64,000 nucleotides of DNA from an uncultured Gemmatimonadales bacterium (GCA_963821525.1 CAWGED010000019.1:992001-1056000), one strand, 5' to 3'. Positions 1 to 64,000 are shown, counted from the first letter of the stretch. The notes: generated by a model not told the origin, from the sequence alone. Made by a program: numbers and translations.

Positions 1-1068
1 GATGACCTGCGCGAGGAGTTTACCCGCGGGGTCGCGAGCGAATACCAGAAGATCCGGGAACAACGCGCGGCCGAGCGGAGGGAGGAGCGGCTCACACCAA
101 TTGGCGAGGCGCGGCGCAACCGGCTGGTAGTGGACTGGAAGGCGGTCCCACCACCCCGGCCGACGTTTCTTGGAATCCGGCAGATCGCGCCCTACCCGCT
201 CGAGGATCTGGTCGAATGGATCGACTGGACTCCGTTCTTCCAGACCTGGGAGCTGCGAGGGCACTATCCCGCGATTCTCGAGGATCCGGAGCAGGGTTCC
301 GCGGCGCGGAGCTTATTCAAGGACGCGAACGCGCTGCTGGAGACCATCGTGAAGGAACGATTGATCGAGGCGCGCGCGGTGTTCGGCTTTCTCCCCGCGG
401 CCGCAGCAGGAGACGATATCGAAGTCTCCAGCGAGAACGGACAGGGAAGTCTCACGGCCATTCGGACCCTCAGGCAGCAGATGAGCCGGCAGCCCGGCCG
501 GCCGAACCTGGCACTCGCCGACTTCGTAGCACCGAGGGATAGCGGTGTGACCGACTTCATCGGCTTGTTTGCGGTGACCGCTGGTCATGGTCTCGAGGAG
601 GTGGTCAAGCAGTTCGAGCAAGCCAACGACGATTATTCCGCCATTCTCGCCAAGGCGTTGGCGGATAGGCTGGCCGAAGCGCTGGCCGAACGACTGCACG
701 CCAGAGTGAGGCGAGAGTTCTGGGGCTACGCGGGTGATGAATCTCTCGACCAGCTCGCAATCATCAGGGAGCAGTATCAGGGGATCCGCCCCGCGCCCGG
801 TTACCCGGCTTGTCCCGATCACACGGAGAAGCGGACCCTGTTCGACCTCCTCCGCGCGGAGGAACGAGCCGGTATCCGGCTGACCGAGTCGTTTGCGATG
901 CTGCCTGCTGCATCGGTAAGCGGCTACTACTTCTGGCGACCGGAGGCCCGCTACTTCGGCCTGGGAAAGATCGGGAAGGACCAGATCGAGGACTACGCCC
1001 GGCGGAAGGGAATGAGCGTCGCTGAGGCGGAACGGTGGTTGGGGCCAAATTTGGGGTATGAGCGGTGA
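1..1068 (+). CDS. metH: B12-dependent methionine synthase, C-terminal part (AdoMet activation domain); 5'-truncated by the window
   Basis: Frame 1 is open from base 1; motifs IDWTPFFQTWEL, LADRLAEALAE, GIRPAPGYPACPDHTEK, LTESFAMLPAASVSG. Confidence 0.95.
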   Translation, partial: DDLREEFTRGVASEYQKIREQRAAERREERLTPIGEARRNRLVVDWKAVPPPRPTFLGIRQIAPYPLEDLVEWIDWTPFFQTWELRGHYPAILEDPEQGSAARSLFKDANALLETIVKERLIEARAVFGFLPAAAAGDDIEVSSENGQGSLTAIRTLRQQMSRQPGRPNLALADFVAPRDSGVTDFIGLFAVTAGHGLEEVVKQFEQANDDYSAILAKALADRLAEALAERLHARVRREFWGYAGDESLDQLAIIREQYQGIRPAPGYPACPDHTEKRTLFDLLRAEERAGIRLTESFAMLPAASVSGYYFWRPEARYFGLGKIGKDQIEDYARRKGMSVAEAERWLGPNLGYER

Positions 1069-2897
1069 CCGCTCTCCTGGATCTAATCGCAGACGGTCGC
1101 ACTCACGTGTGCGACGGCGCCATGGGCACCATGCTTTATGCCCGGGGCGTCTTCCTCAACGTGTGTTACGACGAGCTGAACCTGAAGCAGCCGGATCTGG
1201 TGCGGGAGATTCATCGTGAGTATGTGCGCGCCGGAGCGGAGCTGATCGAGACCAACACGTTTGGCGCCAATCCCCTCAAGCTCGCAGGCTATGGTCTCGC
1301 GTCGGAGACCGAGAAGATCAACGAGGCTGCAGCGCGCCTGGCCCTCGAGGCCGCCACGGGCCGCGCCGTGGTCCTCGGTGCCATTGGACCGCTCGGCGTC
1401 AGAATCGAGCCGTTCGGCGAGCTGGCGGTCCATGAGGCTCAGGCGACTTTCGCCCGACAGGTAGACGGACTGCTGGCAGGCGGAGTCGAGGGCATCATAC
1501 TCGAGACCTTCAGCGACGTGGAGGAGCTGCGGGCGGCTTTCAACGCGGTCCGCAGCAAGAGCAACATCCCGGTCTTCGCCCAGATGACGGTCGGGACCGA
1601 CGGCAAGACCCATTACGGCACCGATCCGGTGGACTTCGGTCCGATCCTGCAGGCGATGGGTGCCGACGTGATCGGCGTCAACTGCTCGGTCGGACCTCAC
1701 GGCGTGCTCGAGGCCGTGGAAAAGCTGGCGAAGGTGGTCACCGTGCCGATCTCCGCACAGCCCAATGCCGGCCTCCCTCGCGAGGTGGGGGACCGGAAGA
1801 TCTACATGGCCTCCCCGGAATACCTGGCAGAGTACGCGCGCCGGATCGCCGAGGCAGGCGCACGATTCGTCGGAGGCTGCTGCGGAACGACTCCCGACCA
1901 CATCAAGGCGGTTGTCGGGTTCGTGAAGAGCGTGTCGCCTCAGCACACCAGCGTCCGCGCGGCAACTCCGGCCCAGGCTAAGCCTCTCGAACCAATTCCG
2001 CTGGAACAGCGCTCGCACCTGGGTGGCAAACTCGCGCGGGGAGAATTCGTCACGACCGTGGAGATCGTTCCACCCAAGGGGGTAGACCCGGAACCGATGT
2101 TCCGCCAAGTGCGGGAATTAAAAGCCGTAGGGGTAGACGCGGTAAACGTACCCGATGGCCCCCGGGCCCAGAGCCGGATGGGCGCTCTGCTGTCAGCCCT
2201 GATGATTCAGCACGAAGTCGGGATGGAAGCCGTCGTCCATTACGCATGTAGAGATCGGAACCTCCTCGGCATGCTGTCGGATCTGCTGGGAGCTGCGGCG
2301 AGCGGGGTCCGCAACCTTCTCATCGTCACCGGCGACCCTCCGAAGATGGGCCCCTACCCGGACGCGACGGCTGTGTTCGACATCGACAGCATCGGGCTCA
2401 CGAACCTGGTATCGCGGCTCAATCACGGCCTCGACCCGGGAGGAAACTCTCTGGGGGAACCGGCGCGGTTCGTGATTGGTGTCGGAGTGAATCCCGCAGC
2501 CGTGGATCTCGACCGTGAACTGCGGCGATTCGCGTGGAAGGTGGAGGCGGGGGCTGAATTCGCGGTGACTCAGCCGGTTTTTGACATCGACCAGCTCGAC
2601 CGTTTCCTCACTCGGGTCGAGGCATTCCGAATCCCGATCATCGCGGGGATCTGGCCGCTCATCTCCCAGCGCAACGCGGAGTTCCTCGCCAACGAAGTTC
2701 CCGGAATCTCGATTCCGAATGGCATCCTGGAGCGGATGCGGAAGGCCAGCGTGAACGGTAAGGAGCAGGCGCTTCAGGAAGGAGTCATGATCGCCCGCGA
2801 GATGCTTTCCGCGGTCAAGGCCAGAGTGCAGGGAGCACAGGTATCCGCGCCGCTGGGACGGGTGCCGGTGGTGCTGGAGGTGGTGGGGAGGGATTGA
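1065..2897 (+). CDS. yitJ: Bifunctional homocysteine S-methyltransferase / 5,10-methylenetetrahydrofolate reductase
   Basis: N-terminal DGAMGT, GVNC, GGCCGTTP (Hcy-binding domain); C-terminal CRDRN, TGDPP, TQPVFD (MTHFR); GTGA overlap with metH stop. Confidence 0.92.
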   Translation: MTALLDLIADGRTHVCDGAMGTMLYARGVFLNVCYDELNLKQPDLVREIHREYVRAGAELIETNTFGANPLKLAGYGLASETEKINEAAARLALEAATGRAVVLGAIGPLGVRIEPFGELAVHEAQATFARQVDGLLAGGVEGIILETFSDVEELRAAFNAVRSKSNIPVFAQMTVGTDGKTHYGTDPVDFGPILQAMGADVIGVNCSVGPHGVLEAVEKLAKVVTVPISAQPNAGLPREVGDRKIYMASPEYLAEYARRIAEAGARFVGGCCGTTPDHIKAVVGFVKSVSPQHTSVRAATPAQAKPLEPIPLEQRSHLGGKLARGEFVTTVEIVPPKGVDPEPMFRQVRELKAVGVDAVNVPDGPRAQSRMGALLSALMIQHEVGMEAVVHYACRDRNLLGMLSDLLGAAASGVRNLLIVTGDPPKMGPYPDATAVFDIDSIGLTNLVSRLNHGLDPGGNSLGEPARFVIGVGVNPAAVDLDRELRRFAWKVEAGAEFAVTQPVFDIDQLDRFLTRVEAFRIPIIAGIWPLISQRNAEFLANEVPGISIPNGILERMRKASVNGKEQALQEGVMIAREMLSAVKARVQGAQVSAPLGRVPVVLEVVGRD

Positions 2898-3000
2898 GGG
2901 GATTTCAGATTGAAGATTTCAGATTGAAGATTTTGCGATCGAAGATGGTCCTCTTTCAAATCTGAAATCTGAAATCTTCAATCCTGAAATCCATTCAATC
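2892..3000. repeat. Inverted array of heptamer repeats (GATTTCA/GATTGAA facing TGAAATC/TTCAATC) between convergent genes; possible bidirectional terminator
   Basis: Left arm gatttca-gattgaa-gatttca-gattgaa; right arm tgaaatc-tgaaatc-ttcaatc-ctgaaatc are reverse complements. Confidence 0.85.
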
Positions 3001-3003
3001 CCC

Positions 3004-3705
3004 TCATCCCGACACTTTCAGCCTATACCCAACACCCGGCTCCGTCAGCAGCAACCGCGGATGAGTCGGATCCGCCTCGAGCTTGTGCCGGAGTTGGGTC
3101 ATGTAGACCCGCAGATAGTGGTTCTGGCCGATCGAGTTTATCCCCCAGACTTCCTTGAGCAGGTGCCGGTGTGTCACCACCTTCCCTGCGTGATGCACCA
3201 GGGTCTGGAGCAGCCGGTATTCCAGCGGCGTAAGGTGCACTTCCTCACTCCTCACGAAGACCTGACGCCGCGCCAAGTCCACCCGCAGATCTCCCTCCAC
3301 AAACTCCGGCTCCTCTTTTCCCGAGGCGGCAAGAGTCGCGTGACGCAGGGCTACCCGCATCCGGGCCAGCAGCTCGCCGACCCCGAACGGCTTGGTCAGG
3401 TAGTCATCGGCACCGGCATCAAGGGCAGCCACCTTGTCCGCTTCCATGCCGCGCGCCGAGAGCACGATGATGGGCCGGGTTGACCATTCGCGAATGCGTC
3501 GGGTGAGATCGAGCCCATCCCCGTCGGGTAACCCCAGGTCCAGAAGGATGATGTCCGGATTGCGGCTGGCGGCTTGAGCGAGACCTTCGCGGGCCGTGGC
3601 GGCTTCAACCAGATGGTATTGCCCGTCATCGAGTGCCGCCCGGAGGAAGCGGCGCATCTGGGGCTCGTCCTCGATCAACAGGACCAACGGCTGCGGAACG
3701 GCCAT
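3004..3705 (-). CDS. kdpE: KdpE response regulator (OmpR family)
   Basis: Receiver motifs LLIEDE, LLDLGLPD, DDYLTKPF; winged-helix end LLTEPGVGYRL; start reset to ATG 3705 (MAVPQPLVLL). Confidence 0.93.
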   Translation of the reverse strand: MAVPQPLVLLIEDEPQMRRFLRAALDDGQYHLVEAATAREGLAQAASRNPDIILLDLGLPDGDGLDLTRRIREWSTRPIIVLSARGMEADKVAALDAGADDYLTKPFGVGELLARMRVALRHATLAASGKEEPEFVEGDLRVDLARRQVFVRSEEVHLTPLEYRLLQTLVHHAGKVVTHRHLLKEVWGINSIGQNHYLRVYMTQLRHKLEADPTHPRLLLTEPGVGYRLKVSG

Positions 3706-3724
3706 GGTCGTGCCCCGTGGAGAT

Positions 3725-6428
3725 TCAGACGGTTTCGGCGATGGCCTCCCTCGGCGGGAGGGTTGGAGGCGTCCCTTCGATAGGAAGCGTGAACCGAAAT
3801 ACCGCTCCCCCGCCTGGACGGTTCTCCGCCCAGATCCGCCCACCATGCGCCTGTACAATGCCGCGGCAAATGGTGAGCCCCAGCCCAACGCCGCCACCGG
3901 GTGGCGCGCCCACCGATCGATAGAACTTGTCAAAGATCCGCGCTTCTTCTCCTGGCGGCAATCCCGGTCCCCGGTCCGCTACATCGACGACAATCGTCTG
4001 GTTGTCTACCCGGGCGCTGATCGTGATGGGGCTGCCCGCCGGCGTGTACTTGACGGCGTTCTCCAGCAGATTGATCAGGACTTCTTCTATGAGGAGACCA
4101 TCCAGCGGGACGAGGGGCAAGTCCGGCGGCAGTTGGACCTGTACCTCCCGCCCCTGCAGCCGCTCGTCGAGCCGGATGAGTGCCACGCCGATCGGCTCCT
4201 CCAGCGGCTGCCACTCCTTTTGCACCACGAGGGTCTGAGTTTCCACCCGGATCATATCGAGCAGGTTGCCGATCAGCCGGTTCATCCGCTGCGCCTCCTC
4301 GACGATGGTCTGCAGCAGATCTCTACGCACCTCATCGCGCATGGAACGGTCCTGGAGCAGACTGGTGGCCGATCCCGTGATCCCGGCCAGGGGCGTACGC
4401 AAGTCGTGCGACAGGGAGCTCAAGAGCGCGGTGCGGAGCCGTTCAGCCTCGATTTCCACCTGGCTCTGCTGGGTCTGCCGCTCCAGCGTCATCCGTTCCA
4501 GGGCAAGCGCGACTTGGTCCGCGAATGCCTCCAGGAGTTGGCGCTGAGCCGGCTCCTGAAAGCGCCGGGGATCTGACGGCATGACGCCGAGGACCCCGAC
4601 CAGGTGGCCGCTGGCGCGTAAAGGCAGATACAGGGCCTTCGCGGCGGGGAGAGTATCGGTGCCGAGACCGGCCGACTGGTCTCGCTGAAACACCCATTGC
4701 GCCACACCGCGCTCCCGGTCATCCAGAGAGTAAGTAGGAGCCTGCCCTTCGGGCGGGGCCAGGCTTCCGGCCTGGTCCGGCAGTAAGAGCTGCACCGCTG
4801 CGCCGAAGCTGGCGCCGATCTGGCGACGAACGACATCCACCAGCTGGGAGCGATCTCTGGCGGTCGCGAGCTCCCGGCTCATCGCGTACAGGGCTGCGGT
4901 CCTGCTCTCCCGCTCCCGGGCGAACGCGGCCTGTTCCCTTACCCGTACCGTCAGCCCGCTGATCACCAGAGAAATGAGCAGCATGACGCCAAAGGTGGAG
5001 ACGAACTGCAGATCGGAGACTGCGAAAGTCAAATAGGGGGGAACGAAGAAGAAATCGAACAAGGCGATGCTCACGAACACCGCCGCAAGCGCCGGCCCGC
5101 GGCCGGAGCGGCTCGACACGACCACTGTGCCGAGCAGATAGATCATCGCGATATCGGTGACCGTGAAGTGGCGGAATGCGGCCCATCCGGCCAGCGAGCA
5201 TAGCGTGACCACCAGCGCCGCCCACAGATACTCCTTGAGTGGCGACACGCGTGAGGGGGACGGAGGCCGCCGCGGCACATCCCCTTCGACCTCGCCACTG
5301 ATGACGTACACATCCACATCTCCACTGCCCCGGACCAGCTTGTCGAGCAGCGAGCCTCGAACCTTGTCCCGCCACCGCGGGTGGGTCGGCTTGCCGACGA
5401 TGATGCGAGTGACGTTGTGCTCGCGGGCGTAGGCCAGGATCTCATCGGCCGTGTCCTGTCCCTGCAGGGTGGCGACCCGGGCCTCGAGCTCTTCGGCCAG
5501 TCGCAGGTTTTCGACCAGGGCTTCCCGGTCCGTCGCGGACAGGCTGATCGCCGGGTTCTCGACGTACACCACAACCCATTCACAGGCCAGACGCGACGCC
5601 ATCCGGTGCCCGGCCCGGATCAGCCGGGCGCTGGCAGGGTTGGGTCCCACCGAGACCAGCAAGCGGTCGCCGGCGGGCCAGATCTCCCGGATGCCCTGCT
5701 CCCGCATGTACCCGCGCATCTGAGCGTCCACCCGCTCCGCCACACGGCGGAGCGCCAGCTCGCGGAGCGCGATGAGATTTCCCTTGCGGAAGAACTCTTC
5801 CCGAGCCCGCTGAGCCTGCTCGGGGAAGTAGACCTTGCCCTGCTCCAGACGACGCAGCAGATCGTCGGGGGTCAGGTCCGCCAGCTCCACCTCGTCGGCG
5901 GCGTCGAACACCGCATCCGGGACGGTCTCCCGGACCTGGATTCCGGTGATCTGGGCGACCACGTCGTTCAGGCTCTCGAGGTGCTGGACGTTCAGGGTGG
6001 TGTAGACCGAGATGCCGGCGTCGAGCAGCTCCTCGACGTCCTGCCACCGCCGTGTGTGGCGAGAGTCCGGTGCATTGGTGTGGGCCAGCTCGTCGACCAG
6101 CAGAATGGCGGGACGCCGGGCGAGTGCGGCATCAAGGTCGAACTCATGCAGGGTGACCCCGCGGTACTCCACCTGGCGGCGGGGCAGGACTTCGAGACCG
6201 GGGAGGAGGGCCTCGGTTTCCACGCGCCGGTGGGTCTCGACGATCCCGACCACGACATCCACGCCTTCGGCCCGCTTGACCCGGGCCTCCTCCAGCATGG
6301 CAAAAGTCTTCCCGACGCCGGGATTGGCGCCGAAGAAGACCTTGAGTTTGCCACGTTTCGCCCGCGCCTCCGCGTCCCTGAACCTGGGCGAGGAGGAGAT
6401 CGGGGTCCGGACGGCGATCGTTCATCAC
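3725..6428 (-). CDS. kdpD: KdpD sensor histidine kinase; one apparent +1 frameshift near 6376-6378
   Basis: N-terminus MNDRRPDPDLLLAQVQ joins DAEARAKRGKLKVFFGANPGVGKT if one G is removed from CAGGGA; VDELAHTN, Usp domain, 4 TM, GAF, SHDLRTPL H-box, HATPase. Confidence 0.93.
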
Positions 6429-6429
6429 C

Positions 6430-7008
6430 TCATGGTGTCGCGGTCAGGCTGTCCAGCGCAAGGTTGAGCCGGAGGACGTTCACTCGCGCCTCACCCAGGA
6501 AACCCAGCTGTCGCCCCTCGGTGTACTGCGCCACCAGGTCACGGACCTGGTCCGCTGACAGCGAGCGGGCCTGAGCCACCCGGTTCACCTGGTAGGCTGC
6601 CGCGGCCGGCGTGATGTGCGGATCCAGCCCGCTCCCCGAGCCGGTGACCAGGTCGATCGGCACCGGGCCCGTAGCACTGGGATCAGCCGCACGGAGCGTG
6701 GCAACCCGATCCTTGATCGCATCGGTAAGCGCGGGGTTCATCGGTCCGAGATTCGACGCTCCGGATGCCGCACCGTTGTACGCCGGACTGGTTCCGGACG
6801 CCCGGCTCCAGAAGTACTTCGGATCGTCGAACGGCTGGCCGATCAACGCCGAGCCGACCGGCTTGCCGTCTCGCGGAATGAGGCTTCCCTCCGCCTGACG
6901 CCGAAAGGCCAGGTGAGCAATGCCAGTGACCACGGCCGGGTAAATGGCACCGGTCAGGATGGTGAGCAGTGCCAGGGATAACAGCGCGGGGCGAAGTTCC
7001 GAACGCAT
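6430..7008 (-). CDS. kdpC: K+-transporting ATPase subunit C
   Basis: [41 protein letters not shown]; start ATG 7008. Confidence 0.95.
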
Positions 7009-7020
7009 AGGGTGCTCCAC

Positions 7021-9094
7021 TCAGGCCAGGTGCAAAGCCACGAGAATCATGTCGACGAGCTTGATCCCGGGGAAAGGCAGCAGCACGCCGCCTACCCCGT
7101 AGATCAGCAGGTTGTTGCGCAACAGCGCGGCCGCGCCGATCGGACGGTACCGGATCCCCCGCAAGGCGAGCGGGATCAGCGCGATGATGATCAGGGCGTT
7201 GAAGATCACCGCCGAGAGAATCGCGCTGTGAGGCGTGGCCAGGTGCATGATGTTCAAGGCACCAAGGGCGGGATAGGTGGTCGCGAACGCCGCCGGAATG
7301 ATCGCGAAGTACTTCGCCACGTCATTGGCGATGCTGAACGTGGTGAGGGCGCCACGGGTAATCAGCATCTGTTTCCCGGTCTCCACGATCTCGATCAGCT
7401 TGGTCGGATTGGAGTCGAGGTCGACCATGTTGCCGGCTTCCTTGGCCGCCTGGGTGCCGCTGTTCATCGCCACGGCCACGTCGGCCTGGGCCAGGGCAGG
7501 AGCGTCGTTGGTTCCGTCTCCCGTCATCGCCACCAGCCTGCCGCCCGCCTGGTGTTTCCGGATCAGCTCGAGCTTGGCCTCCGGGGTCGCCTGAGCCAGG
7601 AAGTCGTCCACCCCGGCCTCGGCCGCGATCGCGGCGGCGGTGAGCGGGTTGTCACCGGTGATCATGACCGTCTTGATGCCCATCTGCCGCAGCTCGGCGA
7701 ACCGCTCTTTGATACCACCTTTCACGATGTCCTTGAGCTGGATCGCGCCCAGCACCCGAGCTCCCTCCGCCACCACGAGGGGCGTGCTGCCCTGCCGGGC
7801 GATTCCCTCCACCGCGGTCTGCACATCGGCCGGCAGCTGGCCGCCAGCGTTCTTGACCCAGGCCTCGACCGCGTCGGCTGCGCCCTTGCGGATCTGGCGG
7901 CCGTCCAGGTCCACGCCACTCATCCGGGTCTGGGCAGTGAACGCGACGAAATGCGCCCCCAAGGCCTGTACGTCCCGCTCCCGCAGGCCGAACTTCTCCT
8001 TCGCCAGCACGACAATACTGCGACCCTCGGGAGTCTCGTCCGCCAGCGAAGCCAGCTGCGCCGCGTCGGCCAGGGTCTCGGGCGACACGCCGGTCGCGGG
8101 CATGAAGGCGACCGCCTGCCGGTTGCCCAGCGTGATGGTCCCGGTCTTGTCGAGCAGCAGGACATCCACGTCTCCCGCAGCTTCGACCGCCCGGCCCGAC
8201 ATGGCGATCACGTTCTTCTGGATCATGCGGTCCATCCCAGCGATACCGATCGCCGAGAGCAGACCGCCGATGGTGGTGGGGATCAGACACACCAGAAGGG
8301 CGGTCAGTACCGTCATCGTCACCGGTGTGCCCTGTCCGGCGGCCTGCACGCTGTAGACCGAGAACGGCAAGAGCGTCACGGTGGTGAGCAGAAAGATGAT
8401 GGTGAGGCCCGCCAGGAGAATCTCGAGCGCGATTTCGTTCGGGGTCTTCCGCCGCTTGGCCGCTTCGATCAGTCCGATGATGCGGTCGAGGAACGACTCG
8501 CCCGGATTGGCCGTGATGCGCACCACAATCCAATCGGAGAGAACCCGGGTACCGCCGGTCACCGAGCTGCGGTCTCCCCCGCTCTCCCGGATCACCGGGG
8601 CGCTTTCCCCGGTTACGGCACTTTCGTCCACCGAGGCAACTCCCTCGATGATCTCACCGTCTCCCGGAATCAGCTGGCTGGCATGCACCAATACGATGTC
8701 TCCGGCGCGCAAACTGCTCGCCGCAACGTTCTCGAAATCGAGGTGGTCGCCTCGGCTTTCTGAGCTTCTTGGCAAGGATGTCACGTCGTGCCTTGCGTAG
8801 CGTATCCGCCTGCGCCTTGCCTCGACCTTCCGCCATCGCCTCGGCGAAGTTGGCGAACAACACGGTGAACCACAGCCAGATCGAGACCCCGAGAATGAAC
8901 CATGGGTTCTCCGGGAGGCGGCCGCTGAAGGCGAGAACGGCCAGGATGCTGGTGAGCAAGCTGCCCACCTCCACCACGAACATGACCGGATTCCGGACGA
9001 CGTGTCGTGGATTCAGCTTTCGGAACGCGTCCAGAACCGCGCGCCGAACGATCGGGCCGTAGAACAGTGGCTTGGCCTTGCTCTGGGTGGACAT
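7021..9094 (-). CDS. kdpB: K+-transporting P-type ATPase subunit B; one apparent frameshift near 8748-8760
   Basis: ORF 8654..9094 supplies the N-terminus ([25 protein letters not shown]); ORF 7021..8784 supplies [24 protein letters not shown]. Confidence 0.95.
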
Positions 9095-9101
9095 TGGTTC
9101 C

Positions 9102-10844
9102 CTACCTCGCGTGGATCATCAGGTGTTCGACGATCGGACCCAGGGCGAGTCCGGGCAGGTGCGTGAGCGCGCCCACCAGGACTACCGTGCCGACCAACAG
9201 CAGCACGAAGAGAATGGTGTGGGTCGGGAAGGTCCCGACGGACTCCGGCACCCGCTTCTTCGCGGCCAGTGAGCCGGCGACGGCCAGGGCTGGGATGGCG
9301 CACCAGAACCGGCTGAACAGCATTGCGATGCCCCCGACGATGGTGTAGAACGGGTTGGTGGCGGTGAGACCACCGAATGCGCTGCCGTTGTTGTTACTCA
9401 TCGAAGAGAAGCCGTACAGCATCTCGGTGAATCCGTGGGGTCCCGGATTCAGGACGCCGGACCTGCCCGCCGCCGTCGTGACCGCCAGAGCAGTGCCCAC
9501 CAATGCCAGCATGTTGGGGACGAGGATCGCGACCGAGGCCATCTTCATCTCGAAGGCCTCGATCTTCTTGCCGAGGTACTCCGGCGTGCGCCCTACCATG
9601 AGGCCGGCGATGAACACCGTGACGATCGCGAAGAGCAGCATTCCATAAAGGCCGGATCCGACACCGCCGTAGATGATCTCGCCCAGCTGCATCAGCCAGA
9701 GCGGCACCAGCCCGCCCAGCGGCATGAACGAGTCGTGCATGGAGTTGACCGAGCCGTTGGAGGCCGCCGTGGTGGCCGTGGCCCAGAGTGCGGAGTTCAC
9801 CACGCCGAACCGGACCTCCTTGCCCTCCATATTGCCGCCAGCCTGGCTAACGCTCGCGTGCTGGTCGACGACTTCGGCGGCAATCAGCGGATTGCCAGCC
9901 TGTTCGGTGAGAACGCAGGGGAGCAGTAACCCCACGAACACGATCGTCATCGCCGCCAGCACGGCCCACCCTTGTCGGGTGTCCTTCACCATTCGGCCGA
10001 AGGTGTAGCAGAGCGCCGCAGGGATCACGAGGATCGCGAGCAGCTCGAGGAAGTTGGAGAGCGGGGTCGGGTTCTCGAACGGATGGGCCGAGTTGATGTT
10101 GAAGAACCCACCGCCGTTGGTGCCCAGCTGCTTGATCGCTATCTGCGAGGCGGCCGGGCCCACCGCGATGGTCTGGGTGGTCACCCGCGCGGTATCGGGA
10201 CCGAACGGCTGCAGCAGGGGAACCGTCTGGTAGGCTCCGAAGGTCTGCACGACACCCTGTGACACGAGGGCCAATGCGAGCACGAAGGAAAGCGGCAGCA
10301 GGATGTAGAGCGTGCTGCGGGTGAGGTCAACCCAGAAGCTGCCGATGGTGCGCGTGGAGTGGCGTGACAGGCCGCGGATCAGCGCGATCAGCACTGCCAT
10401 CCCCGCCGCCGCGGAAACGAAGTTCTGCACGGTGAGCGCCAGCATCTGCGACAGGTAGCTCATCGTCATTTCGCCGCCGTACGCCTGCCAGTTGGTGTTG
10501 GTGGCGAAACTGGTGGCGGTATTGAACGCGATTGTAGGCGAAACCGCGGCCATGTGCGCCGGGTTGAGCGGCAGCACGGCCTGAGCCCGGAGCAGCAGGT
10601 AGACCGCCAGGGTACTGAGAAGGCTGAACAGCAGGAAACTCCAGGCGTACCGCTTCCAGTCCATCTCGTCGTCGGGACTGACCCCCATCACCCGGTAACA
10701 CAACCGTTCGACCGGTCCCAGGAGCCGGCCGAGCCACGTCGGTTCACCCGTATAGACCTTCGCCATGAAGGTGCCGAGGGGCTTCGCGAGGCCCAGCAAC
10801 ACGACCATGTACAGGCCGAGCTGGAGCCAGCCGTTGGTGGTCAT
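9102..10844 (-). CDS. kdpA: K+-transporting ATPase subunit A
   Basis: Selectivity-filter motifs [31 protein letters not shown]. Confidence 0.97.
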
Positions 10845-10933
10845 TCGAACAGCTCCGGCTTGAGAAGCGCCGCGAAGAGATAGATGAGCAGCGCGATGGC
10901 GATGACCAGACCAACCCAGGTGAGCGTGGTCAT
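10841..10933 (-). CDS. kdpF: KdpF small membrane subunit, 30 aa ([30 protein letters not shown])
   Basis: Hand-translated; YL..ALL.PE.F signature; ATGA overlap with kdpA start. Confidence 0.92.
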
Positions 10934-10943
10934 GACAGATTCC

Positions 10944-11027
10944 TCACAGCTTTTGACAGAGCCGGACAAACCCCCAGCTCAGGCCGAAGAAAATGACCAC
11001 CAACAGCACCAGTAACCCGTCGAGCAT
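10944..11027 (-). CDS. 27-aa hydrophobic peptide upstream of kdpF (MLDGLLVLLVVIFFGLSWGFVRLCQKL)
   Basis: Hand-translated single-TM peptide; its stop TGA leads into the AGGA RBS of kdpF. Confidence 0.75.
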   Translation of the reverse strand: MLDGLLVLLVVIFFGLSWGFVRLCQKL

Positions 11028-11082
11028 AGAGGCCCCAGGTTCGTGAACGGCTGCTAGCTTAGGACAAGTCGCCTCAGGACGG

Positions 11083-11120
11083 GGTAAAAACTGGCGCGGC
11101 CGGCATCAGGATTTCGTAAG
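11083..11120 (-). promoter_or_regulatory. Putative KdpE-binding direct repeats upstream of the kdp operon
   Basis: Minus strand CTTACG-N5-CTGATG...TTTACC, resembling TTTAYA half-sites at about 11-bp phasing. Confidence 0.35.
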
Positions 11121-11204
11121 AATCTTCCGCCTTTGCCACTAGGAACCGGGCGGTAGCGCGATATCTTCCTCCGCCAGAAGCCCTTGCCCCTGCCCAACCG
11201 GACC

Positions 11205-12371
11205 ATGACCGAGATCGTGACCACCTCCCCACTGAGCCAATTGAGCGAAGAGGAGCAGCTCTTCCGCTCGACCGTTCGAGAGTTCGCGGAAACCGAGATC
11301 AGGCCTCACGTAGCCGAGATGGATGAGGCCGGCACCTTCCGGCCCGACCTGATCGCCAAACTCTTCGAATTGGGTTTGATGGGTGTCGAAATACCGGAAC
11401 AGTGGGGAGGGGCCGGGGGCAACATCTTCCTCGCTGCCATCGCCATCGAGGAACTGGCGCGGGTGGATGCGTCCGCCGCGATCTACGTGGATGTGCACAA
11501 CACGCTGGTCAACAATGCGATGCTCCGCTGGGCCAACGACGAGCAGAAGAGCCGCTATTTCCCCCGGCTGACCTCTAGCCTGCTCGGCGCATTTGCCCTC
11601 TCGGAACCGGCCAGCGGCAGTGATGCGTTCGCGCTCGAGACCCGCGCCGAAGACAAGGGAACCCACTGGGAGCTGACCGGACGAAAATTCTGGATCACCA
11701 ATGGTGGAGAGGCTGGCTTCTTCCTGGTGTTCGCCAATGGTGACTTCAGCAAGGGATACAAGGGCATTACCGGGTTCATCGTCGAGCGGGAGTTCCCCGG
11801 ATTCAGTGTCGGCAAGAAGGAAAACAAACTCGGCATTCGGGCCTCCAGCACCACCGAGTTGATCCTGGAGAACTGCAAGGTCCCCAAGGAGAACGTGCTG
11901 GGACCGGTGGGCCGGGGGTACAAGATCGCAATCGAGACTCTTAACGAAGGTCGGATTGGGATCGGGGCTCAGATGATTGGTGTGGCGCAGGGCGCACTCG
12001 AGGCCGCCATCCAGTACGTGAAGGAGCGGAAACAGTTTGGAAAGGCCGTCGCCGAATTCCAGGGCGTGCAGTTTCAGCTGGCCCAGATGGCGACCGAGCT
12101 CGAGGCGGCCCGACTGCTGGTCTATAACACCGCCCGCCTGAAGGACAGCGGTCAGCCGTTCCTGCGCGAGGCGGCGATGGCCAAGCTCTTCAGTTCCCAG
12201 GTGGCGGACCGAATCACGTCTCAATGCCTGGAGCTGTTCGGCGGATACGGCTATTCGAAGGAATATCCCGCCGAGAAGTACTACCGGGATGCCAAGATTG
12301 GCACGATCTACGAGGGAACCAGCAACATGCAGCTGCAGACCATCGCCAAGCTGCTTTTGAAGGAGCCCTAG
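11205..12371 (+). CDS. Acyl-CoA dehydrogenase (short/branched-chain type)
   Basis: FALSEPASGSDA, GRKFWITNG, KLGIRASST, ERKQFG, FGGYGY, IYEGTSNMQ. Confidence 0.93.
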   Translation: MTEIVTTSPLSQLSEEEQLFRSTVREFAETEIRPHVAEMDEAGTFRPDLIAKLFELGLMGVEIPEQWGGAGGNIFLAAIAIEELARVDASAAIYVDVHNTLVNNAMLRWANDEQKSRYFPRLTSSLLGAFALSEPASGSDAFALETRAEDKGTHWELTGRKFWITNGGEAGFFLVFANGDFSKGYKGITGFIVEREFPGFSVGKKENKLGIRASSTTELILENCKVPKENVLGPVGRGYKIAIETLNEGRIGIGAQMIGVAQGALEAAIQYVKERKQFGKAVAEFQGVQFQLAQMATELEAARLLVYNTARLKDSGQPFLREAAMAKLFSSQVADRITSQCLELFGGYGYSKEYPAEKYYRDAKIGTIYEGTSNMQLQTIAKLLLKEP

Positions 12372-12530
12372 GAGGCCGCGTGAAGCTGACGGCACAAAGG
12401 CAGTAGAAACCTGCCGCTTTGACGTTCCCGTCTGCAACGTTATCCGGCAACGGAACACCCTTTGCTCTTCATTTTGACGCCGGAAGGGCCCCGGCAGGGA
12501 TGAGGCATCAAGCGAAGTCATGACAAGGGG

Positions 12531-12559
12531 TTGCGGGGAGGCGTTCTCCCCTCGATCTT
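12531..12559 (+). promoter_or_regulatory. Possible sigma70-type promoter for dacB
   Basis: TTGCGG-17 nt-GATCTT. Confidence 0.35.
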
Positions 12560-12638
12560 ACCTGCCCCGCTTGTTGGTCCTCATCCGCAGGGCAAGACAA
12601 GCCAAATACAAGAAGTTCCCATACTTGAGGGCGCCAGA

Positions 12639-14159
12639 TTGCCGCTTGGCCGAGGGATTCGCCGCATCGCAACCGCCGCCGCGCTGCTTAGCGCCGGGGC
12701 GTTTGTTGTGCCGGCCCACGGCCAGGAGATCGCAGAGGGCCTTCAGCTTCAGCTTCGACGCTGGTATCGCCAGGCTTCGCGTTCCGCGCCCGGTACCTGG
12801 GGCATCGCGGTAGCCGATCAGCAGGGCAACCTGCTCTGGAGTGTCAATCCAGATAAGGCCATGATCCCGGCTTCCACGGTCAAGCTCCTGACGACCGGAT
12901 TTGCCCGGACCATCCTGGGCGGTGATGCCCGGCGCTCGACCCGAGTGGTGGGACTGGGACGGGTGGACGAGGGCACCGGCGAGTGGATGGGCAAGTGGGC
13001 TCTCGAGCTGAATGGCGATCCGACACTGGAAAGTCCTTCGGGCGGTGGCCCCCGACTCGACGACCTCGCGGAGCAGCTCGCAGCCCAGGGCATCCGACGT
13101 CTCCGGGGCCCCATGGAAGTGGTGAGCGCGGATGGTCCTGCCGAAGCGCTCTATCCCTCTGCTTGGCGTGCGGCAAACCGGGGCAGCATCTACGCTCCGC
13201 TGGTCGGGTCGCTGACCCTGCACGAGAACGTCGTCTGGATTCACGTGAAGCCGGGGTCCAAGTCGGGCCGCCGCGCCGTACTGGTCGAGACGTCGCCGGC
13301 AGGCCTCGAGGCCCTGGTCGACGTCCACGCCAGCACCGTGGCCGGCTATCGCTCTCGGCTCTCGATCCGGCGCATGGCCGACGGGGGCTACCTGATCAAC
13401 GGTTCGATCGGGGTCAACGCGTCGGTTCGCCGGCTGGTCACTGTTGCGTCGGATCCCAAGGCTATTCTGGCCGCGGCGTGGGCCCGCGCACTCCAGGACG
13501 CGGGGATCGAATGGGACCGGAGCCCGAACCCGATTACGGTCGAGGGCGACGCAACCGACGTCCTTGCCGAAGTGACCTCGGCGACGTTCGACTCAATCGC
13601 ATCCGAAGTGAACCGCCGGAGTCTCAACATCGGTGCCGAGCTGTTGCTCCAGTGGGCAGGTGGCCGGGACCACGCGCCCGAGTTGCTCACTGAGCACGTG
13701 CAACAGGTGGCCGGCGTGGACGGCGGCGTGCACCTGGTGGACGGGAGCGGCATGTCCCACGAAGATCGGGTCACGCCGGCCACGTTCATCTACTACATGG
13801 CCAACTTCCTCTCGACCCCGGCGGGGCGGAACTTCCCCTACCTGTTGCCGGCGAATGGCGAAGGCACGCTGACGAGGCTCGCGGGCGGGCTGCCTGCCGC
13901 TGGCGTCGTCCACGCCAAGACCGGTACGCTGAGCGGTGTCTCCACTCTGGTTGGATATCTGGGACAGAAAGACGGGATGTATCTCGTCTCCCTGATGTAC
14001 AACGGCCCCCGTTCCAAGACCGCGAAGCGCCAGCAGTGGCAGGCGTTCCGGCTCCTCGGCGCGAATGGCGTAACCATCCCCTCGGAAGTCAACGACGAGC
14101 CGGATCAGGACACGCCGGGCGCCGCTGCAGATGAAATTGGGGGAGAGCCGGAGAACTGA
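12639..14159 (+). CDS. dacB: D-alanyl-D-alanine carboxypeptidase/endopeptidase (PBP4, peptidase S13)
   Basis: SxxK (PASTVK), SxN (SLN), VDGSG, KTGTL; start placed at TTG 12639 after GAGGG, giving a signal peptide. Confidence 0.88.
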   Translation: MPLGRGIRRIATAAALLSAGAFVVPAHGQEIAEGLQLQLRRWYRQASRSAPGTWGIAVADQQGNLLWSVNPDKAMIPASTVKLLTTGFARTILGGDARRSTRVVGLGRVDEGTGEWMGKWALELNGDPTLESPSGGGPRLDDLAEQLAAQGIRRLRGPMEVVSADGPAEALYPSAWRAANRGSIYAPLVGSLTLHENVVWIHVKPGSKSGRRAVLVETSPAGLEALVDVHASTVAGYRSRLSIRRMADGGYLINGSIGVNASVRRLVTVASDPKAILAAAWARALQDAGIEWDRSPNPITVEGDATDVLAEVTSATFDSIASEVNRRSLNIGAELLLQWAGGRDHAPELLTEHVQQVAGVDGGVHLVDGSGMSHEDRVTPATFIYYMANFLSTPAGRNFPYLLPANGEGTLTRLAGGLPAAGVVHAKTGTLSGVSTLVGYLGQKDGMYLVSLMYNGPRSKTAKRQQWQAFRLLGANGVTIPSEVNDEPDQDTPGAAADEIGGEPEN

Positions 14160-14161
14160 GC

Positions 14162-15268
14162 CTACCGGATTAGCAGACCCGCCAAAGCCGCAGCGAGCAT
14201 GATCAGTGGATCGGGGACTTTTCTGATCCAGACCGCAGTAGCCAACGCCGCAAGAGCAATTACCACCGTCGGAACATCAATCAGAGCGCCGCGAGCCAGC
14301 ACCACGACCGATCCCGCAATCGCGCCGGTCGCCGCGGCGGTTATGCCCGCGACGAAGGCGGCGAGGGCCGGTCGCTTGGCGTACTTCTGGAAATAGGGCG
14401 CGGGAAGAACGGTCAGCAGAAAACAGGGGAGAAATGTGGCCCCGGCTGCGACCACGGCGCCGGCAAACCCGGCCACGAGGTACCCGATGAATCCGGTGGT
14501 GATCACTACCGGGCCAGGCGTTATGAAAGCAACCGCGACCGCATCGATGAACTGCTGCTCTGTGAGCCAGCCGTGCTGGAGGACTACTCCGCCGTGGAGG
14601 AAGGGCACGATTGCGAGGCCGCTGCCAAAAACGAACGAACCGGCGTAGGCGAAGAAGGCCGCGATCTGCAGGAGGAGCCCCGCCTCGGCGGCTGTGCCCG
14701 TTCTCCGCAGCCAGGCCGGCGGGACTCGCCAGAGCCAGGTAGCGAATCCTCCCAGCAGGATGAGAGCGACCAGCTCCCTGCCGGTTACAATCGTGGCAAC
14801 CGCCACCAGCAGGTAGATGCCCCAGAGCAAGATGTCCCGTCCGATTGTCTTGCGGGTGAGAACCCAGGCGCTGCGGCTGATCAGGCCAATCACCGCTGCG
14901 GCAACGCCGTAGAAAACGGCCTGCATCCAGGGCAAGCCTTGGTACAGGGTATAAGCCCATCCCAGTGCTAGAACCATGAGGAAGCTGGGAAGCACGAAGC
15001 TCAGCCCGGCCAGTGTGGCACCGGCTATTCCCCCCCGCACATACCCGATGTAGAAGCAGAGTTGTGCCGCGAGCGGTCCCGGAGAGAGCTGGGCCAGCGC
15101 GATCCCTTCCCGGTACTCCTCCTCGGAAATCCACCCGCGCTGTTCTACCAGGTCTCGATGCATGGCGCCGACCAGGGCAATCGGTCCGCCGAATCCCAGA
15201 GCGCCGAGGCGGAGGAAGTACCATCCGAGACCACGAGTGATCCCGGGCGCGGCTACGACCGCGCTCAT
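14162..15268 (-). CDS. chrA: Chromate efflux transporter (long-chain CHR family)
   Basis: GFGGP...QLSPGPLAAQ and FVFGSG...TPGP half-repeats, multi-TM. Confidence 0.92.
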   Translation of the reverse strand: MSAVVAAPGITRGLGWYFLRLGALGFGGPIALVGAMHRDLVEQRGWISEEEYREGIALAQLSPGPLAAQLCFYIGYVRGGIAGATLAGLSFVLPSFLMVLALGWAYTLYQGLPWMQAVFYGVAAAVIGLISRSAWVLTRKTIGRDILLWGIYLLVAVATIVTGRELVALILLGGFATWLWRVPPAWLRRTGTAAEAGLLLQIAAFFAYAGSFVFGSGLAIVPFLHGGVVLQHGWLTEQQFIDAVAVAFITPGPVVITTGFIGYLVAGFAGAVVAAGATFLPCFLLTVLPAPYFQKYAKRPALAAFVAGITAAATGAIAGSVVVLARGALIDVPTVVIALAALATAVWIRKVPDPLIMLAAALAGLLIR

Positions 15269-16239
15269 GCGGCAAACTCGATACTTCGGCCCGCTCCCCC
15301 GGCGACTGCCCGCTGGTAAACCAGTGCGGCAGCCGCCACATCCTGCACCGCGACGCCGGTGCTGTCGAAGATGAAGACCTGATCCTCGCTGGTCCGGCCG
15401 GGCTTGCGGCCCGCCACCAGATCCGGCAATTCCGCGTAGACCTGGGAGACGGTCATGAATCCGCCCGCAACGGCATGGAAGAGATCACCGATCCGAACCG
15501 CTTGTTCGAGGAGATCGGGCACGACGAGGGCCTCAGCCATGAGGGCAGGGTCAACCTCGATCTTCTCGCCGTTGTCCGCCCCCACCGCAGCGACGAAGGT
15601 CCCGGCGTTGACATCTCCCTGACGAATCAGCGGCGTTTTGGATGGAGTACAGGTGATGCAGATCTGACTCACCGACAGGGCAGATCGCAGATCCGATACC
15701 GCGCTGATCTCGATACCGAGCTCGACCCCAAGCTCGCCAGCGAGCTTTTCAGCTCGCAGCGGCTCTAGATCGTAGGCGTAAACCCGCTCGAGCGGCCGAA
15801 CCAGGTTGAGCGCCCGGATCTGCGCCCGGCTTTGGGCGCCGCAACCGACGATGGTCGCGACTCGCGCGCCTTCCCTTGCCAGGAATCGCGCCGCAACTGC
15901 CGTGGCAGCAGCCGTACGCAGAGCGGTTATGGCGGTGGAGTCGAACACCCCGAGCGGCTCCCCCTGTTCTGCGTCGCACAGGATAACGAGCCCCTGAATC
16001 GTCGGTCGGCCCCGTGCCGGGTTGCCGGGGAAATTCGCGTTGAGCTTGCCGGCCATGTAGCCACCCATTCCCGCTGCCTTGAAGTGGAACCCCCCGCTTG
16101 AAGCATGCAGGGCGCTCACCACGGGCCCCAGGAGTTCTCCGCGAGCCATTGCGAGGAAGCTGCCCTGCACCGCCTCGATGCAGTCGGCGAGCGGAAGCAG
16201 CTGCTCGACCTCACTGCGGGAAAGCAGCAGCGTGCCCAT
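15265..16239 (-). CDS. Ornithine cyclodeaminase / mu-crystallin family protein
   Basis: ITALRTAAATAVA, VGCGAQ Rossmann motif, AVGAD, IFDSTGVAVQD. Confidence 0.9.
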   Translation of the reverse strand: MGTLLLSRSEVEQLLPLADCIEAVQGSFLAMARGELLGPVVSALHASSGGFHFKAAGMGGYMAGKLNANFPGNPARGRPTIQGLVILCDAEQGEPLGVFDSTAITALRTAAATAVAARFLAREGARVATIVGCGAQSRAQIRALNLVRPLERVYAYDLEPLRAEKLAGELGVELGIEISAVSDLRSALSVSQICITCTPSKTPLIRQGDVNAGTFVAAVGADNGEKIEVDPALMAEALVVPDLLEQAVRIGDLFHAVAGGFMTVSQVYAELPDLVAGRKPGRTSEDQVFIFDSTGVAVQDVAAAALVYQRAVAGGAGRSIEFAA

Positions 16240-16706
16240 CAGGCGGGCGCCGGGACGCGCTGCGGATTCCAGCTGTGAGTCTCACCTCTGACATAGCAGC
16301 ACCAGGAATACAGCGCGTCGTAGAGCACGAAGCCGTGACGCAGCTGCTCGTGGTCATCCCGGAAATTGTGGGACAGGCCGAGGGAGATCGCGAGAAGCCC
16401 AGCGCACTGCGGGGCGAGGTCGGGCCGTGCGGTATCGGCGCCGCGGACGATGACAGCCAGCTCGCCTAATGCTGGATCGTCCAGCCGGTATTTCTTGAGA
16501 AACGTGTCGAAGCTGCACAGCGGCCCGTCGTGACTCAGCTCAACGCCCTCGACGTCGTACGGCGTTGCAGCCTGCTTCTGCGCTTCCGCCAGCACTTCTC
16601 CCGGCGGCACGAAGATGAACTCGGGGGATGAATCGATGAATCGAGCGATGAGCCAGGGGCAGGCAATCCGGTCGATCTTGGGTCGTTCACGGGTGATCCA
16701 GCGCAT
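16239..16706 (-). CDS. Chromate-resistance protein with ChrB C-terminal domain only (ChrF-like)
   Basis: WITRERPKIDRIACPWLIARFID, HDGPLCSFD, VRGADT, LYDALY. Confidence 0.88.
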   Translation of the reverse strand: MRWITRERPKIDRIACPWLIARFIDSSPEFIFVPPGEVLAEAQKQAATPYDVEGVELSHDGPLCSFDTFLKKYRLDDPALGELAVIVRGADTARPDLAPQCAGLLAISLGLSHNFRDDHEQLRHGFVLYDALYSWCCYVRGETHSWNPQRVPAPA

Positions 16707-16751
16707 GGGACCTCCTTGGGGCCGGCAGATTGTGGCCCCCGATGCCGAGGT

Positions 16752-16788
16752 GGTACATTTGTATCCATGAATGATTCAGTTGAATCAT
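16752..16788. promoter_or_regulatory. Two palindromes in the divergent chr control region (candidate ChrB operators)
   Basis: GGTACA-TT-TGTATC (16752-16765) overlaps a TACATT -10 box; perfect ATGATTCA-GT-TGAATCAT (16771-16788). Confidence 0.5.
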
Positions 16789-17543
16789 CCCGTCCGCAAG
16801 GGCACCCCCACTGGCTGCTGCTCATACATCAACTGCCGCCCCGACCCCATTATCTGCGGGTGAAGGTGCGCCGCCGGCTGGCCCGGCTGGGAGCCCGGCC
16901 GCTCAAGAACACGGTGTATGCCCTGCCCTGGAGCGAAGAGGCGATCGAGGACTTCCAGTGGCTCAGACGAGAAATCGAGGCGGACGGAGGAGAAGCGGTG
17001 ATCTGCGAAGCGTCCCTCCTCGAGGGTCTGAGCGATGCCGCCCTGGACGGCCGGTTCCCAACGGGTCGCCAGGCAACGCGTCAACCGGCCGCGATCCGGG
17101 TCCGGCCCGACCTGTCGAAGGGCCGGGTCTGGGTCACCAGGAAGGACGTCCACGTCGATCGCATTGCCAGCGCCTGGCTAATCCAGCGGTTCATCGACCC
17201 CAAGGCCCGTTTCAAATTCGTCCCCCCGCAGGGCTACACACCTAGGAAGAACGAACTCCGCTTCGATATGTTCGAGGCGGAATTCACCCACGAGGGCGAT
17301 CACTGCAGCTTCGAAACCCTGGTCCATCGCTTCGGACTCAAGGATCCCGCCCTGCGTGCTCTGGGAGAAATGGTCCACGACATCGACTGTAAGGATAGGA
17401 AGTTCCGCCGCGCCGAAACGACAGGACTACAGCGCCTGATTCAGGGCATCGTGGCGGCGAACGGGAAGGATACCGCGCGATTGCGCCAGGGCACCGTCAT
17501 TCTGGATAGTTTCTACGACGCCTTCGCCTCGCGACGGAAGTGA
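16767..17543 (+). CDS. chrB: Chromate-resistance regulator ChrB (N-terminal plus C-terminal domains)
   Basis: WLLLIHQLPP...RVKVRRRL...VYALP; WVTRKDVHVDRIASAWLIQRFID; FTHEGDHCSFE. Confidence 0.88.
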   Translation: MNDSVESSRPQGHPHWLLLIHQLPPRPHYLRVKVRRRLARLGARPLKNTVYALPWSEEAIEDFQWLRREIEADGGEAVICEASLLEGLSDAALDGRFPTGRQATRQPAAIRVRPDLSKGRVWVTRKDVHVDRIASAWLIQRFIDPKARFKFVPPQGYTPRKNELRFDMFEAEFTHEGDHCSFETLVHRFGLKDPALRALGEMVHDIDCKDRKFRRAETTGLQRLIQGIVAANGKDTARLRQGTVILDSFYDAFASRRK

Positions 17544-19762
17544 AGATCGTTTGCAGGTTCCTGCTGCTGCTCGCCCTGGTTTCCGGAGTGGTGCGACCGG
17601 TAGTGGCCCAGGTTGCCGGGGACGGGGCAACGCTGCGCGTCGAACGCGTTGTCTCGACTATCACGCTCGACGGCCACCTCGACGAACCTGACTGGCTTGC
17701 GAGCGATTCGATCACCGACTTCCGGCAGCAAGAGCCCGAGGAGGGTGCGCCCGCGAGCGAGCGGACGGTGCTTCGTGTCCTGCGTGACGACAAGGCTTTC
17801 TATTTCGGGATCCACGCCTACGACCGTGAGCCTTCCCGGATTCGGGCGCGTCAGATTCGCCGGGATGCAGACCTGGAGGATGATGACTTCGTCAAGATCC
17901 TGATCGACAGTTTCCACGACCGGCGGGGGGCCTTCGTCTTCGGGACCAATCCCAACGCGTTGATCTGGGATGCCCAGCTCGTCGGTTTCGAAGAGCCCAA
18001 TGTCGACTGGAATGGAATCTGGACGGTCGCGACCAGCCGGGATTCAGATGGCTGGACGGCGGAATTCCGAATACCGTTGCGCACGCTCCGGTTTCACGCT
18101 GGAAACGACGGCGTGTTCGGGTTCAATGTGGAGCGCTTTATCCGGCGACGGAACGAGACAACGTTTTGGCGATCCTGGGGGCGAACCCAGGGATTCTACA
18201 ATCTGATCGAGGCCGGTACGCTGACCGGGTTCGGCGAGGTGCATCGCGGACGAGATCTCGAGCTCCGGCCGTACCTGCTCGGGCAGGCCATCGCCACGGA
18301 ACGCGTCATCACCGGGACTGGCACCGACAGTGTGGTCGAGGCCAGCGACCGCGATGCCAAGGCAGGGGTGGATGCCAAGCTTGGCATTTCGCCGACCCTC
18401 ACGGCGGACCTCACGATCAACACGGACTTTGCGCAGGTCGAAGCGGACCGGCAGATCATCAACCTGACCCGCTTCCCGGTCTTCTTCCCCGAAAAGCGGG
18501 AGTTCTTCCTCGAATCCAGCGGCACCTTCGACTTTGCACGGCAGCCCATCCTGACGCCGTTTTACTCCCGGCAGATCGGCTTGAAGGACGGAGAACCTGT
18601 TCCAATTCTCGCGGGTGCGCGTCTTACCGGACGGGCCGGCCCATGGACTCTGGGCCTGCTTGCGGCTCGGACTGGCGGGGAGGATGATGCCAACGACGCC
18701 GTCTTCCGTCTCAAGCATGACTTTCTCGACCGCGCATACATCGGGGGCATCGCGACTCTCCGGACGGGCCCCGGCGTCTCCGGCACAGAGGCCAGCGGTG
18801 GCCTCGACATCGACCTCCCCCTGGTGGTGCACGGTCAGAACGTCGAGCCATCATTCTGGATCACCGGCACCAGTACTCCAGGAATCCCCGGCGTGCCATT
18901 GGCCTGGCGTGCAGCTACAGATTACCCCAACGACCTCTTCGACATCTTCGCCTCGTTGTGGCGCGTGCAGGCGGGATACACACCAACCCTGGGATTCGTT
19001 CGTCGCACCGGTATCAAAGAAACGACCGGGCACATCGACTTCACGCCCAGGCCAGGGGTCCTCGGCATTCGCCAGCTCGATTTCGCAGTTCCGGACTGGG
19101 ACATCATCGCCAACGAACAGGGCAGCCTCACCCGAAGCAGCGACTGGCAGACGGCTGAAATCGAATTGCGCCCGCTCGGGGTGCTCTTTCAGTCCGGCGA
19201 CCAGTTCGAAATCAATATTCAGCGATTTCTCGACGCGCCGACCGATTCGTTCGACATCTTTCCCGGCGTCATGATTCCCCCGGGGCGTTACTGGTACACC
19301 CGCGGCGAGGTGAACTTCTCGACCTCTCGCGGGCGCCCGTTAAACCTGGATGCTCTCTACAGCTGGGGAGATTTCTACACCGGTACCAACCAGGAGCTGA
19401 GCTTCGACGCCACCTGGCGCTTTGGCGGCCACCTGATCCTCGGCGCAGACCTGACTCGCGACGCGGTCCGGTTGCCCGAGGGCGATTTCAAGGCGATCCA
19501 GACGGGAGGACGGGCCCAGTACGCATTCAATCCCCAGACCGATCTCCTGCTCTTTGTGCAGCACAACAACGAGGACCAGCGGGTGGATTTCCAACTGCGC
19601 TTCCACTGGATTCCGACTATCGGCGACGATTTCTACGTGGTCTGGACCTCCGGCTACACCACCGATCCGGCAGCCGAGCATCACTTCCCCGATAGCCAGG
19701 CGCTGCGCGATCCGCTCAGCGGATCATTCACCATCAAGGCGGTTCACCGCCTGGAGTTATAA
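17540..19762 (+). CDS. CBM9-like N-terminal domain plus DUF5916-like outer-membrane protein
   Basis: Signal peptide; ITLDGHLDEPDW, WTAEFRIPL, TINTDFAQVEAD, NLTRFPVFFPEKREFFLE, FYSRQIG. Confidence 0.82.
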   Translation: MKIVCRFLLLLALVSGVVRPVVAQVAGDGATLRVERVVSTITLDGHLDEPDWLASDSITDFRQQEPEEGAPASERTVLRVLRDDKAFYFGIHAYDREPSRIRARQIRRDADLEDDDFVKILIDSFHDRRGAFVFGTNPNALIWDAQLVGFEEPNVDWNGIWTVATSRDSDGWTAEFRIPLRTLRFHAGNDGVFGFNVERFIRRRNETTFWRSWGRTQGFYNLIEAGTLTGFGEVHRGRDLELRPYLLGQAIATERVITGTGTDSVVEASDRDAKAGVDAKLGISPTLTADLTINTDFAQVEADRQIINLTRFPVFFPEKREFFLESSGTFDFARQPILTPFYSRQIGLKDGEPVPILAGARLTGRAGPWTLGLLAARTGGEDDANDAVFRLKHDFLDRAYIGGIATLRTGPGVSGTEASGGLDIDLPLVVHGQNVEPSFWITGTSTPGIPGVPLAWRAATDYPNDLFDIFASLWRVQAGYTPTLGFVRRTGIKETTGHIDFTPRPGVLGIRQLDFAVPDWDIIANEQGSLTRSSDWQTAEIELRPLGVLFQSGDQFEINIQRFLDAPTDSFDIFPGVMIPPGRYWYTRGEVNFSTSRGRPLNLDALYSWGDFYTGTNQELSFDATWRFGGHLILGADLTRDAVRLPEGDFKAIQTGGRAQYAFNPQTDLLLFVQHNNEDQRVDFQLRFHWIPTIGDDFYVVWTSGYTTDPAAEHHFPDSQALRDPLSGSFTIKAVHRLEL

Positions 19763-19764
19763 CA

Positions 19765-20649
19765 ATGCATTCAGCTCGACACTTTCTCGCCGTCCTGGCC
19801 CTCTGCGCGCTCGCGACGATTCCCTTGCAGGGTCAAACCCCGGATTCGGTCCGGTGGACGACTCTCGGCGCCGTCCTTGGCGCAAAGGCGGTAGCTCAGC
19901 CAGGAGTGCACCGGTTCAATTTTCCTCGCAGCGATCTGACCGTCAGGATGGGCGACGTCACGATCGCACCGGCTCTGGCCCTGACATCCTGGGCGGCATT
20001 TACCGATGACACGAGCTCAACCACAGTCATGGGAGATCTGGTTGTCATCGCTCCGGAACTCCCTGCCCTGCTGGCGGCACTAGCTTCGGCCGGGATCGCT
20101 GTTACGGCAGTGCACAACCATCTGGTAGGTGAAGATCCCCGGGTGATGTACGTGCACTATCACGGGCATGGCGCGAGCAAGGAGCTGGCCGCTGGGCTGG
20201 CACACGCCCTCGCCGTTACGGCCACACCACGGCCTGCAGCGGCGCGCCCGTCCATGCCAGTAACGATCGATACCGCCCGAATCCATGCCGCACTGCAGAG
20301 CGAACCGAAGGGCAACGGTACGATCGCCTCCGTCGGAATGCCGCTGTTGAAATCGGAAATTGTGATGGACGGTCGGGTGGTTCCGGTGACCTTCGGACTC
20401 ACCAGCCCGATCAACTTCCAGCAGGTGAGCGAGCAGCGCTGGCTGGCAACCGGGGACTTCGCGGTGACCAGTGCGCAGGTTCAGCCCATCGTGAGAGCGC
20501 TCATCGAGGCGGGAATTACCCCCACGGCGATTCACAGCCACCTGCTTGGGGAAACGCCCACGGTGTATTTCATCCACTTCTGGGCCGACGGAACTCCGAC
20601 GAAAGTCCTGAGCGGACTGAGTGCCGCGGTGACGGCCGCCGGACGGTAA
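19765..20649 (+). CDS. Secreted DUF1259 (LppY/LpqO-like) tandem-domain protein
   Basis: Signal peptide; FPRSDL, VMGDLV, TAVHNHL...YVHY and TGDFAV, TAIHSHL...FIHFW repeated domains. Confidence 0.8.
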   Translation: MHSARHFLAVLALCALATIPLQGQTPDSVRWTTLGAVLGAKAVAQPGVHRFNFPRSDLTVRMGDVTIAPALALTSWAAFTDDTSSTTVMGDLVVIAPELPALLAALASAGIAVTAVHNHLVGEDPRVMYVHYHGHGASKELAAGLAHALAVTATPRPAAARPSMPVTIDTARIHAALQSEPKGNGTIASVGMPLLKSEIVMDGRVVPVTFGLTSPINFQQVSEQRWLATGDFAVTSAQVQPIVRALIEAGITPTAIHSHLLGETPTVYFIHFWADGTPTKVLSGLSAAVTAAGR

Positions 20650-20653
20650 CGAC

Positions 20654-21388
20654 TCACAGCATCAGGTGAGCGAGCTCCTTTCCCTCCGGCGCAGCTGAAG
20701 AGGATCCCATCGGCTCCAGCGTCAGCGCCGCTCCCATCACCTGTCCGCCGCTCGGCGGCATCGGCAGGGTGAGAAACGCCGGGGTGCGTTCCCCGGTCTT
20801 CACCTCGACGCCACGAACCATTCCGGTTTCGGTGATGAACCAGAACTGGCACATCTGTCCCGGTTGCGGCGCGGGAAGGCCGTAGACCACGACATTCCAG
20901 CGGTGGGTGCGCTCATCGGCAAAGATGACCATGCCACCCTCCTGCGCTCCCATGCGGATGCTGGCGTGCCGGACCAGGCTGGCCGTGCGCATGATCTCCA
21001 GAGTGTCGCGCGCCATCTCGAGCTGATGGGAGAGGTTAGCCCTGGCCTCCTCGGTAGTTCGCTCTGCGGACCGAACCCGCGATGTGGCCCAAGTCCAGGC
21101 GCCGACAGCGAGAACCAGCGAGGCGGCCGCCGCCAGAAGGGGGGCAAAGCTCCTCCGAGGCCTGATACCTAGCGCGGACTCGACCAGGCGTCGCTTCAGC
21201 TCCGGCCGCGGCGTCACCGGCGTGGTCCCCAGCGGAAGCCAGGCCAGTTCCTGTTCGATCTGGTGAATCGCCTCGCGGCAATCCTCGCAACCCTCCAGGT
21301 GAGCGCGGAAGGTCGATTCCTCTTCCGCTTCCAGGCTTCGGACGACGAAGGATGTCCGATGCTCCACGAACCAATCATGCGCGCTCAT
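20654..21388 (-). CDS. Anti-sigma factor (ZAS domain, TM, RskA-like C-terminus)
   Basis: HLEGCEDC (HxxxCxxC), TM helix, C-terminal QFWFI...ALTLEP..SSAAPEG. Confidence 0.82.
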   Translation of the reverse strand: MSAHDWFVEHRTSFVVRSLEAEEESTFRAHLEGCEDCREAIHQIEQELAWLPLGTTPVTPRPELKRRLVESALGIRPRRSFAPLLAAAASLVLAVGAWTWATSRVRSAERTTEEARANLSHQLEMARDTLEIMRTASLVRHASIRMGAQEGGMVIFADERTHRWNVVVYGLPAPQPGQMCQFWFITETGMVRGVEVKTGERTPAFLTLPMPPSGGQVMGAALTLEPMGSSSAAPEGKELAHLML

Positions 21389-22023
21389 ACGACCCAGTCT
21401 TTGATGGATGCCAGAGATACCCGCAGCTTATCGAACGCCAGACGCAGGCGCGTCTTGACTGTGCCCAGTGGAATGCCGAGCCGTGCGGCGATTTCGGAAT
21501 GCGTGAGACCTTCGAAATAGGCCAGCTGGACAACGGCGGCTTGTTCTTCGGTGAGCCCCCGAAGGGCCTGGTGAACCGATTCGTGGACGTGCCAGCCCGG
21601 CATCGCGGCTTCATTCGGCTCGACCGGCCGGGTCCAGCCCTCACCCGCCTCTCCAAACGCGCGGTAGCGCTCGATCTTCCCGACCTGACGCTTCCGCCGC
21701 CTTAGCCGGTCTATGGCCCGGTTTCTGGTGATGCGGAGGATCCAGGCCATCAACCCGCCTTCCGCGCCGTCGTACAGATCCACCCGGCGCCACACGATGT
21801 TGAAGGCTTCCTGAACGACTTCCTCCGCTTCGTCTCGATCACTGAGCATGCCGTAGGCAACGCCGAGCAGCCACGGGGTAGCGAGATCAACCAGCTCTAC
21901 GAGTGCCTGTTCGTCTCGCGCCAGCAGCCGATTGTAGAGGGAGGTCTCCTGCGCGCGGGAAAGCAACCCACGGCTGGGCTGTCCCGGATTGGGAGAACGA
22001 TCGGACGGGAATGAGCGCGGCAC
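21385..22023 (-). CDS. ECF RNA polymerase sigma factor (SigK-like)
   Basis: AEEVVQEAF, WILRITRNRAIDRLR, LAYFEGLTHSEIA, GTVKTRLR; start uncertain. Confidence 0.9.
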   Translation of the reverse strand: MPRSFPSDRSPNPGQPSRGLLSRAQETSLYNRLLARDEQALVELVDLATPWLLGVAYGMLSDRDEAEEVVQEAFNIVWRRVDLYDGAEGGLMAWILRITRNRAIDRLRRRKRQVGKIERYRAFGEAGEGWTRPVEPNEAAMPGWHVHESVHQALRGLTEEQAAVVQLAYFEGLTHSEIAARLGIPLGTVKTRLRLAFDKLRVSLASIKDWVV

Positions 22024-22155
22024 CTGCGATGGCTGTCAGGTGGCGATGGCGGGACGAAACATCATGGCCTCCTCGGCACTGTAAGGTACACCAGATTGGG
22101 GCTGTACTCTTTCACAACGCCGGGAGGCCGGGTTTGGTTCTAGCTTGCCACTTGC

Positions 22156-22185
22156 TTGACGCCCGGACGGACCGGCCGCTATAAA
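22156..22185 (+). promoter_or_regulatory. Sigma70-type promoter immediately before the leader ORF (probably a leaderless mRNA)
   Basis: TTGACG-18 nt-TATAAA; ATG 8 nt downstream with no SD. Confidence 0.6.
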
Positions 22186-22193
22186 TCGGCCCC

Positions 22194-22544
22194 ATGGCCG
22201 GCCGCCGCCCGAGTTCGCTGGGATCTTTGCTCGCCGCTGTTCTGATACTTGGAACGGCGGTAGTCCCGTCATCCATGGCGGTTGTGGCGGCCATCGGGAG
22301 GGTTCCATCCGGCCATCATCATGGGGAAAGTCACTCTCCCGGCAAGAGCCCTCCCGCGAGTTGCTGTGATCTATGCTGGACCGCGTGCGGCACCGCCCCT
22401 GGAGCCTCGCCCCAAGCTGCGCTGCCCAGGGTGCTGCTCACCGGCACGCTGCGCTCCCCGATTCCCGCCGTAGGCCTTCTCGCAGCGCTGACGGTCGCTC
22501 ACCGTCTCCCCTTCGCACAAGGTCCTCCGCGCTTCCTGTCGTGA
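22194..22544 (+). CDS. DUF2946/CruR-like His/Cys-rich leader peptide with a C-terminal QGPP arrest-like motif
   Basis: N-terminal hydrophobic helix, GHHHGESH, CCDLCWTAC, ends LPFAQGPPRFLS, 44 nt upstream of a TonB-dependent receptor. Confidence 0.75.
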   Translation: MAGRRPSSLGSLLAAVLILGTAVVPSSMAVVAAIGRVPSGHHHGESHSPGKSPPASCCDLCWTACGTAPGASPQAALPRVLLTGTLRSPIPAVGLLAALTVAHRLPFAQGPPRFLS

Positions 22545-22588
22545 TCTGAGATCGCCAAAACGTCTCGTTCCTCACAACAGGAGCTCGC
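22529..22588 (+). promoter_or_regulatory. RBS-sequestering hairpin between the leader ORF and the TonB-dependent receptor
   Basis: TTCCTGTCGTGA (22533-22544) pairs with TCACAACAGGAG (22572-22583, contains the AGGAG SD) at 11 of 12 positions; inner stem GAGA(T)CG/CGTCTC. Confidence 0.65.
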
Positions 22589-24597
22589 ATGTACGTCCGT
22601 ATGGCGGTCCTGGCGCTCGCGCTGGGGCCGGCGGTGTTGGGCGCACAACAGCCCGCCGATAGCGCCAAAACCGATACCACTCGGGCCAAGGCCGACACGA
22701 CTCACCCCAGGGAGTTGCAGGAAATCACGGTGACGGCGGCGCCGGTAAAGCGCGACCGCCCGTTGGGGAGCGTGACTATTACCCCGGCGATCATTCAGCA
22801 AACCCCTTCGATCAATACCGTGGACCTCCTCCGGCAGACCGCGGGAGTCGAGGCGCATGATCAGGGACAGGGCCCTGGATTCGCGTCGGACCTGGCCATC
22901 CGGGGCTTCAGCTCCGACCACTCGACCGACATGGCGCTCTGGATCGACGGCGTCCCGATCAACGAGCCGGTTAACGGGCACGCCGAGGGATACAACGACT
23001 GGAGCCTGTTGATGCCCCAGTCGGTGCGGCAGATGGACGTTTACAAGGGCCCGACCAGTGCGCTGTACGGGAACTTCGCGCTGGCCGGGACCGTCAACGT
23101 TCGGACCCTTGAGCGTATGCAGGGGAGCGACTTGTCCATTCAGGGTGGCTCCTACGGCCACGTCGAGGCGTCCGCCTTGACCGGTGTGGACCACGACCGT
23201 ACCGGGGCGGTCTTTGGTATTCGCGGGGTGACCGAGACCGGCTGGCGGCCCCACAGCGAATACAATCTGGGCCAAGGTCACGCCCGGGTCGTACACGACC
23301 TCTCGAGCAGCACCAGCCTCGACGCCGGGATCGAGCTGTATGCCGCCGGGTGGAATTCGCCGGGATTCATCACCGCCTGCAGGAGTATCAGGCGGGAGAC
23401 TTCGACGAAATCGCCAATCCGACCGACGGCGGGTTCAAGCACCACGGCCAGGAGCGCGTGAGCCTCAGGGTGCTGAGCGGCTCCTCCATGATCTGGCGGA
23501 GCACCCTCTATGCCACTCAGGGCCGCTGGCAGCTGTTCCTCACCACGCCACCGGAGGGAGGCAGCACTGAAGGGAGCGGCAGTCAGGTAGAGGAGGAAGA
23601 CCACCGCTACGGCTTCGGTGCCAACTCAGCGCTTACCTGGACCCTCCAGAAAGGAGAGGTCACGGTGGGTGTTGAGGGTCGCTGGGACCACTCTCACTAC
23701 GAGAACTACTTCACGAGCTCCCGTTCTCGAGACTCGAGCCAGGTGCTGGTGACGGCCCGCCAGGCTTCCGGAGCGGTATTCCTTGAGTCCACCTATGAGG
23801 CGGTCCAGCGACTGTCCCTCACGATCGGCGGGCGCTACGAGGCACAAGGCACCGAGTCCACTCCCGACGGGGGGAGCACCGCGAGTGACACGAAGGGCGT
23901 GTTCGTCCCCAAGTTCGGCGCGCTCTACCGCCTTCCTGGCTTCGGTGGGCTGTATGCGAACGTGTCCCGCGGCTATCGCCGGAGCGACGGAGTCATCGAG
24001 GACCCACGGTACCGTTCATCACCGCGTGGGCCTACGAAGGCGGAGTGAAAATGGACCTCCAGCGGGTCACTGCGAGCGCCGCGCTGTTCCAGGTGGACGT
24101 CAGCAACGAGCAGACCTTCGACCCGATCACGCTGTCCTCGACCAGCGGAGGCGCAGAGCCGGAGGAAGGGGATCGAGCTGGGACTTCAGGCCCAGGTGAC
24201 CCCGGGGTTGAGCGTCTCAGGAGACTTCACGGCGGTGGACGCCAAGTACAAGAGCCTGATCACGGAGGAAGGGGACACCCTTTCGGGAACCCGCATTTTC
24301 AACACGGCGAGGTTCGTTGGATCGTTTGCCGTCGCCGTTGCGCCACCCAGTTCGTTCTGGAATTTCAGGGTCAGCTCCAACCTGGTGGGACCCTACACGC
24401 CGTTCGATGAGCCCGGAGTGGAGTTGACCACTTACGCCCTGCTGCACTTCAGTGGCGGAGTGCGGTTCGGACACACGCTCCTGAGCATCGGCGTCAGAAA
24501 TGTCCTGAACGATGCCTATCCGGAGCTCCGCGCCGGAGGATTCATCTCGCCGGGCCAGCCCCGCTCAGTCTACGGGACAGCCCGGTATGTCTTTTAG
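22589..24597 (+). CDS. TonB-dependent receptor; three apparent frameshifts (about 23377, 24006, 24155)
   Basis: Signal peptide, TonB box EITVTA, plug DLLRQTAGV...IRGF...IDGVPIN...KGPTSALYGNFALAGTVN; barrel continues across ORFs 23350, 24045, 24196; ends RNVLN...PGQPRSVYGTARYVF. Confidence 0.9.
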
Positions 24598-25736
24598 GAA
24601 GACAGTCGCCGTGCCGCCTCGCTCAGCACAGGTTCGGTTTTGCAAAAGGCGAACCGCACCAAGTGCCGTCCCAGTTCGGGACGGCTGAAGAAACTGGAAC
24701 CCGGCACACTGGCGACGCCCTTTTCGACGACCAATTGGCGTGCGAATTCAGTGTCCGAGAGGTCGGAGAGGGCCGAGAAATCGCACAGGATGTAGTACGC
24801 ACCCTCGGGACGTACGGATTTGAAGCCCGCCCTGTTCAAACCGTTCCACAGCAGCTCTCTCCTCCGGCGATAGTCGGCGGCGAGTCCATGGTAGTACTCC
24901 GGTCCAAGCGTCTCCATCGCGACAGCCAGCGCCTCCTGTAAAGGGGCTGGAGCACCGACCGTGAGAAAATCGTGAACCTTGCGGATGGCATCCGTCACGC
25001 CGGCCGGGGCCATGATGGTCCCGATCCGCCAGCCGGTAATGCTGAAGGTCTTGGAGGCACCGCTGATAGTCACGGTACGCTCCCTCATTCCGGGCAGGGT
25101 AGCGAGCGGGATGTGTTTGCCTTCGTAGAGGATGTGCTCATAGATCTCGTCGGTCACCGCCCAGGCTTTGAAGCGTTCGCAGAGACGGGCAATGCCCTCG
25201 AGTTCGCTGCTCGTGAGCACCCGTCCCGTGGGATTGGCCGGGGTGTTGACCACGATGGCACGCGTTCGATCGGTAAACGCAGCGGCCAGCCGTTCGAGGT
25301 CGAGCGCCTGCCCCGGGGCCTGGCTGACGAAGACTGGTCGCGCATCGCAGAGAATCGCATCCGGCCCGTAGTTCTCGTAGAAAGGCTCGAAGACGATGAC
25401 CTCGTCACCAGGGTCTACGATGGCCATGAGGGTCGCGGCCATGGCCTCGGTGGCTCCACAGGTGACCGTGATCTCTGCTTCGGGATCCACGGAGAGCCCA
25501 TACCAGTCGCTGTACTTCTTGGCGAGCGCTTCCCGGAGACGCCGTGCACCCCAGGTAATGGCGTACTGGTTCACGTTGTCCCGGATGGCGCGAGCGGCGG
25601 CTTCCTTCAAGAGCTCGGGCGCCGGAAAGTCAGGGAACCCCTGAGCCAGATTGATGGCTCCGTGCTGGTTGGCGAGACGGGTCATGCCGCGAATCACCGA
25701 CTCGCGGAAGCCGATCGTTCGGCGGGCTATATGCAT
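24594..25736 (-). CDS. PLP-dependent aminotransferase class I/II (YbdL/kynurenine aminotransferase-like)
   Basis: INLAQGFPDF, NTPANPTG, TDEIYEH, SKTFSITGWRIG, VRFAFCK. Confidence 0.92.
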   Translation of the reverse strand: MHIARRTIGFRESVIRGMTRLANQHGAINLAQGFPDFPAPELLKEAAARAIRDNVNQYAITWGARRLREALAKKYSDWYGLSVDPEAEITVTCGATEAMAATLMAIVDPGDEVIVFEPFYENYGPDAILCDARPVFVSQAPGQALDLERLAAAFTDRTRAIVVNTPANPTGRVLTSSELEGIARLCERFKAWAVTDEIYEHILYEGKHIPLATLPGMRERTVTISGASKTFSITGWRIGTIMAPAGVTDAIRKVHDFLTVGAPAPLQEALAVAMETLGPEYYHGLAADYRRRRELLWNGLNRAGFKSVRPEGAYYILCDFSALSDLSDTEFARQLVVEKGVASVPGSSFFSRPELGRHLVRFAFCKTEPVLSEAARRLSS

Positions 25737-25771
25737 GGGTGATAGTTTAGGCGATCCCCTTCGGAGGTACC

Positions 25772-26179
25772 ATGCCACCGGCCGAGCCCAGGCCCGCCCG
25801 CACCGCCCGGATTCTCTACCTCGGCCTGCTGGCGGGACCCCTGTTGTTTGCCGGCGTGGCCCTGGCGTTGCTTCCCCCTCAGACCCCGCTGGATCAACCG
25901 ATCCTGCTTTACACGCCGTTTGCGCTTGCCGCGGTGCTGTTCGCCGGTGGACTGATCATCCGGACTCGAATTCCCCAGCGCACGACCGCCCAGTCCGAGG
26001 AGGAATGGTGGCGGGTCAACCTCCCGCGCGCTCTCATGGTGTGGAGTCTCTTCGAGGGCCCCGCCCTGTTTGGCGGCGCGATGTATCTCACCCTGGGCAC
26101 AGTAGTACCGCTGCTGGTGACGGGAGTCGGACTGGTGATGCTTCTGCTCAATTCCCCCAATCGACTGATCGAGGGTTGA
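25772..26179 (+). CDS. Hypothetical membrane protein (about 4 TM)
   Basis: GGAGG SD, four hydrophobic segments, TGATG overlap with the next start. Confidence 0.7.
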   Translation: MPPAEPRPARTARILYLGLLAGPLLFAGVALALLPPQTPLDQPILLYTPFALAAVLFAGGLIIRTRIPQRTTAQSEEEWWRVNLPRALMVWSLFEGPALFGGAMYLTLGTVVPLLVTGVGLVMLLLNSPNRLIEG

Positions 26180-26379
26180 TGCGCATCGTTTCATTGTTGC
26201 CGGCGGGGACAGAGATCGTCGCGGCACTCGGATGCGAGACTCTGCTGGTCGGCATCGGCCACGAAGTTCGTCCTACGCGGCGACCCGATGACCTCGCCTC
26301 GCCAAGTCGTCGAGATCTGCACAGTCTGGCCCGGGCTCACCGGCTAGGCGGGTCCATGCAGTGCGCCTCCGCGCCTTAG
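26179..26379 (+). pseudogene. N-terminal fragment of a BtuF/cobalamin-binding-like periplasmic binding protein
   Basis: MRIVSLLPAGTEIVAALG...LVGIGHE matches the family N-terminus; similarity stops after about 29 codons and the ORF ends at 26379. Confidence 0.7.
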
Positions 26380-28157
26380 GGGTGAGCTGTCCCGATGGTG
26401 AATGATCGTCAACCCACATGGTCTGGGTGACCGGAGATCCCACCCCGATGTACGGCGCGATCAGGAACTGATTGAACTTCATCGTCGAGTGGATCCCGGT
26501 CCGGAACAACACGTTCTGGTGGTCGATCAGCAGTTGCCCATCGAACCAGTACTGGGCGATCCCGTTCAATTGCCCCTTCCCGCCCTGAATCGTATTCAGC
26601 TGGAAATAGGCCTCGACGTGATGCCAGTCGTTCTTGTATCCCGGACCCGGCGCAGGCTGTGAACGCGGGCTGGCTGCCTTCCATTGCTTGCCGTTCCGCC
26701 ATTCGGTGCCGGATTGGTAGCAGTCCGTCGCATAGCCGTCGGTGTCGCCGTTGCACCCGCCGCGGCGCGATTCTCGGTGATCAGTGACAGGTCCTGATTC
26801 AGTCTCGCGGCGTCGATATTGAGCGCGTCCTGCATCGCCAGGATCGGGACCCCGCCGTTCTGGTAGTTATGCTCGACATAGGTCGTCAGATGGGTGGCCG
26901 AAGGTCCGATGTACTGGCCATCCTCGTCGGTGATGAACTGGAACTCATGGGGATGATAGCTCACCCCGGATCCCACCCAGTTGGAGCTGTACTTCACCCA
27001 GTAGCTCAGGTACACGGTCTCGGTGGGGGTGAAGCGGACCGCATCGAGCCGCCGAAAGTCGGCGTTGACGACCCCTGGTTGAACGTCGCCTCGAGAGACT
27101 TGGTGCCGCCCGGCCGGTGCTCCGCCGTCGGTGATCGTGAGGTTGGTGTTGTCATACCAGCCACGCGCCGCAAAGCCGGTGTCCTCGAAGCCCTCCTGCA
27201 CGAGCGTAGTCGGCGGAGGAGGTGGCGGCGGAGGCGGAGGTGGCGGCGCTGAAGTCGTGTCCCGCATCACGACGGCGGCCGAATCGCCGATCGTGCTGCC
27301 TGAGAGCAATAGCGCGCACCACGAAATTGCCGCCAGTCGGTCCCGCGATATAGGTGCCGGTGGTCGACACGGTGCCGCCGGTTGAACTCCAGACCACCGT
27401 TACCGGGCGGGAGACCGAGTCGGACCACTGTCCCTGCGCCACAAAGTCCGGCTCGCACCGGGATCGAGGGTCACGCTAGCTGGAGTGACATCAAGAGAGA
27501 CCACTGCGGGGACGGAGGGGAGGTTGAGTCCCGTATCTCCACTGTGGCTGAATCACCAATCGAAGTGCCGACGCAAAGGCCCGCACTACGAAATTGCCGA
27601 CGGTCGGGCCTGCAGTGTAGGAACCGCTGTTCGAGACGGTGCCGCCCGTCGAGCTCCACAGGACGGTCACCGGACGCGCGACCGAATCCGACCATTGTCC
27701 CACGGCTGCGAAGGTCTTCTTCTCGCCCGGACTGAGCGTCACGGTCGCGGGGGTGACATCGAGCGAGTTCAGGTGTGGTGTCGGAGGCGGAGGTGGAGGC
27801 GCACCGCTGGAGTCGACCGTCACCACGGCCGAGTCGCCGTAGCCACCGCCCTGAAAGACCGCGCGCACCACGTAGGTCCCCGGCGTCGGCCGAGGCCGTG
27901 TAGGTGCCGTTGGCGGCCATGGAGCCGCCGGATACTGTCCAGGTAACCGGCACCGTCCCATGACTGCCGTCGCTCCAGAAGCCCTGTGCAGCGAAGACCT
28001 GACTGGTGTTCGGCGCCATGGTCACGCTGGTCGGTGTGACTTCGATCGACGTGAGCTCGGCAGGATCGAGACCGCCGGACTTGGCAGGAACAGAACAGGC
28101 AAGAAGCGAGAGCGAGGCCGCGCGGGTGAGGAGCCCGACGTGACGGGTCAACGTCAT
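26376..28157 (-). CDS. Lipoprotein with three Ig-like (Big_2-like) repeats, polyproline linkers and a C-terminal jelly-roll / polysaccharide-lyase-like domain; many frameshifts
   Basis: Lipobox SLLAC; repeats (I/L)(E/D)VTP..VT...WSD...VxWxxxGG...YxA; P-rich linkers; VYLSYWVKY, QYWFDG, FNQFLIAPYIG, MWVDD; stitched from several ORFs. Confidence 0.7.
27211..27247 (-). repeat. Polyproline-coding tract (12 Pro)
   Basis: Run of CCN codons giving SAPPPPPPPPPPPPTT. Confidence 0.9.
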
Positions 28158-28230
28158 GGACCTATCCAGAGTAAGCGTAGGCAGCCCAGCCGTTTTCCCG
28201 TCCACCACCACCGCCCCTGGGAGCGACGTA

Positions 28231-28259
28231 ATGATGCTAGGCGCTGCTGCAGATGTCAA
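28231..28259 (-). promoter_or_regulatory. Sigma70-type promoter for the Ig-repeat lipoprotein, with an AT-rich upstream region
   Basis: Minus strand TTGACA-17 nt-CATCAT. Confidence 0.55.
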
Positions 28260-28498
28260 TGTTAAATACAGTACACCGAGTCTAATAATTCTGTTGAGCA
28301 TTGGTCAAACTGCTGATTTGATTGTGATTACAAGCACATAGAGATTTTCAGGCAAGTAGCTACTGACTGGTTTTATGACGGTATGGCATTCCCGGAAATG
28401 AGGCTGATTCCCGCGCTGGGCCTCGACCCGCCTAGACAAAGCCTCAAGCGCCACCAGATTAGCCGCCCTGTCTTTCGCCGAGAGAGGTAGAACCTCGA

Positions 28499-29566
28499 AT
28501 GGATCAGCACCAGCTCACGTTCCTCAGGACCCTGCTCGATTCGCCAGGGCCGTCATCCTTCGAAACCCTGCCCTCCCGAGTCTGGCGCGACGAAGCCGAA
28601 CGCTTTGCCGATCGCGTGAGCGCGGACGTCAGCGGCAATTCCTTCGCGGTGATCAACCCGGAGGGCTCCCCCCGAATCATGCTCGCCGGCCACATCGATG
28701 AGATTGGGGTAATGGTCACCTACATCGATGAAGATGGATACCTGAGTTTCGAGGGAATCGGCGGGTGGGACCATCAGGTCTTCGTGGGACAGCGGGTCTT
28801 CCTGCTCGGTCGCGACGGCCCGGTACCGGGCGTCATCGGGAAACGCGCCATTCACCTCATGCAGAAGGACGACCGGGACAAGGTCTCCAAACCCGAGGAC
28901 CTGTGGATCGACATCGGGGCTTCGAGCCGCGCCGAGGCGCAGAGCCGCGTGCGGGTCGGCGATGCCGGCGTCCTCGCCTCGAGTGTAATGGAGTTTCCCA
29001 ACGGCCGGATCGTCAGCCGGTCGCTCGACAATCGAGTGGGTGCTTTCGTCGTGCTCGAGGCGCTGCGACTCCTCTCGGCGAAGCGTCCGACGGCATCAGT
29101 TACGGCCGTCGCTACCACTCGAGAAGAAATCGCGTATACCGGAGGCGGCGCCCGAACCTCCGCAACAGGACTACTGGCCGACGTCGCTCTCGTGGTCGAC
29201 GTGACTCACGCAACCGATTATCCGGGATTGGAGAAACGGAAACACGGCGACTATCGACTCGGGGGAGGAGCGGTCTTCACCCGCGGGGCCTCGATGAATC
29301 CGGTTCTCTTGGAGCTGCTCATAGCCGAAGCGGAAGCCGAAGGGATTCCCTACACGCTTGAGGCGGCGCCTCGGGAAACCAGGACCGACGCCGACTCGAT
29401 CTTCACGGCCCACCGGGGTGTGGCAACCGCGCTGGTGTCGGTCCCCCTTCGTTACATGCACAGCCCGAACGAGATGGTCTCTCTGGAGGATCTGGAGCGC
29501 GCGGCGCGGGTGCTGGCGGGTGTAGCTCGGAGAATCGGACCGTCTACCGACCTGATCCCCCGCTGA
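28499..29566 (+). CDS. M42 family metallopeptidase
   Basis: LAGHIDEIG, SLDNRVG, TREEI, VDVTHA, PLRYMHSP. Confidence 0.92.
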   Translation: MDQHQLTFLRTLLDSPGPSSFETLPSRVWRDEAERFADRVSADVSGNSFAVINPEGSPRIMLAGHIDEIGVMVTYIDEDGYLSFEGIGGWDHQVFVGQRVFLLGRDGPVPGVIGKRAIHLMQKDDRDKVSKPEDLWIDIGASSRAEAQSRVRVGDAGVLASSVMEFPNGRIVSRSLDNRVGAFVVLEALRLLSAKRPTASVTAVATTREEIAYTGGGARTSATGLLADVALVVDVTHATDYPGLEKRKHGDYRLGGGAVFTRGASMNPVLLELLIAEAEAEGIPYTLEAAPRETRTDADSIFTAHRGVATALVSVPLRYMHSPNEMVSLEDLERAARVLAGVARRIGPSTDLIPR

Positions 29567-29571
29567 GGGAA

Positions 29572-31095
29572 CTAGGCCCACATCGTTGAGAGGGCCTTTT
29601 CTGCGGCGGCGCGGACCTCGGGGTCCTGGTCCTGGACAAATTTCTTTATCGCATTGGCCGCCGAAGGGCCGGCGAGGTGCAGTCCCTCGATCGCGGCCAG
29701 CCGCGACGCGGCAGGCTTCCGCTTGAAGAGCCGGCGGCTTGGCTCTGCGGCGTTCTGCAGCGCGGTGATCGCGTCTTTGGACCCAATCCGGCCGAGGGCA
29801 AGGTACATCTCCCGTTGAATGTCAGGCTTCGATTCGTCCTCGGCTGCGATCGCGAGGCTCATCGCGAGCCCCTGAGTCTTCCTGCCATCCAAGTTGGCGA
29901 CCGCCTGCAGCCGCACCCCCGGCGATGAGTCCTTCAAGGCATGCCGGAGTGCCTCGGCCGCGGCGTTCCCGCCGATCTTCGCGAGCGCTCCCGCGACTGC
30001 CCGCCGGACCCGTTCATCGGCATGGTCGACCTGTTTGGCCAGCTGGGGAACTGCATTCTCGATTCTCAGCTCCCCGGCCAGATCCGCCACATTGCGCACG
30101 ACGAACCAGTCGTCGTGGCTCAGCATGTGAACCAGCAGGTTGGTGCCCTCGGTCATCTCCTTGAGGGCATTGAAATAGGCCCGCCGGTCGGTGGCATCCT
30201 CGGCGGTTGCCATCTCGTGGAGGAGAACCTCGGTTGCGTCGGCCCCCATCCGGCGCATGACCACGACCGCTTCGGCGCGATGCGGAGCGCTGGCCACGAG
30301 CCTCGCCAGACGCTCCAACGCGGAGCGCGGAAGCATGCGCCGGAGTGCGATACCGTAGCCCCGGTGTTCCGCCGCTTCCCCTCCCTTGGTCTCCAGCTCG
30401 ATCAGAGAATGGGCCGCGCGCAGAAGGGTTGGCCAATCCTTTTGACGCGCCGCCAGCTCCGCCGAGGCCACCAGCTCGTTGAGGAGATCGGCGGTGCCTC
30501 GTGAGGAGGTCTCAGCCTCAAGCCGGGTTACCGTGTCCTGAAGCGGGTTCACGGTATGAAGCTCCAGCATGGCGAAGTGCATCAGACCGACCTGCGACTC
30601 GTTCAGTGCATCGGGCCCCAGCTCCTCGAGCCCGCCCTCGTCGTTCTTTGTGTTGGGATCGGGTCGCGGCTGCTTCGCGAGCTCCGGATCGATTGGAGAG
30701 ACTTGAACCGCTCCGGAGCCGGCTGCGTCGAGTCTCGCCATCAGGTGATCGAAGGAACCGTAAGTGCCAGGAGGGACCGATACGGCGCGGACCAGCGACA
30801 GCAGCGCCGGCATCATCAAGCCGGCTGGCAGGCGAAATCCTCCGACTCCTATCGCGGCGAGTTGCCCGTGGAGGGCATCGATGGCCACCGATCCGAATGG
30901 GACTTCATCCGCCCCAACCAGGAAGCCGCGCTCGGTAAGGGTGACACTCAGATCTCTCCCACCCAAGCCCTGAGCAAAGGCCCGGAATGCCGCCCGCTGC
31001 TCTTCCTGGGCATCCGTTTTGTCACGGAGCAGGAAGACGACGTTGGCGAGGGCCGAAAGCGTCGCTGCGGAATCGGTCATTGAGGGTGTGGGCAA
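29572..31095 (-). CDS. HEAT-repeat domain protein
   Basis: C-terminal repeats WFVVRNVA, DERVRRAVAGAL, DSSPGVRLQAV, DQDPEVRAAA; start TTG 31095 or ATG 31080. Confidence 0.8.
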   Translation of the reverse strand: MPTPSMTDSAATLSALANVVFLLRDKTDAQEEQRAAFRAFAQGLGGRDLSVTLTERGFLVGADEVPFGSVAIDALHGQLAAIGVGGFRLPAGLMMPALLSLVRAVSVPPGTYGSFDHLMARLDAAGSGAVQVSPIDPELAKQPRPDPNTKNDEGGLEELGPDALNESQVGLMHFAMLELHTVNPLQDTVTRLEAETSSRGTADLLNELVASAELAARQKDWPTLLRAAHSLIELETKGGEAAEHRGYGIALRRMLPRSALERLARLVASAPHRAEAVVVMRRMGADATEVLLHEMATAEDATDRRAYFNALKEMTEGTNLLVHMLSHDDWFVVRNVADLAGELRIENAVPQLAKQVDHADERVRRAVAGALAKIGGNAAAEALRHALKDSSPGVRLQAVANLDGRKTQGLAMSLAIAAEDESKPDIQREMYLALGRIGSKDAITALQNAAEPSRRLFKRKPAASRLAAIEGLHLAGPSAANAIKKFVQDQDPEVRAAAEKALSTMWA

Positions 31096-31207
31096 CGTTC
31101 GAAGATACTCCCTAGCCCTTGGTGCAGCAATGCTTTACGCCAACGCTGCACAGTGAATCACTGCTCCACTTCTAGCCTGACGTGGAACACTTTACCTTTT
31201 CCCGCCT

Positions 31208-32500
31208 ATGCCCATCGCCGTAAAACTGACTCCGCGGACGAAGCTGTTGGCCGCGGCGAGCCTGATGTTGGTGGTCCTGACTGGTTCGCTTTCCGCCCAG
31301 TCTACCGCCGAAGCCATCTCACTGCTCAATGACGTTCGGTACCTGAGCGACGACAAGCTTGAGGGCCGGATGATCGGTTCGCCCGGCGCCGATAGCGCGG
31401 CGGCCTATCTCGCCCGCCGGTTCAGGAAAGTTGGACTGATCCCCTCGCCCGGTGGCTGGTTCCAGACCTTCACGGTCTCCCGGGACGCACCTGCCGCGGC
31501 TCACGCCGGAATCGGCGGGGTCATCGGGAAGAACGTGATCGGAGTACTGCCGGGACGGGATCCCAAGCTGCGTGACGAGATCATCCTGGTTGGTGCCCAC
31601 TACGATCACCTCGGCCGCGGCGGCTTCGGGAGCCTTGACCCGGACAGCACCGGAAAGGTGCACAACGGGGCCGACGACAATGCCTCGGGCGCCGCTTCAC
31701 TCATCCACATCGCCCACAGGCTGGCTGTCCAGCCTCCGGCGCGCACCGTCGTGTTCGTGGCGTTCAGCGGAGAGGAAGAGGGTTTGCTCGGATCGGCGTA
31801 TTACGTGCGCAATCCCGCCTTCCCCCTCGCCAGCGTCTACGCGATGATCAACCTCGACATGGTTGGCCGCCTCCGCGACGATCATCTCATCATCTACGGC
31901 TCGGCCACCGCGTCCGAGTTCCAGGGCTTGATCGATTCCCTGAACACCCAATCAGGCTTTGTCATAACGTCCCGCGGTGACGGCTACGGCCCCAGCGATC
32001 AGTCCTCATTCTACGGTGCCGGCAGGCCGGTATTGCACATCTTTACCGATCTCCACGAAGACTATCACCGCACCACCGACGACTGGGACAAGATCAACGC
32101 CGACGGGCTGGCGAAGGTAGCGGATTTCACCACCGAGCTGGTTCGCGTGCTGGCCTCGCGTCCCGGTCCGCTCAACTTCGTCAGCAAGGCGGCACCCACT
32201 GATTCAGGGCCGCCGCCAGTCACCCCAGGTTATGGCGCCTATCTGGGCACTGTGCCGGACATGAGCGAAAGTCCTGGCGGCGTCCGATTGACCGGTGTGC
32301 GCGCGGGCAGCCCCGCCGAGAAAGCTGGACTCCGGGGTAGCGACGTGATCGTATCAATCGGCGGCATGGCGACACCCGACCTTCAGGCGATGACCAATGC
32401 CCTGCGAGCCCACAAGGCGGGCGATGTCGTGGATGTCCGCTATGTGCGCGGCGGGGTGGAGCAGACCGTTTCGGTGACCCTGGGAACAAGAGGCAGCTGA
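31208..32500 (+). CDS. M28 family peptidase with a C-terminal PDZ domain
   Basis: GAHYDHLG, GADDNASG, GEEEGLLGS, NLDMVG, DYHRTTD; YLGTVPD...GSPAEKAGL. Confidence 0.92.
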   Translation: MPIAVKLTPRTKLLAAASLMLVVLTGSLSAQSTAEAISLLNDVRYLSDDKLEGRMIGSPGADSAAAYLARRFRKVGLIPSPGGWFQTFTVSRDAPAAAHAGIGGVIGKNVIGVLPGRDPKLRDEIILVGAHYDHLGRGGFGSLDPDSTGKVHNGADDNASGAASLIHIAHRLAVQPPARTVVFVAFSGEEEGLLGSAYYVRNPAFPLASVYAMINLDMVGRLRDDHLIIYGSATASEFQGLIDSLNTQSGFVITSRGDGYGPSDQSSFYGAGRPVLHIFTDLHEDYHRTTDDWDKINADGLAKVADFTTELVRVLASRPGPLNFVSKAAPTDSGPPPVTPGYGAYLGTVPDMSESPGGVRLTGVRAGSPAEKAGLRGSDVIVSIGGMATPDLQAMTNALRAHKAGDVVDVRYVRGGVEQTVSVTLGTRGS

Positions 32501-32958
32501 TGGCGTCGGCTCTCGATCCTCAGCCGATTCTCGCCGGACTGCGCGGAATCTTCGCACGCGAGGCTGGGCGAACCGCGTTACTCCAGTACGCGGCCGACCG
32601 GATCCAGGCAGCGGGGCCACCCTTCACCTCGGTCTACCTCTACATGCTGCACGATGACGAGCTCGTGCTCGAGACGTTTGCGGGGAGGGAAACCGAGCAC
32701 ACGCGAATCGCCGTCGGGAATGGCGTTTGTGGAACTGCCGTGGCCACCGGCCAGGACCAGAACGTGGGTGATGTCAGGGCGATCGAGAACTACATCGCCT
32801 GCAACACCTTCACCCGTTCTGAGCTGGTCGTCCTGATTCGGCGAGGCAAGACGATCCTCGGCCAGATCGACGTGGACAGTGATGTTCCCGACCCCTTCGG
32901 ACCCGACGAAGAAGCGGCGGTGCGTGCCGTCGCCGATGGTCTGGCAGTCCTTCTCTGA
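32500..32958 (+). CDS. GAF-domain protein, free methionine-R-sulfoxide reductase (MsrC)-like
   Basis: RIAVGNGVCGTA, NYIAC, SELVV, GQIDVDS. Confidence 0.8.
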   Translation: MASALDPQPILAGLRGIFAREAGRTALLQYAADRIQAAGPPFTSVYLYMLHDDELVLETFAGRETEHTRIAVGNGVCGTAVATGQDQNVGDVRAIENYIACNTFTRSELVVLIRRGKTILGQIDVDSDVPDPFGPDEEAAVRAVADGLAVLL

Positions 32959-32983
32959 TCCGTAGGTTCTGCCAGGCCAGTCA

Positions 32984-33889
32984 ATGTCCCTACGCGCCTG
33001 GTCCTCCGCCCGCTGGACAGTCCCCCTCCCTCCAGGCCACCGCTTCCCGATTGCGAAATATGCGCTGATCCGCGACGTCGTCGTCGCTTCTGGCGCTCTG
33101 CCGGCCGGCGCGATCGAGGAGCCCGAACGCGTCCCTTTCCAAGCGCTGCAACTGGTCCACGGTCCGGCCTACGTTGAGTCGATCCTCGACGGCACCCTGG
33201 ACCCGGTCGCCGCCCGCCGCCTCGGCTTCCCCTGGACTCCGGAGCTGCGTGAGCGGTCCCTGCATACCGTTCAGGGCACTATCGAAGCCGCTCACGACGC
33301 GCTCGCTCGTGGCGCGGGCATGAACCTGGCGGGCGGCACCCATCACGCATTCGCCGATCGGGGCGAGGGGTTCTGCGTCTTCAACGACGTCGCGGTCGCG
33401 GTCCGTTCCCTCCAGCGTTCGGGGATGGTACACAACGTCGCGATCGTAGATTTGGACGTACATCAAGGGAACGGGACCGCCAGCCTCTTCGAGAATGATC
33501 CTGATGTCTTCACCTTCTCGATGCACGGCGACAACAACTACCCTTTCCACAAGGAATCGAGCCGGCTGGACGTTGGCCTCCCCGACGGCTGCGACGACTC
33601 CTTCTACCTCGGACAGCTCGCCAGACATCTCGATACCGTGCTGGATGCGGCGGAGCCGGACCTGGTGTGTTATCTCGGAGGAGCCGACCCGTATTCGGGA
33701 GACCGGTTCGGCCGCCTCAAGCTGTCGATGGACGGACTGCGGCGACGGGATCAGATGGTGTTCGAGATCTGCTACCGGCGTGGTCTCCCGGTCGTTCTGA
33801 CGCTGGCTGGTGGTTATGCGGCAGACCTCCAGGACATCGCCACGATCCACCTCAACACCGTGCGCGAGCTTCTCGCTTACTACGGCTAG
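32984..33889 (+). CDS. Histone deacetylase family protein
   Basis: HRFP, GGTHHA, GFCVFND, DLDVHQGNGT, GADP, AGGY. Confidence 0.93.
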   Translation: MSLRAWSSARWTVPLPPGHRFPIAKYALIRDVVVASGALPAGAIEEPERVPFQALQLVHGPAYVESILDGTLDPVAARRLGFPWTPELRERSLHTVQGTIEAAHDALARGAGMNLAGGTHHAFADRGEGFCVFNDVAVAVRSLQRSGMVHNVAIVDLDVHQGNGTASLFENDPDVFTFSMHGDNNYPFHKESSRLDVGLPDGCDDSFYLGQLARHLDTVLDAAEPDLVCYLGGADPYSGDRFGRLKLSMDGLRRRDQMVFEICYRRGLPVVLTLAGGYAADLQDIATIHLNTVRELLAYYG

Positions 33890-33906
33890 CTCACCGTCCA
33901 ATTCTC

Positions 33907-34737
33907 ATGGAAGAAACCAGGCTGACGAGATCAGTACGCGGCGTGGAAATCTTTGAACGGCGCGTCGGGAACGGGCCGCCGGTCGTCGTGTTGCACGGCG
34001 GCCCCGGCGCTCATCATGACTATCTCCTGCCGGGATTCGACGCGTTAGACGGTGATCGAGAGCTGATTTACTACGACCAGCGGGGAGGAGGCCGCTCCCC
34101 AGTCGGCCGCGATGTTCCGGTCGGCTGGCGAGAGCACGTTGCCGACCTTGAGGAGCTTCGCACCATCTGGAAGCTGGAGCGTCTTGCGCTGTGCGGCTAT
34201 TCCTGGGGCGGATTATTGGCGATGCTCTATGCCATCGCCCATCCTAACAACGTGGAGCGGCTCGCGCTCGTATCGCCTGCCCCGTCCTGGCGAGCGGCCC
34301 GCATCGAATTCGAGGCCCGTTTCCGCGCTCGCTCGGCAACCCCGGAGATCGAGGCGGAGCGTCGCGCGCTCCGTGCGAGCGGGCTCCGGGAGCGAGACCT
34401 CGCCACCTATCAACGTCGGCTCTTCGAGCTCGCGGTTGCGGGGTATTTCCACGATCCCTCACGAGTCAGTGAGCTGACCCCGTTCCGGATCACGGAGCGA
34501 ACCCAGCGGGAGGTCTGGGAAAGTCTTGGCGATTACGACATTCGGCCCGCGCTCCGTCAGCTCAGGCTCCCGGCCCTGGTGGTTCACGGAGACGACGATC
34601 CGATTCCAGTAGAAAGCGCTCGCGAGACCGCGAATTGCCTGAGCGCGGAATGGTGCCTCCTGCGGAACTGCGGCCATGTCCCGCACGTCGAGGCCTTCGA
34701 TCAATTCGTCGAGGCCCTGGATAACTTTCTTCCGTGA
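33907..34737 (+). CDS. Alpha/beta hydrolase (proline iminopeptidase-like)
   Basis: HGGPG, YDQRGGG, GYSWGG nucleophile elbow, GDDD, GHVPH; start reset to ATG 33907. Confidence 0.88.
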   Translation: MEETRLTRSVRGVEIFERRVGNGPPVVVLHGGPGAHHDYLLPGFDALDGDRELIYYDQRGGGRSPVGRDVPVGWREHVADLEELRTIWKLERLALCGYSWGGLLAMLYAIAHPNNVERLALVSPAPSWRAARIEFEARFRARSATPEIEAERRALRASGLRERDLATYQRRLFELAVAGYFHDPSRVSELTPFRITERTQREVWESLGDYDIRPALRQLRLPALVVHGDDDPIPVESARETANCLSAEWCLLRNCGHVPHVEAFDQFVEALDNFLP

Positions 34738-35435
34738 GATCCACTCCGTTCGATCAGGTATTCGGCAGGCTCGCCGTGGAACGGTTCCCCCCGCTCCGCG
34801 ATTCCCTGGCAGCTTCGCACGTCGACCCCCATGACCTGGACGCCTTCGTCCTCGACCGCGAGGTCGTAGGCCTGCTTCAGGATCTTGTTCCGGAAGGTGC
34901 CGGTGAGTCCCTGGACCAGCACCTCAGCCTTCTGCACCACGCCTTTCTCTTCTGGCTGGAGGGCGGCTGGTCGTTTCGCTTGAGCCGTGCCCGCGCCGAG
35001 ATGATCCTCAAGCAGGAGACGGCGTCACCCAACGACGGGACTTCGGTTCCGCGAGCCTACTACATTCAGTTTCCGGAACGCCTCGTGTGGGCCGAGTTGG
35101 AAAGCGGAGCACCGCATGAGCCTCTGGATGGGCTCTTCGTCCGCCCCTGGCCGGGCGGGGGGTATTTTGTCCTCGGCGTGTTCGGCATGCATCCGACCCG
35201 GGAAGGCTTCACCGTGGTCGAGGCCGATGGCTTTCCAGCCGAGAACCCGTCGCGGGAGGACGGCTCCTCACTCTTTTCTCCGGTGATGGCCGGCGGCACA
35301 AGCGCACAACTGGCTTCCCTGGTGGGACAGGAGGAGCTGCTCGAGTTGGCCGCCCGCACGGCCGCGGCAGTCGGAGAGGTAGTGCGCCGGATCGGCGCCG
35401 AGAATCGCCCGCACGCTCCAATCGAGATCAACTGA
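34734..35435 (+). CDS. Hypothetical protein
   Basis: GTGA-coupled to the upstream gene, 3 nt before polX, typical codon usage. Confidence 0.7.
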   Translation: MRSTPFDQVFGRLAVERFPPLRDSLAASHVDPHDLDAFVLDREVVGLLQDLVPEGAGESLDQHLSLLHHAFLFWLEGGWSFRLSRARAEMILKQETASPNDGTSVPRAYYIQFPERLVWAELESGAPHEPLDGLFVRPWPGGGYFVLGVFGMHPTREGFTVVEADGFPAENPSREDGSSLFSPVMAGGTSAQLASLVGQEELLELAARTAAAVGEVVRRIGAENRPHAPIEIN

Positions 35436-35438
35436 GCC

Positions 35439-37169
35439 ATGATGGATCAGAAGGCCGTGGCGCGCGTGTTCGAGCAGATCGCTTCCTTCATGGAATTGAA
35501 GGGAGAGAACACGTTCCGGGTGCGGGCCTTCACGACCGCGGCCCGGTCGCTGGGGGCCTTTCCCGGTGATCTCCGAACCGCGCTCGACGATGGCACGCTG
35601 GCGGGAACCAAAGGCATCGGGCCCGCCACTCTTCAGATCGTGACCGAGCTGCTCACGGTTGGCCGGTCCTCCCTGCTGGAAGAACTCAGGGAACAGGTTC
35701 CCCCCGGACTCGTGGAGATGCTCCAGGTCTCGGGACTCGGCGTCGCCAAGATCCGGCAGATTCACGAAGCCCTCGACATCGACTCCCTTCCCGAACTCGA
35801 AGCCGCGGCGCGCGATGGACGCCTCGCCAGGCTTCCGCGATTCGGCGCCAAGACAGCCGAGAACGTTCTCAAGGGCATCGCATTCCTCCGCCAGGCCAGT
35901 GAGTTCAAGCTCTCGCACCACGCCGCCGAGGAGGCGGAGACCCTGCGCGCCGCGCTGGAGCGATTGCCCGGGGTGACGTGCGCAGTCATCGGCGGCGAGG
36001 TGCGGCGGCGCTGCGAGCTGGTGAAAGAGCTGATCGTGGTTCTGGTGGCCGAGGCTCAGCCGGCGGATCTGTTCAAGCGTATGGCGCAGTTGCCCGGCGT
36101 CTACGAGTTCGGCGGACACGACGAGCGTCAGGTAACGCTGCGGTTCGCCGGCGGCTCGAGTGCACAGGTGGTGGTCACGACGCCGGTCAATGCCGGGGGA
36201 GTACTGGTCCAGGCCACCGGCAGCGATGCCCACTTGAGCCAACTCATGACCTTCGCTCAACAACGCGGCTTTTCGTTGACCGGTGCTGCCCTGTGGAAGG
36301 GCAGTGAGTTTGTGGCGACCCGCAACGAGGCGGATTTCTACCAGGCCTTGGGCCTGCCGGAGATTCCACCTGAAATCCGCGAAGGACGGGGAGAGATCGA
36401 GGCTGCCGGGAAGAATGAGCTACCCGCTCTTCTGGACCAGAGCGACTTGAAGGGCTTCCTGCATTGCCACAGCGACTACTCGGATGGATCGAACACCATC
36501 GTGGAGATGGCCGCGGCCTGCCGGGATGCCGGTTACCAGTACCTCGGCATCACCGACCACAGCCAGGCGGCAGCCTACGCCGGTGGCCTTGCTGCTGACG
36601 ATCTCAAGCGGCAGGCAGACGAGATCGACGCCGTGAACCAGGGTCTGAAGGGATTTCGAGTCCTGAAAGGAATCGAGGCTGATATTCTCGCGACCGGCGG
36701 CCTGGACTACGACGAGGCCACCCTCGGCCGGCTCGACTTCGTCATCGGCTCGATTCACAGCAGGTTCGGCATGAACGAGCAGGAGATGACGGCGCGAATG
36801 CTGGCCGCGATGGACAATCCCTGTCTCACCATCATCGGCCATCCGACCGGCCGGTTGCTACTCTCGCGCGACCCGTATCCGCTCGACCTGGACCGGATCC
36901 TGGAGAAGGCCGCTGCCAACGGAGTGGCGATGGAGATCAATGCGGACCCCCACCGCCTCGACCTCGACTGGCGCCGGTTGCGCGAAGCCCGCGATCGAGG
37001 CGTGCTGTTGTCGATCGGCGCCGATGCCCACAGCATCGCGGGGCTCCGCCACGTCCCCTTCGGTGTCGGGATGGCGAGGAAGGGATGGCTGACCAAACGG
37101 GACATTCTCAACGCCCGGCCGGCGGACGAATTCCTCAAGCACGCCGCTCGGCGGAGAGCCAGCAGGTGA
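35439..37169 (+). CDS. polX: DNA polymerase X / PHP protein with a degenerate polymerase active site
   Basis: GENTFRVRAF, HhH motifs GIGP and GLGVAK; PHP motifs HCHSDYSDG, ITDHS, GIEAD, GHPTGR, GADAH. Confidence 0.93.
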   Translation: MMDQKAVARVFEQIASFMELKGENTFRVRAFTTAARSLGAFPGDLRTALDDGTLAGTKGIGPATLQIVTELLTVGRSSLLEELREQVPPGLVEMLQVSGLGVAKIRQIHEALDIDSLPELEAAARDGRLARLPRFGAKTAENVLKGIAFLRQASEFKLSHHAAEEAETLRAALERLPGVTCAVIGGEVRRRCELVKELIVVLVAEAQPADLFKRMAQLPGVYEFGGHDERQVTLRFAGGSSAQVVVTTPVNAGGVLVQATGSDAHLSQLMTFAQQRGFSLTGAALWKGSEFVATRNEADFYQALGLPEIPPEIREGRGEIEAAGKNELPALLDQSDLKGFLHCHSDYSDGSNTIVEMAAACRDAGYQYLGITDHSQAAAYAGGLAADDLKRQADEIDAVNQGLKGFRVLKGIEADILATGGLDYDEATLGRLDFVIGSIHSRFGMNEQEMTARMLAAMDNPCLTIIGHPTGRLLLSRDPYPLDLDRILEKAAANGVAMEINADPHRLDLDWRRLREARDRGVLLSIGADAHSIAGLRHVPFGVGMARKGWLTKRDILNARPADEFLKHAARRRASR

Positions 37170-37828
37170 AGCGTACCACCCGGCCGAAGCTGGCGAGTGC
37201 CAAGGAACGAGCGCCCCTGATTCTCGCCCGCCTCAAGGCGGCATATCCCGAAGCGCGCACCGCCCTGAATTTCGGAAACGCCTACCAACTTCTCGTCGCA
37301 ACGATTCTCTCCGCCCAGTGCACCGACACGAGAGTCAACATGGTGACTCCGGAAGTCTTCCGCCGGTTTCCCAATCCGGCGGCGATGGCTAGGGCAAGAA
37401 GGCCGGTGCTGGAGCGATTGATCCAGTCAACCGGATTCTTCCGCAACAAGACCAAGAACCTGATCGGAATGGCCCAGGCCCTCGTCGCGGACCATGGCGG
37501 AGAGGTTCCCAATACCATGGAGGAGCTTCACGCGCTTCCGGGAGTCGGACGCAAGACCGCGAACGTCGTGCTGGGAAATGCCTTCGGAATCAACGTAGGA
37601 GTCACGGTCGATACTCACGTGGCTCGGCTGAGCCAGAGACTGCGTCTCACCCTTCACGACGACCCGGTGAAGATCGAGCGCGATTTGATGCCCTTGTTCC
37701 CGCAGGCTGATTGGGCCCTGCTGTCACACCTGCTGATCTTCCATGGACGTCAGGTGTGCATTGCACGACGCCCGCGCTGTGAAGCCTGTGCCCTCGCCGA
37801 TCTCTGCCCTTCCGCCCGGATTCCATAG
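37166..37828 (+). CDS. nth: Endonuclease III
   Basis: LSAQCTD, LPGVGRKTA, VDTHV, [4Fe-4S] motif CIARRPRCEACALADLC; GTG start overlaps the polX stop. Confidence 0.95.
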   Translation: MKRTTRPKLASAKERAPLILARLKAAYPEARTALNFGNAYQLLVATILSAQCTDTRVNMVTPEVFRRFPNPAAMARARRPVLERLIQSTGFFRNKTKNLIGMAQALVADHGGEVPNTMEELHALPGVGRKTANVVLGNAFGINVGVTVDTHVARLSQRLRLTLHDDPVKIERDLMPLFPQADWALLSHLLIFHGRQVCIARRPRCEACALADLCPSARIP

Positions 37829-37848
37829 CCGGTCAAGTCAGCACGCTG

Positions 37849-38360
37849 CTAGGGAATGGTCGTCTGATAGACCTCGGTACGGAACGGGCTGAAAGCCCCG
37901 TTTGACGTAGTTCGGCAGCGCGGCGGGATGATCGAGCGTGCAGGTGTGGAGCCACACACGCGTAGGACTCAAGTTCCAGGCCTCCTCCACCGCCTTGGTG
38001 AGCAAGAGGGTCCCGAGGCCCCGGCCGATCGCATGTGGCATCAAGCCGAAGTAGGCGATCTCGACCGACCCGTCCTCATGCCGCTTGAGCTCGAAGTACC
38101 CTCCGGGGGCGCCTCTCTCATAAAGGATCCAGGTCCAGACCGGCCCTTTGAGATATTCCTCGATCTGGCTGTCGCTCCAGACCAGCCGGTCGCGCCAGTA
38201 GAATTGCTTCCCCACCTCGGCGTACAAGAATCGAAACAAGCCCACCGGATAGGTCTCGACCCGCTCGATCCGAACGCCATTCGGCGGATCGGCTGCAGCC
38301 CCGAAGATCACCCGGGGAGGTCATCTCGAGGTAAGTCCTGGTCACGTCGATTTTTGACAT
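37849..38360 (-). CDS. GNAT family acetyltransferase; two apparent +1 frameshifts (about 38300 and 37887)
   Basis: MSKIDVTRTYLEM joins FRFLYAEVG...WRDR...EIAYFGL...GRGLG...WLHTCTLDHPAALPNY.KRGF; corrected end QPFRTEVYQTTIP*. Confidence 0.85.
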
Positions 38361-38476
38361 TTCGGCTCCCGGGAAAGCGGCAAATATAAGGAGCATTGTC
38401 CGGCTTTCCTCAATCCACGCTGTGCAAGTCTGAGGGCCCTCCGCATCTCCCGCCCGTCCCAGGAACAGAGGATCTC

Positions 38477-40642
38477 ATGCTGCGCACAGGAAAGCTCGCG
38501 CTCGTCTTGGCCCTTCTGGCCGGGCCCGCACAGGCACAAGGGTGGATCGAAATCGAGCGGCCGCGAGTCCCGGTCGGCTCGCCGACGATCATTCGCACCG
38601 AATCACAGGTTCGCACCACGATTGACGGGCGCATCGCCCGAGTCGAGGTCGCCGAGCAATTTCGCAATCAGGGCGGCAGCATCGCGGAGGGGAGTTACCT
38701 CTACCCGCTTCCTGGTGAAGCCGTTTTCCAGAACTTCTCCCTCTGGATGGGTAACCAGGAACTCCGCGGCGAAATGATGAACGCCGACCAGGCCCGGAAC
38801 ATCTACGAAGAGATTGTCCGGCGGCAGAAGGATCCGGCGTTATTGACCCTCGCAGGCCACGGGTTGGTGCGAGCGAGGGTGTTTCCCATTCAGGCGGGAG
38901 AGACTCGCAAGATCGCCCTGCGGTATACCCAGCTTCTCGAGAGAGCGGGAGACGCACTCCGCCTCCGCTACGCCGTGGGAGAGCGCGGCCGTTCAAATCT
39001 TTCCTTTCTCGTCACTGTTCCCAACGCGGGTGATTTCGGACAGCCCTATTCGCCAACCCACCACATCACGACCGACCGCCATGGCGACCAGCTCGAGATA
39101 ACGGTCGATGCCGACGGCGGGAGCGATATCGAACTGTTCCTGCCGCTCCGTCAGGGAATCGTGGGAACCAGCGCGGTCACCCACGCGCCCGGCGGCGAGG
39201 ATGGATATCTGATGCTGCTACTCGCGCCCGCGATGACCGAAGACGGCCCAGTAGTGCCGCGGGACCTCTCCCTGGTAGTGGATGTCTCCGGTTCGATGTC
39301 GGGCGCCAAACTCGATCAGGCCAAGGCCGCCCTGCGGCAGGCGCTGGGTACCCTGAGTTCGGTGGATCGCTTCAGGCTTGTCTCATTCAGCTCCGGCGTC
39401 CGCAATTTCCGCGATGGGTGGAGTCCGGTCACCGCGAATACCCTGCGAGAGGCCCGGCAGTTCGTCGATGCGCTCCAGGCCGAAGGCGGGACCAATATCG
39501 CGGGCGCGCTGGACGCGGTTCTCGGAACGACCGTGCCGGAAGACCGACTGCCAATCGTGGTCTTCCTGACCGACGGACTTCCATCGGTCGGCGAACAGGA
39601 GCCCGATCGAATTGCGGCCGCCGCCGCCGGCCACATCGGGCGCACCAGGATTTTCACTGTGGGTGTGGGACCCGACGTCAACACCTATCTCATTGACCGG
39701 CTCGCGAAAGAAGGGCGCGGGAGTGCGGAATACGTGCCACCCGATGCCAGCGTCGAGGTGGCGATGGGTAGCCTGCTCGGCAAAATCCGCCGCCCGGCCC
39801 TGGTCAACCTGCGGATCGTGGATTCCCCGGTCAGGTTGATTGATCTGTCCCCCGGCACGCTTCCCGATCTGTTCTACGGCGAGGAGCTGACGGTCTTCGG
39901 GCGCTATCGTGGTGAAGGGAGTGGTCCGATCGTCATTGAAGGAGAGCGCAACGGCCGCCGGGAGCGATTCACCGCCCAGGCCACCTTCCCCAGAAGTCAG
40001 CCGGCCAATGACTTTATTCCCCGGCTGTGGGCGTCTCGCAGAATTGGAGACCTGACTCGCCAGATTCGCCTCGAAGGATCGAGCGAGGTTCTGGTCCGCG
40101 AAGTACGCGACCTGGGACTTCGCTACGGCATCCTCACCGAGTACACGTCGTATCTGGTGCAGGAGCCCGGCGTGGTCGCCATGAATCGCCGGATCGAGGA
40201 CGCCGCCGCGATGCGGCCAGCGGCCCCAGCGGCGCAGACCGGGCAAGGAGCATTCGACATTGCCAAGCAAAGCGCGTCGCTCTCCAAGACGAGCTCGCTC
40301 GCGGAGGCCGACAAGGAGGAGAACGAGAAGCTCATGATCGGCGCGGCAGCGAATAAGGACATCGATATGAAGCGGGTCGGGGGTAGGATCTTCGCGCGGC
40401 GAGATGGCGTCTGGACGGATGCCGCGTTGGGCGATAGTCTGCGGGTGATTGAGGTAGCGCCCTACAGCGACGCCTACTTCGCCGTTGCCCGGGCCCTTCC
40501 CGAACTGGGGCCCTGCCTGGTTCTGGGAGATGAAGTCGCAATCGCTGGCCGATCAGTGACCGTTCGCATCACGGCCAAAGGTGCGCAGTCGATTTCGAAC
40601 CGAGATCTGACGGCGCTGGTGAAGGGATTCCGGGGAGTCTGA
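38477..40642 (+). CDS. Secreted VIT plus von Willebrand factor A domain protein
   Basis: Signal peptide; VIT (EGSYLYPLP, DPALL, RVFPI); MIDAS DVSGSM...GGTNI...LTDG; ILTEYTSYLV. Confidence 0.9.
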   Translation: MLRTGKLALVLALLAGPAQAQGWIEIERPRVPVGSPTIIRTESQVRTTIDGRIARVEVAEQFRNQGGSIAEGSYLYPLPGEAVFQNFSLWMGNQELRGEMMNADQARNIYEEIVRRQKDPALLTLAGHGLVRARVFPIQAGETRKIALRYTQLLERAGDALRLRYAVGERGRSNLSFLVTVPNAGDFGQPYSPTHHITTDRHGDQLEITVDADGGSDIELFLPLRQGIVGTSAVTHAPGGEDGYLMLLLAPAMTEDGPVVPRDLSLVVDVSGSMSGAKLDQAKAALRQALGTLSSVDRFRLVSFSSGVRNFRDGWSPVTANTLREARQFVDALQAEGGTNIAGALDAVLGTTVPEDRLPIVVFLTDGLPSVGEQEPDRIAAAAAGHIGRTRIFTVGVGPDVNTYLIDRLAKEGRGSAEYVPPDASVEVAMGSLLGKIRRPALVNLRIVDSPVRLIDLSPGTLPDLFYGEELTVFGRYRGEGSGPIVIEGERNGRRERFTAQATFPRSQPANDFIPRLWASRRIGDLTRQIRLEGSSEVLVREVRDLGLRYGILTEYTSYLVQEPGVVAMNRRIEDAAAMRPAAPAAQTGQGAFDIAKQSASLSKTSSLAEADKEENEKLMIGAAANKDIDMKRVGGRIFARRDGVWTDAALGDSLRVIEVAPYSDAYFAVARALPELGPCLVLGDEVAIAGRSVTVRITAKGAQSISNRDLTALVKGFRGV

Positions 40643-40643
40643 G

Positions 40644-41144
40644 GTGGCCCACACGGTCGAATCGCTTTACGCCACGTACCACGAGTCGCTCGTGCGGATG
40701 CTGTACCGCCGCACGGGCGATCGTGATCGGGCCGAGGACCTCGCTCAGGAAGTGTTTGCCCGGGCCCTGACCACGCCACCCGACAACCCGCGACCCTGGC
40801 TGTTTGCGGTTGCGCTCAACCTGGTGCGTGATGACGGGCGTCGCGCCGTTCGCCAGGGGCGGCGACTCCAGCTCCTCAAGGCGGAAAGCACCACGACTTC
40901 GCCGGGGCCGGATCACGATTATGAGAGGGAGCAACAGATTCGCGCGGTTCGCGCGGCATTGGACGAGATGAACGAGCGGGATCGCGACGTCCTGTTGCTG
41001 AAGGCAGAAGGATTCAACTACGACGAAATCGCCGCGACCACAGGGTTGGCGAAAGGAGCCATCGGAACCACGCTGGCTCGAGCTCGCCGCCGGCTGGTCG
41101 AGGAATATCGAAAGCAGGATAAGGACCGCTATGCCGCATCTTGA
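40644..41144 (+). CDS. ECF RNA polymerase sigma factor
   Basis: AEDLAQEVF, WLFAVALNLVRD, EGFNYDEIA, GTTLARARRRL. Confidence 0.9.
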   Translation: MAHTVESLYATYHESLVRMLYRRTGDRDRAEDLAQEVFARALTTPPDNPRPWLFAVALNLVRDDGRRAVRQGRRLQLLKAESTTTSPGPDHDYEREQQIRAVRAALDEMNERDRDVLLLKAEGFNYDEIAATTGLAKGAIGTTLARARRRLVEEYRKQDKDRYAAS

Positions 41145-42222
41145 CGAAGGCCACATCCACGCCATGCTGGATGGCGAGCTGACCACCGCCGACCGTGAGG
41201 CCGCGGAGCAGCATCTCCGAGCCTGCGCCGAGTGCCAGCAACTGCTGGCCGAGGCGCGGAGCCTGTTCGCCGAAGCGGACCGGCTAGTTGAGACGCTGGT
41301 GCCGCCGGCAGCCAGCCAGCCGGCTCGCAAACTCCCAACCGTCCGCGCCGGGGGGAAGAACTACCGATGGTTGGCCTGGGCAGCGACTGTCGTGATGGCC
41401 GTGGGGTTGGGGTACTACGGAAGCGCGCTGCGGGACAAGACTCAAGTCACGGCTTCCGGCGACTCATTGCTCAAACAGGACGAGTTGCGCGAGACCGCGC
41501 CCGGGATCATCGGAGCCGCCCCGCCGGCCGACGCGGCCTCAAGCCTGGCACAAAAGAGCGAATCGCGCCGCGCTCCCGAACTCGCCAAGTCCGCCCCGGG
41601 CGCCAAGGCGGCGGAAGCCCCGATCACAGCGAATAAGGTTACGCTCGGAGATTCATCCAGGTCCGGCCAGCGGGCGGATGCTTTGGACGAAGCGGCCGAG
41701 GAGGGGCAAATGCTTCGGGATAAGGAACGAAACGAGAAAGATGCCAAGGCCCAGGCCGAACCGCCGGGCCGCCTGGTCGAAACGCCGATGCCCAAGCCCA
41801 AAGTCCTGAACACCGAGATCCCCACCGGATTCCGAGCTAGCTCTTTGGAGGAGGCAGTCCGGGTTCTTGGTGGAAGCGTCTTGCTGATCGATGGGATGAC
41901 CCCTCAGATGGTCCTGGTGGGCTCGGGCGCCGCATTCGCTGGTGGGAATCCCGATCAGGAGGTGGTACGAGTCGTCTACGATGACCCGCCAGGACGTCAA
42001 CTTTGGCTCGATCAGCAGCGAATCGAGCAAGCACCTGAGGGTGCCGCTCAGGCCCTTAGAGCCACCTCTAAGCTGAACCTGCTTCCGGGAGATACCTTGG
42101 TAACGCCGGCTGCGGATGGCGCTTCCAGCCTCAACTGGGTCTCGCAAGCCATGTTTCGGCTTGGGCTTAGGGGATTTCTCCCGACCGACTCCTTGCGCGC
42201 TCTGGCACGACGGGTGCGGTGA
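41131..42222 (+). CDS. Putative anti-sigma factor (zf-HC2, TM, extracytoplasmic domain)
   Basis: HLRACAEC, TM WLAWAATVVMAVGLG, overlaps the sigma stop. Confidence 0.8.
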   Translation: MPHLDEGHIHAMLDGELTTADREAAEQHLRACAECQQLLAEARSLFAEADRLVETLVPPAASQPARKLPTVRAGGKNYRWLAWAATVVMAVGLGYYGSALRDKTQVTASGDSLLKQDELRETAPGIIGAAPPADAASSLAQKSESRRAPELAKSAPGAKAAEAPITANKVTLGDSSRSGQRADALDEAAEEGQMLRDKERNEKDAKAQAEPPGRLVETPMPKPKVLNTEIPTGFRASSLEEAVRVLGGSVLLIDGMTPQMVLVGSGAAFAGGNPDQEVVRVVYDDPPGRQLWLDQQRIEQAPEGAAQALRATSKLNLLPGDTLVTPAADGASSLNWVSQAMFRLGLRGFLPTDSLRALARRVR

Positions 42223-42294
42223 CGGGATCCGGCCCCTACTTTGTAAGAAACTCCCGCTAGATTAGGGATCCAGCAGGTCCGGATTTTCCGAAGC

Positions 42295-43272
42295 ATGGCG
42301 CACATAGACGAACGCACGCTCGAGCAGCTCCTGAACCACAAGATGTCCCGGTTGGACATTGACGTGGTGCTCGCACATGCTGCCGAGTGTCGTGGATGTG
42401 GACATCGGCTTGAGGAATGGCGCGATCACTTTGAGGAGATCGCGACCCTCCTTCCTGACCCGCAGTCGATCCCTCAGCCGATGGCCCTCCCTGCGGCCTT
42501 CGTGCTGGTCCCGGACAATCCCGCTCCCAGGCATCGCTTCGATCTCACCAATTTGCTGTGGATTGCGGCCGTCGCGCTCGCATTGATCGTCGGGTACTCC
42601 GCCAGCCGGCTGCAACGGAATTCATCCGACGGTCTGGTGACGTCGATCGGTGTTAATCCGATGGCCGAAGCTCCCCAGAACCTCGCGATGTCGAGGGACA
42701 GTCTTGCGTCGCCCTCAATCGACACGACTGCGAAGGTGGTCGATTCGGCCAAGGCTGATACGCCATCGACTCGTCCGGTACAGCAGGACCCGCCAGCCGC
42801 TCCGCCCCGCACCGCGACTACCAAGGCTCCGGCTCCTGCCGCATCCATGGGTGCTTCTCCTAAGCCGGACGCGTCGGTAACCATGCCGGGATTCCGGCGA
42901 GTTGCCCTGGGTGAGGCATCACGGCGTCTCGATGGTGGAATTCGCTTCCTGAGCAATCTGAATCCCGATCACGTCGAGCTCGGCCCCGGCTCCGCGGTGC
43001 CCGGTGCCCAGGCGTCCCTCGATGTCGTCCGGGTCGTGTATAACACACCGGATGGCTCGCGTATCCTGCTGGATCAACAGCGAATCCCCTTGGACGAATC
43101 TGGATTCCGACCGATCAACGATGCGGCGCTGGAGAACGGAGACACGCTCTATGGCAGCTCGGCGCAGGGCGTGAGTGTCGCGACCTGGGTGGACGACGAC
43201 GGCTACCGCATGTCTCTCGTACTTCGGGCCGCGCCGGACTCGCTGCGGAAACTGATCCGGCGGGTTCGCTGA
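42295..43272 (+). CDS. Second anti-sigma-like protein, paralogous to the preceding gene
   Basis: HAAECRGC, TM LLWIAAVALALIVG, shared C-terminal VVRVVY...LDQQRI...GDTL...DSLR.L.RRVR. Confidence 0.78.
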   Translation: MAHIDERTLEQLLNHKMSRLDIDVVLAHAAECRGCGHRLEEWRDHFEEIATLLPDPQSIPQPMALPAAFVLVPDNPAPRHRFDLTNLLWIAAVALALIVGYSASRLQRNSSDGLVTSIGVNPMAEAPQNLAMSRDSLASPSIDTTAKVVDSAKADTPSTRPVQQDPPAAPPRTATTKAPAPAASMGASPKPDASVTMPGFRRVALGEASRRLDGGIRFLSNLNPDHVELGPGSAVPGAQASLDVVRVVYNTPDGSRILLDQQRIPLDESGFRPINDAALENGDTLYGSSAQGVSVATWVDDDGYRMSLVLRAAPDSLRKLIRRVR

Positions 43273-43392
43273 CAGCTCCCTCAGTTGCTAATCCATTGTC
43301 GCTGCAAATCTCTTCTGATCACTATTAGCTTGAGCCTCAACCCGGCCGCGATTCGTGGCTGGTGCGCGTCTGACAAATGTTCAGGAGATTCC

Positions 43393-43923
43393 ATGAAACG
43401 TCATCTGCTTTCCGGTCTCGCACTCCTTGCCCTCTTCGCTGTTGGTGCGCGCTCGGCTCAGGCTCAGGAAGGGTTCTACTTCGGTGTTGGCGGTGGCGGA
43501 ACGGAGCCGGTGGGAGACTATAGCGACGCAGCGAACTTCGGGTGGCATGGCCTCGCGATCATCGGGTACCGCCCGGGAGCCCACACGCCCTCCTCCTTCA
43601 GGATCGACGGCCTGTATGGCGAAAACGATTTTGAGGCTGGCGGTGGCAAGTTCAAGCTTGCTGGCGGTCTCGCCAACGGGGTCTATGAGTTCGGCTCGGG
43701 GAAAGCCAAGGCCTATCTGGTCGGTGGCATCGGGGTTTTCAGTGTCAAAGCGGGCAGCAGCAGTAGCACCAAGTTCTCTGCGGGTGGCGGGGCTGGGGTC
43801 AACATTCCGGTGGGCTCCGACTCCAAGATATTCTTCGAGGCTCGGTACATCAGCGTGTTCACCGAGACCTTCAATACTGCCTTCATCCCGCTGACACTTG
43901 GAATCACCTTCGGGGTGAATTAA
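43393..43923 (+). CDS. Small outer-membrane beta-barrel protein (OmpA-like TM domain)
   Basis: AGGAG SD, signal peptide ending AQA, Gly/aromatic-rich strands, FFEARY, C-terminal IPLTLGITF. Confidence 0.82.
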   Translation: MKRHLLSGLALLALFAVGARSAQAQEGFYFGVGGGGTEPVGDYSDAANFGWHGLAIIGYRPGAHTPSSFRIDGLYGENDFEAGGGKFKLAGGLANGVYEFGSGKAKAYLVGGIGVFSVKAGSSSSTKFSAGGGAGVNIPVGSDSKIFFEARYISVFTETFNTAFIPLTLGITFGVN

Positions 43924-43944
43924 TCCGAAATCTTTTCGACCACT

Positions 43945-43980
43945 GAGCGGCTGCCCTGCGGGGCAGCCGCTTGTTGTTTC
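43945..43980 (+). terminator. Intrinsic terminator
   Basis: Stem GAGCGGCTGCCC / GGGCAGCCGCTT, loop TGCG, followed by GTTGTTTC. Confidence 0.8.
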
Positions 43981-45205
43981 AGACTCTTGCCGCCGCGATT
44001 CCCGCTGCCCGGCCGGTTGCCCAGGCCCAGGCAAAGTTGTGTCCGCCAATCGGTCCGAATGCATCCAGCATCTCTCCGCAGAGGAAGAGTCCAGGACAAC
44101 GGCGGCTCTCGAGCGTCGTCGGGTGAACCTCGGAGAGCGCCACACCGCCTCCGGTGACTTCGGCCTTCCGGTACCCCTCGTCCCCGGTCCAGGGGAGTTC
44201 GTATCGGACCAGCAGATCCACCAACCGGAGTCGTGCGTCGCGCGGCAGCTGTGAAATCGGTAGACCCGGCTCGAGGCCCGCCTCCATCAGGAGCCCCTCC
44301 CCCAGTCGAGCCGGAAGTTGGCGACGAATGACGGAGCCAACTGTTGCGGCGGTGCGTTGCTGTAACATTCCATTCCACTCATCCTGACCCAGGGCGCACC
44401 AGTTCACCGTGAGTCGAGGGAGTGGCTCTCCCCGGAGTCGCGCTCGCGCTGCCAGGTGGGAAATGTCGAGGACAGCGGGACCACTGTAACCGCGATGAGT
44501 AAAGAGAAACCCGCCAGTCGTATGGAAACGGTTCGCCTGAGCGGACAACGAGGAATGCAACGAAACCCCGGCCAGCTCCTGATGGAATGCGGAACTCCCC
44601 GTAAGTGGAGTGAGCGCGGGATATGGGTTGACGACGGTGTGCCCGAGCGCCCGGGCCAGATCGAGCCCGACCCCGTCACTGCCTGTGTTAGGCACCGAGA
44701 GACCGCCGGTGGCGAGCACGACGGACCGCGCGGTTAGTGGCCCGTTACCCGCGGTCTCAAGACGCCACCCAGCCGGCACTCCCTCGAGGCTGGCCAACCG
44801 GGAGCCGAAGGACACCAGCGCGCCCTGGCGCTTCGCCTGATTCACCAGACCATCACGGACGTCGCGGGCCCGGTTCGATACGGGGAAGAGCTTGCCGGTT
44901 TCCTCTTCGAGAACCAGCGGGATATTGAGGTCTCGCTCGAAAAACGCTCGTTGCTGCTCCAGAGGGAAGGAGAGGAGCATTCGCCGGAGGGTATGCGGAG
45001 AGGACTCGGTCACGAATCGCCCCGGATCGAGCGCCGAGGGAAGGACGTTGCACCTTCCTCCTCCGCTAATCAGGATCTTGCGGCCGCCGTCGCGGGTTCC
45101 CTCCAGAAGCACTACCCTGGCCCCGGCCTGCGCTGCGGAGATAGCCGCCATCAGCCCGGCGGCACCCGCGCCGACGACTACGACCGGAAGATTCTCAGAA
45201 TCCAT
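43979..45205 (-). CDS. HI0933/BaiN family NAD(P)/FAD-dependent oxidoreductase
   Basis: GAGAAG, GRKILISGGGRCN, LATGGLS, FLFTHRGYSGPAVL, AEVTGGGV, GE.LD..GPIGG.N. Confidence 0.92.
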   Translation of the reverse strand: MDSENLPVVVVGAGAAGLMAAISAAQAGARVVLLEGTRDGGRKILISGGGRCNVLPSALDPGRFVTESSPHTLRRMLLSFPLEQQRAFFERDLNIPLVLEEETGKLFPVSNRARDVRDGLVNQAKRQGALVSFGSRLASLEGVPAGWRLETAGNGPLTARSVVLATGGLSVPNTGSDGVGLDLARALGHTVVNPYPALTPLTGSSAFHQELAGVSLHSSLSAQANRFHTTGGFLFTHRGYSGPAVLDISHLAARARLRGEPLPRLTVNWCALGQDEWNGMLQQRTAATVGSVIRRQLPARLGEGLLMEAGLEPGLPISQLPRDARLRLVDLLVRYELPWTGDEGYRKAEVTGGGVALSEVHPTTLESRRCPGLFLCGEMLDAFGPIGGHNFAWAWATGRAAGIAAARV

Positions 45206-45251
45206 GGTGGCAATATGAAGCCCTCCTCCAGCCGGCGCATATTACTGATCT

Positions 45252-46625
45252 ATGAAAACCATCATCGAGCCGTTCCGCATCAAGTCGGTCGAGCCGATCA
45301 GGATGACCTCCCGCGAAGAGCGGGAAGCGAAGCTCAAAGAAGCCGCGTACAACGTCTTCCTGCTGCGTTCTGAAGACGTCCTCATCGACCTCCTCACCGA
45401 CAGCGGAACCTCGGCGATGAGCTCGGCCCAGTGGGGCGCCATGATGCGGGGAGATGAGTCCTACGCCGGGAGCCCCTCGTTCTTCCGTTTCGAGGAGGCG
45501 GTGCGGGACATCTTTGGCTTCCGGCACGTCCTGCCCACACACCAGGGCCGTGCCGCAGAGCGTATCCTGTTCTCCGTCATGTGCAAACCGGGAGACGTAG
45601 TTCCCAACAACACCCACTTCGACACGACGCGTGCCAACGTGGAGTTCGTCGGAGCCAACGCGGTCGACCTGGTGATCGCTGAAGGGCGTAAACCGGAGGC
45701 GCGGCATCCGTTCAAGGGAAACATGGATGTTGCCGCACTGGGCCGGTTGATCTCCGAGGTCGGACCGGAGCGAATCCCCCTCTGCCTGATCACCGTCACC
45801 AACAATTCAGGCGGTGGGCAGCCGGTTTCGATGGAGAATGTGCGGGCGGTCTCTACCCTCTGCCGGACCAACAAGATCCCGCTTTACATCGATGCCTGCC
45901 GGTTTGCGGAGAACGCCTATTTCATCAAACAGCGGGAGAGCGGCTACCTGGACAAGGTACCCCTCGCCATTGCGCAGGAGCTCTTTTCTTACGCCGACGG
46001 CTGCACCATGTCCGCCAAGAAAGACGGCATGGTGAACATGGGAGGGTTCCTCGCTACCAACCAGACATCACTGGCCGATCGGGCCCGCGATCTGCTCATT
46101 CTGACGGAGGGATTCCCGACCTACGGCGGGCTTGCCGGGCGCGACCTGGAAGCGATCGCCGTCGGCCTATACGAGGCATTGAATGAGGATTACCTGCTCT
46201 ATCGGATCACCTCCACCACCTATCTCGGCGAGCACATCGCGCGGGCAGGCGTGCCGATCGTTCAACCTCCGGGCGGCCACGCAGTGTACATCGACGCGGC
46301 AGCATTCTTTCCGCAGATCCCCAATCTCCAGCTGCCCGGGCAGGCCCTGGTCGTCGAGCTGTACCGGGAGGCGGGCATCCGCGGGGTCGAAATCGGCACC
46401 GTGATGTTTGGGCGACGGGACCCCGAGACCGGCGTCGAGTCAGCTGCACCGATGGAGCTGGTGCGCCTTGCGATACCCCGTCGAGTGTATACCCAGAGCC
46501 ACGTGGATTATGTGGTTGAGGCGATCCTTAATGTGTGGGAACGCCGGGCGGCGGTTCGGGGCTACCGGTTCCTCGAACAAGCGCCCTTCCTCCGGCACTT
46601 CACGGCACGGTTCGCCCCGCTGTGA
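45252..46625 (+). CDS. tnaA: Tryptophanase
   Basis: IDLLTDSGT, MSAKKD (PLP lysine); residues separating it from tyrosine phenol-lyase: FDTT, VEIG, LRHFTA. Confidence 0.88.
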   Translation: MKTIIEPFRIKSVEPIRMTSREEREAKLKEAAYNVFLLRSEDVLIDLLTDSGTSAMSSAQWGAMMRGDESYAGSPSFFRFEEAVRDIFGFRHVLPTHQGRAAERILFSVMCKPGDVVPNNTHFDTTRANVEFVGANAVDLVIAEGRKPEARHPFKGNMDVAALGRLISEVGPERIPLCLITVTNNSGGGQPVSMENVRAVSTLCRTNKIPLYIDACRFAENAYFIKQRESGYLDKVPLAIAQELFSYADGCTMSAKKDGMVNMGGFLATNQTSLADRARDLLILTEGFPTYGGLAGRDLEAIAVGLYEALNEDYLLYRITSTTYLGEHIARAGVPIVQPPGGHAVYIDAAAFFPQIPNLQLPGQALVVELYREAGIRGVEIGTVMFGRRDPETGVESAAPMELVRLAIPRRVYTQSHVDYVVEAILNVWERRAAVRGYRFLEQAPFLRHFTARFAPL

Positions 46626-46660
46626 GCGGCAGCCTGGAATCGGGCTGATTGCTTTCAGGA

Positions 46661-46687
46661 TATATAAGTGTGCGGCATACATATATA
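46661..46687. repeat. AT-rich inverted repeat between convergent tnaA and marR
   Basis: TATATAAGTGTG-CGG-CATACATATATA. Confidence 0.7.
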
Positions 46688-46712
46688 CCTCCCATCAAAG
46701 AGCCGCCTGGGC

Positions 46713-47228
46713 TCAGGACCGGGCCAGCGCTGCGCCGTTCACGGGGCAAGTCTCCTCTGGGCATGCGTCCAGTTCGCATAGTCGGCAGATGTGATCGGAG
46801 TGCGCGGGACTGCGAGTGATTCCGAACAGGACCTTCTCCACCGATCGCATGAACTGGCTTCTCTCGGCCGCGCCCAGGTGACCGAGAGCTGCATCCATGG
46901 ACTGACGCCGGGCATCGAGGATCCGCTGATAGACCCGTTTGCCCGCGGCGGTCAGAAATACCGCGGCCGAGCGACCATCTTTCCCTGCCCGGCGCTCTAC
47001 GATCCCCTCCTCCTCCAGCCGATCAAGCAGCCGCACCGTGCCAGAATGGGACAGGTCGAGCGCACGACGCAGGGTCTCAATCGTTTGGCCCGGCTCTCCG
47101 CCAACGGTTACGATCGCAGCCGGGCTGGCAGCGGCATGTCCCGCAATGCCTTCCGTGGCGGCAGAGATCTCATCCCCCAAGGCAACGGCGAGAGCGCCGA
47201 GCAGGTTAGAAGAACGAGGGTCACTCAT
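46713..47228 (-). CDS. MarR family regulator with a C-terminal Cys cluster
   Basis: LSHSGTVRLLDRL...DGRS...LT.AG winged helix; ICRLCELDACPEETCPV. Confidence 0.88.
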   Translation of the reverse strand: MSDPRSSNLLGALAVALGDEISAATEGIAGHAAASPAAIVTVGGEPGQTIETLRRALDLSHSGTVRLLDRLEEEGIVERRAGKDGRSAAVFLTAAGKRVYQRILDARRQSMDAALGHLGAAERSQFMRSVEKVLFGITRSPAHSDHICRLCELDACPEETCPVNGAALARS

Positions 47229-47234
47229 AGGGCC

Positions 47235-47263
47235 AATATATGACTTACACACATATCTGTCAA
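47235..47263 (-). promoter_or_regulatory. marR promoter with an embedded palindromic operator
   Basis: TTGACA-17 nt-TATATT, 6 nt before the ATG; ATATG-N9-CATAT at 47238-47256. Confidence 0.75.
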
Positions 47264-47270
47264 GCAACAG

Positions 47271-47778
47271 CTATTTCTTCCGATAAAGCCCATCGAAGGC
47301 CACCTGCCAGTCGCCCGGCTTGCTGGAGGTCTCCCAGAGCTGCCGCACGGAGCCGTCAGGGTTCCGGAAGAACGTCAGGCGCTGCTCCTGCTTACTGCCG
47401 TCGGCCGCGGTCACAGTACCGGTGAACAGCATCTTGTTATCGGCGTAGGACCCGGACAGGTACAGGTAGTTGCCTGAGTTGTCTACCCAGAATTGATGCC
47501 ATCGGCGCGCCACCCGGTCGTAGAAATTGAAACTCTGCCCGGTGCTTCCCCGCGCTCCGGTCCAGTGCTCGTGCACTACACACCCGTCCTCTTCCAGAGT
47601 GATATCATTGGTTCCCGCCTCCTTTCCCTGCACCGTCACGTTCCACTGGCCAACCCAGAAGTCGAACTGCCTGAACTCGGCCGTGTCGCACTTCGGAGGT
47701 GCCTGCTGAGCTGAGAGAGAGGCCGCAGCGATCGCCGCGAATCCAAGATGACGACAAGGGCGCACGGAGAAACGTCAT
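47271..47778 (-). CDS. Secreted conserved hypothetical protein (DUF1579-like beta protein); 5' end probably frameshifted
   Basis: C..EFRQFDFWVG.W, GC.V.EHW, W.QFWVDN.G, DGSVRQLWE; ATG 47778 is out of frame with GTG 47765. Confidence 0.7.
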
Positions 47779-47857
47779 GGCAGCACCTGTGGCTCGAGGG
47801 AAGGTGGAGTGCAGTTCACACCTTACGCCTCGCCTCGGGCGTGAGTTGCAGGCTGGG

Positions 47858-49255
47858 CTAGAACTGGAAGTAGAGGAACGGACTGGGCACCGCGAACTGG
47901 AGCAGGCAGATGGCGAGCAGGATCGCGAGCGCGAGCGCCGCGGGGCGGCTGCGCGGGAACCGGATCGCCCAGGTGTTGGGAGCGAACCAGACGACGGCGA
48001 GTGCGGCAGCCGTAAGAAGCAGAATCGGCGGCGTGACCAGATACTCGAACCCGCCGGGCCCGGGGCGAAGCCCGCTCATCGTGGCCAGCATGCTTCCCGC
48101 TTCTCCCAGTGTTCGCGACCGGAAGAAGACCCAGCCGATCATGACGGCGAGGAAAGTGGCGAGCCTCGCCAGTACCGGCGAGCGCGGCACGAATCCAAGG
48201 TGCCGCAGTCGCGCGTGAGCGGCGAGCAATCCACCGTGGAACAGACCCCAGACCACAAATGTCCAGGCGGCGCCGTGCCAGAGGCCGCCTAAAAACATCG
48301 TGACGACGAGATTGCGCGCCGTCCGCCAGCGGCCTCCGTGGGATCCTCCAAGCGGGATGTAGAGATAGTCCCGCAACCAGTAGGAGAGGGACATGTGCCA
48401 TCGGCGCCAGAATTCGGCCACGTTCCTCGACTGGTAAGGCGAATCGAAGTTCTGGGGGAACTTGAATCCCAGCAGGAATGCCAGCCCGACGGCCATGTCA
48501 CTGTAGCCGGAGAAATCGAAGTAGATCTGAAGCGTGTATCCCAGTGTCGCGAGCCACGCCTCGCCGGTGTCGAGGTGCATGGCCTGTTGCCAGAGCGGAT
48601 CGACCAGTCCACCCGCCAGCACGTCCGCCACCAGAACCTTTTTCGCCATGCCGATCACGAGAAGCCACAGTCCGGTTACCCATTCACCCGAATCAGGCCT
48701 GCGTTCGAGATTCTCGAACTGATGGCCCATGTCGGCGTAGCGCACGATCGGGCCGGCAACCAGATGGGGGAACATTGCAACGAAGGCGGAGAACTCGAGA
48801 AAACTTCTGGCTGGCCGCAGTCTCCCCCGGTAAACGTCGATGGTGTAGCTGATCGAGTTGAAGGTGTAGAAGGAGATGCCGACCGGCAGCACGAGATGCA
48901 TCAGCGGCAAGTCCACAGCGAAACCCAACGCCCGCCCGATTCCGTTCAGGGTGCCGGCGAAGAAATCGAAATACTTGAAGACGGCGAGGATGCCGAGGTT
49001 GAAGACGAGCAGAAGCACCAGCCAGACGGTTCGATGCCTGCGGTCGGTGCTTCGAGCGATAGCCGCCCCGGCCAGGAAATCGGCCGAGGTGGAGAGAATC
49101 ATCAGCGGGACGAAGCGATAGTCCCACCAGCCGTAGAAGACGTAGCTCGCGACGGTGAGGAACAGGAGCCGCGCTCGCCGTCCGGGCAGCAGCCACCAAC
49201 CCGCCAGGGTCAGCGGGAGGAAAACCAGGAGAAAGATGTAGCTATTGAACAGCAC
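47858..49255 (-). CDS. MBOAT family O-acyltransferase (AlgI/PatA/DltB-like)
   Basis: MLFNS, LPVGISFYTF, FPHLVAGPI, QIYFDFSGYSDMA, FWRRWHMSLS, GLWHGA. Confidence 0.93.
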   Translation of the reverse strand: MLFNSYIFLLVFLPLTLAGWWLLPGRRARLLFLTVASYVFYGWWDYRFVPLMILSTSADFLAGAAIARSTDRRHRTVWLVLLLVFNLGILAVFKYFDFFAGTLNGIGRALGFAVDLPLMHLVLPVGISFYTFNSISYTIDVYRGRLRPARSFLEFSAFVAMFPHLVAGPIVRYADMGHQFENLERRPDSGEWVTGLWLLVIGMAKKVLVADVLAGGLVDPLWQQAMHLDTGEAWLATLGYTLQIYFDFSGYSDMAVGLAFLLGFKFPQNFDSPYQSRNVAEFWRRWHMSLSYWLRDYLYIPLGGSHGGRWRTARNLVVTMFLGGLWHGAAWTFVVWGLFHGGLLAAHARLRHLGFVPRSPVLARLATFLAVMIGWVFFRSRTLGEAGSMLATMSGLRPGPGGFEYLVTPPILLLTAAALAVVWFAPNTWAIRFPRSRPAALALAILLAICLLQFAVPSPFLYFQF

Positions 49256-50342
49256 AGACGGTCTGTCGCCCTAGCAGAAGCGCGACGAGGCGGTCGGCAT
49301 TGGCTGGCATGAAGTGCAGCGCGTCGTAGTACCATGCCGGATTGCCGCCGAAGCTCGCCAGGTCACGGGCCTCGACGTAATGCAGGAGTCCGGCGCGGTC
49401 CAGACCGCGCAAAGTATCCGCGGTCTCGTTGCTTCGAATGGCGAGGTAGCCGCCTGATCCGGCGCGCTCGAGCTCAGGGTGAATCGGCGGGATGAACGCG
49501 ATTACCTGAATGCGGGCGTCTCGAGCCTCCTGCAGCATTGTCGCCAGCAGGCCTAGCCTTCGCGACGAAAGCCGGGCGAAGTCGCTGTACCGCGGCAGAA
49601 TACCGGGGATGGACCCCCGCACCTGTTCCTCTTGAGCGAAGGTCCCGGCGCGGACCTGGGCATCGAAGCGGGGGTACTCCTCAACGCCGTCGGCGGACAA
49701 TCGAGTAGAGGGAAGATCGGGTTGGCCCAGCACCGCATAGCGCAGCGAGCGAACCGACGCGACGATGGATTGCCGGCTCCAGAGATCCTCGGCCACGGCA
49801 TTCCAGCGATGCGGCTCGACCATCCCGGCCACCAGCCCCCGAAGCGCGCGAGAGTCGGCCAGCGGGCGATGGGGACCTTCGGTGTCCTGCAACGCCTCCG
49901 GGTCCACGCCCAGCAGAATCTCGTGGACTGCGGAATTGGGATCGCGATGGAGCCAGCGGAAGATGGCGAGATAGTCTTCGGCAGCCGCTCCGTTCACGCC
50001 GAAGTTGAAGGCGGGTTCTCCAGTGAGCTGGTTGATGCACGCGGGCCGGATGGTCTTGCTGCGGGACGATCCAATGATCACTATGCTCGGCGGCGTCGGC
50101 AATCTGTCATATAGGCCCGCTTTGTAGTCCCGGTCGGCGCTGATCGCCGGAGGCAGGAGACCCGTCCCGAAGGCGGCAAGAGGATCCACCAGCCACGACA
50201 GCGCCGCCATCCCCCCCACCAGACCAAAGAAGGTGAGAAGGAACACCGCGAGAAACGACGCGTCCCGGGGAGTGGACGGCGCGCCACGGTGACGATGCCG
50301 CGGATCCGGGGCGACGGCGCTATTCTCAAGTCCCATGACCAA
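49242..50342 (-). CDS. Membrane-anchored SGNH-like protein (putative acyl-relay partner of the MBOAT); start uncertain
   Basis: TM anchor then VDP, IIGSSR, FNFGVNG, YDALH (DxxH); overlaps the MBOAT start. Confidence 0.7.
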   Translation of the reverse strand: MVMGLENSAVAPDPRHRHRGAPSTPRDASFLAVFLLTFFGLVGGMAALSWLVDPLAAFGTGLLPPAISADRDYKAGLYDRLPTPPSIVIIGSSRSKTIRPACINQLTGEPAFNFGVNGAAAEDYLAIFRWLHRDPNSAVHEILLGVDPEALQDTEGPHRPLADSRALRGLVAGMVEPHRWNAVAEDLWSRQSIVASVRSLRYAVLGQPDLPSTRLSADGVEEYPRFDAQVRAGTFAQEEQVRGSIPGILPRYSDFARLSSRRLGLLATMLQEARDARIQVIAFIPPIHPELERAGSGGYLAIRSNETADTLRGLDRAGLLHYVEARDLASFGGNPAWYYDALHFMPANADRLVALLLGRQTVCAVQ

Positions 50343-52422
50343 CCGCCTTTCGGAGGCTACCTCCGCCTACCTGCGCTCAGCCGCCCACCAGCCGGTGCAT
50401 TGGCACCCGTGGGGTGCGGAAGCGTTTGCGGCAGCGCAGGCCGCCGATCGGCCGATCCTGCTGGATATCGGCGCGGTGTGGTGCCACTGGTGTCACGTCA
50501 TGGACGGCGAGTCTTACGAGGACCCCGCTCTGGGGGAGTTCCTCAACCAGAATTTCACGTGCGTCAAGGTGGATCGTGACGAACGTCCCGACGTTGATAC
50601 CCGTTACCAGCGCGCGGTTCAGGCCCTCTCCGGTCAGGGTGGCTGGCCGCTGACCGCTTTCCTGACCCCCACGGGCGAAGTCTTCTACGGCGGCACCTAC
50701 TTCCCACCCGATGGGAAATATGGCCGACCCGGCTTCCGCTCAGTTCTCGAACAGGTTTTGCTGGTCTATCGCAATCAGCGGGAGCAGGTCCTGCGCCAGG
50801 CGGACTCCATCAGGAGCGTCCTGGAACAGCACCTTGATGAATCAATGGCTGGCGAGCCGAGCGAGGCCCTGCTCTCCGAGGCCGCTCAGAGTATCGCTAG
50901 GGTGTTCGATGCGAGGAATGGGGGGTTCGGTACCCAACCCAAATTTCCCCACCCGTCGGCTCTCAGGTTTCTCTTGACGCGGTGGCACCGCACCGGAGAA
51001 GCGTGGGCCCGCGACATCGTGGAGGGGACCCTTCAAGGTATGGCTCGAGGCGGGATCCACGACCAGCTCGGCGGAGGATTCCACCGCTACAGTGTTGACG
51101 CGCAGTGGATTGTCCCCCACTTCGAGAAGATGAGTTACGACAATGCGGAACTGCTCCGAGCCTACCTCGATGCCCATACGGCGTTCAGTGCCGAGCAATA
51201 CGCGGAGGTTGCCCGCGGAATAGTACGCTGGATCCGCGAGGTGCTGGCGGATGCAGAAGGAGGATATGGAGCAAGCCAGGACGCAGATGTCGGTCTGGAT
51301 GACGATGGAGACTACTTCACCTGGACCTTCGAAGAAGCCGCCGCCGTCCTCACCGAGGAGGAACTTGCTGTCATCGCTCCGTACTACGACATCGGGACCG
51401 CGGGAGAAATGCACCACAATCCCGCCAGGAATGTTCTGTTCGTCGCAGAGCCGCTGGAAACGATCGCTCAGCGACTCGAACTAGACCTACCGATCGCCGA
51501 TGAGCGACTACGCCAGGCCCGCTCGAAGTTGTTAGCGGCGCGCGACGGTCGGCCTACACCATTCGTGGACCGCAGCCAATACAGCTCGTGGAACGCGATG
51601 CTGGCCGGAGCGCTTCTGCAGGCGTCGGCCGTCCTGGATGATCCCTGGGCTGGGGAGCACGCGCTTCGCACTCTGCGGCGTCTCCGGGCGGAGCAAACGG
51701 CGCCTGACGAGCTTGCCCACACTACGGGCGGCATTTCAGGCATGCTGGAAGATCAGGTCTTTACGGCGATGGCTGCGATTGATGCCTTCGAGTACAACGG
51801 TGATTTTGGCTGGCTCGAATGGGCCGGCGCCATCATGCACCGGGTCTGGAGCGATTACCTCGACACCGAGGGCGGTGGACTGTTCGACCTGGCCCGTAGT
51901 CGCGGCGGCGAAGGATTGTTGCCGGCCGCCGCCAAGCCGGTACAGGACGCACCGACACCCTCGGGCAACGGGATGGCCGGATTGGCTCTGGCCAGACTCG
52001 CGGAGCTTACGGGCGCTTCGGTCTGGCGGGAACGGAGAGATGCAGTGGTAAGCGCCAATGCCGGTCGGGCGGCCGAGCTTGGCTTGCACGGAGCCACGAT
52101 GTTGCTGGCTGTTGATTGGGTGGTCCAGCCGGCGACGCATCTGGTGATTATTGAAGACGGGGATGGCGCCGGCTCGAAGACTGCTGACGCCATGCACCAA
52201 ATCGCTCTCCGCAGCTTTTTCCCCAGACGGGTAGTTCATCGTGTGAAAGTCGCTGACGGAGACGGATCGCTGCCGCAGGCAGTTCGCGGCATGCTTGAAT
52301 CGGCGAGCGGCACTCGGGGCTTTATCTGTGTCGGCACTTCCTGCGAAACCCCGGCCACGACGGTCGAGGCCTGGCAAGACACCCTGGCCCGTCTTACGAC
52401 TGAGGGGAAGTCTGCCCAATGA
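50335..52422 (+). CDS. Thioredoxin-domain protein of the YyaL/SSP411 (DUF255) family
   Basis: NRL...YL...[44 protein letters not shown]. Confidence 0.92.
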
Positions 52423-52473
52423 GCCCGATTGGGACAAACGCGTTAGGTTTGGGGCGAGGCGTCGTTTCAGATG

Positions 52474-52537
52474 TTCAATCGTCCATTTGAAATCATCAAT
52501 CTTCAATCCTTCAATCCCCAATCCTCAATCTTCAATC
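52474..52537 (+). repeat. Tandem heptamer repeats (consensus YTCAATC) abutting the cyclophilin start codon
   Basis: TGAAATC ATCAATC TTCAATC C TTCAATC CCCAATC CTCAATC TTCAATC ATG; same units as 2892-3000. Confidence 0.88.
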
Positions 52538-52984
52538 ATGAAGACCGCTACGTTCGAAACCAGCAAGGGCACCATCGTCGCGGAGCTGTTTCCCGAGGAG
52601 ACGCCCAAGACAGTTGAGAATTTCGAGAAACTGGCCAACGAGAAGTTTTATGACGGCACCCGCTTTCACCGGGTGATCTCGAATTTCATGATCCAGGGCG
52701 GCGATCCCTTGTCCAAAGATCCCAACAATCCCCGGGCGGGAACCGGGGGGCCGGGCTATACCATCAAGTGCGAGACCAACCGGAACACCCATAAGCATGT
52801 GGCCGGGACACTTTCCATGGCGCACGCGGGTAAGGACACGGGCGGGAGCCAGTTCTTCATCTGCCACTCACCCCAATCCCACCTTGATGGCAAGCACACG
52901 GTATTCGGGCAGGTCACGAAGGGGTTGGATGTAGTCAACCAGATTCGGCAGGGAGACGTAGTGACCTCGATCCGGGTTTCCTGA
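52538..52984 (+). CDS. Cyclophilin-type peptidyl-prolyl isomerase
   Basis: [55 protein letters not shown]. Confidence 0.95.
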
Positions 52985-52987
52985 CTC

Positions 52988-53392
52988 CTGCAGCTCGATT
53001 TCGCGGTACTCGCCGATTACGCCCTGATCGACCAGCAGGGGAAACTCTCCGTGCTCGGTCTGTTTCAGCATGTGTGGGTGCCGCAGTTTCCTGCCGTCCA
53101 CCCTCGTACTCACCTGGTGCTCCGGGTTCACGGCAGGAGGACGGAGATTGGCCAACACTCGCTGCGGATCCGGTTCGTGGATGACGCGGGGACCGAACTC
53201 CTCGATGGCCAGGGAACTGTGCAGTTCGGTGAACCACCCGCGGGGGTGACGGATGTTGAGGCTGGCGCCGTGCTGGTCTTCGATATTCCGCTGCCTCACC
53301 CTGGGGGATACGCCTTCGAGATCAGCATGGATGCGGGCGAGGCCTACCGCGTCCCGCTGACCGTGTCTCAATTGCAGACGGGAGGTTCATGA
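52988..53392 (+). CDS. Conserved hypothetical protein (DUF6941-like); probable CTG start
   Basis: Frame is open upstream of GTG 53051 as (L)QLDFAVLADYALIDQQGKLSVLGLF. Confidence 0.68.
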   Translation: MQLDFAVLADYALIDQQGKLSVLGLFQHVWVPQFPAVHPRTHLVLRVHGRRTEIGQHSLRIRFVDDAGTELLDGQGTVQFGEPPAGVTDVEAGAVLVFDIPLPHPGGYAFEISMDAGEAYRVPLTVSQLQTGGS

Positions 53393-53423
53393 AGATTCAC
53401 CGATAGTCTCCTCGGATTTCGCT

Positions 53424-53452
53424 TTGACAAGCCTTTCGTCATTCTGTAGACT
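53424..53452 (+). promoter_or_regulatory. Sigma70-type promoter for the fadL-SGNH pair
   Basis: TTGACA-17 nt-TAGACT. Confidence 0.75.
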
Positions 53453-53513
53453 CACCTCGACATCGCTCGATTCCCTCGGCACCAGAGTCCCGTCCCCTCT
53501 TCGAGGTATCTCT

Positions 53514-54899
53514 ATGCGACGGTCGCACGTTTGGCTCGCTGCCGGAGGTCTGGCCGCTGCGCTTGCCGCGCCACGTCCGCTGCTGGCTCAAGGGTTCAGC
53601 GTGAACGAACATTCGACCTGCGCGATGGGTCGCGCGGGCACCGGGGCCGCCATGCCCTGCCCGGACGGCTCCGCCATGGCGTTCAACCCCGCGGGTCTCG
53701 CGAGTCTCAAAAAGGGCGACGGGGTGGTGACAGCCAATGCGACGCTGATCTCGGCGCGCGGCAGCTTCACCAATGCGGCCACCGGATTCAAGGATGATCT
53801 TAAAGACAACAACTACCTGGTTCCCGCGGCGTACGTCGGCTATGGCATCACGGATAACATCGCAGCAGGAGTAGGACTCTTCGCGCCATACGGCCTGACC
53901 ACCGAGTGGGACCCCACGTCCCAGGCACGGTTTCTAGGCTACAAGAGCCACATCGCCGCGATCTACGTCCAGCCCACTTTGGCCGCCAAGCTCGGCGAGT
54001 ATGTGAAGGTCGGGTTCGGCTTCGATATCAACTTCTTCTCGGTCGAGCTCCGCCAGCACGTCGACCTTGCCGAAGTCGGCTTGCCCGCGAGTGCGGGCGC
54101 TCCTCCTGGCACGACCTTCGGTAACATCGGCTTTCTTTCCGGAACGGACGTCGCGAACACCAAGCTCGACGGAAACGCAACGGGAGTCGGGTACCATGCC
54201 GGTGTGATTCTTCAGGCCACCGACAAGCTGTCGTTCGGGGTCCGGTATTTGTCCCGGCAGAAGGTTGAGATCGATGCCGGGAACGCGGAGTTCAGCCAGA
54301 TCAATACCGGTATCCTGCTGCCCAACGCCAACCCACTGGGTCTGCCCGCAGGCACCCCGCTGGATGCGGTCCTGGCCCCGCAGTTCCAGCCGGGCGGCGC
54401 TCTGGTGAACCAGGGTGTAAGTACGGCGGTACGTCTCCCGGAGCAGTGGTCGGTTGGCCTGGCCTACCAGGCGACACCTACGCTCGTTCTGCTCTTCGAT
54501 TACAACCGGCAGAACTGGGAGGTGTTCCAGTCGCTGCCGTTCGACTTCGAGATCGCGCCCGACCAGTCCCTGCCGCAGAATTTCCAATCGACCGACACCT
54601 TCCGGTTCGGTGCCGACTATCGGCTCGGGACTTCCTCGAACATCCGGATCGGCTATCTCAGTCACAATGCGGCCGCACCGGACCAGACCGTGACACCGAA
54701 CCTTCCTGAAGCCTCACGTTCGGAATTTACCGCCGGGTTCGGGACCGCGTTCGCCAAGAATTTCCATCTCGACCTGGCTTACCAGTACATCGATCAGGCC
54801 GACCGCGCAGGCCGCAGCACGCCGGCCGGCACACCGAACAACGGGCTCTATGAGTTCTACGCCCATCTGTTCGGGGCGTCCCTTTCCTACGCCTTCTAA
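53514..54899 (+). CDS. OmpP1/FadL family outer-membrane transporter
   Basis: Signal peptide; mature GFSVNEHS..AMGRAG, FNPAGL, APYGLTTEW; terminal YAF. Confidence 0.9.
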   Translation: MRRSHVWLAAGGLAAALAAPRPLLAQGFSVNEHSTCAMGRAGTGAAMPCPDGSAMAFNPAGLASLKKGDGVVTANATLISARGSFTNAATGFKDDLKDNNYLVPAAYVGYGITDNIAAGVGLFAPYGLTTEWDPTSQARFLGYKSHIAAIYVQPTLAAKLGEYVKVGFGFDINFFSVELRQHVDLAEVGLPASAGAPPGTTFGNIGFLSGTDVANTKLDGNATGVGYHAGVILQATDKLSFGVRYLSRQKVEIDAGNAEFSQINTGILLPNANPLGLPAGTPLDAVLAPQFQPGGALVNQGVSTAVRLPEQWSVGLAYQATPTLVLLFDYNRQNWEVFQSLPFDFEIAPDQSLPQNFQSTDTFRFGADYRLGTSSNIRIGYLSHNAAAPDQTVTPNLPEASRSEFTAGFGTAFAKNFHLDLAYQYIDQADRAGRSTPAGTPNNGLYEFYAHLFGASLSYAF

Positions 54900-54914
54900 C
54901 CCGGGAGCCGAGCC

Positions 54915-56165
54915 ATGAGACTGCATCACGTAGCCGCCTCGCTGCTCCTGGCCCTGCCGATAGCGGCGGGGTGCAAGAGCGACGACACCCTGAACTCGCC
55001 GAACGTGATCGACCCGATGTTTCGCCGGTATGCAGCGCTCGGCAACAGCATCACCGCCGGGTTCCAGTCCGCCGGCATCAATGACAGCACCCAGAGGCGG
55101 GCCTACCCCGCCCTGCTCGCTGCGGCGATGGGCACCAGCTACACATATCCCTCGCTCAACATGCCGGGGTGCCCGCCACCGCTCACCAACAACGTCATCC
55201 TGACCCGAGTCGGAGGCGGCACGCCGAGTACCTGCGCTCTCAAGCCGATCAAGTTCGAGCTGCTGAACAACCTGGCGGTACCAGGCAACCAGGTGATCAC
55301 GCTGTTGAACAATTTCAGCGGCTCACCCTCGCAGTTCGACCCACTCAAGACCATCATGCTGGGCGGAAGGACCGAGGTGGAGTTGATGATGCAGCTGCAG
55401 CCCACCTTCGTGACGGTATGGGCAGGCTCCAACGACGTGCTTGGAGCCCTGATCGATGCGACCAACCCCGGCGACCCGGCACAGGTGACGCCGGCGGCGC
55501 TTTTCGTCGCTCAATACGACTCGCTGGTTGACTCGCTCCGCGCCACGGGGGCTAACGTGGTCCTCATAGGAGTTCCCGACGTCACCGCCATCCCGTTCGC
55601 CTCACTCGGCGCGATCTGGTACTGTCTCAAGAATGGCGGGTGCTCAGCACCTCTCCCACCGCAGGATCCGACGTTGGCACAGATCCCGACATTTTCGGTG
55701 GCCGCAACCTGTGCACCACCTGGAGGCGTGCAAACCCTCGTCCCGTGGACCAAGTCAGTGCCCAAGCTGGGCGCGGCCCTCCAAGGGGTTCCCTCGACCA
55801 TCGACTGCTCGGTGGACAACGAGACGATTCTTCCTGCCGAATTGCAAGGAATGGTGCAGGCCGTCGCCGGATATAACCAGCACATTCAGCAGGTGGCGCA
55901 GACCGAGGGCTGGGGGTTCTTCGACATCGATACCGCGCTCAAGAACCTCGTTGGCACGGCGGTTCCCCAGTTTCCCGACCTGACCCAGGTGCCGACTGGT
56001 GGCTCGGTGGGGTTTGGGCCGCTGTTCTCCCTCGACGGCGTTCACCCGAGCTCGGTAGCTCAGCGCGTCTTCGCCGACTCGATCGCGGAGATTACCAACC
56101 GGACCTACGGCACCACCCTCCCGGTGCCGGTGTGTAGTGCTACGGTCGCCTGCCCGGCTCCCTGA
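54915..56165 (+). CDS. SGNH/GDSL hydrolase lipoprotein
   Basis: Lipobox AAGC; ALGNSITAG, NLAVPG, WAGSNDVL, SLDGVHPS. Confidence 0.85.
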   Translation: MRLHHVAASLLLALPIAAGCKSDDTLNSPNVIDPMFRRYAALGNSITAGFQSAGINDSTQRRAYPALLAAAMGTSYTYPSLNMPGCPPPLTNNVILTRVGGGTPSTCALKPIKFELLNNLAVPGNQVITLLNNFSGSPSQFDPLKTIMLGGRTEVELMMQLQPTFVTVWAGSNDVLGALIDATNPGDPAQVTPAALFVAQYDSLVDSLRATGANVVLIGVPDVTAIPFASLGAIWYCLKNGGCSAPLPPQDPTLAQIPTFSVAATCAPPGGVQTLVPWTKSVPKLGAALQGVPSTIDCSVDNETILPAELQGMVQAVAGYNQHIQQVAQTEGWGFFDIDTALKNLVGTAVPQFPDLTQVPTGGSVGFGPLFSLDGVHPSSVAQRVFADSIAEITNRTYGTTLPVPVCSATVACPAP

Positions 56166-56206
56166 TCGCAGGTCGAGGCCGATAGCGTCCCCGTCGCAAG
56201 TAACAC

Positions 56207-56247
56207 CGACCCTCTGGCGGACTCCGCCGGAGGGTCGTTCGTTATTG
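56207..56247 (+). terminator. Intrinsic terminator-like hairpin
   Basis: CGACCCTCTGGCGG-ACT-CCGCCGGAGGGTCG followed by TTCGTTATT. Confidence 0.75.
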
Positions 56248-56302
56248 GGGACCCGATGGCCGGGCCAGACTACTTTTCGATTCCTTTAACCCTCACCGGA
56301 AC

Positions 56303-56881
56303 ATGAACTGGACCCGGGATCGAGCCCTCGCGTTGATGCAGGAGTACACGGCCTCCGAACCGCTCCGCAAACACATGTATGCGGTCGAAGCGGCGATGCG
56401 GGCCATGGCCGTCAAGTACGGAGGGGACCCGGACGAGTGGGGACTGGTGGGGTTGCTGCACGACTTCGACTACGAGCGATTCCCCAATGCTGCTCACTCG
56501 GCGAGCGAGGAGCATCCCAGCGAAGGAGTGCGGATTCTGGCGGCCCAGGGATTCCCCGAAGACCTGCAGCGGGCCATTCTCTCCCACGCCAACTACACCG
56601 GGGTCCCGCGTGATACACCGATTGCGCGGGGCCTGTTCGCCGTGGACGAACTCTGCGGATTCCTGGTGGCTTGCGCGCTGGTTCGCCCATCGAAGAGCCT
56701 CGCGGACCTGGAGGTCTCGAGCGTGAAGAAGAAGCTCAAGGACAAGGCCTTCGCCCGGGGAGTGAACCGGGATGATGTGACTCAGGGAGCAGCCGAACTC
56801 GGCGTGCCGCTGGACGAGCACATTCAGTTCGTGCTGGAGGCGCTGCGGCCGGTGGATGGTTCACTGGGACTCAAAGGGTGA
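56303..56881 (+). CDS. HD/HDIG domain metal-dependent phosphohydrolase
   Basis: RKHMYAVE, GLLHDFDYE, EEHP, ILSHA, AVDELCG. Confidence 0.88.
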   Translation: MNWTRDRALALMQEYTASEPLRKHMYAVEAAMRAMAVKYGGDPDEWGLVGLLHDFDYERFPNAAHSASEEHPSEGVRILAAQGFPEDLQRAILSHANYTGVPRDTPIARGLFAVDELCGFLVACALVRPSKSLADLEVSSVKKKLKDKAFARGVNRDDVTQGAAELGVPLDEHIQFVLEALRPVDGSLGLKG

Positions 56882-58287
56882 GCGAAGCCGCTCTGCGGTC
56901 CGAACCCGGATTGGGCCGGCGTCCGGTCGAGCGGGCATTCGATCGATCGTCCGGTGGCCCGCCAATCCCGGGAAACCGGGTTACGCTCCTGCAGGACGGT
57001 ACCGAGGTCTACCCGGCGATGCTGCGGCTCATCGCCGAGGCGCAGCACTGGATTCATTTCGAGAACTACATCATTCGGGCAGATAATATCGGCCAAAAAT
57101 TTGCCGCAGCCCTCTCCGCGCGGGCCCGCGAGGGCATCGCGGTTCGGCTGATTTACGATTGGCTCGGCTCGATCGGAACACCGCGACGCTACTGGAAGCA
57201 GCTGCGCGATGCCGGGGTGGAAATTCGCTGCTTCAATCCACCGAACCTGATCCGCCTGCTGAAAAACGTCTCGCGGAACCATCGCAAGATGGTGGTCATC
57301 GACGGCCAGCGCGCGATCGTGGGTGGCCTGTGCATCGGCGACGAGTGGACAGGAGATCCGGAGAATGGACTCCTCCCGTGGCGCGATACCGCGGTCGAGA
57401 TCGCAGGTCCGGCGGCCTCGATGATCGACGCGTCCTTCGCGCGAGTCTGGTTGACCATGGGTCCGCCGATTCCCGACGATCAGCGCTCAGCGGAGGTCCC
57501 GGAGTTCGGGGATGCCCGGGTTCGGGTTGTGGCGGGCGAGCCGGGACGCGAACGAGCCTACCGAGTCCTGGAGTATCTCGCCGCAGGATGCGGCAGCCGG
57601 CTTTGGATTACCGACGCCTACCTGGTGCCGCCCCCTCGACTGTTCACCGTCCTGGTCGAGGCCGCGCGAGAAGGCGCCGACATCAGGCTGCTGGTGCCGG
57701 GCACCAGCGACGTGCCGTTTGTGCGCAACCTGACCCGGATTGGTTACCGCGACCTCCTGCGAGCAGGGATCCGGATTGCCGAGTGGGAGGGGCCCATGCT
57801 TCACGCAAAGACCGCGGTGGTGGATGGGACCTGGTGCCGGGTGGGTTCAAGCAATCTCAATGCGTCGAGCCTGCTGGGTAATTACGAGCTGGATGTGATC
57901 ATCAATGATGCGGAGCTTGCCGCTACCATGGAGACGCAGTTCCGGAAGGATCTCGCCTCGAGTGTCGAGGTCGAACGACGCCAGCTTCCCGGTTCGGCGC
58001 GACTAGGCCGGCTGGCACCGTCCCGCCTGACCCGTCAGACAACCGGAGAACGACGGTTGGTCCCCCATAGGACCCGACGGAATCTCCGTGGACGCACTGC
58101 GATCGCTGCTCGCACCGTGATCAGTGGAGCGTGGCGATCCTTTCTGGGCCCACTCAGCCTCGGTCTCGTGGTGACGGCTCTGTTGTTCTTTGGACTGCCT
58201 CGTGCGATGGCCTACTTCGTCGGCGGGCTTTGTGTCTGGGTTGGCATCGCGGCGGGCCTCGAGGCTTGGAAGCGTCGCAAGGATTAG
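56878..58287 (+). CDS. Phospholipase D family protein (cardiolipin synthase-like)
   Basis: Two HKD motifs, HRKMVVIDG and HAKTAVVDG...GSSNL; WRDT. Confidence 0.88.
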   Translation: MSEAALRSEPGLGRRPVERAFDRSSGGPPIPGNRVTLLQDGTEVYPAMLRLIAEAQHWIHFENYIIRADNIGQKFAAALSARAREGIAVRLIYDWLGSIGTPRRYWKQLRDAGVEIRCFNPPNLIRLLKNVSRNHRKMVVIDGQRAIVGGLCIGDEWTGDPENGLLPWRDTAVEIAGPAASMIDASFARVWLTMGPPIPDDQRSAEVPEFGDARVRVVAGEPGRERAYRVLEYLAAGCGSRLWITDAYLVPPPRLFTVLVEAAREGADIRLLVPGTSDVPFVRNLTRIGYRDLLRAGIRIAEWEGPMLHAKTAVVDGTWCRVGSSNLNASSLLGNYELDVIINDAELAATMETQFRKDLASSVEVERRQLPGSARLGRLAPSRLTRQTTGERRLVPHRTRRNLRGRTAIAARTVISGAWRSFLGPLSLGLVVTALLFFGLPRAMAYFVGGLCVWVGIAAGLEAWKRRKD

Positions 58288-58547
58288 GCGTTTGCACGGT
58301 CGGGACCCCGCAGTCGCCTTCCCGCCAGCTCAAGCATCTTCCTCGTATGCCGAGCGTTCGCAGCTTGTCATTCCCTTCCCAATCCCGGATACTCCGACAC
58401 CGATCCCGTTGCCCGGCAAGGAGTTTCCCATCCAGCCGACCCGTCCTCGATGCTTCATCAATCAAGTAACCGGGGGGACCGGGGTGCGGAACTCAACATC
58501 GGAGTCGTCCGCTGCGTAGTCCTGAGATAACCGACGCCGCCCTGGCC

Positions 58548-59069
58548 GTGGCCGCCCAGAAGGGTGACCGTGAGGCGTTCGGTGAGCTGGTCCGGCGCTA
58601 CGGGCCGGCGGCACGACGGGTGGCGCGGGCTGTCCTTCACCACCCCGAGGACGCCGACGACGCCGCACAGGATGGCTTTTTCTCGGCGTGGCGGAACATC
58701 AACCGGTACGATCCGGGGCGGCAATTCGGTCCCTGGGTCCTCAGAATCGTGGTTAATGCGGCCCATGACCTTCGTCGCCGCAGACAGATCAGGGAAACCG
58801 ATCCGGTGAGCCCGCAACTTTCCGGAGGCGAAGCATCACCTGCGGCGCTGGTCGAGCAGGGAGAGCTGGGTGAACGCATCGACGGGGCCCTGCAGGGTTT
58901 GCCGGAACGACAACGGCTCGCCGTTGTGCTCTTCGATGCGGAAGGATTTTCCCACGGAGAGATCGCCCAAATGCTGGGAATCCCGGAGGGAACCGTACGA
59001 TCGGATGTCTTTCATGCGCGGAGAGCCTTACGCGCACAATTGGGACTAGAGCCTCGAGGTGATTCGTGA
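58548..59069 (+). CDS. ECF RNA polymerase sigma factor; true start may lie slightly upstream
   Basis: GDREAFGELV, DADDAAQDGF, WVLRIVVN, EGFSHGEIA, GTVRS. Confidence 0.88.
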   Translation: MAAQKGDREAFGELVRRYGPAARRVARAVLHHPEDADDAAQDGFFSAWRNINRYDPGRQFGPWVLRIVVNAAHDLRRRRQIRETDPVSPQLSGGEASPAALVEQGELGERIDGALQGLPERQRLAVVLFDAEGFSHGEIAQMLGIPEGTVRSDVFHARRALRAQLGLEPRGDS

Positions 59070-59389
59070 CCCAGAAATTCAACCTTTCCGAGCACCCGCC
59101 GGATCCCGAGATCGGGGGACTGCTTCGCACTCATCTCGAGGGGCTGGCTCCGGAACAGTTCGCCCATCGAGTCATGGCGGGACTCCCGCAGCGCTTCACG
59201 CTGGACAGCTGGGAGGTTCTCGCTCGCTGGGCCCGACCGGGTATCGCGGCAGCGGCGATCATCACGGCTGCCCTTGGGGCGTGGCTCGCGTTTCCCCGGC
59301 AAAGCGACCCGGTCGGCGAGCCCCTGCTCGAGCTGAGCACGGCGGCCGACAGCGAACTCATTCTCTCAGCCTTGATCCCCGAACCATGA
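59066..59389 (+). CDS. Small single-TM protein, putative anti-sigma factor
   Basis: GTGA-coupled to the sigma gene; one TM (GIAAAAIITAALGAWLA). Confidence 0.6.
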   Translation: MTQKFNLSEHPPDPEIGGLLRTHLEGLAPEQFAHRVMAGLPQRFTLDSWEVLARWARPGIAAAAIITAALGAWLAFPRQSDPVGEPLLELSTAADSELILSALIPEP

Positions 59390-59402
59390 GAAACATCGTC
59401 CG

Positions 59403-59798
59403 ATGATTCGCAGCACCTGGAAGGCGGGCATTCTTCTTCTCGCCGCATTCGTTCTCGGCGCTGCCGTTGGCGGAGCCGTGACTGCCCGGGTTTCCCACCG
59501 GAGCTCATGGGAGGGTAAGCCCCGGGACAGGATGGAAGGCTACCTTCGGCTGCTGGGCGAGAATCTGGATCTGAGCAGCACCCAGCGCGATAGCGTTCGG
59601 GCCATCCTTGAACGCCATCGGGGAGACATGGACGCGATCTGGCAGGAAGTTGCCCCGCGCTATGAAACCATGCGCTCACAAATCCGTTCAGAGATCCGCA
59701 CTCAGCTTACTCCGGAACAACAGAAGAAGTACGCGGACCTCACGTCCCGGTTGGACCAGGAGCGGCGCGAGATGAACACCCCCGCTCCCCACCAATGA
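59403..59798 (+). CDS. Membrane-anchored helical Spy/CpxP-like periplasmic protein
   Basis: N-terminal TM; LDLSSTQ and QLTPEQQ (LTxxQ-like) motifs. Confidence 0.7.
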   Translation: MIRSTWKAGILLLAAFVLGAAVGGAVTARVSHRSSWEGKPRDRMEGYLRLLGENLDLSSTQRDSVRAILERHRGDMDAIWQEVAPRYETMRSQIRSEIRTQLTPEQQKKYADLTSRLDQERREMNTPAPHQ

Positions 59799-61123
59799 TG
59801 CAGATGACCCGTCTTCTCCGACTGGCCTTTGAATCCGGCTTCCCCGCAGCGGCGCTGATGACCACGGTCTCGGTTGTGGCGGCGCAGCAGCCTATCGTGA
59901 CGCTCCAGGAAGCCAGGAAAATGGCCCAGGCCGTCGAGCCTACCGTGGTCGGTGCGCTGGGCGCGGTACGCAACGCGGACGCCCAGGTTCGGAGCGCCAA
60001 GGGCGCCTGGCTGCCAAGTCTCAGTGCCTCTTCGTTTGGAGGCACGACCTATCAGGAAGGTCCACCTCGAGTCAATTCGAGTACCGGGGAGCTGGTGGGC
60101 GGTAACACGTCATCCCAGAATCTCAATTTCGGGCTCAATGCGAGCTGGGACCTTTTCACGGGCTTCCGTCGAGGCGCTGATTCACGGGCGGCGCATGCGG
60201 CCCGCGATGCGGCGGACGCCGGGCTGATCGATGCGAACTACCAGGCGAGCCTCGCCGCGACGCAGCAGTTCTTCACCGCCCTGGCGGCCCAGCAGCTGGT
60301 GCGGGTGCGTGAGGCAAGCGTCCGGCGGGCGGAGGAACAGCTCAAGCTGGCAGTCGCGAAGCTCAGCGCGGGAAGCGCCACCCGTTCCGACTCGCTCAGA
60401 TCGGTGGTGACACTGGGCAACACGCAGCTGGCGCTGGTGAGCGCGCAGGCCGACGTGGCCGCCGCCCAGGCCGAACTGGCGCGGCTGATCGGCGCCGAAG
60501 GCCGGGTGACGGCAGCCGACGACAGCGCCTTCTACCAGGTCGCAAGCCAGCTTGATACCCTCGCGCTCCTGAAGGAGGCTCTCGCGGAGTCGCCCAGGGT
60601 TCAGGCCGCCGAGGCAAGCGCGCGCGCTGCCGACGCCAACCTCGCGTCCACCAAGTCGGCCTACTGGCCGACTCTCACTCTCGGGGCCTCGACCGGCTGG
60701 TCGGGGACCGAGAACCGCAATTGGGAGCTGTTCAACCAGCGGCAACTGGGCGTGGGCCTGAACTGGAATCTGTTCAACGGATTCAACCGGGAGGAATCGA
60801 TCACCATCCGGTCGAGCACGTTGGATCAGGCGGAGGCCACAGCGAGCGATACCCGCCGCCAGGTGTCTTCCGTTCTGACGGCACAATTTGCCCTGTTGGA
60901 TGCCGCCAGGCTCAAGATTGATATCGCCCAGACCAGCGTCGCGGCGGCGCAGGAAGATCTTCGGGTCGTGGAGCAGCGCTACCGCGTGGGGGCCGCCACG
61001 ATTCTCGACCTGCTCAACTCGCAGGAAGCGCTCACCCAGGCCGAGGTGGATGCGGTTGCCGCCCGGTTCGACTATCTCCGTGCCAAGGCACAGATTGAAG
61101 CACTCATCGGACGGGACCTATGA
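59795..61123 (+). CDS. TolC family outer-membrane efflux protein
   Basis: Two OEP repeats (GAWLPSL / AYWPTL, WDLFTGF / WNLFNGF), [13 protein letters not shown]. Confidence 0.9.
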
Positions 61124-61878
61124 CCTCTGCCCTGAACTCGACCGACGAACGGATGGCTGTTCTGCCCAGCGACGTCCCCCGGGACGCCATTATTGTCACC
61201 CGCAACCTGCAGCGGGAATACGACATGGGCGGTGAGATCGTGCGGGCACTGCGGGGGGTCGATATCACGATCCGCCGCAACGAATTCGTCGCGATCATGG
61301 GTCCGTCAGGCTCGGGCAAGTCCACCTTGATGAACATGATCGGTTGCCTGGACACTCCGACCCACGGCGAATACTGGCTGAACGGCCACCGGGTGTCGGA
61401 GCTGGAAGACAATGAACTGGCCCGGATCCGGAACAAGGAGATCGGGTTCGTGTTCCAGACCTTCAACCTGCTCCCACGGGCAACCGCGCTGCATAACGTG
61501 GAGCTGCCGCTGGTCTACGCCGGCGTACCGGGTAAAGAGCGGAAGGCACGAGCCGTGGATGCGCTTACCCAGGTCGGATTGGCCGACCGGATGGAGCACC
61601 GTCCCAATGAGCTGTCGGGCGGTCAGCGGCAGCGGGTGGCGATCGCGCGAGCGTTGGTAAACCAGCCCAGCATCATCCTGGCCGACGAGCCGACCGGTAA
61701 TCTGGATTCGACCACCAGCATCGAGATCCTGGCACTGTTCAACCAGCTGCACCAGCAGAACCAGACCATCGTCCTCGTGACCCACGAGCACGACATCGCG
61801 GCGCACGCGCGGCGGCAGGTGCATCTGAAGGATGGGATGGTGGAGCAGGACTTCGCGACCAAGGCCAAAGCCGAATGA
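61120..61878 (+). CDS. ABC transporter ATP-binding protein (MacB/LolD type)
   Basis: [45 protein letters not shown]. Confidence 0.95.
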
Positions 61879-63404
61879 CCGCTGACACGTGGGATTCCAT
61901 GCTGATGCGTAAGACCCTTCTGACTTTTCTGACGCTGGCAGTGGCTTGCAAGGAACCGCCGCCGCCGCCGCCGCCTGCATACCTGGCCGTTCCGGTGGAG
62001 CGCCGTGACATCGTGGTTTCGGCCCGCGCCAATGGGGCCATCCAGCCCGACACGACCGTCGAGGTCAAGTCCAAGGCCTCGGGTGAGATCCTGGAGATGC
62101 TGGTGGAGACCGGAGCACAGGCGAAGCGCGGCCAGCTCATGGTAACGATCGATCCTCGCCAGCCGCGGAACGACCTCGCTCAGGCGGACGCCAACCTCGA
62201 AGTGGCGAAAGCCAAACTGGCCAACGCCACTGCGCAGAAGCACCGGGCCGACGAGCTATTCAGCTCCCAGGCCCTGACCGAAACCGAGCACGATCAGGCG
62301 ATGCTGGACTACGCCAATGCGAAGGCGGAGGTGGTGACCGCCCAGGTACAAGTCGAAAACGCGAAGATCCAGCTCGAGGACACCGACGTTCGGGCCCCTA
62401 TTTCCGGCACCATCATCGAGAAGGACGTCGAGCGGGGTCAGGTGATCTCGTCGCCTACGAAGGACGTGGGCGGGGGGACGGTGCTGCTCAAGATGGCCGA
62501 TCTCAATCTGGTCCAGGTGAAGACTTTGGTGGACGAGACCGACATCGGAAAAATCCAGTCGGGTCTCCGGGCTTCAATTACGGTTGACGCCTACCCCAAT
62601 CATCAGTTCGATGGGACGGTGCTCAAGATCGAGCCGCAGGCGACGATCGTACAGAACGTCACCATGTTCCCGGTGCTGGTGCGAATCGACAATCGAGAGG
62701 GTCTGCTACGGCCCGGAATGAATACCGAGGTGGAGATCCATGTCGGCCGTCGAGACAGCGTGCTCGCGATTCCCAACGCGGCGCTCCGCACTCAGCGTGA
62801 CGTCGGCTCTGCCGCCCAGGTACTCGGCCTCTCGATGTCCGACGTGCAGGCCCAGCTTGCCAAAGGGAGTGCGAGCGGCGGAGAACAACCGCAGACCACC
62901 GCGAGCCAGGGTGGCGGCGGGACCAATCCCAAGGGCGCCAATACCCTGACCCTGCCGGATGGACGTAGCGTCGTGCTGCCCGCCGGTGTCACCGAGGAGC
63001 AGGTCAAGGCCATTTTCCAGAAGCGGATGAGCGGGCAGGAACCGACTGCGGAGGAACGGGCATTGCTTCGGCGGGTGTTTGCCGGGATGGGCGGCGGTCA
63101 GAGCGGGGGAAGCCGGAACCAGCCAGACACCCGGTTCGGGGGACGCTACATCGTGTTCGCTCGTCGGGGCGGAACCATCGTGCCGCTCAATATCAAAACT
63201 GGTCTCACGGACCTGGACTACACCGAGGTGGTCTCCGGCTTGAATCCTGAAGACTCGGTTCTCGTGCTGCCCAGCGCGAGCCTGGTTCAGTCCCAGCAGG
63301 AGTTCAAGGAACGGGTGACCCGGGTGACGGGCAGCGGATTGCCGGGACTGCAGTCGCCGCAACAGGGGACTTCCAAGGCCCCGACGACCACAACAAGGCC
63401 CTGA
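61875..63404 (+). CDS. Efflux periplasmic adaptor subunit (MacA/HlyD family)
   Basis: VEVKSKASG, coiled coil, RAPISG, VDETDIG, LRPGM, TGLTD. Confidence 0.9.
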
Positions 63405-63407
63405 CGC

Positions 63408-64000
63408 ATGCTGATCGGAGAGACTGTCGCGGTCGCTCTGCAATCCATCAAGGCCAATGCCCTGCGCTCTATTCTTACGGCGCTCGGCATCATCATCGGC
63501 GTGGCGGCGGTCATCACGATGGTGGCACTTGGCACCGGAGCCCAGAAGGCGGTGGAGGATCAGATCGCTTCGCTGGGAGCCAATGTCCTGAGCGTGTATC
63601 CCGGCATGTCGTTCAGCGGCGGCGTCGCCTCGACCAACCGGGTCAGTCTCACCATTGACGACGCCGATGCTCTGGAGCGGGACGGCCAGTTTATCAAGGC
63701 CGTGGTGCCCGAAATCGTTTCGCAGCAGCAGATCAAGTACATCAACAAGAACATCAATACCAACGTCACCGGCACGACGGCGAATTTCCCCGAGGTCCGG
63801 AACTACACGATCGCCCAGGGGAGGATGTTCACCAGTGGAGATGACGCCGCTCGTGAGCGGTATGCCGTACTCGGCGCCGACATACCGGAACTGCTGGAGG
63901 CCAATCCGGTCGGGCTGCTCCACCAGACGATCCTGATTCGAGGCATCGCGTTCGAGATCATCGGGATCATGGCTTCCAAGGGCGCCACGGGGTCATGGCA
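63408..64000 (+). CDS. MacB-like ABC transporter permease; 3'-truncated by the window
   Basis: Hand-translated MLIGETVAVALQSIKANALRSILTALGIIIGVAAVITMVALGTGAQK...LGAN; frame open to the window end. Confidence 0.92.
   Translation, partial: MLIGETVAVALQSIKANALRSILTALGIIIGVAAVITMVALGTGAQKAVEDQIASLGANVLSVYPGMSFSGGVASTNRVSLTIDDADALERDGQFIKAVVPEIVSQQQIKYINKNINTNVTGTTANFPEVRNYTIAQGRMFTSGDDAARERYAVLGADIPELLEANPVGLLHQTILIRGIAFEIIGIMASKGATGSW

Follow-up and report, generated by a model that had tools for sequence, protein, structure and literature searches.

An Arg-less Pro-Pro leader peptide of the CutF/CruR kind upstream of a TonB-dependent receptor in Gemmatimonadota

The closest described systems to the locus reported here are two copper-responsive leader peptides. 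CutF of Rhodobacter capsulatus, encoded in cutFOG (PMC8456105; PMC9973294; bioRxiv 10.1101/2025.02.05.636593), ends in P109EPEGPPPRL118, has a CxxxC motif and is followed by a 40-bp intergenic stem-loop (PMC8456105). According to PMC9973294, copper induces the CutF stall, CutF alone does not stall strongly, and CutF-like proteins in front of TonB receptors are already a described class. CruR (Bp2923) of Bordetella pertussis is a DUF2946 (PF11162) protein that acts by copper-triggered, Rho-dependent termination and has a 162-bp intergenic region (PMC9426467); its arrest was shown in PMC12992588. CruR and CutF respond oppositely to copper. A further group comprises the RQH/RAPP arrest peptides and uA_LPPP (PMC10987492; PMC10951233), and Arg is essential in RAPP arrest peptides (PMC10951233). 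The mechanism class considered below is already published, and CutF is already an Arg-less GPP leader with a hairpin over the Shine-Dalgarno (SD) sequence.

The leader ORF and its family

We analyzed a window of 64,000 nucleotides from an uncultured Gemmatimonadales bacterium (GCA_963821525.1 CAWGED010000019.1:992001-1056000). On its plus strand, ORF calling and homologues identified a CutF/CruR-like leader ORF of 116 aa (22194-22544) upstream of a TonB-dependent receptor gene. Its translation contains a hydrophobic N-terminus, the segments GHHHGESH and CCDLCWTAC and the C-terminus LPFAQGPPRFLS, all of which an earlier note on this DNA had described correctly. Codon changes compared with genome G001 affect third positions 64 times and first and second positions 33 and 32 times. 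An AlphaFold model of the leader is mainly coil (pTM 0.27), with helices at residues 8-23 and 27-34 and no predicted folded domain. Residues 1-29 (22194-22280, plus strand) are predicted to form a Sec-type signal peptide or anchor, as judged from these helices and from a basic n-region, a hydrophobic core and SMA in the sequence. A predicted metal site (22314-22388, plus strand) consists of the His cluster H41-43 and H47 and the Cys cluster C57-C58-x2-C61-x3-C65; in an alignment of 82 leaders C61 is invariant, and H41, C58 and C65 are each found in at least 90%. Conservation further points to a candidate arrest motif, H103-R-L-P-F-A-Q-G-P111-P112 (22500-22529, plus strand), whose Pro-Pro codons (22524-22529) are followed by four residues and an intergenic gap of 44 nt to the receptor.

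Directly upstream of the leader we found a promoter-like element (22156-22185, plus strand) with TTGACG at 22156, a spacer of 18 nt and TATAAA at 22180-22185, ending 8 nt before the leader ATG. A consensus promoter scan of the window did not list it; the scanner needs a T at position 6 of the -10 element. The arrangement TTGnnn-15..19-TAnnnn-4..10-start recurs in 34 of 85 homologues, compared with 29 of 6020 control positions (0.5%), and is absent before all 85 receptor starts. Leader starts had been chosen without promoter features, and an SD-like word precedes them in only three of 85 cases. The transcript is thus likely leaderless or near-leaderless, in agreement with the proposal of the earlier note. 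At five loci (L030, L062, L066, L069 and L098) the upstream gene's stop codon and the leader ATG share nucleotides (TGATG), and no promoter-like element is found there.

Receptor homologues occur in 26 of 61 related genomes and in further genomes; those relatives that carry names are Gemmatimonadota. The 130 loci collapsed to 110 distinct receptor matches, and removal of eight with less than 800 nt upstream left 102. A leader is present at 98 of these 102 Gemmatimonadota loci, as expected for the lineage-specific family that had been suggested, and none was found within 900 nt at the remaining four. A script that calls upstream ORFs with a Pro-Pro end returned 97 leaders, and L048, where copC follows the leader, was added by eye; at L117 the script picked the wrong frame and the leader is visible by eye. 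In 87 loci the leader has a strict P-x3-[GA]PP end, although these columns are fixed by construction, since the script favoured this pattern; as chance background, 56 of the 33,919 open segments in the own genome contain almost the same pattern. Excluded from the 87 were PPP-type tails (L067, L068, L071, L073, L085 and L086), L008, L023, L130 and the mis-called L117. Two members without an SD word (L044 and L046) were set aside, giving 85 loci for the RNA tests. All loci are related by descent, and the counts overstate their independence.

The residue before [GA]PP is Ile in 21, Leu in 18, Asn in 17, Gln in 11, Val in 10, Thr in seven and His in three of the 87 leaders, and never Arg. Leu precedes the first Pro (position -7) in 69 and His occupies position -9 in 44 of them. 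What stays constant is L-P at -7/-6 together with [GA]PP, and the motif read from the alignment is an Arg-less H-x-L-P-x3-[GA]-P-P. A profile built from the 82 aligned leaders matched 2441 representatives (50% clustering) at E<=0.001, and 149 of the best 150 carry the motif. In these 149 the variable residue is N (65), I (29), L (20), Q (14), V (10), T (8), S (2) or M (1) and again never R, although this absence is only partly independent because the profile itself has no R at this position. In a quickly built receptor tree six loci with QGPP, the window among them, form one clade, Gln reappears in one other clade, and the residue switches repeatedly along the tree. Given these low frequencies and this variation, we rejected Gln as the functional residue, and the QGPP motif of the earlier note did not hold; from its wider (Q/R)(G/A)PP, the [GA]PP part is conserved and the Q/R part is not. 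In a proteome depletion test LP-x3-[GA]PP was observed twice with 5.8 expected, so that depletion is not clear. Surveys keyed to R, Q or H would mostly miss the predicted arrest motif.

Upstream of the motif, the distance between the first Cys and the residue before [GA]PP is 49-54 residues in 79 of 87 leaders, and the sequence of this linker is free. The Cys pattern itself varies, with CxCxxxC in 26 and CCxxCxxxC in 22 of the 87 leaders. At least three His are present in 85, and the His-rich segment has a median of six His together with three to five Cys. The six excluded PPP-type leaders have an FxPxPPPP tail, head the same receptor and contain CxC in five of six cases; this motif swap arises at several points on the receptor tree. 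Candidate look-alikes of the leader (Atlas, unaligned) were seen in Nitrospirota and Verrucomicrobiota.

Relation to CutF, CruR and RAPP leaders

CutF is alike in these features: about 118 aa, a probable signal peptide, CxxxC, an Arg-less P-x3-GPP end and a short stem-loop over the downstream SD. The published rules for CutF-like proteins (PMC9973294) ask for fewer than 150 aa, a PP within the last 15 residues and a same-strand neighbour within 1000 nt, and the window leader agrees with each of them (116 aa, PP plus four residues, 44 nt). They also ask for a Sec signal peptide, and the N-terminus resembles one in its sequence and in the structural model. CxxxC (C61-x3-C65) and a predicted SD-shielding stem-loop are likewise present, and EF-P is encoded in the genome. 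In contrast to CutF, the family motif is H-x-L-P-[FPY]-[ASP]-x-[GA]-P-P, which ends in two prolines and is apolar in its upstream part, and the family has extra Cys, a His cluster and a leaderless-type promoter. The cargo also differs, being an importer here and a detoxifying oxidase in CutF.

CruR shares the position of the uORF ahead of a TonB receptor and a fixed spacing between Cys and motif. The CruR-type placement as the first gene before a TonB receptor or copper genes applies here, and so does a CxxC about 45 residues ahead of the motif: C58-x2-C61 is present, C61 lies 47 and C65 43 residues before Q109, and this spacing is narrow across the family. In the numbering of the papers, spacings of 53/52/49/45 here compare with 44/40 in CutF and 50/47 in CruR and are nearer to CruR. 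Paralogous operons of the family contain PCuAC, SCO, CopC, YcnI, MbnPH, PepSY and AhpC/TSA, another CruR-like trait. Unlike CruR, which acts through Rho, the leaders have no RAPP and no Arg (none in 87 loci and 149 proteins), and the Arg-less motif fits CutF PEPEGPPP better than CruR RAPP. The earlier note had suggested a DUF2946-type leader, and the window leader gave no match to this model (PF11162, cut-off 23.7 bits). E-values of 1 or lower were obtained for 44 of the 82 members, the lowest being 2.5e-5; close orthologues reach 17-21.5 bits, and one protein, P0010, which NCBI names DUF2946, passes the cut-off at 25.5 bits.

RQH/RAPP arrest peptides resemble the family in having an export signal and, close to the C-terminus, a [GA]PP, and QAPP arrests in a Myxococcales leader. 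However, R, Q or H is required there, whereas the position is free here (I, L, N, Q, V, T, H), with Q or H before [AG]PP in only 14 of 87 leaders, and the downstream genes are not sec/yidC. Classical CxxC/RAPP DUF2946 leaders do exist in the same phylum (L217-L230, L132, L134, L137 and L138; two on contig C4 of the window's own genome, G000). They share the layout and precede TonB receptors and efflux channels, but differ in having CxxC at 48/45 before RAPP. Against a profile of these RAPP leaders the window leader reaches E 7e-4 in a set of 3209 PP-ending segments, and a profile-profile comparison aligned only the signal region (19 columns, probability 72%). On contig C4, the RAPP leaders are the ORFs ending at 161029 and 164752. 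Each has one Cys, and the latter ORF precedes a TonB-receptor-like gene.

Taken by sequence, the leader is probably CutF/CruR-like in mode, is no member of the CruR or RQH groups, and agrees with the CutF-like rules wherever these can be applied. We found no account of this Arg-less Gemmatimonadota family in the literature searched, although it may be among the proteins in the logos or File S1 of PMC9973294.

A hairpin over the receptor SD

The last leader codons and the stop codon (22533-22544, plus strand) form the 5' arm of a predicted hairpin, TTCCTGTCGTGA, which lies at P+9 to P+20 counted from the first Pro codon. The 3' arm, TCACAACAGGAG (22572-22583), belongs to a segment (22572-22591, plus strand) with the receptor SD AGGAG (22579-22583) and the ATG (22589). 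In the minimum free energy (MFE) structure 11 of 12 arm positions pair, with one G-U and one C/A mismatch, around an inner stem-loop (22547-22567, plus strand) that close relatives keep only partly. This is the pairing that the earlier note had described. In energy alone the hairpin is unremarkable, with z -1.42 for 121 nt (17 of 200 shuffles as good) and z -2.11 for 81 nt (9 of 200); its significance comes from the homologues. The SD of the window has an unpaired probability of 0.02 in free RNA. A search against Rfam returned nothing relevant. For the paralogous and RAPP leaders the hairpin test gave a patchy picture, since many of the starts there resisted assignment.

Comparison across the 85 loci points to conserved pairing at the place where a ribosome on the Pro-Pro codons would sit. 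Pairing of the SD inside P-3..P+17 is predicted for 67 of 85 loci compared with 13.5% of 510 shuffles, which bears out the suggestion that the anti-SD lies under such a ribosome; inside P+6..P+17, beyond the Pro codons, the values are 45 of 85 and 3.9%. The remaining 18 loci do not show SD pairing. This footprint pairing spans intergenic lengths of 38-188 nt and, when only lineages under 75% identity are counted, holds for 37 of 43. Some receptor starts, notably in the 177-188 nt group and at L089, may be mis-assigned. Arm duplexes are more stable between cognate (-12.0 kcal/mol on average) than non-cognate partners (-9.0; 0 of 10,000 permutations), while control segments gave -8.4 and -8.2 kcal/mol, respectively. 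In 77 of 85 loci the native tail codons beat the synonymous median as anti-SD. Covariation of the stem, which had been proposed as a check, was found in a set of 27 loci, chosen for a single register: directly 5' of GGAG the pair is A-U in seven, U-A in six, G-C in four, wobble in three and unpaired in seven, and the next pair out is C-G in 18, G-C in five, G-U in one and unpaired in three. Two alignments, of 16 and seven sequences picked either for that register or as close relatives, agree with compensatory pairs flanking the SD. The conserved leader, its motif and this covarying anti-SD support the cis-acting leader of CruR/CutF type that had been put forward.

It is highly unlikely that the locus acts mainly by Rho-dependent termination like CruR and that the hairpin is a secondary lock. 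Rho is encoded, leader 3' halves are C-rich (C 0.45, G 0.27, compared with 0.33/0.33 in receptors), and some loci have 150-190 nt of intergenic sequence. Pro codons account for part of this C excess, however, the window has an intergenic region of only 44 nt that is predicted to be paired, and covariation of the anti-SD speaks directly for translational control, although the two mechanisms are not mutually exclusive.

We then consider how far a ribosome at the motif would free the SD. Blocking the footprint lowers the median opening cost of the start region from 13.4 to 8.6 kcal/mol across the 85 loci. In the window the decrease is only from 14.6 to 11.0 kcal/mol and the SD unpaired probability, 0.02 before, reaches no more than about 0.18, as a weaker helix with the beginning of the receptor coding sequence takes over. 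A terminating ribosome is predicted to open the stem of the window likewise. As the footprint frees the SD partly and termination would do the same, gating would have to depend on dwell time. Ordinary translational coupling behind a free periplasmic metal-binding protein, or behind a secretion monitor with no metal role, would also make use of a terminating ribosome covering the anti-SD, and signal peptide and His/Cys residues are in line with such a protein. We regard this reading as very improbable indeed, since no folded domain is predicted, the cargo is not Sec machinery, and a linker of fixed length and free sequence with a conserved Pro-Pro end fits a function of the nascent chain. A cis-acting stall attenuator, whatever its polarity, is very probable.

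The receptor, copper genes and the polarity of control

The TonB-dependent receptor (TBDT) gene (22589-24597, plus strand; Pfam Plug and barrel) is interrupted in this assembly by frameshifts at three places, near 23377, 24002 and 24153, which the earlier note did not mention. The intact protein in G001 and G003 has 668 aa. The three frameshifts are probably assembly errors, even if three indels in 2 kb exceed the assembly average: frame changes affect 30 of 101 G000 genes compared with G001 (0.24 per kb), and each indel is absent from related contigs. Codon changes of the receptor on the G000 branch are 31 non-synonymous and 134 synonymous, compared with 18/80 and 18/72 elsewhere, and show no relaxed selection. 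A pseudogene is therefore disfavoured. A gene for an Ig-like repeat protein (26273-28301) is also split over several frames, consistent with assembly indel errors.

The leader-receptor cassette varies within the genus. At window position 22152, G003 (L142) has about 3.2 kb that include a second leader-receptor pair, divergent from the first, with LPYAVGPP in the leader and 43% identity in the receptor, and G001 (L140) has the same back-to-back pair. G000 has the first pair only; G002 (L021) and G004 (L020) have only the second, beside the same aminotransferase. An ECF sigma factor and an RskA-like anti-sigma (20654-22023), divergent from the leader, are probably unrelated to it, because the second cassette separates them in G003. 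A chromate transporter and two ChrB-type genes around an ornithine cyclodeaminase-family gene lie at 14162-17543.

By sequence, the receptor belongs to an unnamed Gemmatimonadota subfamily. A model of the G001 orthologue has the TBDT fold, and a fold search returned generic TBDT matches at 14-20% identity, with OprC ranking only 35th. No NCBIfam model scored above its cut-off, and none of the 25 matches listed was of OprC type. Plug residues His90, His111 and His131 are conserved in 62, 63 and 63 of 63 receptors, and no Cys is conserved. The gene usually stands alone, and a plasmid search gave one distant receptor match. CopC or SCO genes accompany the receptor at L048 and L106; nine downstream ORFs, picked by eye from at least 45, include SCO (L106) and DM13 (L063 and L065).

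Evidence on the ligand comes mainly from paralogous leaders. Leader profile matches occur in 36 of 61 genomes, and 20 regions not tied to this receptor yielded 19 paralogous [GA]PP-type leaders. Eight of these precede CopC/D, YcnI (DUF1775), PCuAC, SCO, MbnP/MbnH or CtaG genes, and most others precede other TonB receptors. We scanned 40 neighbour proteins behind these 19 and two weak-scoring PPP-type leaders, and every metal-specific family among them was a copper family. The same families are listed for CruR homologues (PMC9426467). Of the two PPP-type leaders, L213 precedes a Cus-type efflux set and L212 an unassigned protein with CopC/D, and their Cys spacings are shorter (47/41 and 45/44/38). 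MbnP-MbnH pairs at L208 and L211, the latter also with CopC/CopD, are headed by the [GA]PP type. At L198, L200 and L204 the leaders precede exported proteins of 229-285 aa that are His-rich at the N-terminus and match Pfam weakly or not at all, possibly TonB-independent metal pores.

Since paralogous leaders head copper-handling genes of this kind, copper is a likelier ligand than a new metal, and the different metal suggested earlier finds no support. The same attenuator could respond to Zn, Ni, Co or thiol redox state instead, and the His-rich segment as well as a receptor with three plug His, no conserved Cys, no NCBIfam match and a distant OprC would suit such a ligand. We consider this unlikely, given that the metal-specific families among the 40 neighbours scanned were all copper ones; moreover, CrtA likewise has no Cys/Met and uses a His (PMC12914433).

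Our preferred reading, which we hold at about even chances, is a copper-sensing arrest peptide whose predicted stall would expose the SD and be released by copper, so that cells would produce the receptor chiefly when copper is short. The leaderless-type promoter would start the mRNA at or near the leader ATG, and the signal peptide would engage Sec during translation. When the first Pro occupies the P site, 45-53 residues separate the Cys cluster from the catalytic centre, a spacing seen directly, and the cluster would be about at the periplasmic side, judging from PMC9973294. The anti-SD begins 9-12 nt after the first Pro codon regardless of intergenic length in the compared loci. A ribosome paused at Leu-Pro-x-x-x-Gly-Pro-Pro would sit on the anti-SD arm and favour receptor translation, until copper binding to the exported Cys/His segment released the pause and turned the receptor off.

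This copper-off polarity is inferred from the cargo. Importer cargo and CruR-like spacing favour it, whereas motif and RNA favour the copper-on mode of CutF: the motif, CxxxC and short SD hairpin match a leader that is copper-induced and stalls weakly alone, and the Arg essential in RAPP peptides is absent. With the polarity of CutF, copper would induce or prolong an EF-P-sensitive pause that opens the hairpin, and receptor and copper-chaperone genes would be on with copper. The Arg-less P-x3-GPP end, CxxxC and 40-bp stem-loop of CutF (PMC8456105) have their counterparts here in CxxxC and a 44-nt gap, EF-P is present, and much of the cargo is cuproenzyme-assembly machinery. Yet most cargo consists of importers, and the importer characterised behind CruR is repressed by copper (PMC9426467; PMC12914433). 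The PPP-type leaders L213 (efflux) and L212 have shorter Cys spacing than the [GA]PP family, but these are two cases only, and long-spacing RAPP leaders also precede efflux channels. On balance we think it rather unlikely that the locus follows CutF in this respect.

Returning to the copper-off reading, the family might, more tentatively, form a third class of metal-sensing arrest peptide, Arg-free with H-x-L-P-x3-[GA]-P-P, on leaderless mRNAs phylum-wide, joining the CutF motif and hairpin to the CruR copper-off logic and gating an undescribed His-plug copper receptor. We find this doubtful as a whole; if true, the Cys-to-stall distance, not the motif, would decide whether copper frees or jams the chain. 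Such a rule of spacing setting polarity was considered; it draws on CutF and two loci and has counter-examples.

That the element is real, conserved and regulatory, a lineage-specific variant of CutF/CruR leaders, is well supported by sequence comparison. The family joins CutF-like cis-parts and CruR-like cargo in about 100 natural variants at one locus, and the same genomes also carry classical RAPP leaders, giving a ready test set for the determinants of polarity. It also suggests that this phylum, abundant but little studied, has a copper-supply regulon and an unnamed receptor subfamily.
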